A stretch of 64,000 bases of DNA from an uncultured Planctomycetales bacterium (GCA_964467905.1 CAYXSY010000008.1:22-64021), one strand, 5' to 3'; numbered from the stretch's first letter, positions 1-64,000 are shown. Numbers and translations are program-made. Notes: generated from the letters alone by a model not told the origin.

Positions 1-750
1 TATACCGGAAGAAAAACCAGGAATCTTTTTGACCCGCAAAGCAAGGCCCCTTTTAAATTAAGCCGTTCTAAGATAGAGCTCTTCATCAACTGTCCGCGTT
101 GTTTTTATCTTGATAGAAGATTAGGGGTTGGTCAGCCCCCCGGCTATCCTTTTACCCTTAATTCCGCCGTAGACAAGCTGCTGAAGAAAGAGTTTGATTT
201 ATATCGTAGCAGACAGTCTGCGCATCCTCTTATGGAGTCATGCGGGATAAAAGCAGTCCCCTTTAGGCATGAAAAACTTGAATTTTGGCGCGATGCATTA
301 CGCGGAGGGGTTGAATTCTTGCATAAGCCGACAAATCTTTTACTTACCGGTGCGGTGGATGATATCTGGGCTTCTGCGCAAGGGGAATTATTTATTGTAG
401 ATTACAAGAGCACTTCCAAAGAACAGGAAGTAAGTATAGATGAGCCCTGGCAGGTTTCCTATAAGAGGCAGATGGAGATATACCAGTGGTTATTTAAAAA
501 CAATGGATTTAACGTATCTTCTATAGGGTATTTTGTATATTGCAATGGGATTACGGCAAGAGAAAGATTTGATTCCAGGCTGGATTTTGATATAAAGATT
601 ATCCCTTATCAGGGAGATACTTCTTGGATTGAGCCTGTGGTAATTAAAATGAAAGAGTGCTTGATGCTTCCCGAGGCCCCTGCGCACAGTCAGGAATGTG
701 ATTATTGTTTGTATAGCAAAGCGCTTAAGGAAACAGAAAATTTGTGTTAG
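1..750 (+). CDS. PD-(D/E)XK-fold nuclease family protein (Cas4/RecB-like, Cys-rich), 5'-truncated by window edge
   Basis: Frame 1 is open from nt 1 with no stop before 748-750, so the ORF-track start at 232 is internal. N-terminal CPRC, core GAVDDIW...ELFIVDYKS (D...(D/E)xK) and C-terminal ECDYC cysteine pair. Confidence 0.6.
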   Translation, partial: YTGRKTRNLFDPQSKAPFKLSRSKIELFINCPRCFYLDRRLGVGQPPGYPFTLNSAVDKLLKKEFDLYRSRQSAHPLMESCGIKAVPFRHEKLEFWRDALRGGVEFLHKPTNLLLTGAVDDIWASAQGELFIVDYKSTSKEQEVSIDEPWQVSYKRQMEIYQWLFKNNGFNVSSIGYFVYCNGITARERFDSRLDFDIKIIPYQGDTSWIEPVVIKMKECLMLPEAPAHSQECDYCLYSKALKETENLC

Positions 751-778
751 TGGCTAAGAAATATCTTAAGGAGCGGAT

Positions 779-1567
779 ATGAAGAAAATTATTTATTACT
801 TTTCGGCAACCGGAAATTCTTTGGTTGTGGCCAGGGATTTATCTGCTGCTTTGGGAGGATCTGATATCGTCCCGATTACCAAAGCTTTGCGGCAGGATCA
901 GGATAATTCTTATGATGTCATAGGCATAGTATTCCCTGTTTATATGTTTGGCTTACCGCTTATTGTATGTAAGTTTTTAGAAAGTATTAAAGTGAAGAAC
1001 GGCGCTTATGTTTTCTCCGTTGCTACATTAGGCGGTATGCCGGGTAGGGCTCATAGTCTTGTAAAGGAGATTTTAGGCAGGCGTGGTATCAAGCTTAAGG
1101 CCGGTTTCAGTGTGCGTATGCCGGGTAATTATACTCCGTTATATGGGGCAATCAGCGAAGAAAAACAGAATGAGGAGTTTGTCAAAGAGAAGGACCGCGC
1201 GAAAGAGATAGCTTCTTATGTTTTATCCGCCAAAGAAGGCATCATTGAAGAGAAACCGTTTTTGCCTAATTTTCTGATTTACAAGTTGCTATACAAAGGC
1301 GGATCAAAAATGATTCCCTTTTCCGATAAAGATTTTTGGTTTACCGATGCTTGCACTAAATGCGGGATATGCCAGAGAGTTTGTCCGGTTAAGAATATAA
1401 GGCTTGAAGACGGTCATCCTGTGTGGATGCATCATTGCCAGCATTGCATGGCATGCCTGCAGTGGTGCCCGGTTGAGGCAATACAGTATAAGAAAACAAC
1501 TATAGGCAGGAAGCGCTACCGTCATCCTGAGGTGCGCGCAGAAGATATAGCGCAGCAGAGAGAATAA
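779..1567 (+). CDS. Flavodoxin-like domain fused to 2x[4Fe-4S] ferredoxin (EFR1-type)
   Basis: N-terminus MKKIIYYFSATGNSLVVA is flavodoxin-like. Two ferredoxin motifs: CTKCGICQRVCP and CQHCMACLQWCP. GGAG RBS upstream. Confidence 0.7.
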   Translation: MKKIIYYFSATGNSLVVARDLSAALGGSDIVPITKALRQDQDNSYDVIGIVFPVYMFGLPLIVCKFLESIKVKNGAYVFSVATLGGMPGRAHSLVKEILGRRGIKLKAGFSVRMPGNYTPLYGAISEEKQNEEFVKEKDRAKEIASYVLSAKEGIIEEKPFLPNFLIYKLLYKGGSKMIPFSDKDFWFTDACTKCGICQRVCPVKNIRLEDGHPVWMHHCQHCMACLQWCPVEAIQYKKTTIGRKRYRHPEVRAEDIAQQRE

Positions 1568-1598
1568 ACCCGGGAATTTTAGAGAAAGGAGATTTATC

Positions 1599-2183
1599 AT
1601 GAGGAGAATATTCGGATTGGTGTTTTTCGTAGCAGTGGTTTTATTAGCGGCAAATATAGTTTTTGGCGCCGAGATGTCGGCGGATATGATTAGCACAAGC
1701 GCAGGGCAGACTTTCAGGGGTAAGATTTTTATCAGCGGTGACAAGGTCAGGATGGAGAATCCCGAAACAATTAGTATCAGCCGTATGGATAAAAAAGTGG
1801 TTTGGATTTTAATGCCTAAAAACATGACATATATGGAGCAGCCCTTTGATCCTTCGAGCGCAGTAGCTACTTCCAGTAAAGTAAGCGGTGAGATAGAGCG
1901 TAAATTTATAGCCAAAGAAAACATAGACGGACGTCTGACCGATAAGTATCAGGTAGTTTATAATGCAGGAGGGAGAAAAGAAACAATGTTCCAATGGATA
2001 GCCCCTGGCCTGAATATACCGGTCAAGACAGCAGCAGCTGATAACAGCTGGGTAATTGAGTATAAGAATATAAAGACCTCAAAACAGCCTGATTCATTAT
2101 TTGAAGTTCCCGCTGGGTATCAGAAATTCTCTTACCAGATGCCTTCAATGCAGGATGTCTTAGGCGGGATTATCGGAGGTTAA
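1599..2183 (+). CDS. Secreted protein, DUF4412-like
   Basis: Signal peptide MRRIFGLVFFVAVVLLAANIVFGA and AAGGAG RBS. Overall resemblance to DUF4412 periplasmic proteins is from recollection, not searched. Confidence 0.5.
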   Translation: MRRIFGLVFFVAVVLLAANIVFGAEMSADMISTSAGQTFRGKIFISGDKVRMENPETISISRMDKKVVWILMPKNMTYMEQPFDPSSAVATSSKVSGEIERKFIAKENIDGRLTDKYQVVYNAGGRKETMFQWIAPGLNIPVKTAAADNSWVIEYKNIKTSKQPDSLFEVPAGYQKFSYQMPSMQDVLGGIIGG

Positions 2184-2211
2184 GAAGACATAAGGTTACG
2201 TATCTTTCATC

Positions 2212-2239
2212 TTGATTTTAGTAGAAAAAGTGGTAAACT
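2212..2239 (+). promoter_or_regulatory. Candidate sigma70 promoter with extended -10
   Basis: TTGATT (2212-2217), 16-nt spacer, TGgTAAACT (TG 2231-2232, hexamer 2234-2239). Confidence 0.35.
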
Positions 2240-2298
2240 TATCACTGCGTAAGTAATCTCCGAGTTTTAAGGTGGGTCTGGATTAGAAAAATAATGAG

Positions 2299-2349
2299 AA
2301 ACCTTTGCTAGCTGTAAATACTGACAGCCGGCAAAGGTTCCTTTTTTTA
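2299..2349 (+). terminator. Rho-independent terminator or attenuator hairpin
   Basis: ACCTTTGC(ta)GCTGT-loop-ACAGC(cg)GCAAAGGT interrupted stem (2301-2338) followed by a T-run, CTTTTTTT (2341-2348). Confidence 0.6.
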
Positions 2350-2358
2350 TAGAGGCTA

Positions 2359-4203
2359 TTGCATAGAATGTTAAGTTTATTAATACGGCAGTTTATTTTG
2401 TTCGATCCGCTTTCGCTATTTTTTCTCTCCGTAATTATTCTTGTCTGTTTCCCTTCGGCTATCTATTCTGTTGGTTACATGAAGAATGAATATTCTTATT
2501 CTAAAATAAAGTTATCCTGGGTTTTGCTGTTTATTTTCACCCTGTCTATGGCTTTGGTAGTAGCTGTAAGAAACTGCTTAGCTTTTCTTATATTCTGGGA
2601 AATCATGTCTTTAGTATCGTATTTCTTGGTAGTTATTGATGTCCGTCATGAGAAATCAATACAGGCGGGTATGATTTATATAATTATGACGCATATCGGT
2701 ACAGCTTTCTTAACCGCGGCTTTTCTGATAATGTACAAATATGCCGGCTCTTTTGATTTTTTTGTAGTAAGGAATGCTTTGCAAACAATACCACCTACGG
2801 CAAAAAATACATTATTTTTGCTGCTTTTGGCCGGTTTCGGCACTAAGGCCGGGATTGTGCCATTACATATCTGGCTGCCTTATGCTCATCCTCAAGCCCC
2901 GAGCCATATATCGAGTATTATGTCCGGGGTGATGATAAAGACCGCTATTTATGGGATAATCCGCTTCATAATATATATACTTGGTGTTAATGCTCTTTGG
3001 TGGGGGGTATTAGTTTTAGTCCTGGCAGTAATTTCCTGTCTTGTCGGAGTTATCTACGCGCTGATAGAACATGATATCAAGAAGCTTCTCGCATATCATA
3101 GCGTAGAAAACATTGGGATAATATTGCTGGGGGTAGGCCTGGCAATGTTTTTTATCAGTATTAATTTACCTTATTTAGCCATTTTTTCATTAATTGCCGG
3201 CTTATATCACTTAATAAATCATGCTATATTTAAAGGGCTTTTATTTTTATGCGCGGGCAGTGTTTATAAGGCGACAGGGACGCGCGATATCGAAAAGCTG
3301 GGTGGACTAATTAAGAAAATGCCGTATACATCTATATGCTTTTTATTAGGCGCTATGGCAATTTCGGCTTTACCACCGCTTAATGGTTTCGTAAGCGAAT
3401 GGCTGACACTACAAGCGTTTTTCTTGGGAGCATTTAATATATCCGCAGGAGGAAAGATTTTCTTAGGAATATGCGCTTCGATGTTGGCTTTAACCAGCGG
3501 GTTGGCTGCCGCTTGTTTTGTAAAGGCTTTCGGAATCACCTTTTTAGCTCAGCCAAGGAGCCATTACGCCAAAAATGCAAAAGAGGTTACTTTGTCTATG
3601 CGTATAGGGATGTTTTTCTTATCATTCCTGACAATTACGTTTGGTTTAGCCGCGGTCCAAATTATTAAATTACTAGCAAAAGTTTCATCCGCAGTTATGG
3701 GAGTAGATATAAGCGGTATGCGTTTTGCCTTAAACAATTTTACCTTTAAGGCTTATACATCAGGAAGCGCCTCTTTTTCACCTCTTTTGATTGCTTTTTG
3801 GATAGCTATTCTGGTAGTGGTATTTCTTTTTATTCACAGGTTAATAATAAAAACTAAAAGTTCGTTTTCTACGACTTGGGATTGTGGTTATTATAAACTT
3901 ACTGCGCGTAATGAATACACCGCTACCGCTTTCTCAAAGCCATTCAGAATAGCCTTTAGTTTTTTCTTGTTGCCTTATCGCAAGACAGAGAAGATAAGAG
4001 AATCATTCTACCATGTAAAGTCTTTTACTTATGAGACTCATATCACGCAGGTTTTCAGGAAATACATTTATGATCCGGTTATCGTTTTTGTCTTTAAAAC
4101 AGCAAAGTCTATGAGGTTGATTCAGCCGGGAAGTATTAACCTTTATTTATTATATATCTTTGCCAGTCTTTTTTTGTTAATAGTTTTTATGCATTGGTTA
4201 TAA
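2359..4203 (+). CDS. HyfB/HycC-type (NuoL-like) antiporter-like membrane subunit
   Basis: Polytopic 614-aa protein with WLPYAHPQAPSHISSIMSGVMIKTAIYG, typical of NuoL/M/N-HyfB. ATG at 2368 behind AGAGG (2351-2355) may be the real start instead of TTG 2359. Confidence 0.85.
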   Translation: MHRMLSLLIRQFILFDPLSLFFLSVIILVCFPSAIYSVGYMKNEYSYSKIKLSWVLLFIFTLSMALVVAVRNCLAFLIFWEIMSLVSYFLVVIDVRHEKSIQAGMIYIIMTHIGTAFLTAAFLIMYKYAGSFDFFVVRNALQTIPPTAKNTLFLLLLAGFGTKAGIVPLHIWLPYAHPQAPSHISSIMSGVMIKTAIYGIIRFIIYILGVNALWWGVLVLVLAVISCLVGVIYALIEHDIKKLLAYHSVENIGIILLGVGLAMFFISINLPYLAIFSLIAGLYHLINHAIFKGLLFLCAGSVYKATGTRDIEKLGGLIKKMPYTSICFLLGAMAISALPPLNGFVSEWLTLQAFFLGAFNISAGGKIFLGICASMLALTSGLAAACFVKAFGITFLAQPRSHYAKNAKEVTLSMRIGMFFLSFLTITFGLAAVQIIKLLAKVSSAVMGVDISGMRFALNNFTFKAYTSGSASFSPLLIAFWIAILVVVFLFIHRLIIKTKSSFSTTWDCGYYKLTARNEYTATAFSKPFRIAFSFFLLPYRKTEKIRESFYHVKSFTYETHITQVFRKYIYDPVIVFVFKTAKSMRLIQPGSINLYLLYIFASLFLLIVFMHWL

Positions 4204-4204
4204 G

Positions 4205-5128
4205 ATGAGAAATATATTAATAATTATATTGCAGGTATTCGTATTTATCGTGGTTTCTCCATTGCTAAGTGGATTGATATCTAAGATAAAGAACAATATC
4301 AGAATGCGTAAGGGGCAAAGTGTTTTTCAGCCGTATTATAATTTGGTAAAGCTTTTTTCCAAAGATGAGGTAATCTCGTATGATGCTTCTTGGATATTCA
4401 TCGCTGCGCCTGTTATTGTCTTATCAGCCATGCTTAGTGCAGCTTTATTCATACCTGTCTTTATTCTTCCGGCCCCGATGCATCAGATCGGAGATTTCCT
4501 GGCGCTTATATTCATATTTGCTTTAGGGCGTTTTTTTCTTGCGCTTTCTGCTTTGGATACGGGTAGCTCGTTTGGGGGAATGGGGTCTTCCAGAGAGATG
4601 TTTATTTCCAGTCTATCGGAACCCGCATTATGCTTGGTTGTATTCTCTGTATTATTGCAAACCGGCTCTACGGATATTTCGTTATCAAGCGGCGCTTGTA
4701 TGCTTTCGGTTTCAAGCGTTATTACCGCGGTCACCCTATTTCTTATTACGATAGCAGAAACTTCGCGCGTCCCGGTTGATAATCAGGAGACGCATCTGGA
4801 ATTGACTATGGTGCATGAGGCTATGGTTTTGGAATATTCAGGGAGATCATTGGCTTTGTTGGAAATGGCCTCTCATATAAAACAGATGATTATGTTTTTT
4901 CTCATCGCACAAATAATTTTCCCTATAGCTTTACCAGTTTTTGGAGGTTTTGCCGGTATTCTGTATTGGATCTTATGGTATATCGCCAGGATAATCATTA
5001 TAGTGGTTGCCGTAGCTTTGTTAGAAATCTCAATAGCGAAGATGCGTTTATTCAGGGTAGCGGATTTCCTCGGGTTTACATTTGTATTAGGTATTATTGC
5101 CGTGGTGTGCGCGGTATTAGGAGTTTAA
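4205..5128 (+). CDS. HycD/HyfC-type (NuoH-like) membrane subunit
   Basis: ETSRVPVDNQETHLELTMVHEAMVLEYSG matches the NuoH/HycD signature. 1-nt gap to the upstream gene. Confidence 0.85.
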   Translation: MRNILIIILQVFVFIVVSPLLSGLISKIKNNIRMRKGQSVFQPYYNLVKLFSKDEVISYDASWIFIAAPVIVLSAMLSAALFIPVFILPAPMHQIGDFLALIFIFALGRFFLALSALDTGSSFGGMGSSREMFISSLSEPALCLVVFSVLLQTGSTDISLSSGACMLSVSSVITAVTLFLITIAETSRVPVDNQETHLELTMVHEAMVLEYSGRSLALLEMASHIKQMIMFFLIAQIIFPIALPVFGGFAGILYWILWYIARIIIIVVAVALLEISIAKMRLFRVADFLGFTFVLGIIAVVCAVLGV

Positions 5129-5129
5129 T

Positions 5130-5762
5130 ATGGCAGAAGTAATCCTTTGTTTGATTCTGGCTGTAACATATATGATGGTTATTGCCAAGAGGACGCCGGC
5201 CTTGGTGCGTAATTTCCGTTATCAATCTACGCTGATTTTCTTAGTAACATTGGTTTCTGGAATTAGGGGTGGGCACGTTGATTTGTGCATTGTTGCTTTT
5301 CTCATATTGTTCTTAAAGGTTTTTATAATACCATATGTGTTGAATTTAGTAGCCAAGAAAATAAATGTTGACGAGAATCTCGGGCTTTTTGTCAGTCCTC
5401 AACTTTCGTTAATTGTCGCCTTGGCGTTAACTTATTGTTCGGGTGTTTTTGCGCATGCATTAGGGCTAAATTCATTTTACAAAATGGCAGCTATTACTGT
5501 TGCTTTCTCGGTAATTTCCGTAGGAGCATTCCTTATGGTCTCGCGCATGAAAGCTTTTACTCAGCTGATAGGCCTTTTAGTAATGGAGAACGGTATTTTT
5601 ATCTTCGCTTCTTTTTTATCAGCGGGTATGCCATTTTTTGTAGAGTTTGCCATAGCTTTAGATGTATTCATGAGCGTGGTTATTATGGGCATATTTGTCT
5701 ACAGAATCAATAGGCTTTTTACGCATATTGATGTAAATAAGCTGTCTCGTCTAAGAGGGTAG
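5130..5762 (+). CDS. HyfE-like small membrane subunit
   Basis: 210 aa, multi-TM. Size and position between the NuoH-like and NuoN-like genes match hyfE. Confidence 0.7.
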   Translation: MAEVILCLILAVTYMMVIAKRTPALVRNFRYQSTLIFLVTLVSGIRGGHVDLCIVAFLILFLKVFIIPYVLNLVAKKINVDENLGLFVSPQLSLIVALALTYCSGVFAHALGLNSFYKMAAITVAFSVISVGAFLMVSRMKAFTQLIGLLVMENGIFIFASFLSAGMPFFVEFAIALDVFMSVVIMGIFVYRINRLFTHIDVNKLSRLRG

Positions 5763-5783
5763 CTTTTAAAGGAAAAAATACAA

Positions 5784-7241
5784 ATGGAAGTGTTTCTTAT
5801 TATTGGCATTCCGGTTTTTCTTGCGCTGTCAGCTTATTTAATTAAGGATCGAAATCTATATGGCATAGTGAATGCCATCTCCTATTTTATTATATTATGT
5901 CTTAGCGTTGTTGTTTTTAGGAAAGTTATTTCTTCCGGAGAGATAAGTTTATTTGGTGATTCTATTTATCTTGATGCTTTAAGCGCATTTTTTATTTTTG
6001 TTACTGCCTCGGTAGCTTTCGCATCCGCGCTTTATTCAATCGGATATATAAAAAAGGATATTGAAAAAGGCATATTGCCGGAGCATAAAGCGAAATTGTA
6101 TTATTTTCTTTTTAATCTATTCTGTTGCTCTATGTTCCTTGTCGTTACGGTGAATAATCTTGGACTACTTTGGGTTGCTGTTGAGATGACTACACTTGTT
6201 TCAGCGTTTCTTGTAGGTTTGTATAATTCCAAGGGATCAGTTGAGGCAGCATGGAAATATATCATTATATGTTCGGTGGGCATAATCTTTGCGCTTTTAG
6301 GAACAATTCTTTTTTATTACGCTTTTTCTCTTTCGGGAGCGGCAAAGAGCCTGCATTGGTCTGATATCTTGTCCGGAGCGGCAGGTATGGATAAGAATAT
6401 CTTAAAGCTAGCTTTTATTTTTATCTTGGTTGGGTATGGGACTAAGGCCGGCCTTGCTCCTATGCATACCTGGTTGCCTGATGCCCATAGTCAGGCTCCT
6501 GCGCCTATCAGTGCGCTTCTTTCCGGAGTGCTCATTAAAACAGCCATTTATGCAATCTTAAGATTCGGCATTATTGTCGTGAAGGTGGCGGGCTTAACTT
6601 ATTTTTCTCATTTGATGCTGCTTTTAGGGTTAATTTCTTTAGGGCTTTCATGCGCCTTTATACTGGTTCAGAAAGATCTAAAGCGTCTTCTTGCTTATAG
6701 CAGTATTGAACATATTGGCATAATCTCGGTAGCATTTGGTTTGGGTTCTCCGTTAGCCGTAGCCGCAGGCTTGCTGCATATTTTTAACCATGCGGTGACA
6801 AAATCACTTATGTTTTTCTCCGCAGGGAATATTATTTCCGCATACGGTAAGCACAATATGAATGCTATCAGAGGGGTATTAAAAGTTTTGCCGTTTACGG
6901 GGTTCGTGGTATTAATAGGGTGTTTTGCTCTTACGGGATTTCCGCCTTTCTGTATATTTATAAGCGAGATGATGATTCTATTCTCCGCATTTACTAGTGG
7001 CTCATACATAATAGGAATATTGGTATTGTTTTTTTTGGTGGTCATTTTCGGAGCTTTTATTTATCGCTTCGGAGAGATGGTCTTTGGAAATATGCCTAAA
7101 GGGATGAAAATCGTGGGAGAGCCGTTAAGCGGGAAGCTGGCGCTTATATTTTTGTTAGCACAGATTTGTTTATTAGGCATCATATTTTTATTTATCAATA
7201 AGGATTTATTATGCATAATTCAGAGATTCTTACAACAATAA
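5784..7241 (+). CDS. HyfF-type (NuoM/N-like) antiporter-like membrane subunit
   Basis: WLPDAHSQAPAPISALLSGVLIKTAIY motif; polytopic 485 aa. Confidence 0.85.
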   Translation: MEVFLIIGIPVFLALSAYLIKDRNLYGIVNAISYFIILCLSVVVFRKVISSGEISLFGDSIYLDALSAFFIFVTASVAFASALYSIGYIKKDIEKGILPEHKAKLYYFLFNLFCCSMFLVVTVNNLGLLWVAVEMTTLVSAFLVGLYNSKGSVEAAWKYIIICSVGIIFALLGTILFYYAFSLSGAAKSLHWSDILSGAAGMDKNILKLAFIFILVGYGTKAGLAPMHTWLPDAHSQAPAPISALLSGVLIKTAIYAILRFGIIVVKVAGLTYFSHLMLLLGLISLGLSCAFILVQKDLKRLLAYSSIEHIGIISVAFGLGSPLAVAAGLLHIFNHAVTKSLMFFSAGNIISAYGKHNMNAIRGVLKVLPFTGFVVLIGCFALTGFPPFCIFISEMMILFSAFTSGSYIIGILVLFFLVVIFGAFIYRFGEMVFGNMPKGMKIVGEPLSGKLALIFLLAQICLLGIIFLFINKDLLCIIQRFLQQ

Positions 7242-8788
7242 GGGATAATTTCTCAGGTTTTAATGCGCTTGTAGCTTCGCAGGAATATCCGGATGAGCTA
7301 AAGATTAAAGTTTCTCCAGAGAGTTTTAAAGAGACATGTCTTGTTTTACATAAGATTCTTTCTTCTGCGGTGGCGATGTTTTTTGCTTGTGACGCACGCA
7401 AAGAAACAGGGGTATTTGTAGTTAATTGTGTTTTTCTGGATTCAAGGAGAAGCCAATGGATTACCGTGAGTACGGACATACTGCAGGCTAGGCCGTCTTT
7501 TGATTCAATTGCAAAAGATATACATTCGGCAAGTTTGTTTGAGAGACAAATTTGGGAAATGTTTGGTATTGAGCCTAAGGGTAACCCTGATCTAAGGCGC
7601 CTGCATTTACACGATGAAGTTTGGCCGCAAGGCAATTATCCTTTACGTAAGGATTTTAGGGGATTAGGTTCTGTAGATTTGAGTGAATACAGATTCTTCA
7701 GGGTAGAGGGGGATGGGGTATTTGAAGTCCCTGTCGGTCCGGTTCACGCAGGGATAATTGGTCCGGGGCATTTTCGTTTCAGCGTTGCCGGTGAGCCGAT
7801 TATAAATTTAGAGATCCGTCTTGGTTTTACGCATAGAGGAGTAGAGAAGATTTTTGAAGGTAAAACTTATACCGAAGCGATAAAATTATCTGAATGTGTA
7901 GCCGGAGATTCGTGTTTTGCGCACAGCTTAGCATTTATTTTGGCTGCAGAGAAAATTTCTGGCATCAGGGTTACGGACAAGGCTTCCTATACTAGAGCTG
8001 TATTTCTTGAGCTTGAACGTATATATAATCACGTGAATGATATCGGTGGAATTGCTGTTGACGTGGGGTTTAGTTTTCCTGCAGCCTACGCTTCAATTAT
8101 AAAAGAGGCAATTTTACAATTAAATGAAAGAATCTCCGGTAATAGATATATTAAGCATGTTAATATAGCAGGTGGCGTAGTAGTGGATATAGATGAAACC
8201 AAGAGGCAAATAATAAAAGATTCTTTAGAAAAGATAGAATACGATTTCAATGAATTGGTAAAAATATTGTATTCCAGCGTATCTTTTATGGACCGGATAG
8301 ATGGTACCGGAATATTGCGTAAAAAGACTGCCGAGGATATCGGTGTAAGAGGATTGGCGGGGAGAGCTTCTGGTATCCCGGTAGATTTGAGAAGGCTTTT
8401 CCCGGGAGTATATAATAACGTTAAATTCATGATGGCACTAGAGGAGTCTGGTGATGTTTTGGCAAGATTACGGTTAAGGGTTACGGAATTTAAAGAGTCC
8501 TGTCGTTTAATTAAAGAATTTATAAGCAGGATTAAGAAGGATGAGCCATGCGTTGTCTCTGTTGTATCAAAACAGGGCAGTGCGTTAGGCTATGCGGAAG
8601 GCTGGAGGGGGCCGGTTTTGTATTGGCTGCAGACAGATGAAGCAGGGTTAGTTAATAGGTGTAAGGTTGTAGACGCATCTTTTCTTAATTGGCAAGGCTT
8701 ATCGTACGCCGCGTTGGGGAATATAATTCCGGATTTTCCTGTCTGTAATAAAAGTTTTGATTTATCTTATTCGGGGAATGACCTCTAA
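7211..8788 (+). CDS. Fused NuoC-NuoD / HycE-HyfG-like 'large subunit' lacking canonical NiFe cysteines
   Basis: NuoC-like ERQIWEMFGIEPKGNPDLRRLHLHDEVWPQGNYPLRKDF, then VGPVHAGIIGPGHFRF and RLGFTHRGVEKIFEG. Ligand motifs read SECVAGDSCFAHS and SFDLSYSGNDL-stop. Confidence 0.85.
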   Translation: MHNSEILTTIRDNFSGFNALVASQEYPDELKIKVSPESFKETCLVLHKILSSAVAMFFACDARKETGVFVVNCVFLDSRRSQWITVSTDILQARPSFDSIAKDIHSASLFERQIWEMFGIEPKGNPDLRRLHLHDEVWPQGNYPLRKDFRGLGSVDLSEYRFFRVEGDGVFEVPVGPVHAGIIGPGHFRFSVAGEPIINLEIRLGFTHRGVEKIFEGKTYTEAIKLSECVAGDSCFAHSLAFILAAEKISGIRVTDKASYTRAVFLELERIYNHVNDIGGIAVDVGFSFPAAYASIIKEAILQLNERISGNRYIKHVNIAGGVVVDIDETKRQIIKDSLEKIEYDFNELVKILYSSVSFMDRIDGTGILRKKTAEDIGVRGLAGRASGIPVDLRRLFPGVYNNVKFMMALEESGDVLARLRLRVTEFKESCRLIKEFISRIKKDEPCVVSVVSKQGSALGYAEGWRGPVLYWLQTDEAGLVNRCKVVDASFLNWQGLSYAALGNIIPDFPVCNKSFDLSYSGNDL

Positions 8789-8791
8789 ACT

Positions 8792-9319
8792 ATGACGAGC
8801 ATACTTAGAAGCAGATTATTAAAGGGCGTAGTAAGCAGGCATATTGAGCCGCAATTTGCCAAGCAGTTAGAAGATGCTGGCTTAGAATTGAAGATGCTTA
8901 TACAAAAAAGATTTGGCAGGTCTTTATTCATACGTGAGGTAGATACGGGTTCTTGCGGGCTATGTGAATCAGAAATAATTTCTGCTACGAATCCGATATA
9001 TGATTTGCAGAGGTTTGGTATTAATTTTGTGGCATCTCCTCGCCATGCAGATGCGCTTTTGGTTACCGGGGCGCTATCTAAAAATATGGTTTTAGCTTTA
9101 AGGAAAACCTATGAAGCCATGAGCGAGCCTAAATTTGTGATTGCTTGTGGAGATTGCGCTTTGGACGGTAGTCTATTCAAAGGCTCGTATTATGTGGAGT
9201 CGGGGTTAAGTGATATATTGCCTGTAATCTTACATATTCCGGGTTGCCCGCCGTCGCCTATTGTAATTATCCAATATTTGTTATCTTTCCTTAAACATAA
9301 CCGATTAAGTACTGAATGA
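8792..9319 (+). CDS. NuoB/HycG/HyfI-like small subunit ([4Fe-4S])
   Basis: GSCGLCESE ... IACGDCA ... HIPGCPPSP, giving four Cys for the NuoB-type cluster. Confidence 0.85.
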   Translation: MTSILRSRLLKGVVSRHIEPQFAKQLEDAGLELKMLIQKRFGRSLFIREVDTGSCGLCESEIISATNPIYDLQRFGINFVASPRHADALLVTGALSKNMVLALRKTYEAMSEPKFVIACGDCALDGSLFKGSYYVESGLSDILPVILHIPGCPPSPIVIIQYLLSFLKHNRLSTE

Positions 9320-9462
9320 TAGCAGATAAATGAGTTACTATGATGTCATATACCTGCCATAAGTGCTTATCCACATTTATGTTGTTTTTTAGAAGAGATT
9401 AGGTTAAATTAATAGATACTTAAATATTGTATGTAATCGCTAAATCACTAAGCATTAATTCC

Positions 9463-9843
9463 ATGAAACAAAATATCTTTTTTATTATCGGTTTAATAGC
9501 AGCTACTGATTTAATTGATACTATAAGCCAGTTGTTTTTAAAATCGGCAATTAATTCAGTAGACCTGCATATTAATAGTATCGCTAAGGTAATCCGTTTT
9601 ATAATCAGGCTGCTTAAGATCCCAAGGGTATGGTTTTGTTTTGCCTTGAGCGTAGCTTCACTGATTATCTGGTTGTTTGTCCTGTCCAAGACCGACTTAA
9701 ATCTGGCATTTTCTTTGGATAGCATGCGCTATATTATGATTGCTTTAGCATCGATGGTATTTCTTAAAGAAAAGATAAATGCGGCCAGATGGTTTGGAAT
9801 TATCTGTGTAGTTTTAGGCATCTTTTTAGTCGCCTTAGGATAG
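9463..9843 (+). CDS. Small 4-TM EamA/SMR-like transporter
   Basis: Hydrophobic 126-aa protein from ATG 9463 (the track's TTG 9427 is less likely). C-terminal WFGIICVVLGIFLVALG resembles EamA/ArnE-type proteins. Confidence 0.4.
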   Translation: MKQNIFFIIGLIAATDLIDTISQLFLKSAINSVDLHINSIAKVIRFIIRLLKIPRVWFCFALSVASLIIWLFVLSKTDLNLAFSLDSMRYIMIALASMVFLKEKINAARWFGIICVVLGIFLVALG

Positions 9844-9845
9844 AT

Positions 9846-10982
9846 ATGCATAATTTCTCGGTAAAAATAGCAAGAAAGATAGAAGAAATACCCAGATACG
9901 ATTGGGATAGTATTTTTCCTGATGTGCTGGAAAATTACGGTTTTTTCAGAGCGCTTGATAATTCCGGGTTTGATCAGTTTTCGTTTTTCTATATCGTTAT
10001 TTATGATAATAACAAACCTGTTGCAGCAACTTCGTGTTTTATCATGCGTTTTCCTTTTGACATGACGGTCAAGGGTAAGCTAAAAACACTCCTTGGCTTT
10101 ATAAAGAGGATATTCCCGAATATATTAAGCCCGCGCGTGCTTATCTGCGGCTTGCCTATGGGCCAGGGCAGGATAGGGTTGAAAGCAGATTCTCCTGAAT
10201 ATCTGGATGCGGTATGTGAGTCCATGGAGGATATCGCTAAGCAAGAGAAAGTATCCGCCTTTATTTTTAAAGATTTTATCGAGGGCTACGTTGATAAGTT
10301 AAACATTCTTTTGAAGAAGGGTTTTATCAGGATTGAAAGTATCCCTTCTACGGATATGAATATTAATTTCTCTACTTTTGAAGAGTATCTTAACACCTTA
10401 AGCCAGTCTTCAAGGGAGGATTTAAGGAGGAAGCTCAGGAAAACGGAAGCCCAGGTAAAGATTGATTTGGAGGTTACCGATAACCCTTCGGAAAGCGATC
10501 TTGCTAAAATGTATGAACTTTATCTGCAAACCTACAACAAGCAGGATTTAGGATTAGAGAAGCTGCCGCCGGGGTTTTTTAAGTCTGTTTCTGAAAACAT
10601 GCCGGGTGAGGTTAAATATTTCATCTGGAGGATAGAGGATAAGATGGTTTCATTTGCTTTTTGTCTTATCAGGGGCAATTATTTCATAGATTATTATCTT
10701 GGTTTTGATTATTCGATAGCTCATAAGTATAATCTGTACTTTATAAGATTCCGCGACCTCCTGAAGTGGTGCATAGCAAACGGAGTTAAGAAATACGAGA
10801 TGGGTGTGACTACGTATGAGCCCAAGCGCAGGCTCGGCTTTGATTTTGTGCGCCTTTATTTCTATATAAAACACCGCAACAGGCTTATTAATCCTTTCTT
10901 GAAGATAATCGGGCATTTCATAAAACCGGAAAATTTCGATCCTGTTTTCGATACAATGGATAATAACGACGGTTCTTCCTAA
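9846..10982 (+). CDS. FemAB-like / GNAT-fold acyltransferase (DUF482-like)
   Basis: ATG 9846 lies 3 nt after the upstream stop. IEEIPRYDWDSIFP...FFRALDNSGF N-terminus and overall layout resemble the FemAB_like/Acetyltransf_6 family (recollection). Confidence 0.45.
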   Translation: MHNFSVKIARKIEEIPRYDWDSIFPDVLENYGFFRALDNSGFDQFSFFYIVIYDNNKPVAATSCFIMRFPFDMTVKGKLKTLLGFIKRIFPNILSPRVLICGLPMGQGRIGLKADSPEYLDAVCESMEDIAKQEKVSAFIFKDFIEGYVDKLNILLKKGFIRIESIPSTDMNINFSTFEEYLNTLSQSSREDLRRKLRKTEAQVKIDLEVTDNPSESDLAKMYELYLQTYNKQDLGLEKLPPGFFKSVSENMPGEVKYFIWRIEDKMVSFAFCLIRGNYFIDYYLGFDYSIAHKYNLYFIRFRDLLKWCIANGVKKYEMGVTTYEPKRRLGFDFVRLYFYIKHRNRLINPFLKIIGHFIKPENFDPVFDTMDNNDGSS

Positions 10983-11087
10983 TTTTTCCTTATCCCGCGC
11001 ATAAACATTCCTTATTTTCAATATAATTAATTGTGATATAATAAAAACAGTTTATTGATATGGCTATTTTGGCAGAAAGGTTTTGTT

Positions 11088-11456
11088 ATGGGCAGATATG
11101 TTATTTTAATTATTTTTGTTTTCTTGAGCGGATGCGCCTATCTTAATAATACAGAAGGGATAAGCACTTTGCAGGCATTAGGTAGGAGCCAGGATATTAT
11201 GAATCGTTATGTAGAGGCTCAAGACGAAGGATTTTCGCGCCTGAGCCATGATATAGCGCTGGGCAAGTTACATGAGGGCATACTGAAGCAAAGAATTATT
11301 GCCGAATATGGCGATCCTATATATTGCCAGCAGGCAGATTCTAAAGAAGAGTGTTTGTATAGAAGGCCGCTTAAGTATTTCGGGGCTACAAAAGCGTACT
11401 TGTATTTTAATGATAACAAGCGCCTGGATTCCTGGCACTTAGAGCCGCAGGATTAG
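11088..11456 (+). CDS. Lipoprotein, function unknown
   Basis: MGRYVILIIFVFLSGCAY has an FLSGC lipobox. GAAAGG RBS 8 nt upstream of ATG 11088. Confidence 0.5.
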   Translation: MGRYVILIIFVFLSGCAYLNNTEGISTLQALGRSQDIMNRYVEAQDEGFSRLSHDIALGKLHEGILKQRIIAEYGDPIYCQQADSKEECLYRRPLKYFGATKAYLYFNDNKRLDSWHLEPQD

Positions 11457-11463
11457 TTTTCTT

Positions 11464-11886
11464 ATGAAGATACCCAAAATACAGATAATTAGGTTGTTGT
11501 TCATGTTGGTTTTCTTTATTTGTATGTTATTTGCCAACTTTTATGCCGTGAGATTGATGGGCCGTTATGGAGTAGAGCTCTTTTTCTATGATAAGTTGGC
11601 GGTCGCCTATAATATAGGCGGCGCAGACGGGATGAGAAAAGAGTTAAGGGAAATAATAGCTAATGAAAAGTTCCCTAAAGAGCTTGTGTTAGCCAACGAT
11701 TTTGAGAATAAACTTAGAGTCCTTGATAATCCGCAGGCATATTTAGTTGATAAAGTCCAGGATGCAAGAAAGAAAATCGCCCTCCTTAGAAATCTACGCA
11801 CGATAGCGATAGCCCTGATGTTCATTATATTCATTTGGCGTTTAATCGCCGGGATGATCTATCGCTATAAAATAAGAAAAAGCTGA
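11464..11886 (+). CDS. Membrane protein, function unknown
   Basis: N- and C-terminal TM helices flank a charged helical segment. 7-nt gap to the upstream gene. Confidence 0.4.
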   Translation: MKIPKIQIIRLLFMLVFFICMLFANFYAVRLMGRYGVELFFYDKLAVAYNIGGADGMRKELREIIANEKFPKELVLANDFENKLRVLDNPQAYLVDKVQDARKKIALLRNLRTIAIALMFIIFIWRLIAGMIYRYKIRKS

Positions 11887-11890
11887 TATA

Positions 11891-12652
11891 GTGGATAACT
11901 ATCATTTAAAGTTAAAGAAGTTTGTGGGTGGTGTGTTTCTGGTAAGCCTTATTATAATGATTATTTCTATATTGAATAAGGACCGCCTACCCGGCAAAGA
12001 GGAAATCCTCGATGAGCTTTATAATGAGCCATTGCAGACGGAAATTTCTATGGCTCCTTTTACGGTTGAGAAAAGGGGAGTAACTTATTTAATCAAGCCG
12101 CTTTTTAATTACGAGCTTTACGGTATGGTGGTAACGTATCATCATAGTTATGTATGGTGGGATACCGAACATAAAGATGATTTTATAAATACTAAAGATA
12201 TCTGCGTAATCTGGGGTGATAATATTGCCAGCGAAATTTATAAGAAAATGAAATTCTCAAGCGGAAGCTGGACGTGTTATTACGATTTTCCTTCCGGGTC
12301 GTCATGCGCCGAGGCGGCAAAATTCAGAGGTACGTGCTTGTCGAATAACCATGTTTTACTTGCCGATGACAGATTAAACCGTTTAATCATGGATGCCGAG
12401 AGAGGGGACCAGATATATATAAAAGGCTATCTGGTCAGTTATACCCAGCCGAAATGGGGAGATTTTGAGCGCCGCTCAAGCACAACCAGAAAGGATAACC
12501 TTTGCGAAGTTATCTATGTAACCGATTTTAAGATATTGAAGAAAGCTAACTATATGTGGCGGTTGCTTTATAAAGTGTCAAAATATATGGTTATCCTTTG
12601 CGTGATTCTGTTAGCATTAATGCATTATAAGGATCCGCGATATTCCGTTTAG
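11891..12652 (+). CDS. Membrane-anchored protein, function unknown
   Basis: GTG start. N- and C-terminal TM helices and a Cys/His/Trp-rich central domain (HHSYVWWDTEH, CVIWGDN, CLSNNH). Confidence 0.4.
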   Translation: MDNYHLKLKKFVGGVFLVSLIIMIISILNKDRLPGKEEILDELYNEPLQTEISMAPFTVEKRGVTYLIKPLFNYELYGMVVTYHHSYVWWDTEHKDDFINTKDICVIWGDNIASEIYKKMKFSSGSWTCYYDFPSGSSCAEAAKFRGTCLSNNHVLLADDRLNRLIMDAERGDQIYIKGYLVSYTQPKWGDFERRSSTTRKDNLCEVIYVTDFKILKKANYMWRLLYKVSKYMVILCVILLALMHYKDPRYSV

Positions 12653-12658
12653 CTTCTG

Positions 12659-12716
12659 TTAATGCATATATTTATATGCATTAAGCATATATAGTACCAG
12701 CTACGTACCTGGTACT
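12659..12716. repeat. Two adjacent perfect palindromes (hairpins or operator)
   Basis: TTAATGCATATA-TT-TATATGCATTAA (12659-12684) and AGTACCAG-ctacgtac-CTGGTACT (12693-12716). Confidence 0.6.
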
Positions 12717-12729
12717 TAGGTTTTAGGCA

Positions 12730-12758
12730 TTGACTATTTAGCCAAAGAGTGTTAATAT
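12730..12758 (+). promoter_or_regulatory. Candidate sigma70 promoter
   Basis: TTGACT (12730-12735), 17-nt spacer, TAATAT (12753-12758), preceded by TGt (extended -10). Confidence 0.45.
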
Positions 12759-12866
12759 AAATATAATAATTTATCAGAGCGTCCCGAGTTAGAAGGAGTA
12801 AATCCCGGACGTTAAAACCCGCCAAGAAATACTGGCAGGTCCGTTGATTCTTGTGGCGGAAAGTAA

Positions 12867-12905
12867 AACCTTCGCATAATAAGTGCGGAGGTTTTTTGTT
12901 TTTTA
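12867..12905 (+). terminator. Leader terminator upstream of the radical SAM gene
   Basis: AACCTTCGCA-taataag-TGCGGAGGTT (one G-U pair) followed by TTTTTTGTTTTTT. Ends 19 nt before ATG 12924. Confidence 0.6.
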
Positions 12906-12923
12906 TGTGGTTAGGAGAAGAGA

Positions 12924-14057
12924 ATGCTGATAAGCAGTGTAAAACAATCTAGCGAGAAACTCGAGTTGCTTTCGCGCGATTCGCGTTACGACTTAGCGTG
13001 TGCCTGCGCGACGCGCGAAGATGAGCACAGAAGGCGTTCAAAAGAAGGAAAATGGATATATCCTGTCAGCTTACCTAATGGCGGGACTACGTATCTTTTT
13101 AAGACGCTGCTTTCTAATGAATGCGTGAATAATTGTAGATATTGTCCGCTTAGGGCGGGGTCGGACGTAGAGCGCTGCAGTCTTTCTCCGGAAGAATTGG
13201 CTAAGGAGTTTCTTGTTTATTATCGTGCCCGCAGAGTAAGCGGGCTGTTTTTGAGCAGCGCAGTGGAATCTAACGCAGATTCTACTATGGAGCGTATTAA
13301 TCGTACGGCATTAATATTGCGCCGCAGCCGGTTCAGAGGTTATATCCATTTAAAGATTATCCCCGGATGCTCGGATGAAGCTATAAGGCAATCGCTTTAT
13401 TTAGCTAACGCCGTATCTTTAAATATAGAGTCACCCGGAGAGGATAGCTTCCGGCATCTTACCACAAGCAAGGATTATTACAGGGACATTATGAGGCCGG
13501 TTAGATTAATCAGCCGCCTTAGGGCAAAAGGAGCAAGCTGCGCCCATGTCCATCAAACGACCCAATTTGTAGTAGGAGCCTCTATAGAAACAGACAAACA
13601 AATAATCAATCATTCCTATGAATTATATAAGGATTTAGGGTTTTCCCGTGTTTATTTCAGCGCCTATCAGAGGGGAGGAGGGGCTGGTGATTTGCCGGGC
13701 GAGCGCTCAAAAGCGACTAATGAGCAGCTGTTAACCAGAGAGCATCGCCTTTATCAGGCAGATTGGCTTATGCGTAAATATGGATTTTCTTCCGGAGAGA
13801 TTCCTTTTGATAATGATGGTAACCTTCCGCTTGAGGCGGATCCTAAAGAAATGTGGGCGAGGCAGCATCCGGAGTTTTTTCCTGTAAACCTGAATAAGGA
13901 TGATAAATTCCGCCTGCTCCGTGTCCCGGGATTAGGCCAAGTGACGGTGGAGCGTATAATTACTTTACGGGCAAGCGGAGGCCGCCTGCGCTGCATCGAA
14001 GATTTAGGACGTTTAGGCAAATTGCTCAATAAGGCCAGCCAATATGTTGTATTTTGA
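12924..14057 (+). CDS. Putative DNA modification/repair radical SAM protein (C-terminal HhH)
   Basis: CVNNCRYC (CxxxCxxC). N-terminal KLELLSRDSRYDLACACA resembles the TIGR03916-type family. C-terminal LLRVPGLGQVTVERIITLR is a helix-hairpin-helix. Confidence 0.75.
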   Translation: MLISSVKQSSEKLELLSRDSRYDLACACATREDEHRRRSKEGKWIYPVSLPNGGTTYLFKTLLSNECVNNCRYCPLRAGSDVERCSLSPEELAKEFLVYYRARRVSGLFLSSAVESNADSTMERINRTALILRRSRFRGYIHLKIIPGCSDEAIRQSLYLANAVSLNIESPGEDSFRHLTTSKDYYRDIMRPVRLISRLRAKGASCAHVHQTTQFVVGASIETDKQIINHSYELYKDLGFSRVYFSAYQRGGGAGDLPGERSKATNEQLLTREHRLYQADWLMRKYGFSSGEIPFDNDGNLPLEADPKEMWARQHPEFFPVNLNKDDKFRLLRVPGLGQVTVERIITLRASGGRLRCIEDLGRLGKLLNKASQYVVF

Positions 14058-14093
14058 CCCTAAACTACCTGATCGTGAGCGCAAACCTTCTAT

Positions 14094-14122
14094 TTGACAA
14101 AGTCCGGCGTAGGGTGTATACT
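14094..14122 (+). promoter_or_regulatory. Candidate sigma70 promoter
   Basis: TTGACA (14094-14099), 17-nt spacer, TATACT (14117-14122). Confidence 0.5.
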
Positions 14123-14153
14123 AATAACGTTGAGAAAGATTAGAAATCCATAA

Positions 14154-14198
14154 GCCGTAAAGGGCGCGAAGACTAACTTTTACGGCATTTTTATTTTA
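14154..14198 (+). terminator. Hairpin plus T-run about 30-80 nt downstream of the promoter
   Basis: GCCGTAAA (14154-14161) pairs with TTTACGGC (14179-14186), then ATTTTTATTTT. Confidence 0.5.
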
Positions 14199-14255
14199 TA
14201 GCTTCAGATGGTGCAGTAAAACATTGTTTTTTAAAATAGTCAAGAGGAGCCTGAA

Positions 14256-14399
14256 ATTAAGAAAGTAAAGACTTCGCCTAAGGGCAGGATGTGTAGATTC
14301 CCCGGATGCAAGCAGTTTTTAAGCATTTACAACCATGAAGAATATTGCCATGTACATCTTAGCCAGGTTGATAAAGTAAAAAAGAAGAAAAAGCGATGA
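14256..14399 (+). CDS. Micro-protein with CCCH zinc knuckle and poly-Lys tail (not in ORF track)
   Basis: Frame is open from 14235. Strong SD AAGAGGAG (14242-14249) lies 6 nt before in-frame ATT 14256; the first ATG is 14289. Product ...MCRFPGCKQFLSIYNHEEYCHVHLSQVDKVKKKKKR. Its stop overlaps the DEAD-box ATG (ATGA at 14396-14399). Confidence 0.4.
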   Translation: MKKVKTSPKGRMCRFPGCKQFLSIYNHEEYCHVHLSQVDKVKKKKKR

Positions 14400-15670
14400 A
14401 TAGAGTACCTAATGTAAGCGTGATTCAGAATCAGGATAGCCAATCTCCAAAAAGTTTCTTTGGCCTGGGGATTGCGCCTAAGGTTTTGGATACACTTACA
14501 GCTATTAAATTTAAAGTACCTACTCCTATACAGTTAAAAGCTATCCCGCTTGCCATTGAAGGCAAGGACGTCATTGGTATAGCCCAGACCGGTACAGGCA
14601 AAACCCATTCTTTTGCTGTTCCTATGTTGCAACGGCTTTTAAACATAAAAGGCAAGGGGTTAGTTTTAGCTCCTACCCGGGAATTGGCCATACAGATAGA
14701 TGATGCTTTCAAGAAAATGGCCTCTTATCTTGGGGTAAAAAGCGCTTGCCTTATCGGAGGCGCGCCAATGGGGGCACAAACAGAAGCATTGCATAAGAAT
14801 CCGCGTATAATTACGGCGACCCCCGGACGCCTGATTGATCATATGCGGCAATGGAATGTGGTGCTTGATGATGTGGTTATGCTGGTGCTGGATGAAGCCG
14901 ACCGGATGCTGGATATGGGGTTTGCCCCGCAGATAGAGCAAATATTTCGTTTTTTACCTAAACAAAGGCAGACAATGCTTTTTTCCGCCACTATGCCCAA
15001 AGAAATTGTGGAGATAGCTTCTAAATATATGAAGTTACCGGTATCAGTGGAGATTGCTCCTTCCGGGACTACTGCAGAAAAAGTTACCCAGGAACTTTTT
15101 ATTGTCAGAAAAGAATTTAAGCCCAAGCTTTTAGGCAAGTTGCTTGCTCAATATCACGGAGCCGTACTTTTATTCTCTCGTACTAAGCATGGGGCGCGTA
15201 AGATTGCCCGCATGGTTAAAGATATGGGCTATGGCGCATGCGAGATGCATTCTAACCGTAGTTTAAATCAGCGCCGTGAAGCGCTTGAAGGGTTTAAATC
15301 CGGTAAATATAAAGTTTTGGTAGCAACGGATATTGCTGCCAGGGGTATTGATGTGACCGGCATTGAGCTTGTGCTTAATTATGACTTGCCTGATGACGCT
15401 AATAATTATGTGCATCGTATTGGCCGCACCGCAAGGGCAGGCTCTCAAGGACATGCGATTTCTTTTGCGACCCCAGAGCAAAGAAGTGATGTCCGCGAAA
15501 TAGAAAAGATAATTAAAGTAAGCCTTCCGATTTCAAAACATCCGGAGGTGCTATGCGAACAGTTTATGTCCGAAGATTCGCCGCCACAAAATCATCAAAA
15601 ACGAAGCGGCAATTTCCGTCATCGCAGGCACAGGCCTTTTAGCCGCGCGCATTCCAGGAAAGGCGGATGA
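14396..15670 (+). CDS. DEAD-box ATP-dependent RNA helicase (RhlE/DeaD-like) with basic C-terminal tail
   Basis: Q-motif PTPIQ, AQTGTGKT, DEAD, SAT, HRIGRTARAG. Confidence 0.9.
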   Translation: MNRVPNVSVIQNQDSQSPKSFFGLGIAPKVLDTLTAIKFKVPTPIQLKAIPLAIEGKDVIGIAQTGTGKTHSFAVPMLQRLLNIKGKGLVLAPTRELAIQIDDAFKKMASYLGVKSACLIGGAPMGAQTEALHKNPRIITATPGRLIDHMRQWNVVLDDVVMLVLDEADRMLDMGFAPQIEQIFRFLPKQRQTMLFSATMPKEIVEIASKYMKLPVSVEIAPSGTTAEKVTQELFIVRKEFKPKLLGKLLAQYHGAVLLFSRTKHGARKIARMVKDMGYGACEMHSNRSLNQRREALEGFKSGKYKVLVATDIAARGIDVTGIELVLNYDLPDDANNYVHRIGRTARAGSQGHAISFATPEQRSDVREIEKIIKVSLPISKHPEVLCEQFMSEDSPPQNHQKRSGNFRHRRHRPFSRAHSRKGG

Positions 15671-15680
15671 AAGAATAAGG

Positions 15681-15709
15681 TTGACAAGTGGCACAAACCA
15701 TGTTATAAT
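15681..15709 (+). promoter_or_regulatory. Consensus sigma70 promoter of the csp leader
   Basis: TTGACA (15681-15686), 17-nt spacer, TATAAT (15704-15709). Confidence 0.6.
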
Positions 15710-15746
15710 CACTTCAGTAGTGAATAAAGGATTAGAAGTCTTCAAG

Positions 15747-15783
15747 CCGGGAGGATGCAGATTGCTAGCCTCGCGGTTTTTTT
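15747..15783 (+). terminator. Terminator-like hairpin inside the csp 5' leader
   Basis: CCGGGAGG (15747-15754) pairs with CCTCGCGG (15769-15776) with one mismatch, then T7 (15777-15783). Confidence 0.5.
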
Positions 15784-15833
15784 GTTTCTGCCGTTATTTG
15801 CTATAAATTCTTGAGGGAAGGAGGTAGCAAATA

Positions 15834-16034
15834 ATGGCTAGAGGTAAAGTAAAGTGGTTCTCAAATACAAAAGGTTATGGGTTCATCACTCCTGAAAATG
15901 GAGAGGATGTATTCGTTCATCATAAATCAATTTTAGGTGAAGGATATAAGACACTTGATGAAGGCCAGGAAGTTGAGTTTGAGATCGAAAAAGGCCCTAA
16001 AGGCGAACAGGCAACTAAAGTGACAAAACTTTAA
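15834..16034 (+). CDS. Cold-shock protein (CspA family)
   Basis: [26 protein letters not shown] contains RNP1/RNP2 motifs. GGAGG RBS. Confidence 0.9.
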
Positions 16035-16046
16035 GTTGCTAAATTA

Positions 16047-16078
16047 AAGCCCGGCTCCAAAGAGCCGGGCTTTCTATT
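16047..16078 (+). terminator. Rho-independent terminator
   Basis: AAGCCCGGCTC-caaa-GAGCCGGGCTT followed by TCTATTT. Confidence 0.7.
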
Positions 16079-16101
16079 TATAAGTCAGAAAGGGTATAAA
16101 A

Positions 16102-16305
16102 ATGCATAAGGGTAAGATTAAGAAGTTGGTCCGCGAGAGAGGTTTTGGTTTTATAAGCGATGTAGATGGCAGGGAGTTATTTTTTCACCAATCCAGCCTC
16201 GTTGATGTGCAGTTTGATGCTATCAATGAAGAGCAGGAAGTAGAATTTGAAGTTGAGAAATCTCCGAAAGGCCCGAGAGCTATCAACGTAAAAATTATTA
16301 GTTAA
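16102..16305 (+). CDS. Cold-shock domain protein (divergent second Csp)
   Basis: KIKKLVRERGFGFISDVDGRELFFHQSSL; 67 aa. Confidence 0.85.
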   Translation: MHKGKIKKLVRERGFGFISDVDGRELFFHQSSLVDVQFDAINEEQEVEFEVEKSPKGPRAINVKIIS

Positions 16306-16322
16306 TTTATCTTCGATATAAG

Positions 16323-17042
16323 ATGAAAGTTATTTTGTCTATTTTATTCTGGATAGTGGCCGCCGTCACTACCTTGTTGCTATTCTTGGTATCTTCCGGG
16401 GTCTTGCTTGTATCGTTCCCGTTTGATAGGAAAAGAAAGCTTGTCCATGCGCAGGGGTTTTGGTGGGCGGATACTATTATCGGCTTCAATCCTTTTTGGA
16501 GTTTATCTGTTGAGGGAGCCGAGCATATTGACCCTAAGAAAACATATGTGGTTGTTGCAAATCATCAGAGTTTTGCAGATATACTCATGCTTTATAAGAC
16601 CCGCATGCAGTTTAAGTGGGTAGCAAAAGAGAGTTTATTCAAAATACCGGTTTTTGGCTGGTGTATGTCGTTAGTAAATCATATTAAGCTTGCCCGCGGG
16701 CAGCATGGTAGCATAAGAGGGGTTTACCGACAGGCCGCCAGTTGGCTTAAGAAGGGAGTATCGGTTTTCTTTTTCCCGGAGGGTACGCGTAGCGCCACAG
16801 GAGAGATGAATGATTTCAAAAATGGCGCTTTTAAGCTTGCCATAAAAGAGAAAAAGCCGATATTGCCGATTTATATTAAAGGAGGCGCTAACGTGCTTCC
16901 GAAAGGCAGCTGGATTTTTAATACGCGAGCTTTTTGTAAATTAACTATTTTACCCGCAATAAATACTCAAGATTTATCCCCGAAAGACTTCGCCTCTTTA
17001 AGAGACAAAACCTACGCCACGCTGATTGAAGCTTCGCAATAA
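16323..17042 (+). CDS. plsC: 1-acyl-sn-glycerol-3-phosphate acyltransferase
   Basis: HX4D motif ANHQSFADI, plus FPEGTRS. N-terminal TM. Confidence 0.8.
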   Translation: MKVILSILFWIVAAVTTLLLFLVSSGVLLVSFPFDRKRKLVHAQGFWWADTIIGFNPFWSLSVEGAEHIDPKKTYVVVANHQSFADILMLYKTRMQFKWVAKESLFKIPVFGWCMSLVNHIKLARGQHGSIRGVYRQAASWLKKGVSVFFFPEGTRSATGEMNDFKNGAFKLAIKEKKPILPIYIKGGANVLPKGSWIFNTRAFCKLTILPAINTQDLSPKDFASLRDKTYATLIEASQ

Positions 17043-17062
17043 TTAGCTGAAAGATAAAAATA

Positions 17063-17091
17063 TTGTCACGTTTGTCTTTAATATGTATAAT
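17063..17091 (+). promoter_or_regulatory. Candidate sigma70 promoter of phoBR
   Basis: TTGTCA (17063-17068), 17-nt spacer, TATAAT (17086-17091). Confidence 0.45.
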
Positions 17092-17126
17092 AAAATATAT
17101 AACAAGCAGTTCTACCGCTAATTAAT

Positions 17127-17822
17127 ATGAAGCAAAAGATACTTATAGTTGAAGACGAAAAAGATATTGTGAAGATGCTCGAATATAACCTTAAGAAAGA
17201 AGGTTATAGAGTTATTCATACAGGCGACGGAGACATCGCTCTTAGTATGGTCAGGAAAGAAAAACCGGAATTAATTATTCTTGACCTGATGCTCCCCGGA
17301 CTTGACGGGCTTGAGGTTTGTAAGATCCTTAAGAAGGATGAGGCCACGTCTTTTATCCCGATAATCATGCTTACGGCAAAATCCCAGGAATCAGATAAAA
17401 TAATAGGCCTTGAGCTCGGAGCAGATGATTATATGACCAAGCCTTTCAGTCCAAGAGAGTTGCTTGCCAGGATAAAAGCAGTTTTACGCCGCAGTGATGA
17501 GAAAACAAAGCCGCAGGATTTTTCTAGTATCGGAGATTTGGCTGTAGATTTTTCTAAGATAGCTGTTACGGTAAAAGGCAAGCCTGTTGAACTGACAGCT
17601 AAGGAATTTGAGCTTCTAAAAGCATTAATAAATGCAAAGGGAAGAGTCTTGTCGAGAGACCATCTTTTAGATAATATTTGGGGGTTTGATCATGCTATAG
17701 AAATTCAGACACGTACAGTCGACGTTCATATAAGAACCCTGCGTAAGAAGTTAAAAATCGAAGCTAAAAGGATTGTTACGGTTAAGAACTATGGATATAG
17801 GTTCCAGATGGAAGAAGATTAG
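17127..17822 (+). CDS. phoB: OmpR/PhoB-family response regulator
   Basis: REC domain (LIVEDEKD, IILDLMLPGLDG, LTAK, KPF) plus winged-helix output (LTAKEFELLKAL...VDVHIRTLRKK). Context next to phoR and pst. Confidence 0.85.
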   Translation: MKQKILIVEDEKDIVKMLEYNLKKEGYRVIHTGDGDIALSMVRKEKPELIILDLMLPGLDGLEVCKILKKDEATSFIPIIMLTAKSQESDKIIGLELGADDYMTKPFSPRELLARIKAVLRRSDEKTKPQDFSSIGDLAVDFSKIAVTVKGKPVELTAKEFELLKALINAKGRVLSRDHLLDNIWGFDHAIEIQTRTVDVHIRTLRKKLKIEAKRIVTVKNYGYRFQMEED

Positions 17823-19590
17823 AAGGCCCGGGATAAAACTAAGACTGGTTTTTTCCTATTTGCTTATAATTGCTGTTTCTTTTGGTTTTGCCGCATATTT
17901 TCTGGATAAGAATTTAGAGAACCACGCTCTCCAAGGAATAAAATCCTCACTTGTTAATGAGGCCTTTCTCATTAAAAGCCAAATTCCCTATGAAAAATTA
18001 AAGAGTCAAGGATATCCTAGTCTCCAAAATCAGATTAAAACGTTAGCCAGCAAGATAAAGAGCCGTCTTACCGTCATTGATCGCTCGGGAATGGTTATGG
18101 CGGATTCTGATGTAGAAGATAATAAAATAGCTTATATGGAGAATCATGCTGACCGCCCGGAGATAAAAATCGCTTTTGGCGGCAATATCGGAGAGCAAAT
18201 ACGTTATTCTTCGACCTTAAAAATAAATATGCTTTATGTTGCAATGCCCTTAGCATGGCCACAGGGAGTAAATGCTGTATTAAGGATCGCTTTACCTCTG
18301 GTGCATATACAGCAGCAATTGCGGGAAATAAGAAAAGCTATAATAATAAGCGTTCTTCTTGCCGTGGGTTTAGCCATTGTTTTAGGGTCTATTTTGGCGA
18401 TGGGGATAGTAAAGCCGATAAATAAGATTATTCATACTGCGCGTAAGTTTTCTTCGGGTGATTTCCAGCATAAAATACTGCTTGATTCTAATGATGAAAT
18501 CGGAGAGTTGGCTGTTGTTTTAAATAGCATGGCCTCTGATATAGAGGATAAGATTAATGAAGTTCAAATACGCAATCAACATTTAAGCGCGATACTGCAT
18601 AGCATGGTTGAAGGCATCATTGTATTGGACAAAACAGGCAAGATATTGTCTATAAACGTCCCGGCAGAAAATATCTTTAATATTAAGAAGAATGAGGCAG
18701 AGGGGAGAATGTTTCTTGAGGCAATACCTAATAATGATATAGCGGATTTAATCGGCGAAGTGAGCATGAAGAAAGAGTTTGTGAGTAAGGAGTTATCTTT
18801 AGTTTGGCCGGTAAAGAAGTTTTTTATAGTGGATGTTTCGCCTATTTTTCAGAAAGAAGAGTTAAGCGGTTGCTTGGTGGTTGTGCACGATATTACCGAG
18901 ATCCGCAGGCTAGAGACTATGCGTAAAGATTTTGTCGCCAACGTTTCGCATGAATTAAAAACCCCGCTTACATCTATCAAAGGTTTTGTAGAGACGTTAA
19001 TAGACGGTGCGCTTGAAGATAGGCAAAATGCCAGGCATTTTCTAGATATTATTCTTGATCACGCTAACAGGCTTGATAGTCTGATAAGTGATTTGTTATC
19101 GCTTTCTCATCTTGAGTCCAAAGAGATATCTTTAGATAGGAGCGTTGTAGAAGTTAAAAAAATGGTTGATGATATTATTATTAGCTTCAGGGCTGTCTTA
19201 GCTAAAAAGTCAATTAGCATAACCAACGATTTGGATGTAGCTTTATCTTTGTATGTTGATGGGGGAAGGTTATCCCAGGTTTTTACTAATTTAATCGATA
19301 ACGCTATTAAGTTTAACAGAGATAACGGTAAGGTTAGAATTTTTAATGAGGATTTAGGAAATGCAATAAAAATTATCGTTGAAGATACCGGAATAGGCAT
19401 TCCGCAAAAAGATATTCCCCGTATTTTTGAGCGTTTCTACCGTGTTGATAAGGCGCGTTCAAGGGAACTTGGAGGAACGGGCCTGGGGTTAGCTATTGTA
19501 AAACATATTATTGAGCTCCACGGAGGTTCTGTCGGCGTTGAAAGCATAGAAGCATCCGGAGCAAGATTATTCTTTATCCTTCCAAAATAG
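17791..19590 (+). CDS. phoR: PhoR-like sensor histidine kinase (TM-HAMP-PAS-HisKA-HATPase)
   Basis: H-box SHELKTPLTSI, N-box NLIDNAIKF, DTGIGI, GGTGLGLAIV. ATG 17791 preferred over the track start 17773. Confidence 0.8.
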   Translation: MDIGSRWKKIRRPGIKLRLVFSYLLIIAVSFGFAAYFLDKNLENHALQGIKSSLVNEAFLIKSQIPYEKLKSQGYPSLQNQIKTLASKIKSRLTVIDRSGMVMADSDVEDNKIAYMENHADRPEIKIAFGGNIGEQIRYSSTLKINMLYVAMPLAWPQGVNAVLRIALPLVHIQQQLREIRKAIIISVLLAVGLAIVLGSILAMGIVKPINKIIHTARKFSSGDFQHKILLDSNDEIGELAVVLNSMASDIEDKINEVQIRNQHLSAILHSMVEGIIVLDKTGKILSINVPAENIFNIKKNEAEGRMFLEAIPNNDIADLIGEVSMKKEFVSKELSLVWPVKKFFIVDVSPIFQKEELSGCLVVVHDITEIRRLETMRKDFVANVSHELKTPLTSIKGFVETLIDGALEDRQNARHFLDIILDHANRLDSLISDLLSLSHLESKEISLDRSVVEVKKMVDDIIISFRAVLAKKSISITNDLDVALSLYVDGGRLSQVFTNLIDNAIKFNRDNGKVRIFNEDLGNAIKIIVEDTGIGIPQKDIPRIFERFYRVDKARSRELGGTGLGLAIVKHIIELHGGSVGVESIEASGARLFFILPK

Positions 19591-19674
19591 CCACCAGAAG
19601 CATCCTCTCAAATAAGGCTTTACTTATATTTTACTTTCTCTTGAAGCGGATTTAATACACATATTTTATATTGT

Positions 19675-19714
19675 AGCCATGAAAAGGATACTATATTTCA
19701 TGGCTATTTTTTTT
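19675..19714 (+). terminator. Rho-independent terminator
   Basis: AGCCATGAAA (19675-19684) pairs with TTTCATGGCT (19696-19705), then A+T8. Confidence 0.65.
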
Positions 19715-19817
19715 AGGAGAATCGCTGAGGAAGAGAAAAGGGAGCTAGAGCGTTTTTACGGTCAGTATATTTAGCCCTAGAAACATCCGCTTAAGACGAA
19801 AGGAGGTGTTTTTTAAA

Positions 19818-20006
19818 ATGATACAAGCCATGTCGCCGATTAGAAAGGATTTTATAGCAGCTAATTTGCGTGTACAGATTAACAGGTTAATGAAGCTGTT
19901 AAATAGCGTAGAAGAGCATTACGATTTTGAACAGGACTATACAAATGAATCTTTAAAAGATATAGAAAACAATTTGCGGCAAATAAGAAAACTGTGCGCG
20001 AATTAA
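19818..20006 (+). CDS. Small helical hypothetical protein
   Basis: AAGGAGG (19799-19805) with ATG 19818. 62 aa, no recognisable motif. Confidence 0.35.
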   Translation: MIQAMSPIRKDFIAANLRVQINRLMKLLNSVEEHYDFEQDYTNESLKDIENNLRQIRKLCAN

Positions 20007-20039
20007 TTATTTTATTTGTTAAAAAAGGAGGATTAGTAA

Positions 20040-21368
20040 ATGAGAAAGTTTGTTATTTTGTTTGTTTGTGGCGTCTTTTTAACAACGGTACTTTCTGTTA
20101 ATCATTCTTATGCCGGGGAAATAGACTTGCTTCTTGAAAAGCTGGTTGAGAAAGGCGTGTTGTCAGGATCAGAGGCGCAACAGATAAAGATTGAAACGAA
20201 AGAGGCGATGAAGAAAGAAATCGCACAGGCAAAATCCGAAGTTTTACCCAGCTGGATTCAGACCATGAAGTTAAAGGGTGATTTCAGGTTGAGATATCAG
20301 ATGAACCGTACGGATAACGCCAATGATACATTCAGCTATAGGAACAGAGGAAGGTTTCGTTTAAGATTGGGAGTGGAAAGTAAAGTTAATGATAAGTTAA
20401 AAGTTGCAGCAGGCCTATCTACTGGCATTACTACTGCAGGAGAGCCTGATGCAGCTCGGTCTACAAACCAGAGCTTTACGGATGCTTTTGCTAAAAAACC
20501 GGTTGCCTGGGATTATGCTTATGCGGAATATAATCCTTTTACCTGGGCTAGCGTAATTGCAGGTAAAATGAAAAATCCTCTTTGGGAGCCTACAGATATG
20601 ATTTGGGATACTGATATTAACCCAGAAGGTGGCATTTTTAAACTTAGTAAAAGGCTTATCCCTGAATTAGACCTTTTTGCTACAGCCGGAGCTTTTGTCT
20701 TAGATGAAATTAGCAGCGATAGTGCTGACCCGATGATGTACGTAACTCAATTCGGCGGGACATACAAAGTTGGCAGCAAGGCATCGCTAAAAGGTTCATT
20801 CTCTTACTATAATTTCTCTAATGTAAAACACCGTAATATCGAAGGTGCATCTTATGATTTCAGGGCTGCGACTCCTGGCCAGATAGCTTTCGGTAATAGC
20901 AGAGAAAATGTTACCGGTGCAAATACCGGAAGATTGCGTTATGGTTACAGCACCCTCACGCCAGCGCTTGAATTAAATATTAAACAGCCACTTGAGTTTT
21001 TAGGGATAAGGGCTTTAGATATACCTCAATTGCAGTTTTTCGGAGAGTATGTTGAGAACCCATTGGTAGAGAGAGCAAATACCGGTTATTCAGCAGGTTT
21101 TAAATTCGGAGCCGAGAAGATAGCTAATTTTGGTGATTGGGATTTCAAATATGATTACGTTATGTTGGGAAGGGATGCTGTTCCGGATTTTCTTCCCGAT
21201 TCTGATCGTTATGGTGGTACAACCGGTATAAGGAGCCATGAAGCCATATTCCAATTCGGTTTAGGTCCTAATACTTATTTATCAGGAGATTACTATTATT
21301 CAGCCAGGATAACTAAGCCTCACGTCCCTGAGCATTTGGTTCAGGTTGACTGGAATATGAAATTTTGA
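20040..21368 (+). CDS. Outer-membrane porin (phosphate-selective OprO/P-like by context)
   Basis: Signal peptide, N-terminal coiled segment LLEKLVEKGVLSGSEAQ, alternating beta-strand pattern, C-terminal ...VDWNMKF. Lies between phoBR and pstS. Confidence 0.6.
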   Translation: MRKFVILFVCGVFLTTVLSVNHSYAGEIDLLLEKLVEKGVLSGSEAQQIKIETKEAMKKEIAQAKSEVLPSWIQTMKLKGDFRLRYQMNRTDNANDTFSYRNRGRFRLRLGVESKVNDKLKVAAGLSTGITTAGEPDAARSTNQSFTDAFAKKPVAWDYAYAEYNPFTWASVIAGKMKNPLWEPTDMIWDTDINPEGGIFKLSKRLIPELDLFATAGAFVLDEISSDSADPMMYVTQFGGTYKVGSKASLKGSFSYYNFSNVKHRNIEGASYDFRAATPGQIAFGNSRENVTGANTGRLRYGYSTLTPALELNIKQPLEFLGIRALDIPQLQFFGEYVENPLVERANTGYSAGFKFGAEKIANFGDWDFKYDYVMLGRDAVPDFLPDSDRYGGTTGIRSHEAIFQFGLGPNTYLSGDYYYSARITKPHVPEHLVQVDWNMKF

Positions 21369-21385
21369 AGCTATCCAAATATTAT

Positions 21386-21425
21386 TTTACATAGATTTAA
21401 CATGTGCTTAATAGGATTGTAATAT
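21386..21425 (+). promoter_or_regulatory. Pho-box-like direct repeats overlapping the pstS promoter
   Basis: TTTACA (21386), TTAACA (21397) and TTAATA (21408) at exact 11-bp spacing. TTAACA-17 nt-TAATAT (21420-21425). Confidence 0.35.
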
Positions 21426-21466
21426 GAATTTTGTATTATTAATTATATAAAAGAAAGGATTATCTT

Positions 21467-22288
21467 ATGAAGGAGGCGAAGAGAGTTTTTAGTTTCTTAA
21501 TGTTTATGTTTTGTTTGGCATTTAGCTTTAGTTTGTGTTTTGCAGAAAAAATCACTATCGCAGGATCTACTACGGTTTTGCCGATAGCACAAAAGACAGC
21601 AGAAGTATTCATGGAGCGATATGCAAAAGTAGACATATCTGTTCGTGGAGGCGGCTCAAGCGTAGGTATAGCTTCTCTATTAGACGGTACCTGTGATATA
21701 GCCGATGCTTCTCGTGCTATAAAAAGCTCTGAACTTGAAAAAGCAGTTACGAACGGAGTTGACCCGGTAGGCCATGTGGTAGCTATGGATGGCATAGCTG
21801 TTATAGTTCATCCCTCTAATAAAATAAGCCACCTCAGTAAAGATCAGGTAAAAGATATATACACTGCAAAGATTAAAGATTGGTCTGAATTAGGTGGTAG
21901 TTCAGGGAAGATTGTAGTAATATCCCGTGATTCATCAAGCGGTACATATGAAGCGTTTGGCGAGTTGGTTTTGAAGGGGCAAAAAGTGAGGCCAGATGCT
22001 TTATTGCAGGCATCTAATCAGGCGGTTGCATCAACCGTGGAGAGGACTCCTCAGGCAATCGGCTACGTGGGGTTAAGTTATATTACGGGTTCCGTAAAAG
22101 CGCTGGAGATAAGCGGGGTTATACCTTCTAAAGATGCTGTTTTGTCTGGGAAGTACCCTGTTTCACGCCCGCTTTTTATGTATACGAATGGCGAGCCTAA
22201 AGGCGCGGTAAAAGAATTCCTTGATTTTATTAAAAGCTCGGAGGGACAGTTGCTAGTGGACCAAGAAGGTTTTGTGGCCTTAAAATAA
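21467..22288 (+). CDS. pstS: Phosphate ABC transporter substrate-binding protein
   Basis: Signal peptide, GSTTVLPIAQ, SRDSSSGTYEAF. Confidence 0.9.
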   Translation: MKEAKRVFSFLMFMFCLAFSFSLCFAEKITIAGSTTVLPIAQKTAEVFMERYAKVDISVRGGGSSVGIASLLDGTCDIADASRAIKSSELEKAVTNGVDPVGHVVAMDGIAVIVHPSNKISHLSKDQVKDIYTAKIKDWSELGGSSGKIVVISRDSSSGTYEAFGELVLKGQKVRPDALLQASNQAVASTVERTPQAIGYVGLSYITGSVKALEISGVIPSKDAVLSGKYPVSRPLFMYTNGEPKGAVKEFLDFIKSSEGQLLVDQEGFVALK

Positions 22289-22315
22289 AAATAAAGTTTA
22301 CTCATTTAAGGCAAG

Positions 22316-22340
22316 CACGGCAGGATTGCCTCCTGCCGTG
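22316..22340 (+). promoter_or_regulatory. Perfect 10-bp stem-loop between pstS and pstC
   Basis: CACGGCAGGA-ttgcc-TCCTGCCGTG with no T-run after it. Confidence 0.6.
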
Positions 22341-22358
22341 GCCTCCTTTATAAGACAA

Positions 22359-23243
22359 ATGTTAAGAATTAAAGAAGAAATATACCGGTGGTTTTTTGCT
22401 ATTTTGGCATTTGCTTCTTTGGTTTTTCTTGTCGGAATTATAATTATCCTTTTCAAAGAGTCCCTGCCAATTTTTAAGAAATTAAGCCTGACAGATTTTA
22501 TTCTTGGGAAATCCTGGTATCCTACCTATCAGCCGCCGGAGTTCGGGATATTGCCGTTAGTAGTTGCTTCTTTTGTTGTGTCTCTCGGGGCTATGTTGGT
22601 TTGTGTCCCTTTAGGTGTCGGCAGTGCCTTATACTTGAATGAACTGGCAGGCTATAAACAAAGAGCGATACTTAAACCTATGGTCGAAGTATTGGCAAGC
22701 GTTCCTTCTATAGTATATGGTTTCTTCGGAATGGCTATATTGGCACCATTCTTGCAAAAACTGTTTAATATACCGATAGGGCTTTGTGCTTTTACTGCGA
22801 GTTTAACTTTGGGGATTATGGCTACTCCGACGGTATGCAGCATTGCAGATGACGCATTAAGCTATGTTCCAAAATCGTTTAGAGAGGCATCTTTTGCTGT
22901 TGGGGCTAATCGTTGGCAGACTTTGATAAGGGTGGTTATTCCTGCTGCAGGTTCAGGTATTTCAACCGCTGTTATATTAGGCATGAGCAGGGCAATAGGC
23001 GAGACTATGACTGTGCTCATGGTAGCAGGAGGGTCAGCTATTATACCAACATCAATTTTTGATCCTGTCCGTCCAATGACCGCAGCTATTGCCGCGGAAA
23101 TGGGTGAGGCTCCTATGGGGAGTGATCATTACCATGCTTTGTTTGCTATAGCGCTGATTTTGTTCCTAATTACTTTTATTTTTAATATTATAGCGGAGTT
23201 AATCAGCAGGCGTTACAGGATTAAGCTTGGTTTAGCAGGATAA
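22359..23243 (+). CDS. pstC: Phosphate ABC transporter permease
   Basis: Polytopic with EAA-like region SRAIGETMTVLMVAGG. The track's TTG 22326 lies inside the hairpin, so ATG 22359 is preferred. Confidence 0.85.
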   Translation: MLRIKEEIYRWFFAILAFASLVFLVGIIIILFKESLPIFKKLSLTDFILGKSWYPTYQPPEFGILPLVVASFVVSLGAMLVCVPLGVGSALYLNELAGYKQRAILKPMVEVLASVPSIVYGFFGMAILAPFLQKLFNIPIGLCAFTASLTLGIMATPTVCSIADDALSYVPKSFREASFAVGANRWQTLIRVVIPAAGSGISTAVILGMSRAIGETMTVLMVAGGSAIIPTSIFDPVRPMTAAIAAEMGEAPMGSDHYHALFAIALILFLITFIFNIIAELISRRYRIKLGLAG

Positions 23244-23254
23244 GAGATAAATAT

Positions 23255-24106
23255 ATGAAAAGTAATGTTAGCCAGAAAATAGGCTTTATCTTTCTGCTTG
23301 CTTGTATGGCGATAACTTTATTCTTTCTTTTGGCTATAATTTATTTTGTCATGGCTAAAGGTCTTAAAGTTATTTCTTGGGAGTTTTTAACACAAACTCC
23401 TCGTAATGCAATGACCCAGGGAGGAGTAGCTCCGGCCATAGTAGGAAGCCTTTATCTTACTTTGGGGGCAATATTATTTGCCCTTCCGCTTGGCCTTGCC
23501 TGTGCGATATATCTTTGTGAGTATTCGCCTAAGGGTTATATCGTCAATATTATCAGGGTAAGCATAAATAATTTAGCCGGCGTTCCTTCAGTTGTTTTTG
23601 GTTTATTTGGATTGGCGGTTTTTGTAAAGTTTTTTAAGTTTGGGGTTTCTATATTAGCCGGTAGCCTTACGTTAGGCATTTTGGTTTTACCAGTAGTCAT
23701 TTCTTCTACGCAGGAAGCGCTTTTGGCAGTGCCGCAGTCATTAAGGGAGGCTTCTCTGGCTTTAGGCGCTACCAAATGGGAGACAATTAAAAAGATAGTT
23801 TTGCCTACTGCCTTACCAGGTATTATTACCGGGGTTATTTTAAGCATAGGCAGAATCGCCGGAGAAACCGCGCCTATTCTTTTCACGGCGGCAGCTTTTT
23901 ATTTAAGAGGGTACCCTAAATCGATATTTTCAGAGGTAATGGCTTTACCATATCATATTTATGCCCTCATGACCGAAGGCACGCACCCCCAGGAGCAGAC
24001 TGCAATTGCGTACGGCTGCGCTTTAATATTATTGTTGCTTGTTTTATTTGTGTCTTTTGTGGCAATTTTTATTCGTCAGAAATACAGGAGTTATTCCCAT
24101 GGATAA
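23255..24106 (+). CDS. pstA: Phosphate ABC transporter permease
   Basis: [15 protein letters not shown]; polytopic. Confidence 0.85.
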
Positions 24107-24860
24107 AAAACTTAAAATCAGAGCAGAAAACATTAATTTCTTTTACGGTAACCATCAGGCCTTAAAGGATATCAACATTGACGTTTATGCCAGGCAGGTT
24201 TTAGCTATTATCGGTCCTTCAGGCTGCGGGAAATCTACTTTCATCAGATTGCTTAACCGCATGAATGAGCTGTTACCAAATACTCATTTAAGCGGGCAGA
24301 TTTATCTTGATGGCGATGATATATTGGATTCTTTACAAGATCCTGTTGAGTTGCGTAAGCGGGTAGGCATGGTTTTTCAGAAGCCGAATCCGTTCCCCAA
24401 AACTATATTTGAAAATATAAGTTACGGGCTCCAGGTAAATGGGATAAAAGATAAATACTTTATTGAAGAAAGAGTAGTAGCCTCTTTGAAGAAGGCAGTA
24501 TTGTGGGATGAGGTTAAAAACAGGCTGCATGAAAGTGCGCTTAAGCTCTCGGGTGGGCAGCAGCAGCGGCTTTGTATCGCGCGTTGCCTTGCGGTTGAAC
24601 CGCAGGTAATTCTCTTTGATGAACCTTGTGCGAGCCTGGATCCAATATCAACAAGCAAAATAGAAGAGCTGATATTGGAGCTTAAAAAAGACTATACAAT
24701 CGTCATCGTTACCCATAATATGCAACAGGCGGCAAGGGTTTCTGACCGTACGGCATTCTTTTTGCTCGGAGAATTAATTGAGGTTGGTGAGACCCAGGGT
24801 ATTTTTACGGTTCCGAAGGATAAGAGGACAGAGGCTTATATTACCGGAAGGTTTGGTTAA
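24099..24860 (+). CDS. pstB: Phosphate ABC transporter ATP-binding protein
   Basis: [27 protein letters not shown] 24099 behind ACAGGAG is preferred over the track start 24039. Confidence 0.9.
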
Positions 24861-24868
24861 ATTACCTT

Positions 24869-25294
24869 ATGCAAGAGAAAAAACAAGTTTTATTTGTTTG
24901 TATTGAGAATTCATGCCGCAGCCAAATGGCAGAAGCGCTAATCAAATATTATTATCCGGATCAAATCGAGGCCTATAGTGCAGGTTCAAAACCTTCCGGG
25001 AGCGTGGATAAAGATGCTATTGCGGCTATGCGTGAAATAGGCGTAGATATTACACAAAATAAGTCCAAAGGATTTGCTGATTTACCAGTAAAAGAATTTG
25101 ACTATGTTGTTACTTTAGGCTGTCAGGATGCTTGCCCTTTTTTCCCTGCAGATAGGCATATAGCATGGGATATCCCGGATCCTAAAGGTAGAGGTATTGA
25201 TTTTTTTAGGTTAACAAGAGACCTGATAAAGTGTAAAATATCTAATTTAGCGGATGGTATCTTCGGTGGGCCATCCATAACCCAAAAGGGGTAA
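24869..25294 (+). CDS. arsC: Arsenate reductase, LMW-PTP/thioredoxin-coupled type
   Basis: VLFVCIENSCRSQMAEA (CX5R P-loop), YSAG, VVTLGCQDACP, WDIPDP. Close to my recollection of B. subtilis ArsC. Confidence 0.8.
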   Translation: MQEKKQVLFVCIENSCRSQMAEALIKYYYPDQIEAYSAGSKPSGSVDKDAIAAMREIGVDITQNKSKGFADLPVKEFDYVVTLGCQDACPFFPADRHIAWDIPDPKGRGIDFFRLTRDLIKCKISNLADGIFGGPSITQKG

Positions 25295-25299
25295 TTAAC

Positions 25300-25968
25300 A
25301 TGGAAAGACACTTAGACGCAGAGTTAAAAGATTTGCATAAGGATATTCTAAGGATGGGTGCGTTTGCCCAGGAAGCAATTTCTAAATCTGTTGAAGCATT
25401 AAAAAATCAGGATAAAACACAGGCTCTCGGAGTCATTGACTTGGATTCCAGAGTTGACGAATTAGAGAACTTAATTGATGAAAAGTGTATTGATTTAATA
25501 GCCCGTTACCAGCCGATGGCAGGGGATTTGCGTTTTATTACTACCGGGATGAAGATTAATGCTGAACTTGAGCGTATCGCAGACCTGGCGGTTGATATAT
25601 GCCAGCGGGTTCTGGAATTAGTAGGTAAGCCTTTGCTCAAGCCATTGATAGATATTCCTAAGCTTTCAACAATAGCGCAAGAAATGATTAAGAAAGCCAT
25701 AGAAGCTTTTATCAATAAGGATGTTGTATTGGCCAGGTCGGTAAGGGCAATGGATGCGCAGGCAGATAATCTGCGCGATATGGTTTCTGATGAGTTAATC
25801 AACGAGTATATGGTTAAAGATGGCTCAACCGCCGACCGTGCAGTACCTTTGTTATTAATTTCAAGATATCTTGAACGTATATGCGATCATACTACGAATA
25901 TAGCCGAAGATGTTGTTTACATGGTTGAAGGCAAGGTTGTTAAGCACAGCCAGCCTGGTGCGCTATAG
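25300..25968 (+). CDS. phoU: Phosphate signalling regulator PhoU
   Basis: Two PhoU repeats (AELERIADLAVDI and YLERICDHTTNIAEDV). Confidence 0.9.
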   Translation: MERHLDAELKDLHKDILRMGAFAQEAISKSVEALKNQDKTQALGVIDLDSRVDELENLIDEKCIDLIARYQPMAGDLRFITTGMKINAELERIADLAVDICQRVLELVGKPLLKPLIDIPKLSTIAQEMIKKAIEAFINKDVVLARSVRAMDAQADNLRDMVSDELINEYMVKDGSTADRAVPLLLISRYLERICDHTTNIAEDVVYMVEGKVVKHSQPGAL

Positions 25969-25993
25969 ACACGCAAAAATAATGATTCTATTT

Positions 25994-26028
25994 ACGGCCT
26001 CTTTTTATAAAAGAGGCCGTTTTTTTTA
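25994..26028 (+). terminator. Rho-independent terminator of the pst-phoU operon
   Basis: ACGGCCTCTTTT-tat-AAAAGAGGCCGT followed by T8. Confidence 0.75.
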
Positions 26029-26076
26029 TAGCAAATTTGTTTTTTATATATATAATATAGTCAACAGGATGGGATT

Positions 26077-35555: not shown

Positions 35556-35741
35556 ATGAGAAATAAACCAACTTGTATATTGGGCATAATCCTGTGGGCG
35601 GCTGCGCTTTTGCTGCTTTTGGCGGCAGCTTTTGATATCCTACCGATTAGCGATAATCTAGCGATTTTTCTGGCATTAGCATGTTTTATTGTTTTGGGAG
35701 CTATCAAAAAGGCCACAGGGGGCTCAAGCTGCTGTAAATAA
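35556..35741 (+). CDS. 61-aa two-TM protein with C-terminal CC
   Basis: AAGGAGG RBS. Two hydrophobic helices and the tail GGSSCCK. Confidence 0.4.
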   Translation: MRNKPTCILGIILWAAALLLLLAAAFDILPISDNLAIFLALACFIVLGAIKKATGGSSCCK

Positions 35742-35788
35742 GAATAAAAGCTTATCCTCGCTTATATATAAAAAATAGGCTTACCCCT

Positions 35789-35817
35789 TTGAAATTTACC
35801 TATCTTTATGGTATACT
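35789..35817 (+). promoter_or_regulatory. Candidate sigma70 promoter of the polysaccharide locus
   Basis: TTGAAA (35789-35794), 17-nt spacer, TGgTATACT (hexamer 35812-35817). About 195-nt leader to TTG 36012. Confidence 0.45.
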
Positions 35818-36011
35818 TATCTTTATTGCCCATCAGAAATAAGCAGTTCTGCTTTAGCAATCCAGATAGCTTTGGTTTTAGGTCATAAATCTTCCCCAAA
35901 GCATATTTAATGTGGGCCTTAAATTATGCTTCCTTTGATTTGGCTTCGATGTAAATAACCTGTTGGTATTAATCTATTTAGCTTGATTTTCCTAACACTT
36001 AAGGTTTTAAT

Positions 36012-37151
36012 TTGAGTAATCGCGGTAAGAAGATAATAATTTTGAATGCTGTTTTAGTATTTTGTGGCGCCTTATCCGGCCCGGCCTATGCCTATCAGAT
36101 CGGCAGGACAGATATAGGCTTGCGTGCTGCATTTAAAGAAAATTATGACGATAATATTACTTTTGTTAAAGATAACAAGAAAGAGGGCTCAAGTAATATT
36201 TTGTCTTTGGGGCTTTACGCTGACTATGAAGATAAGCGCAATGTTCTTAAATTAGACGGTAATGTTTATCATCAGATATATAACAGCCATAGGAAATACA
36301 ACAATACCAGCGAAGATTTTTCTTTAGATTTCTCAAGCGATATATCAAAACGCCAGCGCATAAGCATAAAGGATAATTTTCTTCATGCTTATGAACCGCG
36401 CAGCTTTGAACAGGAATTCGGCAGGATTGGCGGAAGATACGGCTATTATCAGAACAGACTGGATTTTGGCTATCAATTAGATTTAAGCAGGCGTTTGATT
36501 GCGAAAGCAAAATACGTAAACACTCTGGATAATTTTAATACTTCGGATTTGAGCGATTCTTATCTGAATAAAGGAACTGTTGCTTTTGAGTATGCTTTGG
36601 GCGAACTTCTCACCTTCTTATCTTCTTATGATTTTTCTTACAGGGACTTTTCGCCGGGAGGTTCAGCTACTGCCAATACCCTTTCATCAGGATTAAGAAA
36701 GTTTCTTAATAAGCGCACTTATATTGAATTACAGGGAGGCGTTGATTTTATAGAATCAACATTTAGTTCTGATTATACCAAACCGCGTTATAGTGTAGCA
36801 CTCAGCAACGAGGTTGATAAGGATTCAACAGCAATAGTCGCATTTTTGAGAGAATATTCCACAAACCCTTATGCACAAGATATATTTGATTTTTATCAGG
36901 CAACAGCTAATTTTAAGAGGCAGTTGTCTAAAAAAATAAGCTGTTCTTTAACCGGGTTGTGGGGAAGGGGTAAGTATTTAATATTGGATATCACAGATAG
37001 ATTTATCGGAGGCAGGCTTGATTTGGTTTTTGAGCCTAAGGAGGGTATGCGTTTTACCCTTGGTTATGATTATTCAAGAGCGGATTCCAATGTTTCCGAG
37101 AGAGAGTATAAAAGGAATTTATACAGTATCGGCATGGCAATGGAGTTTTAA
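36012..37151 (+). CDS. Outer-membrane beta-barrel protein of the EPS locus
   Basis: TTG start, signal peptide ending GPAYAYQ, Tyr-rich alternating strands, C-terminal IGMAMEF. Confidence 0.5.
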   Translation: MSNRGKKIIILNAVLVFCGALSGPAYAYQIGRTDIGLRAAFKENYDDNITFVKDNKKEGSSNILSLGLYADYEDKRNVLKLDGNVYHQIYNSHRKYNNTSEDFSLDFSSDISKRQRISIKDNFLHAYEPRSFEQEFGRIGGRYGYYQNRLDFGYQLDLSRRLIAKAKYVNTLDNFNTSDLSDSYLNKGTVAFEYALGELLTFLSSYDFSYRDFSPGGSATANTLSSGLRKFLNKRTYIELQGGVDFIESTFSSDYTKPRYSVALSNEVDKDSTAIVAFLREYSTNPYAQDIFDFYQATANFKRQLSKKISCSLTGLWGRGKYLILDITDRFIGGRLDLVFEPKEGMRFTLGYDYSRADSNVSEREYKRNLYSIGMAMEF

Positions 37152-37153
37152 TT

Positions 37154-38557
37154 ATGTTAAAAGAACGCGTAGCAATGTTTGTTAGGATCATGATGTTTAT
37201 GGACGCTTGCATTGTCTTGTGCGGTTACTACCTATGTTATTTCTTGTGCCCGCATACAGTAAGCGTAGAGCTTTTTGAAGCTCACAACAGCGTTGCGCCG
37301 GCATTTGTATTCATTTGGGTTATATTGCTTAATGTATTCGGGATGTACGAGTCTTTCAGGGTTAAGCGCATAAGGCATGTCTTTTGGATAATTCTTAAGG
37401 TAATGGTGTTTGGTTTCCTGTTTTTTGTGAGTTTCATGTATATATTTGACACGCCTGTTAATAAGACAACAGTAATGTTGAGTTTTCTTTTTACCGGTTG
37501 GCTTATATTTGTTGAGAAGTTTATTTTGACTATTTTCTTGCGCTATATAAGGATGCGCGGGCTTAATTACAGGAATATACTTATCTTCGGCACGGGCAAA
37601 AGGGCGCAGGATTTTGTTTCTTTAATTGAAAAACATAATGAATGGGGTTTAAAGATTATCGGTATGATTGATGAAGATGTCTCTAAAAAGCATCAGGTTG
37701 TAAAGGGTTATCAAGTTTTGGGGGCATTTAACGATGTGGAGAGCATTGTTCATAACAATGTTGTTGATGAGGTAGTTTTTGTCGTGCCCCGTTCGTGGCT
37801 GACGAGGATAGAGCCGGTAATGAAATTTCTAGAGACTGAGGGTATTAAGATTCATCTTGCGGTTGATTATTTTGAGCTTGAACTCTCAAGGGCTAAGCAA
37901 ACTGATTTAAACGGCTTCCCGTTGATTACTTTTGAAAGTACCCCGGCTCAACATTGGCAATTGCTAGCTAAGCGCATAATGGATGTTTTTATCTCGGCCG
38001 CATCTTTAATAGTGTTATTTCCGGTTTTCATAGCCATAGCTTTTATTATCAAATTAACTTCCGCAGGTCCGGTGTTTTTTAAGCAGACCAGAAGTGGCTT
38101 AAGCGGTAGGAAATTTACAATGTATAAATTCAGGACTATGATTAAAGATGCCGAGAGCAAACTTGAGGAGCTGCGCAAGCATAACGAGATGAAGGGGCCG
38201 GCGTTCAAAATGGAGGATGACCCGCGCCTGACTGATGTAGGAAAGGTCTTGAGAAAAACAAGCCTTGATGAGCTTCCGCAATTATGGAATGTTTTGAAAG
38301 GCGATATGAGTTTAGTCGGTCCGCGTCCGCCGCTTCCTGCGGAAGTAGAGAAATACGATTATTGGCAGAGGCGCCGTTTAAGCATGAAGCCGGGCCTTAC
38401 GTGCTTGTGGCAGATTGGCGGCAGGAGCAAGATAACAGATTTTGATGAATGGATGAAGCTGGACTTAAAGTATATAGATAAGTGGTCTTTGTGGCTTGAT
38501 TTCCAGATATTATTTCAAACAATCCCTGTGGTATTGTTTGGGCACGGGGCAAAGTAA
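37154..38557 (+). CDS. Polyprenyl-phosphate hexose-1-phosphate transferase (WbaP/EpsB-type initiating sugar transferase)
   Basis: N-terminal TMs, central Rossmann-like segment, C-terminal KFRTM...DPR...SLDELPQLWNVLKGDMSLVGPRP. Confidence 0.85.
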   Translation: MLKERVAMFVRIMMFMDACIVLCGYYLCYFLCPHTVSVELFEAHNSVAPAFVFIWVILLNVFGMYESFRVKRIRHVFWIILKVMVFGFLFFVSFMYIFDTPVNKTTVMLSFLFTGWLIFVEKFILTIFLRYIRMRGLNYRNILIFGTGKRAQDFVSLIEKHNEWGLKIIGMIDEDVSKKHQVVKGYQVLGAFNDVESIVHNNVVDEVVFVVPRSWLTRIEPVMKFLETEGIKIHLAVDYFELELSRAKQTDLNGFPLITFESTPAQHWQLLAKRIMDVFISAASLIVLFPVFIAIAFIIKLTSAGPVFFKQTRSGLSGRKFTMYKFRTMIKDAESKLEELRKHNEMKGPAFKMEDDPRLTDVGKVLRKTSLDELPQLWNVLKGDMSLVGPRPPLPAEVEKYDYWQRRRLSMKPGLTCLWQIGGRSKITDFDEWMKLDLKYIDKWSLWLDFQILFQTIPVVLFGHGAK

Positions 38558-38576
38558 GAATAAAAGGAGGGGGTTT

Positions 38577-39143
38577 ATGAAAAGGATTTTTGTTGCGGCT
38601 GTATTTCTAGCATTCTTTAGTATTCAAGTGGGGTATTGTCAGGCTAACGATGATTACAGGGTTGGGGTGGGAGATGTTTTAGAGATAACCGTTGTCGAAC
38701 ATCAGGATTTAGATAGGGAGTTGACGGTTGCCCCTGACGGGACAATAAATTTTCCTTTGGTAGGCAGCATAAACGTAAAAGGCATGAAGGTCCCTGAAGT
38801 TAACGCTGCTATAGAGAGTGCGTTAAAAGACGGCTATATTAAGTATCCTCAAGTAAGCACTTCTCTAAAAGATGCAAAAAATAAGGTTTTTTATGTGTAT
38901 GGCGAAGTAAACAGCCCCGGGTCTTATCAGTGTGCAGGGGATATGACAATATTGAAAGCCATAAGTTTAGCCGGTGGCTTAACTAAATTTGGTTCAGAAA
39001 GTAATATTAAGGTTTTAAGGGGAGCTAGCGGAAGCAGCGATTATCAAACCATAAGAGTGAATTTAAAGAATATTACCGCCAAGGGCGATAAGTCAAAAGA
39101 TATATCTATAGAACCAGGTGATACAATTATAGTATCCGAATAA
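38577..39143 (+). CDS. Polysaccharide export protein (Wza/OPX-like, Poly_export + SLBB)
   Basis: Signal peptide, YRVGVGDVLEITV, PDGTINFPLVGSINVKGM. ATG 38577 behind AAAGGAGGGGG. Confidence 0.8.
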   Translation: MKRIFVAAVFLAFFSIQVGYCQANDDYRVGVGDVLEITVVEHQDLDRELTVAPDGTINFPLVGSINVKGMKVPEVNAAIESALKDGYIKYPQVSTSLKDAKNKVFYVYGEVNSPGSYQCAGDMTILKAISLAGGLTKFGSESNIKVLRGASGSSDYQTIRVNLKNITAKGDKSKDISIEPGDTIIVSE

Positions 39144-39155
39144 AAGGAGAAAAAG

Positions 39156-40769
39156 ATGCAGACTGAAGAATTGCGCAGTGATTTTAGCCTTAGGGATTTA
39201 TTGAGGGTATTTTTTGATAAGTTCAATATCTTGGTAGTGACGGTTATTGCCGCATTATTAGCTACTTTTATTATTTTGAAATTTATAACTCCGATGTATA
39301 AGGCGACAGTAAAAGTCTTGATATCAGGGCAGAAGGCAGTGGAATCGCCATATTATAAAGAATTGATGTATGGTACTGGCTCAAATGTTGTAATGACACA
39401 GAGCGAAATTGTAAGAAGCAAGGCGGTGCTTGAGCGTACAGTTAGTACGCTAGGTTTAGATAAAAGGCTGCCTACTTTGAGGAAATACAATTCTGTTTTA
39501 AAAAACATATCATTAAGCATTATTGATTTTCCGAAGAAAGTTTTAGGGGGAGTTAAGGATTTCTTTGTCTATACGATGTTTGGTAAGGCCAAGCCAGTCG
39601 GGCAGTCTGATTTTGATAAGGCAGTTGCATTGCTCAAGAAAGATATTAAGGTAAAAAGGATAGTCGAAACGGATGTTTTTGAAATTACTGTTTTTGATTA
39701 TGATCCGTTAATGGCGAAGAATATCGCTAATGTGCTGAGCCGCTCATACGTATTATTTGATCTTGAGCAGCAGCTTGCCGAGATGAAGCTCAAATTCGGG
39801 GCAAAATATCCGATGGTTTTACAGCTGGAAGATAGCATTGCTAATCTGAACCAAAATTTATCAAAGGATCTAAGCGATGTTGAGGCGATAGGCCCGGCGA
39901 GCGTAAAGATAATTGAGCAGGCAACCAAGCCTGAAAACCCGGCTTACCCTCAGAAGTCAGTAGCTTATTTACTCGCGCTGGTTATCAGTTTTATGGTTGG
40001 GGTGCTGGTTATTACATTTTATGCATATTTTGATCAGAGTTTTAAATCTCCTAAGGACCTTGAAGATCATATGAATCTTCCTCTTTTAGGGTCTTTGCCC
40101 TTAATAAGAGAAGATAGGCTATTTGCCAGGCAGCGTTCTTTGGGTGACAGAAATCTCTTTAATAAGCAATTACGTATATTATCAGATCAAGTTTATCTTT
40201 TATGTCATGATAAAAAAATCAAAAGCCTTATTTTTGCCAGCATAGACTCCGGAGAGGGCACGACAACTGCCGTGTTTAACCTGGCTAGAATGATTGCCAA
40301 GAATCACGGTTACAAAACAGTAGTAGTTGATTGTAATCTACGTTGCGCAGCAGTGCATAAGTTTTTCCGTATAGAGGAAGGCCCGGGTTTATCAGAGGTG
40401 CTGGAAAACAAAGAACAGTTAGATAAGAGCTTAAAGAAAATAGACAATAATCTTTTTGTCCTTACGTCCGGGAAAACAGAACTTAATCCGGTTGTGCTTT
40501 TTAATTCAAGTAAAATTGAAGAGTTGCTTGGGGCACTAAAGGAAAAGTTTGATCTGGTTATACTGGATGCGCCATTTTTGAAAGAATATAAGGATGCTTA
40601 TATTCTTTCATCCAAGGCAGACGGTATAGTGCTTGTTGTTGATATGTTGAAGGCGCGCAGGCAAATAGTCCAGATGCATATTAAGCCGTTTGATGAGAAG
40701 AAAATAATCGGGGCTATATTTAACAGGCGCCTATATCATATCCCCGATGTAATCTACAGGAATTTCTAA
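39156..40769 (+). CDS. Chain-length determinant (PCP) fused to BY-kinase-like P-loop domain with non-canonical Walker A
   Basis: Wzz-like N-terminus with 2 TMs. The C-terminal domain has SGEGTTT instead of GEGK(S/T)T, VVVDCNLR (Walker A'-like) and LVILDAP (Walker B). Confidence 0.75.
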   Translation: MQTEELRSDFSLRDLLRVFFDKFNILVVTVIAALLATFIILKFITPMYKATVKVLISGQKAVESPYYKELMYGTGSNVVMTQSEIVRSKAVLERTVSTLGLDKRLPTLRKYNSVLKNISLSIIDFPKKVLGGVKDFFVYTMFGKAKPVGQSDFDKAVALLKKDIKVKRIVETDVFEITVFDYDPLMAKNIANVLSRSYVLFDLEQQLAEMKLKFGAKYPMVLQLEDSIANLNQNLSKDLSDVEAIGPASVKIIEQATKPENPAYPQKSVAYLLALVISFMVGVLVITFYAYFDQSFKSPKDLEDHMNLPLLGSLPLIREDRLFARQRSLGDRNLFNKQLRILSDQVYLLCHDKKIKSLIFASIDSGEGTTTAVFNLARMIAKNHGYKTVVVDCNLRCAAVHKFFRIEEGPGLSEVLENKEQLDKSLKKIDNNLFVLTSGKTELNPVVLFNSSKIEELLGALKEKFDLVILDAPFLKEYKDAYILSSKADGIVLVVDMLKARRQIVQMHIKPFDEKKIIGAIFNRRLYHIPDVIYRNF

Positions 40770-40775
40770 GATAAT

Positions 40776-42281
40776 ATGCAATTATCGTGGTTAGCTAATA
40801 ATGATAAGACGATAGCGGCTGTTGCTTTGGGTATTCTATCAGCAGCAGTTGCTATCGCTTTGCTTGGGCTTCCTTGGATTTGGATAATTCTATTGGTTTC
40901 AGTCCTGCCGCTTACCGCCCTTGCTTTTTATGTAGGGGATTTGCGTAAGTTTTCTTTTTATCTGTTTGTATTCTTATTGCCCTTGGCTTTCCAGAAGATA
41001 ATTTATAACCCTGTTTCTACCCAAATTATTTTGAAGCCAGTTCTAGTGTTTTCTATTTCAGATATCCCACTAATATTTTTTATTGGCATTACATTTATTA
41101 GGTTATTGAAAGTCAAGCATAGAATTGACGTAAAAAATAAAATTGCCATATTATGGTTTTCTGCTTGGTTGTTGTGGTGTTTTGTCTCTCTATTTAACTC
41201 TATTACTATACCACATGGGGTTCAGTTTTCTTTTATAATGCTTATTTATTTAATTAAAATTTTCTTACTTTTTATTTGTTTATCGTATGTCCCGTTTGAT
41301 AATAAAACATTAAGAACTGTTTCGTTTATAATTATTGCGAGTGTTTTTATACAAAGTTGTTTTGTTCTTATACAGCATTTTAGCTCTACCACTTTTGGTA
41401 TTATCGGCGTTGAAAGCATCGCAATGACTTTTTCTACGTCAATGCAGTCTGCTTATACAAGGTCTTCAGGTACAATGGGGCACGTGAATGCCGAAGCAAC
41501 ATTCTTCTCTTTAATGATACCGTTAGTATTTACTTTTTTTATGTTTGCTAAAAGATTCACCCGGATTTTATTGACAGGAATAATTTTTCTGCTGGCTTCT
41601 CTGTCTTTGGTCTTTACTTTCTCGAGAGGGGGATGGGGAGCTACTTTCTTAGCGATATTATTTTGTATGGTTTTTATTTTTGTAAAATCGCTGTCCGCAG
41701 ATAAATGGATAAAAACAATTTTCCTTATTCTATGTGTTGTTTTAGCTTTAGGTTTTTATCTTCGTCCTATTGTGGATAGGATAACTCTCAGCGATAACGG
41801 AGCAGCTGCTTCTAGGGGGCGATTAGTTGACACTGCCTTAAAGATGTTTATCGATCATCCCGTTATTGGAGTTGGAATCAATAATTATCAAGAAGTTGCT
41901 CCGGAATATGGTTTCTCGCCTAAGGGTGCAGGTTTTTATAAACATGGAAGGCTATTCGTCGGTACAGCCCCAGTACACAATAGATTTTTATTAACCTTAA
42001 CTGAGACAGGGATTATAGGTTTTGTTTTCTTTATGGGTTTTATCTTGACAGTCCTAATCTTCGGTTTTAGGTATGTTCTAGCCGTTAAATCAGATAACGT
42101 TCCAATCGCCATAGCAATGTTTTCTGCTTTCGCTGGCTCGCTTTTTTATATGCAGATAGAGATTTTCTGTGATCCTACTATACTTACGATGTTGTTCTTG
42201 GCTATAGCCTTGTTATACAATTGTTATAATAACGATAAAAGTAACTTTTATAAAGACAATGGGATTATCAAAGACGTTTAA
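40776..42281 (+). CDS. O-antigen ligase/polymerase-family membrane protein (Wzy-like)
   Basis: At least 10 TMs, FSRGGWGA loop motif, very AT-rich. Confidence 0.7.
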   Translation: MQLSWLANNDKTIAAVALGILSAAVAIALLGLPWIWIILLVSVLPLTALAFYVGDLRKFSFYLFVFLLPLAFQKIIYNPVSTQIILKPVLVFSISDIPLIFFIGITFIRLLKVKHRIDVKNKIAILWFSAWLLWCFVSLFNSITIPHGVQFSFIMLIYLIKIFLLFICLSYVPFDNKTLRTVSFIIIASVFIQSCFVLIQHFSSTTFGIIGVESIAMTFSTSMQSAYTRSSGTMGHVNAEATFFSLMIPLVFTFFMFAKRFTRILLTGIIFLLASLSLVFTFSRGGWGATFLAILFCMVFIFVKSLSADKWIKTIFLILCVVLALGFYLRPIVDRITLSDNGAAASRGRLVDTALKMFIDHPVIGVGINNYQEVAPEYGFSPKGAGFYKHGRLFVGTAPVHNRFLLTLTETGIIGFVFFMGFILTVLIFGFRYVLAVKSDNVPIAIAMFSAFAGSLFYMQIEIFCDPTILTMLFLAIALLYNCYNNDKSNFYKDNGIIKDV

Positions 42282-43698
42282 GAATACGCTTTTTCTATTA
42301 TTTGCTAGAGTCGCTTCATCTTTTCTTTCCCTCTTTGTTGTTGTTATTATCGCTAGGGGTTTGGGCGTAGAGGTGTTGGGAAAGTTTGCGCTTATTTATG
42401 CGTATTTCCTTATTTTTACTGAAATACCCTTACTTGGTCTAAACATATTTATTACAAGGGAATTAACCAAAGGGCAGGATTATTCCCGAAAATTCTTTTT
42501 TATCAGCAATGCCCTCAGCTATATTTCTGTAGTTGTATTATCTGTTATTATCGTTTTGATTATTTATCTCGCAGGATACCCTAAAGACGTTTCTTCGGCT
42601 TTATTTTGGGTTTTATTGGCGACTATCCCCAGCGGTTTTATTACTGTTGTTCAGGCATTTTTTATGGCTTTTGAAAGGTTTAAGCTTATGTCTTCAATAG
42701 TAATCGCCGAGAACTTCTTACGGTCTTTGGGGGCAGTATTAATATTGTTATTCCACGGAAATATAGTGCAGATATTCTTTTTGTTTTTCGTTCTGCGTTT
42801 AGTTTTCTTCGGTGTGCATTATAAAGCTATAGATAAAATAGGCATGTTGCCTAAGCAATTCGTTTGGGATCGCGATTTATTTATTTTTACTCTAAGGCAC
42901 TGGCCGGTGTTTTCTGCAATATATATAATAAGTATTTTAATAAGCCGTATTGATCAGGTATTGCTGTCTAAATTGGGTACTTTAAGCGACGTAGGCATAT
43001 ATTCTGCTTCTTACAAATTCCTAGATTTCTTTCTTATGGCTCCGACTGCTTTAAGTTTTGTAGTTTTTCCGTTTTTTTCCAAGATGGATTTAAACAATGA
43101 TGTTAATAAGCGTATAATTTCTATAATTATTAAATATTTCTCTATTCTTGCGATACCTCTTATTGCTTTCTTTTTCTTTTGTTCCGAGCAGTTTATTGCG
43201 TTATTCTATGGCGATAAGTTTTCTAACTCGGCTTTAGTTTTATCGATACTAATATGGAATTTTCTGGTTACTGGTTGTGATCAGGTGCTGGGTTTGCTGA
43301 TGATTTCGCAGAATAAACAACAAACTGACCTTAAGTTTCTGCTTCATACTATTATAATTTATGTTGTATTGTTATTTGCGTTAATACCAAAATACCACTT
43401 TATTGGCGCCGCTATAGCGACTGTAGTAAGCAGCGTATTCTTGACAGGTTCAAAACTTACGTATCTAAGTAGAAGTATTTATAAGATAAGGTTTGATGGA
43501 TTATTCAGGAATTTATCCTTTGCCGTAATCCTATTTGCCATTTTCTTTATGTTGAGGATGTATTGGCCTGTTAATTCGTTAATCTCATGGATGTCTTTTG
43601 TCATACTCTATACCTGCGGAGCGTTTATCTTTAACATCGCTACTAGAGACGAAAATAAAATTGTTTATTTGGCTTTCTTTAAGAACGTAAATAAATGA
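42259..43698 (+). CDS. Polysaccharide flippase (Wzx, MOP superfamily)
   Basis: About 12-14 TMs. N-terminal KNTLFLLFARVASSFLSLFVVVIIARGLG is typical of Wzx. Confidence 0.75.
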   Translation: MGLSKTFKNTLFLLFARVASSFLSLFVVVIIARGLGVEVLGKFALIYAYFLIFTEIPLLGLNIFITRELTKGQDYSRKFFFISNALSYISVVVLSVIIVLIIYLAGYPKDVSSALFWVLLATIPSGFITVVQAFFMAFERFKLMSSIVIAENFLRSLGAVLILLFHGNIVQIFFLFFVLRLVFFGVHYKAIDKIGMLPKQFVWDRDLFIFTLRHWPVFSAIYIISILISRIDQVLLSKLGTLSDVGIYSASYKFLDFFLMAPTALSFVVFPFFSKMDLNNDVNKRIISIIIKYFSILAIPLIAFFFFCSEQFIALFYGDKFSNSALVLSILIWNFLVTGCDQVLGLLMISQNKQQTDLKFLLHTIIIYVVLLFALIPKYHFIGAAIATVVSSVFLTGSKLTYLSRSIYKIRFDGLFRNLSFAVILFAIFFMLRMYWPVNSLISWMSFVILYTCGAFIFNIATRDENKIVYLAFFKNVNK

Positions 43699-44786
43699 AG
43701 ATACTCCATCTTGATACTGATGATATAGATAATCCTTTAACCGGAGGTGGAGCCAGAAAGAATTTCGAGATTTACAGGCGTCTTTCTGGCAAGCACGACG
43801 TTACTGTATTGACGGCAACATTCCCGGGAAGTACGAAGGGAGTTATCCGTGACGGTGTACGTTACGTAAGGTTAGGCAAAGGGAATAAGCGTTTTGGCCT
43901 ATCGTATCACTTTAGCTATCTTGCATCTTTGCCGTTTGCCATAAAACAGTTCCCGCACGATTTGCTTGTTGAAGAGTTTATGGCTCCGTGCGGCGGTATT
44001 GGTTCTTTTCTATGGACCAGAAAGCCGGTTGTATCAAGTATCCAGTGGCTGTTTGCAAGAGCTTGGGCGAAGAAGTATAAGATACCGTTTCACTTAGGAG
44101 AAGAATTTTCTTTAAGAATATACAAGAAGTTTATAGTCCAGTCGTCAGTTCTTAAGGAAAAAATCGCAAAAGTTAACAAGAAAGCAATTACTGAGATAAT
44201 CTATCCCGGGATAGACAGTTTTCTTTTGGATGGGCCGCTATTAAAGGGAGAGTATATATTATTTATTGGTAGAATTGACATTGCGCAAAAAGGCCTGGAT
44301 ATGCTGATACGTATTTTTAATAAGACGCGCGACAGGCATAATTGTAAATTGGTTATTGCCGGATCGGGTGAAGATATACCGGTATTGAAGGATTTGGTTT
44401 CTTCTTTGGGTATTGTTTCAAGGGTAGAATTTTTAGGTAAAGTGAGCGACCCTCAAGAGAAGATGCGTTTATTTTCAAAGGCAAGATTTGTGTGTGTGCC
44501 TTCGCGCTATGAGACATTCGGCATGGTTGCCTTGGAGGCGTTTGCCTTGGGTAAGCCAGTATTATGTTTTGACATACCTGCTTTAAACGAGCTTGTGAAT
44601 GAAGAGAGGGGCTGTCTTGTTAAGGCTTTTGATGAAGAGGCGTATGCAGAACAATTAACCCTGATGGCCAACGATGATAAGCTAGTTGAGAGTAAAGCCA
44701 GAAGTTGCCGCGAGTTTGCTGTAGGTTTTACTTGGGATAAAATAGCTTTACAACACGAGTTATTTTTGCAGAGATGTTTAGAATAG
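43695..44786 (+). CDS. Glycosyltransferase family 4 (GT-B)
   Basis: C-terminal PSRYETFGMVALEAFALGKPV (E-x7-E region). Confidence 0.75.
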   Translation: MKILHLDTDDIDNPLTGGGARKNFEIYRRLSGKHDVTVLTATFPGSTKGVIRDGVRYVRLGKGNKRFGLSYHFSYLASLPFAIKQFPHDLLVEEFMAPCGGIGSFLWTRKPVVSSIQWLFARAWAKKYKIPFHLGEEFSLRIYKKFIVQSSVLKEKIAKVNKKAITEIIYPGIDSFLLDGPLLKGEYILFIGRIDIAQKGLDMLIRIFNKTRDRHNCKLVIAGSGEDIPVLKDLVSSLGIVSRVEFLGKVSDPQEKMRLFSKARFVCVPSRYETFGMVALEAFALGKPVLCFDIPALNELVNEERGCLVKAFDEEAYAEQLTLMANDDKLVESKARSCREFAVGFTWDKIALQHELFLQRCLE

Positions 44787-44797
44787 GAGACAATGCT

Positions 44798-45352
44798 ATG
44801 CAGAAAAAAAGAGGGCTTTTCTATTTGATTTGGTCAGACTTTAAGAAAAGGGCGGAATATAATAATGATAAGAATCCCTGGCTTTTATTTCTTACTTTGT
44901 TTCTTAACCAGGCACTTGTGGGGTTGATTTTGTATCGGATCTCGCACTCCTTAGAAAAGCATGGTCTTGGTTTATTTGCCAGGGTTTTTACTTCCATGAA
45001 TAACTATCTTTGTTTGATGTTTATTGATCCTAAGGCTGAAATAGGTGAGGGTTTCTTTATGCCTCATACTTTCGCTGTCTTGATACATGGTAATGCTGTT
45101 ATCGGAGATAACGTAATTATATGTCAAGGAGTTGACATCGGTATCGGGCCGAGAAAAGAAGGCAGCGTTAGCGACAAAGTTTTTATAGGAAATAATACTA
45201 TGATATTCAGTGGAGCGAAGGTGTTCGGCAATATTAGAATAGGCAACAATGTCCAAATAGGGGCAAATAGTGTTGTTTTAGATTCTATTCCCGATAATGC
45301 CTTGGCGGTTGGAGCTCCTGCAAAAGTCGTTAGGATTAATAAGAGTGAATAA
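44798..45352 (+). CDS. Hexapeptide-repeat (LbH) O-acetyltransferase, CysE/EpsC-like, paralogue 1
   Basis: ATG 44798 behind TAGGAGA. GLFYLIWSDFKKRAE N-terminus; LbH repeats IGDNVIICQGVDIG...IGNNVQIGANSVV. Confidence 0.7.
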   Translation: MQKKRGLFYLIWSDFKKRAEYNNDKNPWLLFLTLFLNQALVGLILYRISHSLEKHGLGLFARVFTSMNNYLCLMFIDPKAEIGEGFFMPHTFAVLIHGNAVIGDNVIICQGVDIGIGPRKEGSVSDKVFIGNNTMIFSGAKVFGNIRIGNNVQIGANSVVLDSIPDNALAVGAPAKVVRINKSE

Positions 45353-45362
45353 AGCAAGAAAA

Positions 45363-45929
45363 ATGTCGAGAAAAAAGAAAGCCGGACTTTTCTATTTAAT
45401 CTGGTCTGATTTTGAAAAAAGGGCTGAAGTCGAACAGAAAAGATTTACTGCCTATTATTTGCTTACTTTGTTGTTTAATCAGCCTATGCTTTGTGTATTT
45501 CTCTACAGGATTTCTCACGCTTTCTATAAACATAGGCTTTTATTCTTTGCGAGGTTGTTGGCGTCATTTAATAGCTATATTTGTAAGATTTTTATTGATC
45601 CAAGCGTTGATATAGGAGAACGGTTTTCAGTAACTCATCCGTTTTGTATTGTTATCCAAAGAAGCGCTGTTATAGGTAGCAATGTTATTATATGTCAGGG
45701 GACAGATATCGGCATCGGCCATGGCAAGAATATTAATTTCAGTGGTGGTGTTGCGATAGGTGATAATACTATGATCTTTAGCGGGGTTAAAATATATGCG
45801 AATACCGTAATAGGCAATAATGTCCAGATTGGAGTAAATAGTGTTGTTTTAGATTCTATTCCCGATAATGCCTTGGCAGTTGGAGCTCCTGCGCGTGTAG
45901 TTAGAATTAACCAAAACAACAAAATATAA
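45363..45929 (+). CDS. LbH O-acetyltransferase, paralogue 2
   Basis: ATG 45363. GLFYLIWSDFEKRAE; IGSNVIICQGTDIG...IGNNVQIGVNSVV. Confidence 0.7.
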   Translation: MSRKKKAGLFYLIWSDFEKRAEVEQKRFTAYYLLTLLFNQPMLCVFLYRISHAFYKHRLLFFARLLASFNSYICKIFIDPSVDIGERFSVTHPFCIVIQRSAVIGSNVIICQGTDIGIGHGKNINFSGGVAIGDNTMIFSGVKIYANTVIGNNVQIGVNSVVLDSIPDNALAVGAPARVVRINQNNKI

Positions 45930-45938
45930 GAGGAAGAT

Positions 45939-46496
45939 ATGAGTAAAAACCAGAGAGGGCTTTTTTATTTAATCCGATCTGATTTTAAGCGGCGCGCAGA
46001 GATTGACGGTGAAAATAGAATCTATCCGTATTTATTTTCCTTATTTCTAAACCAATCACTTTTAGGGGTTGTTATATATCGATGCTCACATTTTTGTTAC
46101 CAAAAGAAGCTCTATGGTTTGGCAAAAATAGGTGCACTTTTATCTCAGAACCTATGCTGTATGAGTATTGATCCCAGGACAGAGATAGGAGAAAAGTTCT
46201 GTGTTGCGCATTCATTCGGGGTGTATATCTTTGGCAGCGCGACAATAGGTAATAACGTTACAGTATACCAGGGGGTAACGATAACAATCGGCCCAAGAAA
46301 AGATATGCGTCCTGACGACAGAGTAATAATTGAAGATAACGTTTCAATTTACGCTATGGCTACTATCGTGGGGAACATAAGGATAGGAAAGAATTCTAAG
46401 ATAGGCGCAAATGTGTTTTTGAAGAAAACTGTACCGGAGAATTCGGTTGTTGTGGCTCCCGATCCGATAATAATCGCTCGCGATAGCCATAGCTAA
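45939..46496 (+). CDS. LbH O-acetyltransferase, paralogue 3 (more divergent)
   Basis: GLFYLIRSDFKRRAE; IGNNVTVYQGVTI...IGKNSKIGANVFL. Confidence 0.7.
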   Translation: MSKNQRGLFYLIRSDFKRRAEIDGENRIYPYLFSLFLNQSLLGVVIYRCSHFCYQKKLYGLAKIGALLSQNLCCMSIDPRTEIGEKFCVAHSFGVYIFGSATIGNNVTVYQGVTITIGPRKDMRPDDRVIIEDNVSIYAMATIVGNIRIGKNSKIGANVFLKKTVPENSVVVAPDPIIIARDSHS

Positions 46497-46511
46497 CAGT
46501 ATATAAGTCAT

Positions 46512-47465
46512 ATGAGTCAGATTAAAATGTCTTTTATTGTGGTCAATTGGAATACCAAGGCATTAGCCGAGCAATGCATAGCTTCAATATTTAATTCTTG
46601 GCTTAAGGGAGAATTCGAGATAATCCTTGTTGATAATGGGTCTACTGACGGCTCGGTTGATTATTTACTCAGCAAATTTAGCGAATTAATTGTGATTAAG
46701 AATCAAAGCAATCTTGGTTTCGCCAAGGCAAATAACCAAGGCCTGCAGGTTGCAAGGGGAGAATTCGCAGTTTTAACTAATTCTGACGTTGTTGTAAACA
46801 AAAAAGCAATTGGGGTTATTTTGGATTTCTTGGCTCAAAATAATGATGCGGGAGTAGTAGGCTGCAATTTAATTAACGGACATACGCGTAAGATTCAAAA
46901 GTTTTCTTTTGGTTATAGGCCGACTACCCTCAGGGCGATTAATCAATTCCTCGGGTTGTTTAATCTATCAAGATACATTCGTTTTTTTCGCGGGATTAAT
47001 TCTGTTTCGGTTGAGAGAGGATCGCCGTTTGTTGTCGATTGGGTATCTGGGGCTTATATGTTTGTAAAGATGTCCGCTTACCGTATGGTCGGTGGTTTAA
47101 AAGAAGACTATTTTTTTTATGTGGAAGATATGGAATGGTGCATACGCTTGCAAAACAACGGTTGGAAAATATATTTTATTCCGGAAGTAAGCGTTATCCA
47201 TTTCTTAGGAGGAAGTCAAAAAACACACGAACAGAGAATGGCTATGTCGCGTAATTGGTATGAAAATTTGCGTAGTTTCTTCATGGAAAAACACTCAAGG
47301 ACGCAGGGATTTATTTTTGATTTATTTGCATTATTTGGTTTTAGTTTACGGTATTTAGTTGCCAGGATTAAGGATGCGCTAACTGGAGGAGATGGCGGAT
47401 TCTCAATTTCTTCTAATTTGGCAATAGCAAGGGCTGCCGTTGCTCATATATTAAAGATAAAGTAG
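46512..47465 (+). CDS. Glycosyltransferase family 2 (rhamnosyltransferase-like)
   Basis: SFIVVNWNT, VDNGSTDGS, NSDV, YVEDMEWCIR. Confidence 0.8.
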   Translation: MSQIKMSFIVVNWNTKALAEQCIASIFNSWLKGEFEIILVDNGSTDGSVDYLLSKFSELIVIKNQSNLGFAKANNQGLQVARGEFAVLTNSDVVVNKKAIGVILDFLAQNNDAGVVGCNLINGHTRKIQKFSFGYRPTTLRAINQFLGLFNLSRYIRFFRGINSVSVERGSPFVVDWVSGAYMFVKMSAYRMVGGLKEDYFFYVEDMEWCIRLQNNGWKIYFIPEVSVIHFLGGSQKTHEQRMAMSRNWYENLRSFFMEKHSRTQGFIFDLFALFGFSLRYLVARIKDALTGGDGGFSISSNLAIARAAVAHILKIK

Positions 47466-47467
47466 TC

Positions 47468-48598
47468 ATGAAAATAGGCATAGATGCACATATCTTAGGT
47501 AAAAATAAGGGTGGAGTAGAGGTTTATCTTTTTAATTTGATAAGAAGATTACAAGAGATAGATCGTAAGAATTCTTATGTTGTGTATCTGAATCCTGCTT
47601 ATGACAAGAGACATATTGATGCAGGGAGCAGTAATTTCTCTTTTAAAAATATAGCTTTTCATAGCCCATGGCTAAGGTATTCTCTTTCTTTACCATTTAC
47701 TGCTCTAAAGGATAAAGTAGATATTTTGCATACACAAAGAGCTGTTCCGTTATGGTTTAATAATAAGCGCGTTATTCTGACCATACATGACGTTGCGCAT
47801 GAAGTAGCAGGCAGTGGGTTTGATATAATCAACAGGCTGATTTTACGGAATATAATTAAATCTAGCGCCAGAGCAGCAGCTAGGATTATTACCGTGTCCG
47901 AGAATTCCAAGAAAGAAATCGTCAAATATTTTATGGTTCCGGAAGAAAGAATTACCTTAGCTTATAACGGAATCAATGCCCAGAATTTTGATTTTAACCC
48001 GGTATATTATGCCAATATAGCGGATGAATATAAGATAAGGCAACCATTTTTGCTTTCAATCGGGGCTATTGAACCAAGGAAGAATCTGGAAGCCATAGTA
48101 GAGATAACCTCTTTGCTTAAGAAAAGGTTGAGATTCGGAGGCTCGGTAGTAGTGATGGGCGGAAGTAGGAGTGGAGGAAGGTCTGGATACTACGCTGGCA
48201 TAAAAAAGTTGATGGAGGAAAAAGAGCTACAGCCAGGCGACCTTGTTTTTACCGGATACCAAAGTAATGAATTCAAGAATACGTTGCTTTCAAGGGCGGT
48301 AGCGTTGATTCAGCCTTCTTTTTATGAAGGGTTTGGTATACCAGTCTTGGAAGGGATGAGTTTCGGTATTCCGCTGGTGCTGTCAAGGATCCCCGTTTTC
48401 CTAGAGCTATTTGGTAATTGCGCTTTATTTGCTGACCCTTATAAGCCCGAGGAATTCTTTAATCAGATTAGCGCATTGTTTGACAATAAAGATTTAACGC
48501 TGGAATTAAAAAGAAAAGAGTCAGCAGAGATTGCTAGGTTCGGATGGGATAAAACAGCGATGAGGCATATAGAGGCTTATATGTCTTTTGGTATTTGA
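47468..48598 (+). CDS. Glycosyltransferase family 4 (GT-B)
   Basis: PSFYEGFGIPVLEGMSFGIPLV (E-x7-E). Confidence 0.8.
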   Translation: MKIGIDAHILGKNKGGVEVYLFNLIRRLQEIDRKNSYVVYLNPAYDKRHIDAGSSNFSFKNIAFHSPWLRYSLSLPFTALKDKVDILHTQRAVPLWFNNKRVILTIHDVAHEVAGSGFDIINRLILRNIIKSSARAAARIITVSENSKKEIVKYFMVPEERITLAYNGINAQNFDFNPVYYANIADEYKIRQPFLLSIGAIEPRKNLEAIVEITSLLKKRLRFGGSVVVMGGSRSGGRSGYYAGIKKLMEEKELQPGDLVFTGYQSNEFKNTLLSRAVALIQPSFYEGFGIPVLEGMSFGIPLVLSRIPVFLELFGNCALFADPYKPEEFFNQISALFDNKDLTLELKRKESAEIARFGWDKTAMRHIEAYMSFGI

Positions 48599-49434
48599 AA
48601 ATAAGAGAGAGGGAAATGAAAAAAGCCATCGGAAGATTATTGAACGCATTTTTTAGATTATTTGGTTTGCGGATTTGCACAATTAATACGCTTAATAACA
48701 TTTCTGCAGATGTTAGGGCCAAACAAAAAGAGGCTATCCAGGAATTGGAGGGGTGTTTTCGTGAAACTTTATTCAAGAATTTACCAGCTTGCGATAGCAG
48801 GGTAGATTTGCTCGGTAGGCTTACCGGAACAAACGTCAGCGAGGCCTTATATATAATAGAATTTCTTCATATGTCTATGAAAAACGATGGGGATATCTGC
48901 GAGTTTGGCATTGCCGATGGTACTACCTCTACTTTGTTAGCGAATGAGATATCTAAAACAAATAAGAATATTTGGTTGTTTGATTCTTTTAAAGGATTGC
49001 CTAAACCGACCAGCAAGGATGTGCTAATTGATGATGTCCTCAATCTAGGCGAAATGTCTAAATATGAGGGGATGATGTCATATTCGGTTAACGAAGTGAA
49101 GTTAAGATTAGATAGCATTTCTTTCCCTGACGATAGAGTAAAGATAGTGCCTGGTTTTATCGAGGATACGATTAAAACAAAGAAATTACCTGACAAGGTA
49201 TGTTTTTCATATGTTGACTTTGATTTTTATAATCCTATTTTGGTAGCACTTAGGTTTCTAGGCGAGCATCTGGTTGACGGCGGGTTTATTGTTGTGGATG
49301 ATTACGATTATTTTTCATCAGGAGCTAAAACTGCCGTAGAAGAATTCTTAAAGGAACAAAATGGGAAGTTTACCATCATTCTCCCGCATAAGTTCGCAGG
49401 ACACTTTTGTATCTTAGAGAAAAGGATTGTATGA
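48595..49434 (+). CDS. TylF/MycF-like SAM-dependent O-methyltransferase
   Basis: GDICEFGIADGTTS, LFDSFKGLP, YVDFDFYNP...GGFIVVDDY. Confidence 0.7.
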   Translation: MKIREREMKKAIGRLLNAFFRLFGLRICTINTLNNISADVRAKQKEAIQELEGCFRETLFKNLPACDSRVDLLGRLTGTNVSEALYIIEFLHMSMKNDGDICEFGIADGTTSTLLANEISKTNKNIWLFDSFKGLPKPTSKDVLIDDVLNLGEMSKYEGMMSYSVNEVKLRLDSISFPDDRVKIVPGFIEDTIKTKKLPDKVCFSYVDFDFYNPILVALRFLGEHLVDGGFIVVDDYDYFSSGAKTAVEEFLKEQNGKFTIILPHKFAGHFCILEKRIV

Positions 49435-50927
49435 AGAATTTAATTTATATTTTTGTAGTTTTTATTGCGTTAGGGTGCTCTAGGGCAGAGACTCTGCGCT
49501 ACACGGTTAACGTGGATGTAAGCAAGAACATAAAAACTATAAATAAAAATATCTTCGGTTTTAATTTAGAATGGATTGAGGATGGTAATTTTATTTGGGA
49601 TGCGAGTGAAGAGAAACCAAACAAAGCCATCTTCAGGAGCGTAAGCGAGCTTAGGCCTTCTATATTGAGATTCCCCGGTGGAGTATTTTCTGACTTTTAC
49701 CACTGGAATAGTGGGGTAGGTGATAGTGATAACAGAAAGAGGGCACAACCTTCTCCTTTTGACGGGAGGGTTTTTGATAATGTGTTCGGGACTAAAGAAT
49801 TTCTGGATTTCTGCCGGGGGTTGGGTGCAGAGCCACTTATTACTGTGAATGTCGGTACAGGTACCAGCGAAGAGGCAGCAGATTGGGTGCGCTATTGTAA
49901 TATCTCAAATAAAATTAAGCCGGTAAGAATATGGGAATTAGGTAATGAACTTTATATTAATTCTGATGAAGGCAGCCGTAGTATTTCCATAACGCCGCAA
50001 GTGTATTTTGAGAAAATTAAGGAATTTTCTATTGCAATGGAAAAGGCTGATCCTTCAATAAAGATTATGGCGATTGGAGGTAAAAACACAGGCCTATATA
50101 ATATTAACTACTATCCTGATTGGGATGAGCTTATTTTAAGAAACGCTAGCGATAAAATTGATTATTTGGCTGTGCACAATGCTTATTATCCCGCAGTAGT
50201 CGATAGTAACGATTATCCTGTAAAAGATGTATACAAAGCGCTTTTTGGGGCGAATAAGCTTATCAAGGAGAATATAGACGCGCTGAATAAAGAAATAGCT
50301 ACTTTTGCTCCTCTTTATAAAGATAAGATTAAGATTGCTGTTACCGAGTGGGGGCCGTTGTTTAGCTGGGCGCCAGACAGCCCTTATCGTGACCAGACGC
50401 GCAGTCTAGGTTCGGCTATATACATAGCTTTAGTTTTAAAAACATTTATCACCAGTGATAATGTAGAAATAGCTAATTTTTTCAAACTCTCGGGCTCAGA
50501 TTTTATGGCTCTTATCCAAAAAGATAAGAAATCTCCTGCGTATTATGCATTCCAGATGTTTAGCAGCGATTTCGGCGATATTCTGCTGGATACATCATGT
50601 GGTTCTCCAAGTTATTCTACGGATAAACGCGTGGGGATAATCCCGCCGTTAAAAGATATACCTTTACTGGAGTCTATTGCAACTAAAGATAAAGAAGGCA
50701 ATGTATATATTATCCTGATTAATAAAGATTTGGATTCATCTCATAGTTGCTTAATATCTCTTAATGATAAATCCAGTTATGTAGGCAATGCTACTATTCT
50801 CACGGGTAACAGTGTTGATTCTCAAGACCCGATTTTAGAGAGCAAGAAGATTTTCGGCAAGGGGCAGATTAATTATCTTATACCCGCACATTCTATTGTT
50901 AAAATAAAGCTTAAAGCCATAAAATGA
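49431..50927 (+). CDS. Lipoprotein glycoside hydrolase, clan GH-A (GH51/GH39/GH79-like)
   Basis: ATG 49431 (ATGA overlap). Lipobox FIALGCS, LRFPGGVFSDFYHWNSGVG, WELGNE, AVTEWG. Confidence 0.6.
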   Translation: MKNLIYIFVVFIALGCSRAETLRYTVNVDVSKNIKTINKNIFGFNLEWIEDGNFIWDASEEKPNKAIFRSVSELRPSILRFPGGVFSDFYHWNSGVGDSDNRKRAQPSPFDGRVFDNVFGTKEFLDFCRGLGAEPLITVNVGTGTSEEAADWVRYCNISNKIKPVRIWELGNELYINSDEGSRSISITPQVYFEKIKEFSIAMEKADPSIKIMAIGGKNTGLYNINYYPDWDELILRNASDKIDYLAVHNAYYPAVVDSNDYPVKDVYKALFGANKLIKENIDALNKEIATFAPLYKDKIKIAVTEWGPLFSWAPDSPYRDQTRSLGSAIYIALVLKTFITSDNVEIANFFKLSGSDFMALIQKDKKSPAYYAFQMFSSDFGDILLDTSCGSPSYSTDKRVGIIPPLKDIPLLESIATKDKEGNVYIILINKDLDSSHSCLISLNDKSSYVGNATILTGNSVDSQDPILESKKIFGKGQINYLIPAHSIVKIKLKAIK

Positions 50928-52087
50928 AAATAGCTCTTTATTATCCTTGGATTTATTTAAAAGGCGGAATAGAAAAAGTTATATTAGAAACTATTAAGAG
51001 AAGCCGCCATGAGTGGGTGATTTTTACCAATCATTATTGCCCGGAAACGACATTTACAGAGTTCGCAGATTTTAAAATTAATGAATTCAAGAAAGTGCCT
51101 GTAGACAGGGGTTTCTTCAGTGTGTTTAAGGCCGCGCTGACAGTGTATAAACAGAAGATAAACCTTGATGTATACGATATTCTTTTTGTGCATTCCGATG
51201 GCGTAGGCGATTTTATTACTTTTAGGAACCATGCAAAGCCGGCTTTGTGTTTTTGCCATACGCCGTTGCGTATATTTTTTGATCCCTATTACAGGCAGGG
51301 CTATCTTAAGGGAAAGTCTTTTTTAAAGCGCGTACTGTTAAAGCTTTTTTCTTTACCCTTTAAGTTTATTGATAGGCTCGCCTGGAAGAATTACGGGCAT
51401 GTTTTTGTCAATAGCAGGGAGGTTCTAGGGAGGGTAGTAAAGGGGGGCTTGGCTTCGGAGCAGAAAATCCAGGTGCTCCATCCCGGCATAGACTTTTTTG
51501 GGATGAGGCCGTCTTTTGTGTACAATAAATATTTTTTAGTTCCCGGGCGGATTATGTGGACTAAGAATATTGAATTAGCGATTAACGCTTTTATCGAATT
51601 TTGCAAGTCTCCTGGCGCAGATAAAGAGTTTAAGCTGGTTGTGGCCGGTTCGGTTCATCCAAAAAATAAAGATTATCTGCAGAAACTACAGGAATTATCC
51701 AAAAGAGAAGAAGCCCGGATTATTTTTAAGGTGAATATAAGCGACCAGGAATATTATCAGCTATACGATAAGTCTTATGCGGTTTTATTTACTGCTTTTA
51801 ACGAGGACTGGGGAATCATTCCGCTTGAGGCGATGACGTTTGCCAAGCCGGTTATTGCCGTAAACCGCGGAGGGCCTAAGGAAAGCGTGCGTGATAATGA
51901 AAATGGTTTTTTGGTTTCCGCTAGTCCTGTTGAATTCGCAGCTAAAATGCTCAAGCTTGCTTCTGACGAGCAGCTTGTCAGGCGCATGGGGGAGGCCGGT
52001 AGAGCTAATGCTATGGTATATGATTGGGGAGAGTTCGTTAAGACTATTGACGATTATATCGATACCGTAGTAAAAACAAATAACTAA
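50924..52087 (+). CDS. Glycosyltransferase family 4 (GT-B)
   Basis: NEDWGIIPLEAMTFAKPVIAVNRGGPKE. Confidence 0.75.
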   Translation: MKIALYYPWIYLKGGIEKVILETIKRSRHEWVIFTNHYCPETTFTEFADFKINEFKKVPVDRGFFSVFKAALTVYKQKINLDVYDILFVHSDGVGDFITFRNHAKPALCFCHTPLRIFFDPYYRQGYLKGKSFLKRVLLKLFSLPFKFIDRLAWKNYGHVFVNSREVLGRVVKGGLASEQKIQVLHPGIDFFGMRPSFVYNKYFLVPGRIMWTKNIELAINAFIEFCKSPGADKEFKLVVAGSVHPKNKDYLQKLQELSKREEARIIFKVNISDQEYYQLYDKSYAVLFTAFNEDWGIIPLEAMTFAKPVIAVNRGGPKESVRDNENGFLVSASPVEFAAKMLKLASDEQLVRRMGEAGRANAMVYDWGEFVKTIDDYIDTVVKTNN

Positions 52088-52089
52088 TT

Positions 52090-53487
52090 ATGAAAAATAA
52101 TTATGCTGTCATATTAGCCGGTGGGCAAGGTAGCCGTTTTTGGCCGTTATCGCGCATTTTAGAGCCGAAACAGTTTCTTGATTTTCATGGTAAAGAAAAG
52201 ACTCTCTTTGAGCGTACGCTTTTGCGCATTAATCCATTAGTGCCTTCAGGGAATATCTATATTGTCAGCTCGTCAATATACCGCCATCAGATAAAAGAAT
52301 TTGCATATACGTTTGGCATCCCGGATGAAAATCTGCTTTTTGAGCCGCAGGGCAAGAATACAGCAGCTTCTATTTTGCTGGCTGCGCAGGCAATTTATAA
52401 TAACAATAAACTTGCTAATATCTGTGTTTTGCCGTGTGACCATCTGATAAAGAATGCAAAACGGTTTCTGAATATTCTAAAAGAGGCATTTTCTGTATGC
52501 CAAGATAACCTGGTTGTCTTTGGTATCCCCGCTCATAGGCCGGCTACAGGATATGGTTATATTAAGGTGGGGAGAAAATCGGCTTCAGGAAAGAATTGTT
52601 ATGAAGTAGAAGGATTTTTTGAGAAGCCGGATTTGAAAAGGGCGCGTTATTTTGTTAAAATGAGGGTATATTCCTGGAACAGCGGGATTTTTGTTGGAGC
52701 AGCATCTTTATTTATGTCAGAGTTTAAGAAACTGCTTCCGCTTCACTATAAAATTATATCAAAAATAAATCCTTTTAACATAACCGTACAGTTATGGAAT
52801 AAGCTTAAATCAATTTCTTTCGATAAGGGGATACTTGAGAAAACCGATAAGTTGGTAATGATTAAGGCAGAAAATCTCGGTTGGTCAGATTTGGGAAGTT
52901 GGCAGGCTTGGGACGAGTTGGCCAAGAAAGACAAAAACGGCAATTTACTGAATCAGAATTCAATAAATATAGATAATCGAAATCTAACGATAGTAGGGGA
53001 TTCGCGGGTTATAGCTGCTATCGGCCTAAGAGACCTAATCGTTGTGGATACTCCCGATGCCCTTCTTATCACGAAAAAAGACAGGACAGAAGAAGTTAAG
53101 GGGGTAATTGACGCGCTTAAAACTGCCAAGCGCCATGAATACTATACGCATAAGACAGTAAAACGTCCGTGGGGCAGCTATACTGTTTTAGACCAGGGCA
53201 ATGGTTTCAAGGTAAAATTAGTTGAGGTTAGGCCGCATAAGTCTTTAAGCTTGCAGTTTCATAATAGTAGAAGCGAACACTGGGTAGTATTAGAGGGGCA
53301 AGCCAAGATAGTTAAGAATAAGAAGGCATATATCTTTAAGGCACATCAAAGCATAGACGTTCCGGTTAAATGTATTCATCGTTTATCTAATCCGGGTAAG
53401 CATAATTTAAAGATTATAGAGGTGCAGGCAGGCAGATATTTGGAAGAGGACGATATAGTAAGGTTAAAGGATGATTTTAACCGCTAA
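52090..53487 (+). CDS. manC: Mannose-1-phosphate guanylyltransferase / mannose-6-phosphate isomerase (cupin C-terminus)
   Basis: [16 protein letters not shown]-terminal RPWGSYTVL...HWVVLEG cupin. Confidence 0.85.
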
Positions 53488-53504
53488 TAAAGAAGGATAA
53501 GGTT

Positions 53505-54398
53505 ATGAAAAATAATCCGCGCAGAAAGGCGACAAAAGGCATAATTCTTGCAGGTGGAAGTGCAACAAGGCTATACCCTATAACCAAAGGCGTATGTAAG
53601 CAGTTGCTGCCAGTTTATGATAAGCCGATGATTTATTATCCGTTATCCGTTTTGATGCTTGCCGGCATAAGGGATATCCTTATTATTTCTACGCCTAAAG
53701 ATATCACGAGATTCATGGATTTATTTGGTGATGGCTCCGGGTTAGGCTTGAAGCTATCATACGCAGTACAGCCGAAACCGGAAGGCATTGCTCAGAGTTT
53801 TGTCATAGGAGAAGAATTTATCGGCAAAGATAACGTTTGCCTTATCCTGGGGGATAATATATTCTATGGGTATGAGCTTAGCAAGTTATTGCAGGATTCA
53901 GCTAAGTTAAAAAGTGGCGCAATTGTTTTCGGGTATTATGTTAAAGACCCTAAGCGTTACGGGGTTCTTGAATTTGACAGGAAGCATAAGGTAACCTCTA
54001 TAGAAGAGAAGCCCAAGGTGCCTAAATCCAATTGGGCGGTATCAGGGATATATTTTTACGATAATAATGTGGTAAAAATAGCTAAAAGCATTAAGCCGTC
54101 TGCAAGAGGAGAATTAGAGATTACCAGCGTTAATAATGAATATATTAAGGCAGGCAAACTCAAGGTTAAATTCTTGGGCCGGGGACACGCCTGGCTTGAT
54201 ACGGGCACTTATGAATCGCTGATTAACGCCTCGTTATTTATTAAGACAATTGAAGATAGGCAGGGTTTAAAAGTCGGCTGTATAGAGGAAGTAGCTTACC
54301 GCATGAAATACATCAATAAAAAACAGCTTTTGGATTTGACTAAGCATGTATCTTTTAGTTATGCAGAATATTTAAAGGGGTTACTTAAAAGTGAATAA
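53505..54398 (+). CDS. rfbA: Glucose-1-phosphate thymidylyltransferase
   Basis: [52 protein letters not shown]. Confidence 0.9.
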
Positions 54399-55212
54399 GA
54401 AAATACTTATCTTAGGCAAAGGTTTTATCGGAGAAAGATTGCAGAAGGCTCTAAAATGCATGATCTGCGGCGATATCATCAATTCATACAGCCAGGCCGA
54501 AAGAATCGTCAATAAATATAAACCTAAAGTTATTATAAATTGCATAGGCCTAACCGGCAAAAACAATGTTGATGATTGTGAATTAGTCAAAGACGATGTT
54601 TTGTTGGCAAACAGCTTTATCCCGATTATGCTTGCAGAAATTGCTTTGAGGCAGGGCATAAAGTTAGTGCATATAAGCAGCGGCTGCATATTTAATTTTG
54701 ATTATAGGACAGATAAACCCATACAGGAAGATAGTGAGAATTATTTTTTTAACCTTTTTTATAGCCGCAGCAAAATCTATGCCGAGCGTGCATTAGAGGC
54801 GCTTTCCAGGGCGCATGATATATTGATTTTAAGGATTAGGATTCCGCTTTTAAACCAGCCGCATCCGAAGAACCTGTTGGATAAGCTGATAAAATATAAA
54901 AAAGTAATAGATGTACCGAATTCAGTGACGTATATCCCTGATTTTGTATCGGCAGTAAAATATCTTATAGGCATAGGCGCTAAAGGTGTCTATAATGTTG
55001 TTAATAAAGGCGGACTTTGCTATCCGAATTTGATGCGTTTATATCAGAAATATGTCCCGGATTTTAAATTTGATGTTATAAGCTTAAAGAAGTTGAGCTT
55101 AGTCAGAACAAACCTGCTTTTGTCTACCAAGAAACTTGAGAAGACAGGTTTTAAGGTCAGGGATATTAACACTATTTTAGAAGAATGCGTAAAAGAATAC
55201 CTAAAATATTAG
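54391..55212 (+). CDS. RmlD-fold 4-reductase, apparently NRS/ER-type (possible bifunctional 3,5-epimerase/4-reductase)
   Basis: GTG start. [44 protein letters not shown] (YxxxK), LRIRIPL...[12 protein letters not shown]. Confidence 0.65.
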
Positions 55213-56195
55213 TTACGGGAGCGGCCGGTTTCATCGGAAGTGCTTTCGTGAAGAAAATCATCTGCGATAGGGATATAAATTCCAAGATTGTTGTTTTGGA
55301 TAAGCTTACCTATGCTGCGGATCTGAAGCGTCTTGATGAAGTCAGGGGCGGTTTCAAGTTTTATAGATGCGATAGCTGCGATCAAAGGCGTGTCAGGGAT
55401 ATATTTAAGCAGGAGAAGCCGGATAAAGTGGTTAATTTTGCCGCTGAGACTCATGTTGATAGAAGTATATTAGGTAGCGATGAGTTTCTACGTACCAATG
55501 TGCTCGGTACGCAGGTAGTTTTGGATGCTTCCAGAGAGTGTGGGGTGAGTAAATTTGTGCATATTTCCACAGATGAGGTATATGGTGATATTATAAGAGG
55601 TAAATTTAGCGAAAAATCACTGATGAACCCGAGTTCGCCGTATTCGGCAAGTAAAGCCAGCGCCGATTTACTGATTAAATCTTTTATCAGGACATATGAT
55701 ATGCCGGCTGTGATTGTCCGACCGTCTAACAATTACGGGCCTTGGCAGTATCCGGAGAAGTTAATTCCGGTTATTATCTATAAAGCGCTTAAGGGCAAAA
55801 AAGTACCGGTATACGCTAAAGGGCTAAATGTTAGGGAATGGCTTCATGTTCAAGATTGCGCCGCTGCTATCATTAAAGTATTAGAAAAAGGAAAGAAGGG
55901 GGAAGTTTATAATGTCGGCTCGGGAGTTGAGAAAAAGAATATAGATGTAGTCAGGAATATTCTTGATATTTTGGGCCTGCCGCATAGTTTAATCGATTTT
56001 GTCAGAGACCGGCCCGGGCACGATTTTAGATATAGCTTAGATTCTTCTAAGATAAGAAAAGAAACAGGCTGGAAGCCGGAAGTTGATTTTGACCGCGGAC
56101 TTAGGGATACGGTTTGTTGGTATAAGAATCATATTTCTTGGCTTGAGGCAAAGACCAGTTACCTTAAAGATTACTGGAGCAGGGTGTATAAGTAA
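55185..56195 (+). CDS. rfbB: dTDP-glucose 4,6-dehydratase
   Basis: [32 protein letters not shown]. Confidence 0.9.
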   Translation: MRKRIPKILVTGAAGFIGSAFVKKIICDRDINSKIVVLDKLTYAADLKRLDEVRGGFKFYRCDSCDQRRVRDIFKQEKPDKVVNFAAETHVDRSILGSDEFLRTNVLGTQVVLDASRECGVSKFVHISTDEVYGDIIRGKFSEKSLMNPSSPYSASKASADLLIKSFIRTYDMPAVIVRPSNNYGPWQYPEKLIPVIIYKALKGKKVPVYAKGLNVREWLHVQDCAAAIIKVLEKGKKGEVYNVGSGVEKKNIDVVRNILDILGLPHSLIDFVRDRPGHDFRYSLDSSKIRKETGWKPEVDFDRGLRDTVCWYKNHISWLEAKTSYLKDYWSRVYK

Positions 56196-56226
56196 CTTAT
56201 TTCTTAAGAATTACAGATTTTATGTT

Positions 56227-56263
56227 AAGCCGTAGCTAAAAATAAAGCTACGGCTTATTTTTT
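56227..56263 (+). terminator. Rho-independent terminator ending the polysaccharide locus
   Basis: AAGCCGTAGCT-aaaaataa-AGCTACGGCTT followed by ATTTTTT. Confidence 0.75.
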
Positions 56264-56273
56264 GAAAAAATAC

Positions 56274-56303
56274 TTGACAATATATATTCATCATGCATAT
56301 AAT
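56274..56303 (+). promoter_or_regulatory. Candidate sigma70 promoter of the efflux operon with overlapping imperfect palindromes
   Basis: TTGACA (56274-56279), 18-nt spacer, TATAAT (56298-56303). ATTCAT...ATGAAT and GCATA..TATGC inverted repeats span the -10 and downstream region. Confidence 0.45.
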
Positions 56304-56356
56304 ATTATGCTTAAAGAATATGAATATATGTATTTAGCATACATTATCAGGCAAAT

Positions 56357-57958
56357 ATGATTAAGCTAAGTAAAAATACCGTTAAACTCCTCAATCTGTT
56401 CTATAACCATCCCGACGATTCTTTCTATATCCAGCAGATAGGCAGAATCCTCAAGAAGAAACCGGGCGTATTTCAGCGGGCTTTATACAGCATGGAGAAG
56501 CAGGGTGTGCTAAAAAGCGAATTCAAAGCCAACGCCAGGTTTTTTACTATTAATAAAAATTACCCTATATATAACGAATTAAAAAGCATTATTCATAAGA
56601 AAGGCCTGTCTTTAATTGTATTCTTGCCGTTTTTTATTTTACTGGCAGCGGGTTTGGGTTTTTCTCAAGAGAAAAGCCCGGAGATGTTAGTAGTCAAATC
56701 TCTTAAAGATGCGGTAAGTATAGCTTTTAAGAATAATAAGGATATCAGAATTCAGGAGCAGGAATTAAAAGTTTCCAAGGCTAATATTATGGGCGCGCGC
56801 AGCGCTTTTTTGCCCAAACTTGACCTAAACTCCGGTTATCAGCGTAACGGGGCGGTCCCGCAGGTTAACCTGCCGGGGGCAAAGAGGGATTACGGAGTAT
56901 TTGCCGGATATAAAAACGATATGACAGCAGGAGTATCGGTTACCGATAATGTTTATGACGGAGGAGCAAGCGTTACTGCTTTTAAGCAATCAAAGCTTCT
57001 ATTTACCGAGCAGGAACAAACATTAAGGGCAACAAAACTTAACGTCGAGTTTGAGGCAAAGCGTCTTTATTACGGGCTTCTGCTTGCTTATGAAACAAAA
57101 CGCATTGCGCAGGATTTAGTTGATCAGGCGCAGGCCCATTACGAAAAAACCAAGCAGCAATTCCAGCAGGGTACGGTTTCGCGTTTTGATGTGCTGCAGT
57201 CTAAAGTGCAGGTGTCATTGCTTATGCCACAGCTTGTCAGTGCGGATAATGCCATAGAGCTTATTAAGGCAGAGTTGAATAAATTACTCGGTTTGAATGT
57301 ATTAGAAGATATTATTGTAGAGGATAAATTAAGCTACGCGCCGATAGAAATTAAAGAAGGCGAATTCCTGAAGCAGTCTTATTTAAATAAACCGGAAATG
57401 ATTTTGCAATCAATAGGCGTGGACGTAAGTAAGCTGGTGATAAGATTCGCTAAATCAGGATGGTTCCCGCAGATTAATGCGAGCGCAGATTATTTCTATA
57501 GGTCAAACAGTACAGGCGACTTCTTTAATGCAAAACATAATAACTGGAGCGCGGGTATTTCGGTCAGCTTGCCTATCTTTGATGGTTTTGCTACTAAAGC
57601 CAAAGTTGATGCGGCTAAGGCAAAATATACCCAGAGTCTTTTGAGCAAGGATAATGTTCAGGATCAGATTACGGTTGATGTCAGAAGCGCATGCCTTGAT
57701 ATGGGCAAAGCACAGAGTATTATCTCTTCACAGGAAGATAATTTAGAAGACGCAAAAGAGGCTTTGCGTATTTCAGAGGTGCGTTTTGATAATGGAGTAG
57801 GTATCAACCTTGATGTGTTGGATGCGCAGGTATCTCTAGCGCAGGTAGAGCAGAATATTGCAAACGGAATTTATGATTATTTATTAGCTCAAGCTCAATT
57901 AGAGAGGAATATGGGCATTGATGTCTTAGGGGAGGGACAATATGTTAAAAAAGAATAA
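56357..57958 (+). CDS. TolC-family outer-membrane efflux protein with in-frame N-terminal wHTH domain
   Basis: Residues about 1-83 form a winged-HTH (LLNLFYNHPDDSFYIQQIGRILKKKPGVFQRALYSMEKQGVLKS...YNELKSIIHKKG). Next comes a signal-like LSLIVFLPFFILLAAGLGFSQE, then duplicated TolC repeats. Confidence 0.7.
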   Translation: MIKLSKNTVKLLNLFYNHPDDSFYIQQIGRILKKKPGVFQRALYSMEKQGVLKSEFKANARFFTINKNYPIYNELKSIIHKKGLSLIVFLPFFILLAAGLGFSQEKSPEMLVVKSLKDAVSIAFKNNKDIRIQEQELKVSKANIMGARSAFLPKLDLNSGYQRNGAVPQVNLPGAKRDYGVFAGYKNDMTAGVSVTDNVYDGGASVTAFKQSKLLFTEQEQTLRATKLNVEFEAKRLYYGLLLAYETKRIAQDLVDQAQAHYEKTKQQFQQGTVSRFDVLQSKVQVSLLMPQLVSADNAIELIKAELNKLLGLNVLEDIIVEDKLSYAPIEIKEGEFLKQSYLNKPEMILQSIGVDVSKLVIRFAKSGWFPQINASADYFYRSNSTGDFFNAKHNNWSAGISVSLPIFDGFATKAKVDAAKAKYTQSLLSKDNVQDQITVDVRSACLDMGKAQSIISSQEDNLEDAKEALRISEVRFDNGVGINLDVLDAQVSLAQVEQNIANGIYDYLLAQAQLERNMGIDVLGEGQYVKKE

Positions 57959-58787
57959 GAAATTAAGAATTATTTTAGTCTTTATTTTAATAGGTGCATT
58001 AGGCTACACTGCTTTTAATCTTTTTATGCGTTACAGGAGGGATCATCAGAAAGAGATTAAAGTATCTGGCAATATGGAGGGCGATGAGGTGCGTATATCT
58101 TTCAGGATTGACGGCCAAATTGCCGAACTCCTAAGTGATGAGGGCGTAGTCCTAAGGACGGGGGATACTGTAGCCCGTCTTAATACGGATGAGCTGATTA
58201 GATTAAAAGATGAGGCACAGGCTGCTTTGAAACTTGCCGAGTATCAGTATAAACTTGATTACGATGATTATCTGCGCGCTGAAAATCTCTATGAGGCCGG
58301 AGCAATTTCTGCCCAACAGAGAGACGCAGCAAAAACAAAAGCAGATACAGATAAGGCCAATATAGACCAGCTGCGCGCATCTTATGATTTGACCGTAACA
58401 AAATTAGGATGGGCAAATTTAGCTTCTCCTTTGAACGGTTTTGTAACTATTAAAAGTGCGCTGCAGGGTGAGGTTGTAAAGGCAGGAGCCCCGGTGTTTA
58501 CCGTTATTGATTTAAATAATCTTTGGGTTACCGCTTATATTAATGAGACCGATTTAGGCAGGGTAAAACTTAATCAGAAAGCATATGTAGAGACGGATAG
58601 CTATCCCGGGAAGAAATATAACGGCTGGGTTTCGTTTATTTCAAGCCAGGCAGAATTTACCCCTAAATATATTCAGACAACAGAGGAACGCGTTAAATAT
58701 GTTTACAGAATCAAGGTAAGAGTAGATAATTCAAGCCTTGACCTTAAACCCGGAATGCCCGCAGACGCATATATTCAAATACAATGA
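57942..58787 (+). CDS. HlyD-family membrane fusion protein (YbhG-like)
   Basis: N-terminal TM, coiled-coil, C-terminal beta-barrel ...LKPGMPADAYI. Confidence 0.8.
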   Translation: MLKKNKKLRIILVFILIGALGYTAFNLFMRYRRDHQKEIKVSGNMEGDEVRISFRIDGQIAELLSDEGVVLRTGDTVARLNTDELIRLKDEAQAALKLAEYQYKLDYDDYLRAENLYEAGAISAQQRDAAKTKADTDKANIDQLRASYDLTVTKLGWANLASPLNGFVTIKSALQGEVVKAGAPVFTVIDLNNLWVTAYINETDLGRVKLNQKAYVETDSYPGKKYNGWVSFISSQAEFTPKYIQTTEERVKYVYRIKVRVDNSSLDLKPGMPADAYIQIQ

Positions 58788-59515
58788 TAACTATAAAAGC
58801 ATCCGGTCTTACCCGCAAATTCGGCGAACTTACCGCGGTAAATAACTTAAGCTTTGAGGTGGAAGAGGGCGAGATTTTTGGCCTGGTTGGCCCTGACGGC
58901 GCAGGCAAGACTACGACCATGCGGCTGCTGACCGGCATACTTGAGCCTACTGGAGGCGAAGGCTGGGTTTATGATAAGCACATTGTTAAAGAGTCTGAAG
59001 TCCTTAAGGATAACATCGCTTATATGTCGCAGCGTTTCGGGCTTTATGAAGAATTAACCGTAATTGAAAATATAAATTTCTATGCCGATGTTTTCTGCGT
59101 TCCGAAAGATAATCGGGATGCGACTATAGATAAATTGCTTGGTTTTTCCGGGTTAATCCCTTTTAAAAAAAGATTTGCCGGTAAGTTATCTGGAGGAATG
59201 AAGCAAAAGTTAGGCCTTTCCTGCGCGTTAATACATACCCCGAAAGTATTATTTTTAGATGAGCCGACAAACGGAGTGGATCCGGTTTCCCGCCGCGACT
59301 TCTGGAAAATTCTCTATGATTTATTAAAAGAGAAAGTAACCATACTTTATTCAACCTCCTATCTTGACGAAGCAGAACGTTGCCGCAGGGTCGGCCTTAT
59401 TCATAAAGGGAGCATGTTGAAATGCGATACCCCTGATGCGATTAAGAAGGCGTGCGGGACAAAGACACTGGAAGAAGCGTTTATTAAGACGATAAAAGAA
59501 TATGACAAATCCTGA
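58784..59515 (+). CDS. ABC transporter ATP-binding protein (YbhF N-half-like)
   Basis: GPDGAGKTT, LSGGMKQKL, LFLDEPT. Confidence 0.9.
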   Translation: MITIKASGLTRKFGELTAVNNLSFEVEEGEIFGLVGPDGAGKTTTMRLLTGILEPTGGEGWVYDKHIVKESEVLKDNIAYMSQRFGLYEELTVIENINFYADVFCVPKDNRDATIDKLLGFSGLIPFKKRFAGKLSGGMKQKLGLSCALIHTPKVLFLDEPTNGVDPVSRRDFWKILYDLLKEKVTILYSTSYLDEAERCRRVGLIHKGSMLKCDTPDAIKKACGTKTLEEAFIKTIKEYDKS

Positions 59516-60461
59516 GTCTGATATTGCCGTTAGTGTTAATAACCTCGAAAAAAGATTTGGTGATTTTATTGCCGTAAATAAGATTAATTTCGAGGTTAAA
59601 AAGGGCGAGATTTTCGGTTTTCTCGGGCCCAATGGCGCGGGAAAGTCTACTACTATCAGGATGCTCTGTGGAATCTATACGCCTACTTCCGGCAGCGGGC
59701 AAGTCGGTAGTTTCGATATTATAAAAGAACAGGATAAGATTAAGCAGAATATAGGATATATGTCGCAGAAATTCTCGCTTTATGATGATCTTACCGTTGA
59801 AGAAAACATAGATTTTTACAGTCGTATCTATAACATACCTAAAGACAAAAGAGATGAGCGTAAAGAGGAAACTGTAAGGTTAGCCGGCATAGAAGATTTT
59901 CGTAACTCTCTTACCAGTACCCTTTCAGGCGGCTGGAAGCAGCGCCTGGCGTTAGGTTGCGCTATAATACACCAGCCGAATATCATTTTTTTGGATGAGC
60001 CGACTTCAGGGGTCGACCCTATAACCCGCAGCAATTTCTGGGCAATTATTAAAGAGATGGCAGATAAGGGCAAGACAATTTTTGTTACTACTCATTATAT
60101 GGATGAGGCTGAAAATTGTAACCGCATGGTCCTTATATATCACGGGACAATGATTGCTATGGGCACTCCGCTTGAGATGAAAACAACAATTATGAAAAAT
60201 GATATATTAGAGATTATTATGCCGCATGCCGAGCGTTGGACCGACAAGATTTCTAAATTAGAGTCCGTAAAAGATACCGCTTTATTCGGAGTTAATATCC
60301 ATGCCGTAGTATATCAGGCAGACAAAGCGGCGCTTGAAATAAAGAATCTTTTAGATAAAGAAGGCGTATCCGGATATTCAATAAACAAGATTACGGCTTC
60401 CCTAGAGGATGTTTTTGTCTCCCTGATAGAAAACTATGACCAGGAGCACGGAGGTAAATAG
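59502..60461 (+). CDS. ABC transporter ATP-binding protein (YbhF C-half-like)
   Basis: GPNGAGKST, LSGGWKQRL, IFLDEPT. Confidence 0.9.
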   Translation: MTNPESDIAVSVNNLEKRFGDFIAVNKINFEVKKGEIFGFLGPNGAGKSTTIRMLCGIYTPTSGSGQVGSFDIIKEQDKIKQNIGYMSQKFSLYDDLTVEENIDFYSRIYNIPKDKRDERKEETVRLAGIEDFRNSLTSTLSGGWKQRLALGCAIIHQPNIIFLDEPTSGVDPITRSNFWAIIKEMADKGKTIFVTTHYMDEAENCNRMVLIYHGTMIAMGTPLEMKTTIMKNDILEIIMPHAERWTDKISKLESVKDTALFGVNIHAVVYQADKAALEIKNLLDKEGVSGYSINKITASLEDVFVSLIENYDQEHGGK

Positions 60462-60473
60462 TTTATCGAGAAT

Positions 60474-61616
60474 ATGATGAGATTAAATTTAAAAAGAATT
60501 TTGGCGATAGCCAACAAAGAGTTTATCCAGATTAAGAGAGACCCCCGGTCTTTAGCTTTGGCTTTGGTTATACCCGTGCTTTTGTTGATAATTTTTGGTT
60601 ACGGGTTGTCTTTAGATATTGATCATGTCCCCATGGTAGTATGGAATCAGGATGCTTCGTCGCAGCTTTCCCGCGACTTCTTACTTAATTTTAAAAACTC
60701 AAAATATTTTAGGATAGTCGGCTATACCGATAATTATCGCGATATAGTAAATATGATTGACCGAGGCAAGGTAATGATGGCTATCATTATCCCCAAAGAT
60801 TTTTCTCGCTATATAGAGTCAAATACTGCTGCTCCTTTACAGCTTTTAGTCGACGGCAGCGATTCCAATACCGCTACAATAGCTATGGGATATGTGCGTT
60901 CCGTTGTCTCGCGATATAACGTGGATTTAATAACTCAGGCCCTCTCAGCCCACGGTATCAAGCCCTTGAAATCGGTAAATGCCAGCCCGAGGATTTGGTT
61001 TAATATGGGCCTGACAAGCAGGTGGTTTATAATCCCCGGAGTTATCGCTATGATTATCATGATTATCGCTGCCCTGCTTACTTCAATTACTGTGGCGAGG
61101 GAATGGGAAAGAGGGACTATGGAGCAGTTGATTTCCACTCCTGTTAAAGCCCCAGAATTAATTATAGGAAAATTTATCCCGTATTTTACAATCGGTTTTT
61201 TTGATCTTATCGTAGGGGTTCTTATGGCCAGGCTGCTTTTTGAGGTTCCTTTTCGGGGGAGCTATTTGCTTTTAGCTGTTTTAAGCGTATTATTTCTGAC
61301 CGGAGCTTTGTCTCAAGGGATATTAATCTCCACTGTTGCCAGGACGCAATTGTTAGCGAGCCAGCTGGCGATGTTAACCACATTTATCCCGACCATGCTT
61401 TTATCGGGCTTTATCTACCCGATTTTTAATATGCCTCCTGTTTTACAGGTAATTACCTATGCAATACCTGCGCGTTATTATATTGTTATATTAAGAGATT
61501 CATTCTTAAAAGGCGGCGGCATCCAGGTTATGTGGGACGAAACTCTGTTTTTATTGTTATTTGCTATTGTAATGTTGAGTTTCGCTATCAGAAAATTCAA
61601 GAAAAAAGTAGCGTGA
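60474..61616 (+). CDS. ABC-2 type permease (YbhS/YbhR-like)
   Basis: N-terminal TM, large periplasmic loop, REWERGTMEQLISTP, 5 C-terminal TMs. Confidence 0.85.
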   Translation: MMRLNLKRILAIANKEFIQIKRDPRSLALALVIPVLLLIIFGYGLSLDIDHVPMVVWNQDASSQLSRDFLLNFKNSKYFRIVGYTDNYRDIVNMIDRGKVMMAIIIPKDFSRYIESNTAAPLQLLVDGSDSNTATIAMGYVRSVVSRYNVDLITQALSAHGIKPLKSVNASPRIWFNMGLTSRWFIIPGVIAMIIMIIAALLTSITVAREWERGTMEQLISTPVKAPELIIGKFIPYFTIGFFDLIVGVLMARLLFEVPFRGSYLLLAVLSVLFLTGALSQGILISTVARTQLLASQLAMLTTFIPTMLLSGFIYPIFNMPPVLQVITYAIPARYYIVILRDSFLKGGGIQVMWDETLFLLLFAIVMLSFAIRKFKKKVA

Positions 61617-61623
61617 GGATTAT

Positions 61624-62751
61624 ATGTTTGAGAGAGCAAAGGCGGTTTTAATAAAAGAATTCAAACAGGTGCTGCGTGATCCGAGGATGAAGTCCATTAT
61701 TTTTATATCTCCTATCCTGCAGATTATTCTCTTTGGGTATGCTGCCAATAAGGATATTAATTATATACCTACTGCTATTTATGATCAGGATAATACAAGC
61801 CAGAGCCGTGAGTTTATCCGGGAGTTTATATATTCTAAATATTTTATTCCCAAGTATTATATCAGCAGCGGTAAAGAGCAGAATCTTGTCCTTGATAAAG
61901 GGTTGGCTAGCATGGTGCTGCGTATTGACCGCGGATACGGACGTAATTTAGAGGCGGGGAAAGAGGCAGATGTTCAGCTTGCGTATGATGGTTCGGATTC
62001 AAATACAGCCATGATTATCATGGGGTATGCAAATACCATCACCAGTACTTATCAATATGTTTTGCTAAAAAAACAATTAGCCGCAAGCGGAAAAATAACA
62101 ACTTTCCCCAGTGTTGATTTAAGGGAGCGGGCATGGTTTAATGAAAATTTGGTATCGAGAAACTATTATTTGCCCGGAGTTATTGCATCCATCGTTACCA
62201 TGATGTCTCTTTTATTGACTTCTATGGCGATAGTGCGCGAAAAGGAAATCGGGACTATGGAACAGCTTATTGTCAGCCCCTTGAAGCCGCTTGAACTGAT
62301 TTTTGGCAAGCTTATTCCTTTCGGGGTAATTTCTATTATCCAGACTTCCCTTATTACTACTATCGGTGTTTTATGGTTTCACATACCTTTTAGGGGCAGT
62401 TTATTTTTGTTGCTTTTCGGGACAATGATATATTTATTTACCGCTTTGGGAGCTGGGCTGTTTATTTCAACTATAGCATCTACGCAGCAGGAGGCGATGA
62501 TGTCAGTATTCCTTTTCTATATGCCTGCGTTTCTGCTTTCCGGATTTGCATACCCTATAAATAACATGCCCCAAGTAATCCAGTACATCACTTATTTAAA
62601 TCCCATGCGTTATTACCTTGTTTTTATCAGAGGGGTATTTTTAAAAGGTATAGGCATAGGAATCCTTTGGGAACAATTGGCTGTGCTTTTGGTTATCGGT
62701 TTGGCGGTGATTACTTTAAGTTCGATGCGCTTCAGGAAGCATATCGGATAA
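61624..62751 (+). CDS. ABC-2 type permease (YbhS/YbhR-like)
   Basis: REKEIGTMEQLIVSP; same architecture as the preceding gene. Confidence 0.85.
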   Translation: MFERAKAVLIKEFKQVLRDPRMKSIIFISPILQIILFGYAANKDINYIPTAIYDQDNTSQSREFIREFIYSKYFIPKYYISSGKEQNLVLDKGLASMVLRIDRGYGRNLEAGKEADVQLAYDGSDSNTAMIIMGYANTITSTYQYVLLKKQLAASGKITTFPSVDLRERAWFNENLVSRNYYLPGVIASIVTMMSLLLTSMAIVREKEIGTMEQLIVSPLKPLELIFGKLIPFGVISIIQTSLITTIGVLWFHIPFRGSLFLLLFGTMIYLFTALGAGLFISTIASTQQEAMMSVFLFYMPAFLLSGFAYPINNMPQVIQYITYLNPMRYYLVFIRGVFLKGIGIGILWEQLAVLLVIGLAVITLSSMRFRKHIG

Positions 62752-62790
62752 TCATCCCGGCAGAACTATTTTAAATACAAGGAGTTGCCT

Positions 62791-63162
62791 ATGCGTAAGA
62801 TTTTGCTTATTATTGTATGTTCAGCTATTATTTGGCTTATTTTCTATGGGCCCGGATCGTTGATAAAGGTGTCAAGACAGGATATGATAAGAGTTGCTAC
62901 GGAGGCGCTGATAAAGCAGGGTATTGCCATAGGGGATGCTACAGTGGTATATGACGAAGGGAATAAGATTTGGCATGCCTGGGGTGAGGTTATAGCAAAG
63001 ATTCCTAATGATCCTAACCGCGGTAATTTACCGCAAGGCATATTAAAGAACAAAAGATACAGTACGGTATATTTTGACTTTAAGAAACAAAACAACAGGG
63101 ATATTTGGGTTTTTGTAGATCAGGGCACTAATACAGTTCTGGCTACATACGAAGTTAAATAA
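62791..63162 (+). CDS. Signal-anchored hypothetical protein
   Basis: ATG 62791 behind AAGGAG. MRKILLIIVCSAIIWLIFY anchor; no recognisable motif. Confidence 0.4.
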   Translation: MRKILLIIVCSAIIWLIFYGPGSLIKVSRQDMIRVATEALIKQGIAIGDATVVYDEGNKIWHAWGEVIAKIPNDPNRGNLPQGILKNKRYSTVYFDFKKQNNRDIWVFVDQGTNTVLATYEVK

Positions 63163-63302
63163 AATACTTTTGTATTTTAAGTATCGGGGCGTCCTTTAAA
63201 TGCGGGGCGCCTTTTCTGTTCGCCTCGGAGTGAATTGAGTTGAAAAATAACATGATAAGGAGTAAAATAATATAAATAATTGATAGCAATAAGGAGGGCA
63301 AT

Positions 63303-63425
63303 ATGAACGTTAAGGCAGTAGGAGAAAAGTATAGGTGTAGTGTATGTGGTAATGAGGTAGAGGTTACTAAGGTCGGTGGAGGCGAATTAGTGTGTTGTAA
63401 TAAGCCTATGGAAAAAATTGAATAA
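63303..63425 (+). CDS. Desulforedoxin (40 aa; not in ORF track)
   Basis: [51 protein letters not shown] carries the CxxC...CC desulforedoxin signature. Confidence 0.75.
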
Positions 63426-63443
63426 AACTAACGGAGGGCAACT

Positions 63444-64000
63444 ATGAGCAAGTCAATTAAAGGTACAAAAACGGAAAAGAATCTTCTAGCGGCTTTTGCC
63501 GGAGAGTCACAGGCCCGCAACCGCTATACTTATTTTGCTTCTGCGGCGCGCAAGGAAGGATTCGAGCAGATAGCCAATATTTTTATTGAGACTGCGGAAA
63601 ACGAAAAAGAACACGCTAAGGTATTTTTTAAATATCTCGAGGGAGGCGATGTGGAAATTACCGCATCTTATCCGGCGGGGATGATTAAGGATACTAAAAC
63701 AAATCTTGAAGAGGCGGCTGCCGGGGAGAATATGGAGTGGAGCATGCTTTATTCTGATTTCGCAAAGATAGCCAAGGATGAGGGGTTTGCGGAAGTTGCG
63801 CGGTCTTTTGAGCAGATAGCTAAAGTAGAGAAATTCCATGAGTCGCGCTATAGGAAACTGATAAATAATATTGCTTCTTCAGAGGTATTTAAGAAAAAAC
63901 AACCGATTAAATGGCATTGTATTAATTGCGGTTATATTTTTGAAGGGGCTGAGGCGCCAAAAGAATGCCCTGCCTGTAAACATCCGCAGTCATTCTATGA
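63444..64000 (+). CDS. Rubrerythrin, 3'-truncated by window edge (not in ORF track)
   Basis: ACGGAGGG RBS. Frame is open from ATG 63444 to the window end. KNLLAAFAGESQARNRYTYFA, ENEKEHAK, AAAGENMEW, KVEKFHESRY (diiron four-helix bundle), then rubredoxin-like WHCINCGY...CPACKHP. Confidence 0.9.
   Translation, partial: MSKSIKGTKTEKNLLAAFAGESQARNRYTYFASAARKEGFEQIANIFIETAENEKEHAKVFFKYLEGGDVEITASYPAGMIKDTKTNLEEAAAGENMEWSMLYSDFAKIAKDEGFAEVARSFEQIAKVEKFHESRYRKLINNIASSEVFKKKQPIKWHCINCGYIFEGAEAPKECPACKHPQSFY

Follow-up and report, generated by a model that had tools for sequence, protein, structure and literature searches.

An ehrABCDLS operon of Candidatus Omnitrophota encodes a probable non-hydrogenase Ehr complex with a remodelled [NiFe] site

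What does a membrane complex built like a group 4 [NiFe] hydrogenase do when the cysteines of its metal site have been replaced? The question is posed by six co-directional, close-packed genes at positions 2359–9319, all on the plus strand of the 64,000-nt stretch of DNA analysed here (the window), whose host we read as a Candidatus Omnitrophota bacterium. There is little doubt that these genes form an ehrABCDLS operon for a non-hydrogenase Ehr complex. The Ehr class is already known, and the operon adds a further member to it rather than a new class. To our knowledge, this widespread class has been recognized for about 20 years and still has no known function.

The six open reading frames (ORFs) fall exactly where the initial annotation had placed them. 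The first gene, ehrA (2359–4203, 614 aa; start likely ATG 2368 rather than TTG 2359), encodes a HyfB/HycC/NuoL-like antiporter-like subunit with an ND3-like loop fused C-terminally (Pfam, NCBIfam). It is followed by ehrB (4205–5128, 307 aa), a NuoH/HycD-like membrane anchor at the peripheral-arm interface (PF00146, NADHdh); ehrC (5130–5762, 210 aa), a small HyfE-like membrane subunit whose C-terminal half resembles NuoK (NCBIfam HyfE, 1.1e-19; the Pfam Oxidored_q2 match is weak); and ehrD (5784–7241, 485 aa), a second, HyfF/NuoN-like antiporter-like subunit (NCBIfam HyfF, 4.3e-143). The peripheral arm comprises ehrL (7211–8788, 525 aa), a fusion of NuoC and NuoD/HycE-like parts (Complex1_30kDa and Complex1_49kDa) that forms a large subunit without [NiFe] ligands, and ehrS (8792–9319, 175 aa), a short NuoB-like small subunit (Oxidored_q6) with one [4Fe-4S] site and no N-terminal ferredoxin domain. 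Proton_antipo_M is matched by both EhrA and EhrD, for which HyfB and HyfF are the best NCBIfam models. Gaps are 1–21 nt apart from a 31-nt overlap of ehrD and ehrL, which is also present in relatives. ORFs and domain assignments thus agree with the six-gene membrane complex, and its subunit types, that had been proposed.

Placement in the Ehr class follows from several observations. Published ehrABCDLS loci run from a NuoL-like A through a NuoH-like B, a HyfE-like C and a NuoN-like D to a large L and a small S (PMC6688271, PMC7894505), and this order is matched by the window and found in 85 related loci. What defines Ehr is the absence of the CxxC motifs combined with the six-gene layout (PMC3569383, PMC6688271, PMC10284858, PMC6349859). 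Members of the family were found in over 590 species spanning both domains, and more than 100 Omnitrophota orthologues have the same architecture at 65–89% identity. The signature E-x-x-S/A-G-D ... L-S-Y-S-G-N-D-L-stop is present in about 75 of the 85 related loci, one of them (L012) from the comammox Nitrospira genome QZM_B4_2_Bin429, whose authors label such complexes Ehr (PMC10284858). In a midpoint-rooted neighbour-joining tree, built without support values from a set that included neither curated HydDB references nor a Geobacter EhrL, the window EhrL groups with S-G-D / L-S-Y-S-G proteins from Nitrospira, ammonia-oxidizing archaea (AOA) and others, and with cysteine-containing six-gene relatives. 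These nearest cysteine-containing relatives have the same layout, which agrees with the published position of Ehr adjoining group 4f (PMC10284858). Gene order, ligand loss and family signature all accord with the earlier description of a complex that is related to the group 4 [NiFe] hydrogenases but is Ehr-like and not itself a hydrogenase.

The ligand loss itself can be read from an HMMER alignment of EhrL to HycE (PDB 7Z0S chain E; E = 1.8e-60). The former N-terminal motif, SECVAGDSCFAHS (7889–7927, plus strand), aligns as CVAGDSCFAHS with HycE RVCGICGFAHS, and the former C-terminal motif, SFDLSYSGNDL-stop (8753–8788, plus strand), aligns through DLSYSGND with DPCYSCTD. The ligand columns therefore hold A231, S234, S519 and G522, as had been annotated; D517 occupies the position of the HycE canopy residue D529. 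EhrL thus lacks the four-cysteine set (L1 CxxC and L2 CxxC) of group 4 hydrogenases and is predicted to be unable to bind a canonical [NiFe] centre. Among 116 EhrL orthologues (65–89% identity, nearly all 524–528 aa), E228 and S519 are invariant and G232, D233 and G522 are each found in 115; ligand loss holds throughout, except for a cysteine at column 231 in 14. To judge from these sequences, the pocket motif is under strong purifying selection. EhrL ends two residues past the motif of the G522 ligand column. Absence of a C-terminal extension had been noted as well; the absence stands, but it is not diagnostic, because cysteine-containing relatives of the same family lack an extension too.

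Could a metal nevertheless be held by other residues, making this a true hydrogenase? The window EhrL has cysteines at 229 and 235, which might act with Cys484 and Cys512, present within the Omnitrophota clade in 113 and 115 of 116 sequences; the occasional Cys231 points the same way. However, just 6 of 116 orthologues have Cys235, position 229 is Arg in 12, the serine and glycine at columns 519 and 522 are almost never replaced, Cys484 and Cys512 vary outside the clade, no hyp genes lie among the window ORFs scanned and the Glu that donates protons from the β1–β2 loop has been lost, so that such a hydrogenase is very improbable. The shifted C-x5-C pair, raised initially as an alternative metal or redox site, was itself rejected as a conserved feature: 98 of 116 orthologues have Ser or Ala at column 235, and Cys229 took the place of an ancestral Arg in this clade specifically.

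The scan for accessory genes found no NuoI/HycF-type, hyp or formate dehydrogenase gene in the operon, as had been noted, and the same holds among 50 window ORFs scanned with Pfam; outside the operon the scan took in 42 of 52 ORFs of at least 90 aa and left out eight short ORFs (125–297 aa), one of which, at 125 aa, is of HypA size. An additional, Ech-like hydrogenase is encoded in some related Omnitrophota genomes (L005), so hyp genes elsewhere in a genome would not be informative.

In the β1–β2 loop, GPVHAGIIGPGHFRF (7736–7780, plus strand), H179 is retained and G184 stands in place of HycE E193, the proton donor to the active site (roles of E193 and H188 from PMC9474812). This glycine is found in the window and in 115 of 116 orthologues, with Glu in all 76 loci examined from outside the Omnitrophota clade; among the loci examined the loss is confined to that clade, and there it speaks against a pocket reaction that consumes protons. 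H274, R385, E426 and R466, which map to HycE H284, R395, E437 and R478 (PMC9474812), are present in almost every one of the 88 large subunits of the 85 loci and invariant in most groups; the proton-path and canopy residues around the former active site are retained. Tyr87 and His38 of Thermus thermophilus Nqo4 align with G232 and I183, and EhrL accordingly lacks the Tyr and His that ligate quinone in complex I.

Losses of this kind might suggest that a one-time hydrogenase operon is decaying into pseudogenes and has no function: the catalytic ligands, the ferredoxin domain and the EhrA N terminus are gone. Yet all six ORFs are intact, the motifs are near-invariant in more than 100 Omnitrophota orthologues and the family persists in more than 590 species, a pattern of conservation that refutes decay and leaves this reading hardly credible. 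Bit scores against Omnitrophota orthologues are about 0.68–0.75 of the self-score for all six subunits alike, indicating that the peripheral arm is not decaying.

The membrane arm, for its part, looks equipped for ion translocation. EhrA aligns with HycC (7Z0S_C; E = 1.3e-77) from HycC residue 70 onwards, and an N-terminal comparison makes it about 65 residues shorter than in other lineages. Its E81, K163, K194 and E347 are conserved in 65–70 of 70 loci, and C509 of its ND3-like loop (T-W-D-C509-G) in 67 of 70. EhrD carries E134, K221, K252 and E395, and both proteins display the Mrp-type pattern of TM5 Glu, TM7 Lys, TM8 Lys and TM12 Glu/Lys. EhrB aligns over its full length with HycD (7Z0S_D; E = 2.4e-37) and retains the acidic loop residues and the EYSG motif. 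Neither antiporter-like subunit has thus lost its Lys/Glu chain, and the ND3-like coupling loop is kept as well.

What might drive this arm? As initially annotated, the NuoB-like subunit keeps its four cluster cysteines: C55, C58, C122 and C152 of EhrS align with those of MbhJ and HycG and are invariant in 120 of 120 orthologues, so that one N2-equivalent [4Fe-4S] cluster is predicted. The reported lack of a NuoI-type subunit holds for the operon, but relatives do not encode NuoI separately either: their small subunit has a 2×[4Fe-4S] ferredoxin domain fused to its N terminus (Fer4 plus Oxidored_q6). That true [NiFe] forms share this fusion indicates that electrons entered through this face in the ancestral design. 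EhrS of the window and its clade has no Fer4 domain, and about 22 Ehr loci have a small-subunit N-terminal extension with 4–10 cysteines, several having two full CxxCxxCxxxC motifs.

Ehr is, by homology, a machine of the complex I superfamily, with EhrA, EhrB, EhrC and EhrD as its membrane arm and EhrL and EhrS as a minimal peripheral arm. Tentatively, we propose an ion-translocating module that is cycled or gated, via the single cluster, by a soluble low-potential carrier. A carrier of the ferredoxin or flavodoxin type would dock on EhrS/EhrL, where relatives have the fused 2×[4Fe-4S] domain, and reduce the EhrS cluster. The change of charge at the cluster and the polar pocket (S/A231-G-D233-S234, S519, G522) would be relayed by interface loops to EhrB and EhrC, and would drive or gate H+ or Na+ movement through EhrA and EhrD, adding to the ion-motive force; electrons might pass to a membrane quinone or to a small molecule in the enlarged pocket. 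Placement of the operon directly before the F-type ATP synthase operon in one Omnitrophota genome, and before Rex and bifurcating [FeFe]-hydrogenase genes in another, speaks for this reading. Identity and redox-coupled mechanism taken together, as a compromise between the two, we regard this as the best explanation and as evenly balanced between right and wrong; taken alone, the mechanism is less likely than not. A one-electron cluster alone would be an unusual sole redox centre. The missing β1–β2 Glu, the cluster-free loci, the lack of a conserved redox partner gene and the lack of quinone ligands also weigh against redox coupling.

The cluster-free loci bear on a serious rival, in which Ehr is an Mrp-like cation/proton antiporter that works independently of redox chemistry or is no more than gated by it, the membrane arm carries out secondary transport, EhrL/EhrS serve as a structural or regulatory cap, the former active-site pocket is part of a proton path and the cluster is kept for folding or redox sensing. 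Nine of the 85 loci have an EhrS without any Fe–S ligand, with all six genes intact and with the remodelled pocket (S-G-D…L-S-Y-S-G-N-D-L), the proton path (H274 and R385 each in 7 of 9) and the antiporter Lys/Glu retained. They split into no fewer than two distinct clades, one a CPR-like SABCDL group and the other Methanosarcina (with the complete genome L078), so the conserved role of the pocket is not electron acceptance in every lineage. Such an antiporter would also fit the strong matches of EhrA and EhrD to Mrp subunits A and D, the lack of conserved partner genes, the loss of the ferredoxin domain, the β1–β2 Glu and Arg229 in the Omnitrophota clade, and the role in pH homeostasis suggested for Methylacidiphilum ehrABCDLS (PMC6688271). 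It does not readily account for the invariant cluster cysteines of the clade or for the cysteine-rich extensions, which resemble an electron wire rather than a sensor; moreover, a soluble arm of about 700 residues with a near-invariant pocket is costly, and Mrp systems manage without one. We consider this antiporter rather unlikely.

A further possibility is a partner-dependent oxidoreductase, with a separately encoded input module (formate dehydrogenase with NuoEF-like subunits, or a HydABC/EFR1-type module) binding in trans and feeding the cluster. A formate dehydrogenase–Ehr link has been hypothesized for Margulisbacteria and Saganbacteria (PMC6349859), and in Geobacter the Ehr subunits reach higher abundance on formate (PMC7894505). 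In the window, an EFR1-family ‘ferrodoxin’ gene lies 0.8 kb upstream (779–1567, plus strand; flavodoxin-like domain plus 2×[4Fe-4S]; matched by Pfam and, with 263 bits where 75 is the cut-off, by NCBIfam), and its product is a candidate soluble electron carrier; in another Omnitrophota locus (L003), Rex and bifurcating [FeFe]-hydrogenase (HydABC-type) genes lie immediately downstream of ehr. These associations are not general: the EFR1 gene is absent from the flanks of L001, L003, L005, L087 and L088; no formate dehydrogenase, NuoEF or NuoEFG input-module gene was found among the 50 window ORFs scanned; and flanks differ in every Omnitrophota-clade locus examined. No conserved redox partner gene appears within ±4 kb in the 85 loci or in seven Omnitrophota-clade loci, the only recurring flanking families in the 85 being generic ABC ATPases and sensor proteins. 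An obligate partner of this kind is therefore improbable.

Directly 5′ of the GAGG and ehrA start, a 19-nt inverted repeat (2297–2315 / 2324–2342) runs into a U-run (2297–2350, plus strand). Two readings fit this hairpin, a terminator for the gene upstream and a leader attenuator; it is kept in the closest relative (L086) with its internal mismatch swapped, has no Rfam match and was not listed by a consensus terminator scan.

How, finally, does the complex compare with known systems? Mrp antiporters (7QRU, 6Z16, 7D3U) have MrpA and MrpD homologous to EhrA and EhrD, with the same charged-residue pattern, but no NuoH, NuoB or NuoCD-like subunits and no Fe–S cluster; conversely, no MrpB, MrpE, MrpF or MrpG homologues were detected in the operon by Pfam/NCBIfam, leaving it short of the seven-subunit MrpA–G set. 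Complex I shares homologous subunits, the N2-equivalent cluster, the [NiFe] ligand loss of NuoD, the antiporter Lys/Glu and the interface loops, whereas the Ehr operon has no Tyr87/His38 equivalents, tandem-Cys N2 motif, NuoI, NuoE, NuoF or NuoG, and only two antiporter-like subunits.

Among solved structures, Escherichia coli Hyc (7Z0S) is the best match for EhrL (HycE), EhrA (HycC) and EhrB (HycD), and Pyrococcus furiosus MbhJ, followed by HycG, for EhrS. Hyc and Hyf share the NuoC–NuoD fusion and the ND3-like loop on the antiporter-like subunit, and Hyf (FHL-2) also has HyfE and HyfF homologues. Unlike Hyc, the complex has no [NiFe] site and no HycE C-terminal extension, no HycB/HycF, FdhF, HycI or hyp genes were found among the window ORFs scanned, and a TM7 Lys absent from HycC is present in EhrA. 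P. furiosus MBH (6CFW) and MBS/Mbx (6U8Y) likewise combine a peripheral module of group 4 type with a membrane arm resembling Mrp, but with a NuoI-like two-cluster subunit, many more Mrp-type subunits and, in MBH, a full [NiFe] site. MBS already provides an example of a related complex in which the large subunit has given up H2 production.

Closer still are relatives with a cysteine-containing EhrL (L029 from Thermincola, L067, L068, L052 and L081 were examined), which we take to be group 4f-like [NiFe] hydrogenases such as Desulfotomaculum ruminis Desru_3260–3265. They share the six-gene layout, 37–41% large-subunit identity, the β1–β2 loop, the canopy and proton-path residues and a large subunit that stops right past the C-terminal motif. 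They keep ERxCGxC and ELCYxCxDR (four cysteines), and in most of them the small subunit bears a Fer4 dicluster domain. In the window the ligand columns read A/S/S/G, an Asp separates the first two, and the ferredoxin domain is absent. The Ehr prototype is Geobacter sulfurreducens GSU0739–0745, and other Ehr have been reported from Methylacidiphilum, comammox Nitrospira, ammonia-oxidizing archaea, Methanomassiliicoccales and Margulisbacteria. Against these, the Omnitrophota clade has G184 for an otherwise universal Glu, Cys229 for Arg and Asp517 for Asn, an EhrA about 65 N-terminal residues shorter, and a short EhrS without a ferredoxin domain. With them it shares six subunits in the same order and a large subunit without CxxC ligands (a likeness that, for the Geobacter proteins, follows their published description), and the S-G-D / L-S-Y-S-G-N-D-L signature is common to the window EhrL and the Nitrospira and AOA loci.

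Six co-directional open reading frames make up the ehr operon on the forward strand: ehrA (2359–4203, 614 aa), ehrB (4205–5128, 307 aa), ehrC (5130–5762, 210 aa), ehrD (5784–7241, 485 aa), ehrL (7211–8788, 525 aa) and ehrS (8792–9319, 175 aa), with gaps of 1–21 nt or a 31-nt overlap between neighbours. These are exactly the coordinates in the initial annotation, and its Ehr-like classification was right. In Pfam and NCBIfam, EhrA and EhrD are antiporter-like subunits (Proton_antipo_M) with HyfB and HyfF as top models, EhrB is NADHdh (NuoH/HycD), EhrC is HyfE, EhrL is a fusion of Complex1_30kDa and Complex1_49kDa, and EhrS is Oxidored_q6 (NuoB). The top solved-structure matches are subunits of Escherichia coli formate hydrogenlyase (FHL) for EhrL (HycE, 1.8e-60), EhrA (HycC, 1.3e-77) and EhrB (HycD, 2.4e-37), and Pyrococcus furiosus MbhJ and E. 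coli HycG for EhrS; judged by these sequence matches, the fold of the subunits is unambiguous. Against Omnitrophota orthologues all six window proteins reach a similar fraction of their self-score (about 0.68–0.75), so no subunit is decaying. A decaying relic is effectively excluded as a reading of the operon.

HMMER alignment to HycE pairs R-V-C241-G-I-C244-G-F-A-H-S with EhrL C229-V-A231-G-D-S234-C235-F-A-H-S, and D529-P-C531-Y-S-C534-T-D with D517-L-S519-Y-S-G522-N-D, two residues before the stop; the ligand residue numbers and nucleotide ranges (7889–7927 and 8753–8788) first assigned to these motifs are correct. In the alignment to Thermus thermophilus Nqo4, quinone ligand Tyr87 falls on EhrL Gly232 and His38 on Ile183. 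Together, the two alignments identify the EhrL site as neither a [NiFe] site nor the canonical complex I quinone site, and the window complex is neither a [NiFe] hydrogenase nor a canonical quinone reductase. A non-canonical hydrogenase is also effectively excluded.

Conservation was counted over 116 full-length EhrL orthologues of the Omnitrophota clade. E228, S519, Y520 and D524 are each present in 116/116, and G232, D233 and G522 in 115/116; column 231 is Ser in 92, Cys in 14 and Ala in 8, and column 234 is Ser in 98, Ala in 14 and Thr in 3. Columns 231, 233, 519 and 522 (Ser, Asp, Ser and Gly) are Ehr-specific, the [NiFe] forms carrying Cys, Ala or Val, Cys and Cys there. The initial annotation had hinted at a shifted C-x5-C metal or redox site formed by Cys229 and Cys235. 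Column 229 is Cys in 103 orthologues and Arg in 12, and column 235 is Ser in 79, Ala in 19 and Cys in only 6, which rules out such a metal site and leaves the pair as a quirk of the window sequence.

Residue roles established in the FHL structure (PMC9474812) were carried from HycE to EhrL through the HMMER alignment, which equates H188 with H179, E193 with G184, S283 and H284 with N273 and H274, R395 with R385, E437 with E426, R478 with R466 and D529 with D517. Across 88 large subunits from 85 loci, H179, H274, R385, E426 and R466 show little or no variation in any group, the [NiFe] and cluster-free ones among them. In the membrane arm, E81, K163, K194 and E347 of EhrA and E134, K221 and E395 of EhrD are kept in 65–80 of 70–80 sequences, cluster-free loci included. 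EhrA ends in an ND3-like loop, T-W-x-C509-G, kept in 67 of 70. In FHL, Cys537 of this loop in HycC packs against HycD Phe122 and HycE His188 (PMC9474812); because the equivalents of both partners are present in the window complex, the coupling interface looks intact. The complex keeps intact a proton path to a remodelled polar pocket, the coupling loops and both antiporter-like subunits.

The Omnitrophota clade departs from other Ehr lineages at several points. Gly184 replaces the Glu of the β1–β2 loop in 115 of 116 clade orthologues, whereas each of the 76 loci outside the clade has this Glu, irrespective of cofactor content. Clade EhrL also has Cys229 for Arg and Asp517 for Asn, and conserves Cys484 and Cys512. 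Compared with HycC and with the EhrA of other phyla, clade EhrA is missing about 65 residues at its N terminus, a length of roughly two transmembrane helices, and has its TM5 Glu at about residue 78 instead of about 145. Each of the three reading frames upstream of 2359 contains stops, which rules out a hidden N-terminal exon and shows that the short EhrA is not a frameshift.

Against MbhJ and HycG, the cluster ligands of EhrS (C55, C58, C122 and C152) are in place. All four are invariant in 120/120 orthologues, which gives the complex a single, strictly conserved [4Fe-4S] site; a further cysteine, C119, is found in 82/120. Across the related loci EhrS takes three forms. The long form has an N-terminal extension of 100–220 residues with 4–10 cysteines, several extensions carrying two full CxxCxxCxxxC motifs. 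Pfam confirms a fusion of a Fer4 dicluster to Oxidored_q6 in a [NiFe]-type Thermincola locus (L029:11533–12267) and in two Ehr-type loci (L017:11543–12400 and L049:11518–12306), and detects a one-cluster remnant in the long form of L045 and none in that of L024. The fusion occurs in [NiFe]-type relatives and many Ehr lineages, which makes the NuoI/HycF equivalent of the family a domain of EhrS rather than a separate gene. The absence of NuoI noted initially therefore holds for the operon, but the equivalent exists as the fused domain that the window clade lacks. Among the 50 window ORFs scanned, a set that leaves out eight short ORFs of 125–297 aa, there are no hyp, formate dehydrogenase (FDH) or NuoI genes.

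The short form with four N2-type ligands (about 170 aa, about 40 loci) includes the window, all Omnitrophota-clade loci, many Nitrospirota and Rokubacteria. In the third form, short and cluster-free, the ligand columns hold Asp, Thr, Ser, Glu, Gly or Asn, and most proteins have a single Cys in their whole length. It occurs in nine loci (L018, L020, L039, L043, L047, L053, L072, L078 and L080), which include CPR/Patescibacteria MAGs and a complete Methanosarcina chromosome (NZ_CP195119; L078, EhrS gene 11707–12222). These proteins still match Oxidored_q6; in their loci the six-gene set is intact, and so are the antiporter residues and the S-G-D / L-S-Y-S-G motif of the pocket. A rough, arbitrarily rooted neighbour-joining tree, which carries no support values and was not used for the direction of cofactor loss, places the forms without any Fe–S cofactor in at least two separate clades.

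We tentatively favour a redox-coupled mechanism, in which electrons would pass from a soluble carrier to the EhrS cluster and power or gate ion transport. In the ancestral design, which the [NiFe] relatives and about 22 Ehr loci still show, the ferredoxin domain on EhrS would be the entry point for electrons. Where that domain is missing, a soluble ferredoxin or flavodoxin would need to dock directly on EhrS and reduce its single cluster; a change of charge beside the S-G-D pocket would travel by way of the interface loops to EhrB and EhrC, and there drive, or else gate, the passage of ions through EhrA and EhrD. This mechanism is weakened by the absent electron sink and the lost loop Glu. Its main rival, a redox-independent or merely redox-gated Mrp-like antiporter, draws its best evidence from the cluster-free lineages, in which all other conserved features persist, but it has to contend with EhrS ligands retained in 120/120 clade members and with the multi-cluster wires of other Ehr lineages; we rate it only slightly less probable than the redox-coupled mechanism.

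Unlikely, in our estimate, is a third reading, that Ehr is a complex-I-type coupling machine past the need for redox chemistry. The former [NiFe] pocket (S-G-D / S-Y-S-G), still joined to the proton path, would then serve to load protons or to sense a ligand, and so drive or gate the antiporter arm, and the Fe–S cofactors would be dispensable add-ons lost stepwise: from [NiFe], ferredoxin domain and N2-like cluster, to ferredoxin domain and cluster, to cluster only (the window), to none (Methanosarcina, CPR-like). The Omnitrophota operon would represent a near-terminal stage, its single cluster perhaps gating ion transport according to the redox state of the ferredoxin pool.

ORFs lying up to 4 kb on either side of the cluster in the 85 loci fell, on all-vs-all clustering, only into generic or spurious groups, with no conserved seventh gene or redox partner. 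The flanks of seven Omnitrophota-clade loci are unrelated to one another. Individual loci carry Rex and HydABC-type [FeFe] hydrogenase genes downstream of ehr (L003:12205–21578), a separate Ech-like [NiFe] hydrogenase 8 kb from the operon (L005:18643–21578), an F-type ATP synthase operon immediately downstream (L088:10227–16742) or a flanking pyruvate kinase (L087). A partner supplied in trans, as in the FDH–Ehr idea (PMC6349859), is very unlikely because no neighbour is conserved. In the window, an EFR1-family 'ferrodoxin' (779–1567; NCBIfam 263 bits) with a flavodoxin-like and a 2x[4Fe-4S] domain lies 0.8 kb upstream of ehrA, separated from it by a DUF4412 gene and a strong hairpin with a U-run. 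It is a possible soluble electron carrier, but none of the related loci examined has the gene in its flanks, and its association with ehr is not conserved.

The hairpin at 2297–2350 lies directly 5′ of GAGG and the ATG at 2368; it consists of a 19-nt inverted repeat, 84% complementary across an 8-nt loop, with a U-run after it. It is kept in the closest relative (L086), with an internal mismatch swapped between the arms, and could be the terminator of the 1599–2183 gene or an ehr attenuator. The ehrA leader has a fold z-score of only −1.7 and no Rfam match. Promoter and terminator consensus scans of 1500–10200 gave sites no more frequently than shuffles, and the Rex operator TTGTGAAN4TTCACAA matched twice against four expected by chance, with no match upstream of ehrA. 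Downstream, a small DMT-superfamily membrane protein follows ehrS in the window (9427–9843, EamA/ArnE-F-like) and in two related loci (L001:12106–12459 and L002:8904–9257, both DMT_6); in the window, the next gene encodes a FemAB-like acyltransferase (9789–10982).

The remainder of the window holds phosphate transport, two-component system and envelope polysaccharide genes. Two adjoining response-regulator fusions are unusual, joining a receiver to CofD (2-phospho-L-lactate transferase family, 26077–27393) and to an NAD-dependent epimerase/dehydratase (27390–28775). Across 1–64000, 61 of 62 non-overlapping ORFs of at least 90 aa are on the forward strand, and every 2-kb bin has a positive GC skew; the entire window belongs to a single replichore, with its genes almost all co-oriented. 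A 172-aa protein at 232–750 has a weak, below-cut-off Cas4-like match (PD-(D/E)xK and a C-terminal Cys cluster; NCBIfam 26 bits), with no CRISPR context seen in the part of the window examined.

The operon is common in Omnitrophota. EhrL has more than 100 database relatives at 65–89% identity, nearly all of them 525 aa long to the residue; wherever a source name is given, it is that of a Candidatus Omnitrophota MAG, and EhrS shows the same picture. The proteins are routinely labelled 'NADH-quinone oxidoreductase subunit C', 'Ni,Fe-hydrogenase III large subunit' or 'hydrogenase 3 large subunit', and a survey of Omnitrophota that scored 'complex I' by PF00346 (PMC10066038) would probably count the window EhrL. 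More widely, an exhaustive profile-free search of 1.8 billion representatives returned 856 proteins at E <= 1e-30. Most of the best 150 have E-[RSC]-x-S-G-D-x-x-[FV]-[AG]-H and N-K-S-F-N-L-S-Y-[SA]-G-N-D-L-stop, and a minority E-R-x-C-G-x-C and E-L-C-Y-x-C-x-D-R-stop. A scan of one genome per GTDB species gave more than 590 confirmed matches, from which 80 loci were kept. Taxa represented include Omnitrophota, Saganbacteria, Nitrospirota, Acidobacteriota, Methylomirabilota/Rokubacteria, Patescibacteria, Chloroflexota, Bacillota and Actinomycetota and, among archaea, ammonia-oxidising Thaumarchaeota, Methanomassiliicoccales and Methanosarcina. Nearly every sufficiently long locus has the six genes together, as A-B-C-D-L-S or the permutation S-A-B-C-D-L, some with a duplicated A or D. 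On each of two Nitrospirota contigs (L026:4793–19862 and L063:115–13988) a pair of complete clusters lies in tandem, one copy with EhrL motifs S-G-T-S ... S-G-T-D-M and the other with S-G-D-T ... Q-S-Y-S-G-N-D-L. The Cys-less EhrL signature is found in about 75 of 85 loci, and all four Cys in the same six-gene layout in about nine.

Ehr sits between energy-converting hydrogenases, Mrp antiporters and respiratory complex I, and is found in hundreds of species, among them nitrifiers, methanogens, Geobacter and many candidate phyla. Counting it as complex I would distort metabolic reconstructions, in which it should be classed with neither complex I nor the hydrogenases. What is of interest is the role of the class rather than the window operon itself, a question sharpened by the lost fused ferredoxin domain, the cluster-free Ehr with a remodelled pocket (including Methanosarcina) and the clade-specific loss of the loop Glu. 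These offer concrete mutants and lineages with which to test a redox pump against an antiporter.

The layout and the spread of Cys-less and Cys-bearing forms match the literature. First noted in Geobacter (GSU0739-45; PMC7894505) and named ehrABCDLS in Methylacidiphilum (PMC6688271), Ehr has been reported in ammonia-oxidising archaea (PMC10432482), Methanomassiliicoccales (PMC6147122), Margulisbacteria/Saganbacteria (PMC6349859) and comammox Nitrospira, where it was called 'phylogenetically close to group 4f' (PMC10284858; one MAG of that study is our locus L012), and the EhrL of Desulfotomaculum ruminis keeps four Cys (PMC3569383). All of them describe its function as unknown, and the literature searched, up to 2026, yielded no functional study. 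The window operon adds an Omnitrophota lineage to this known Ehr class, of which it is a further, somewhat stripped-down member rather than a new kind of system.
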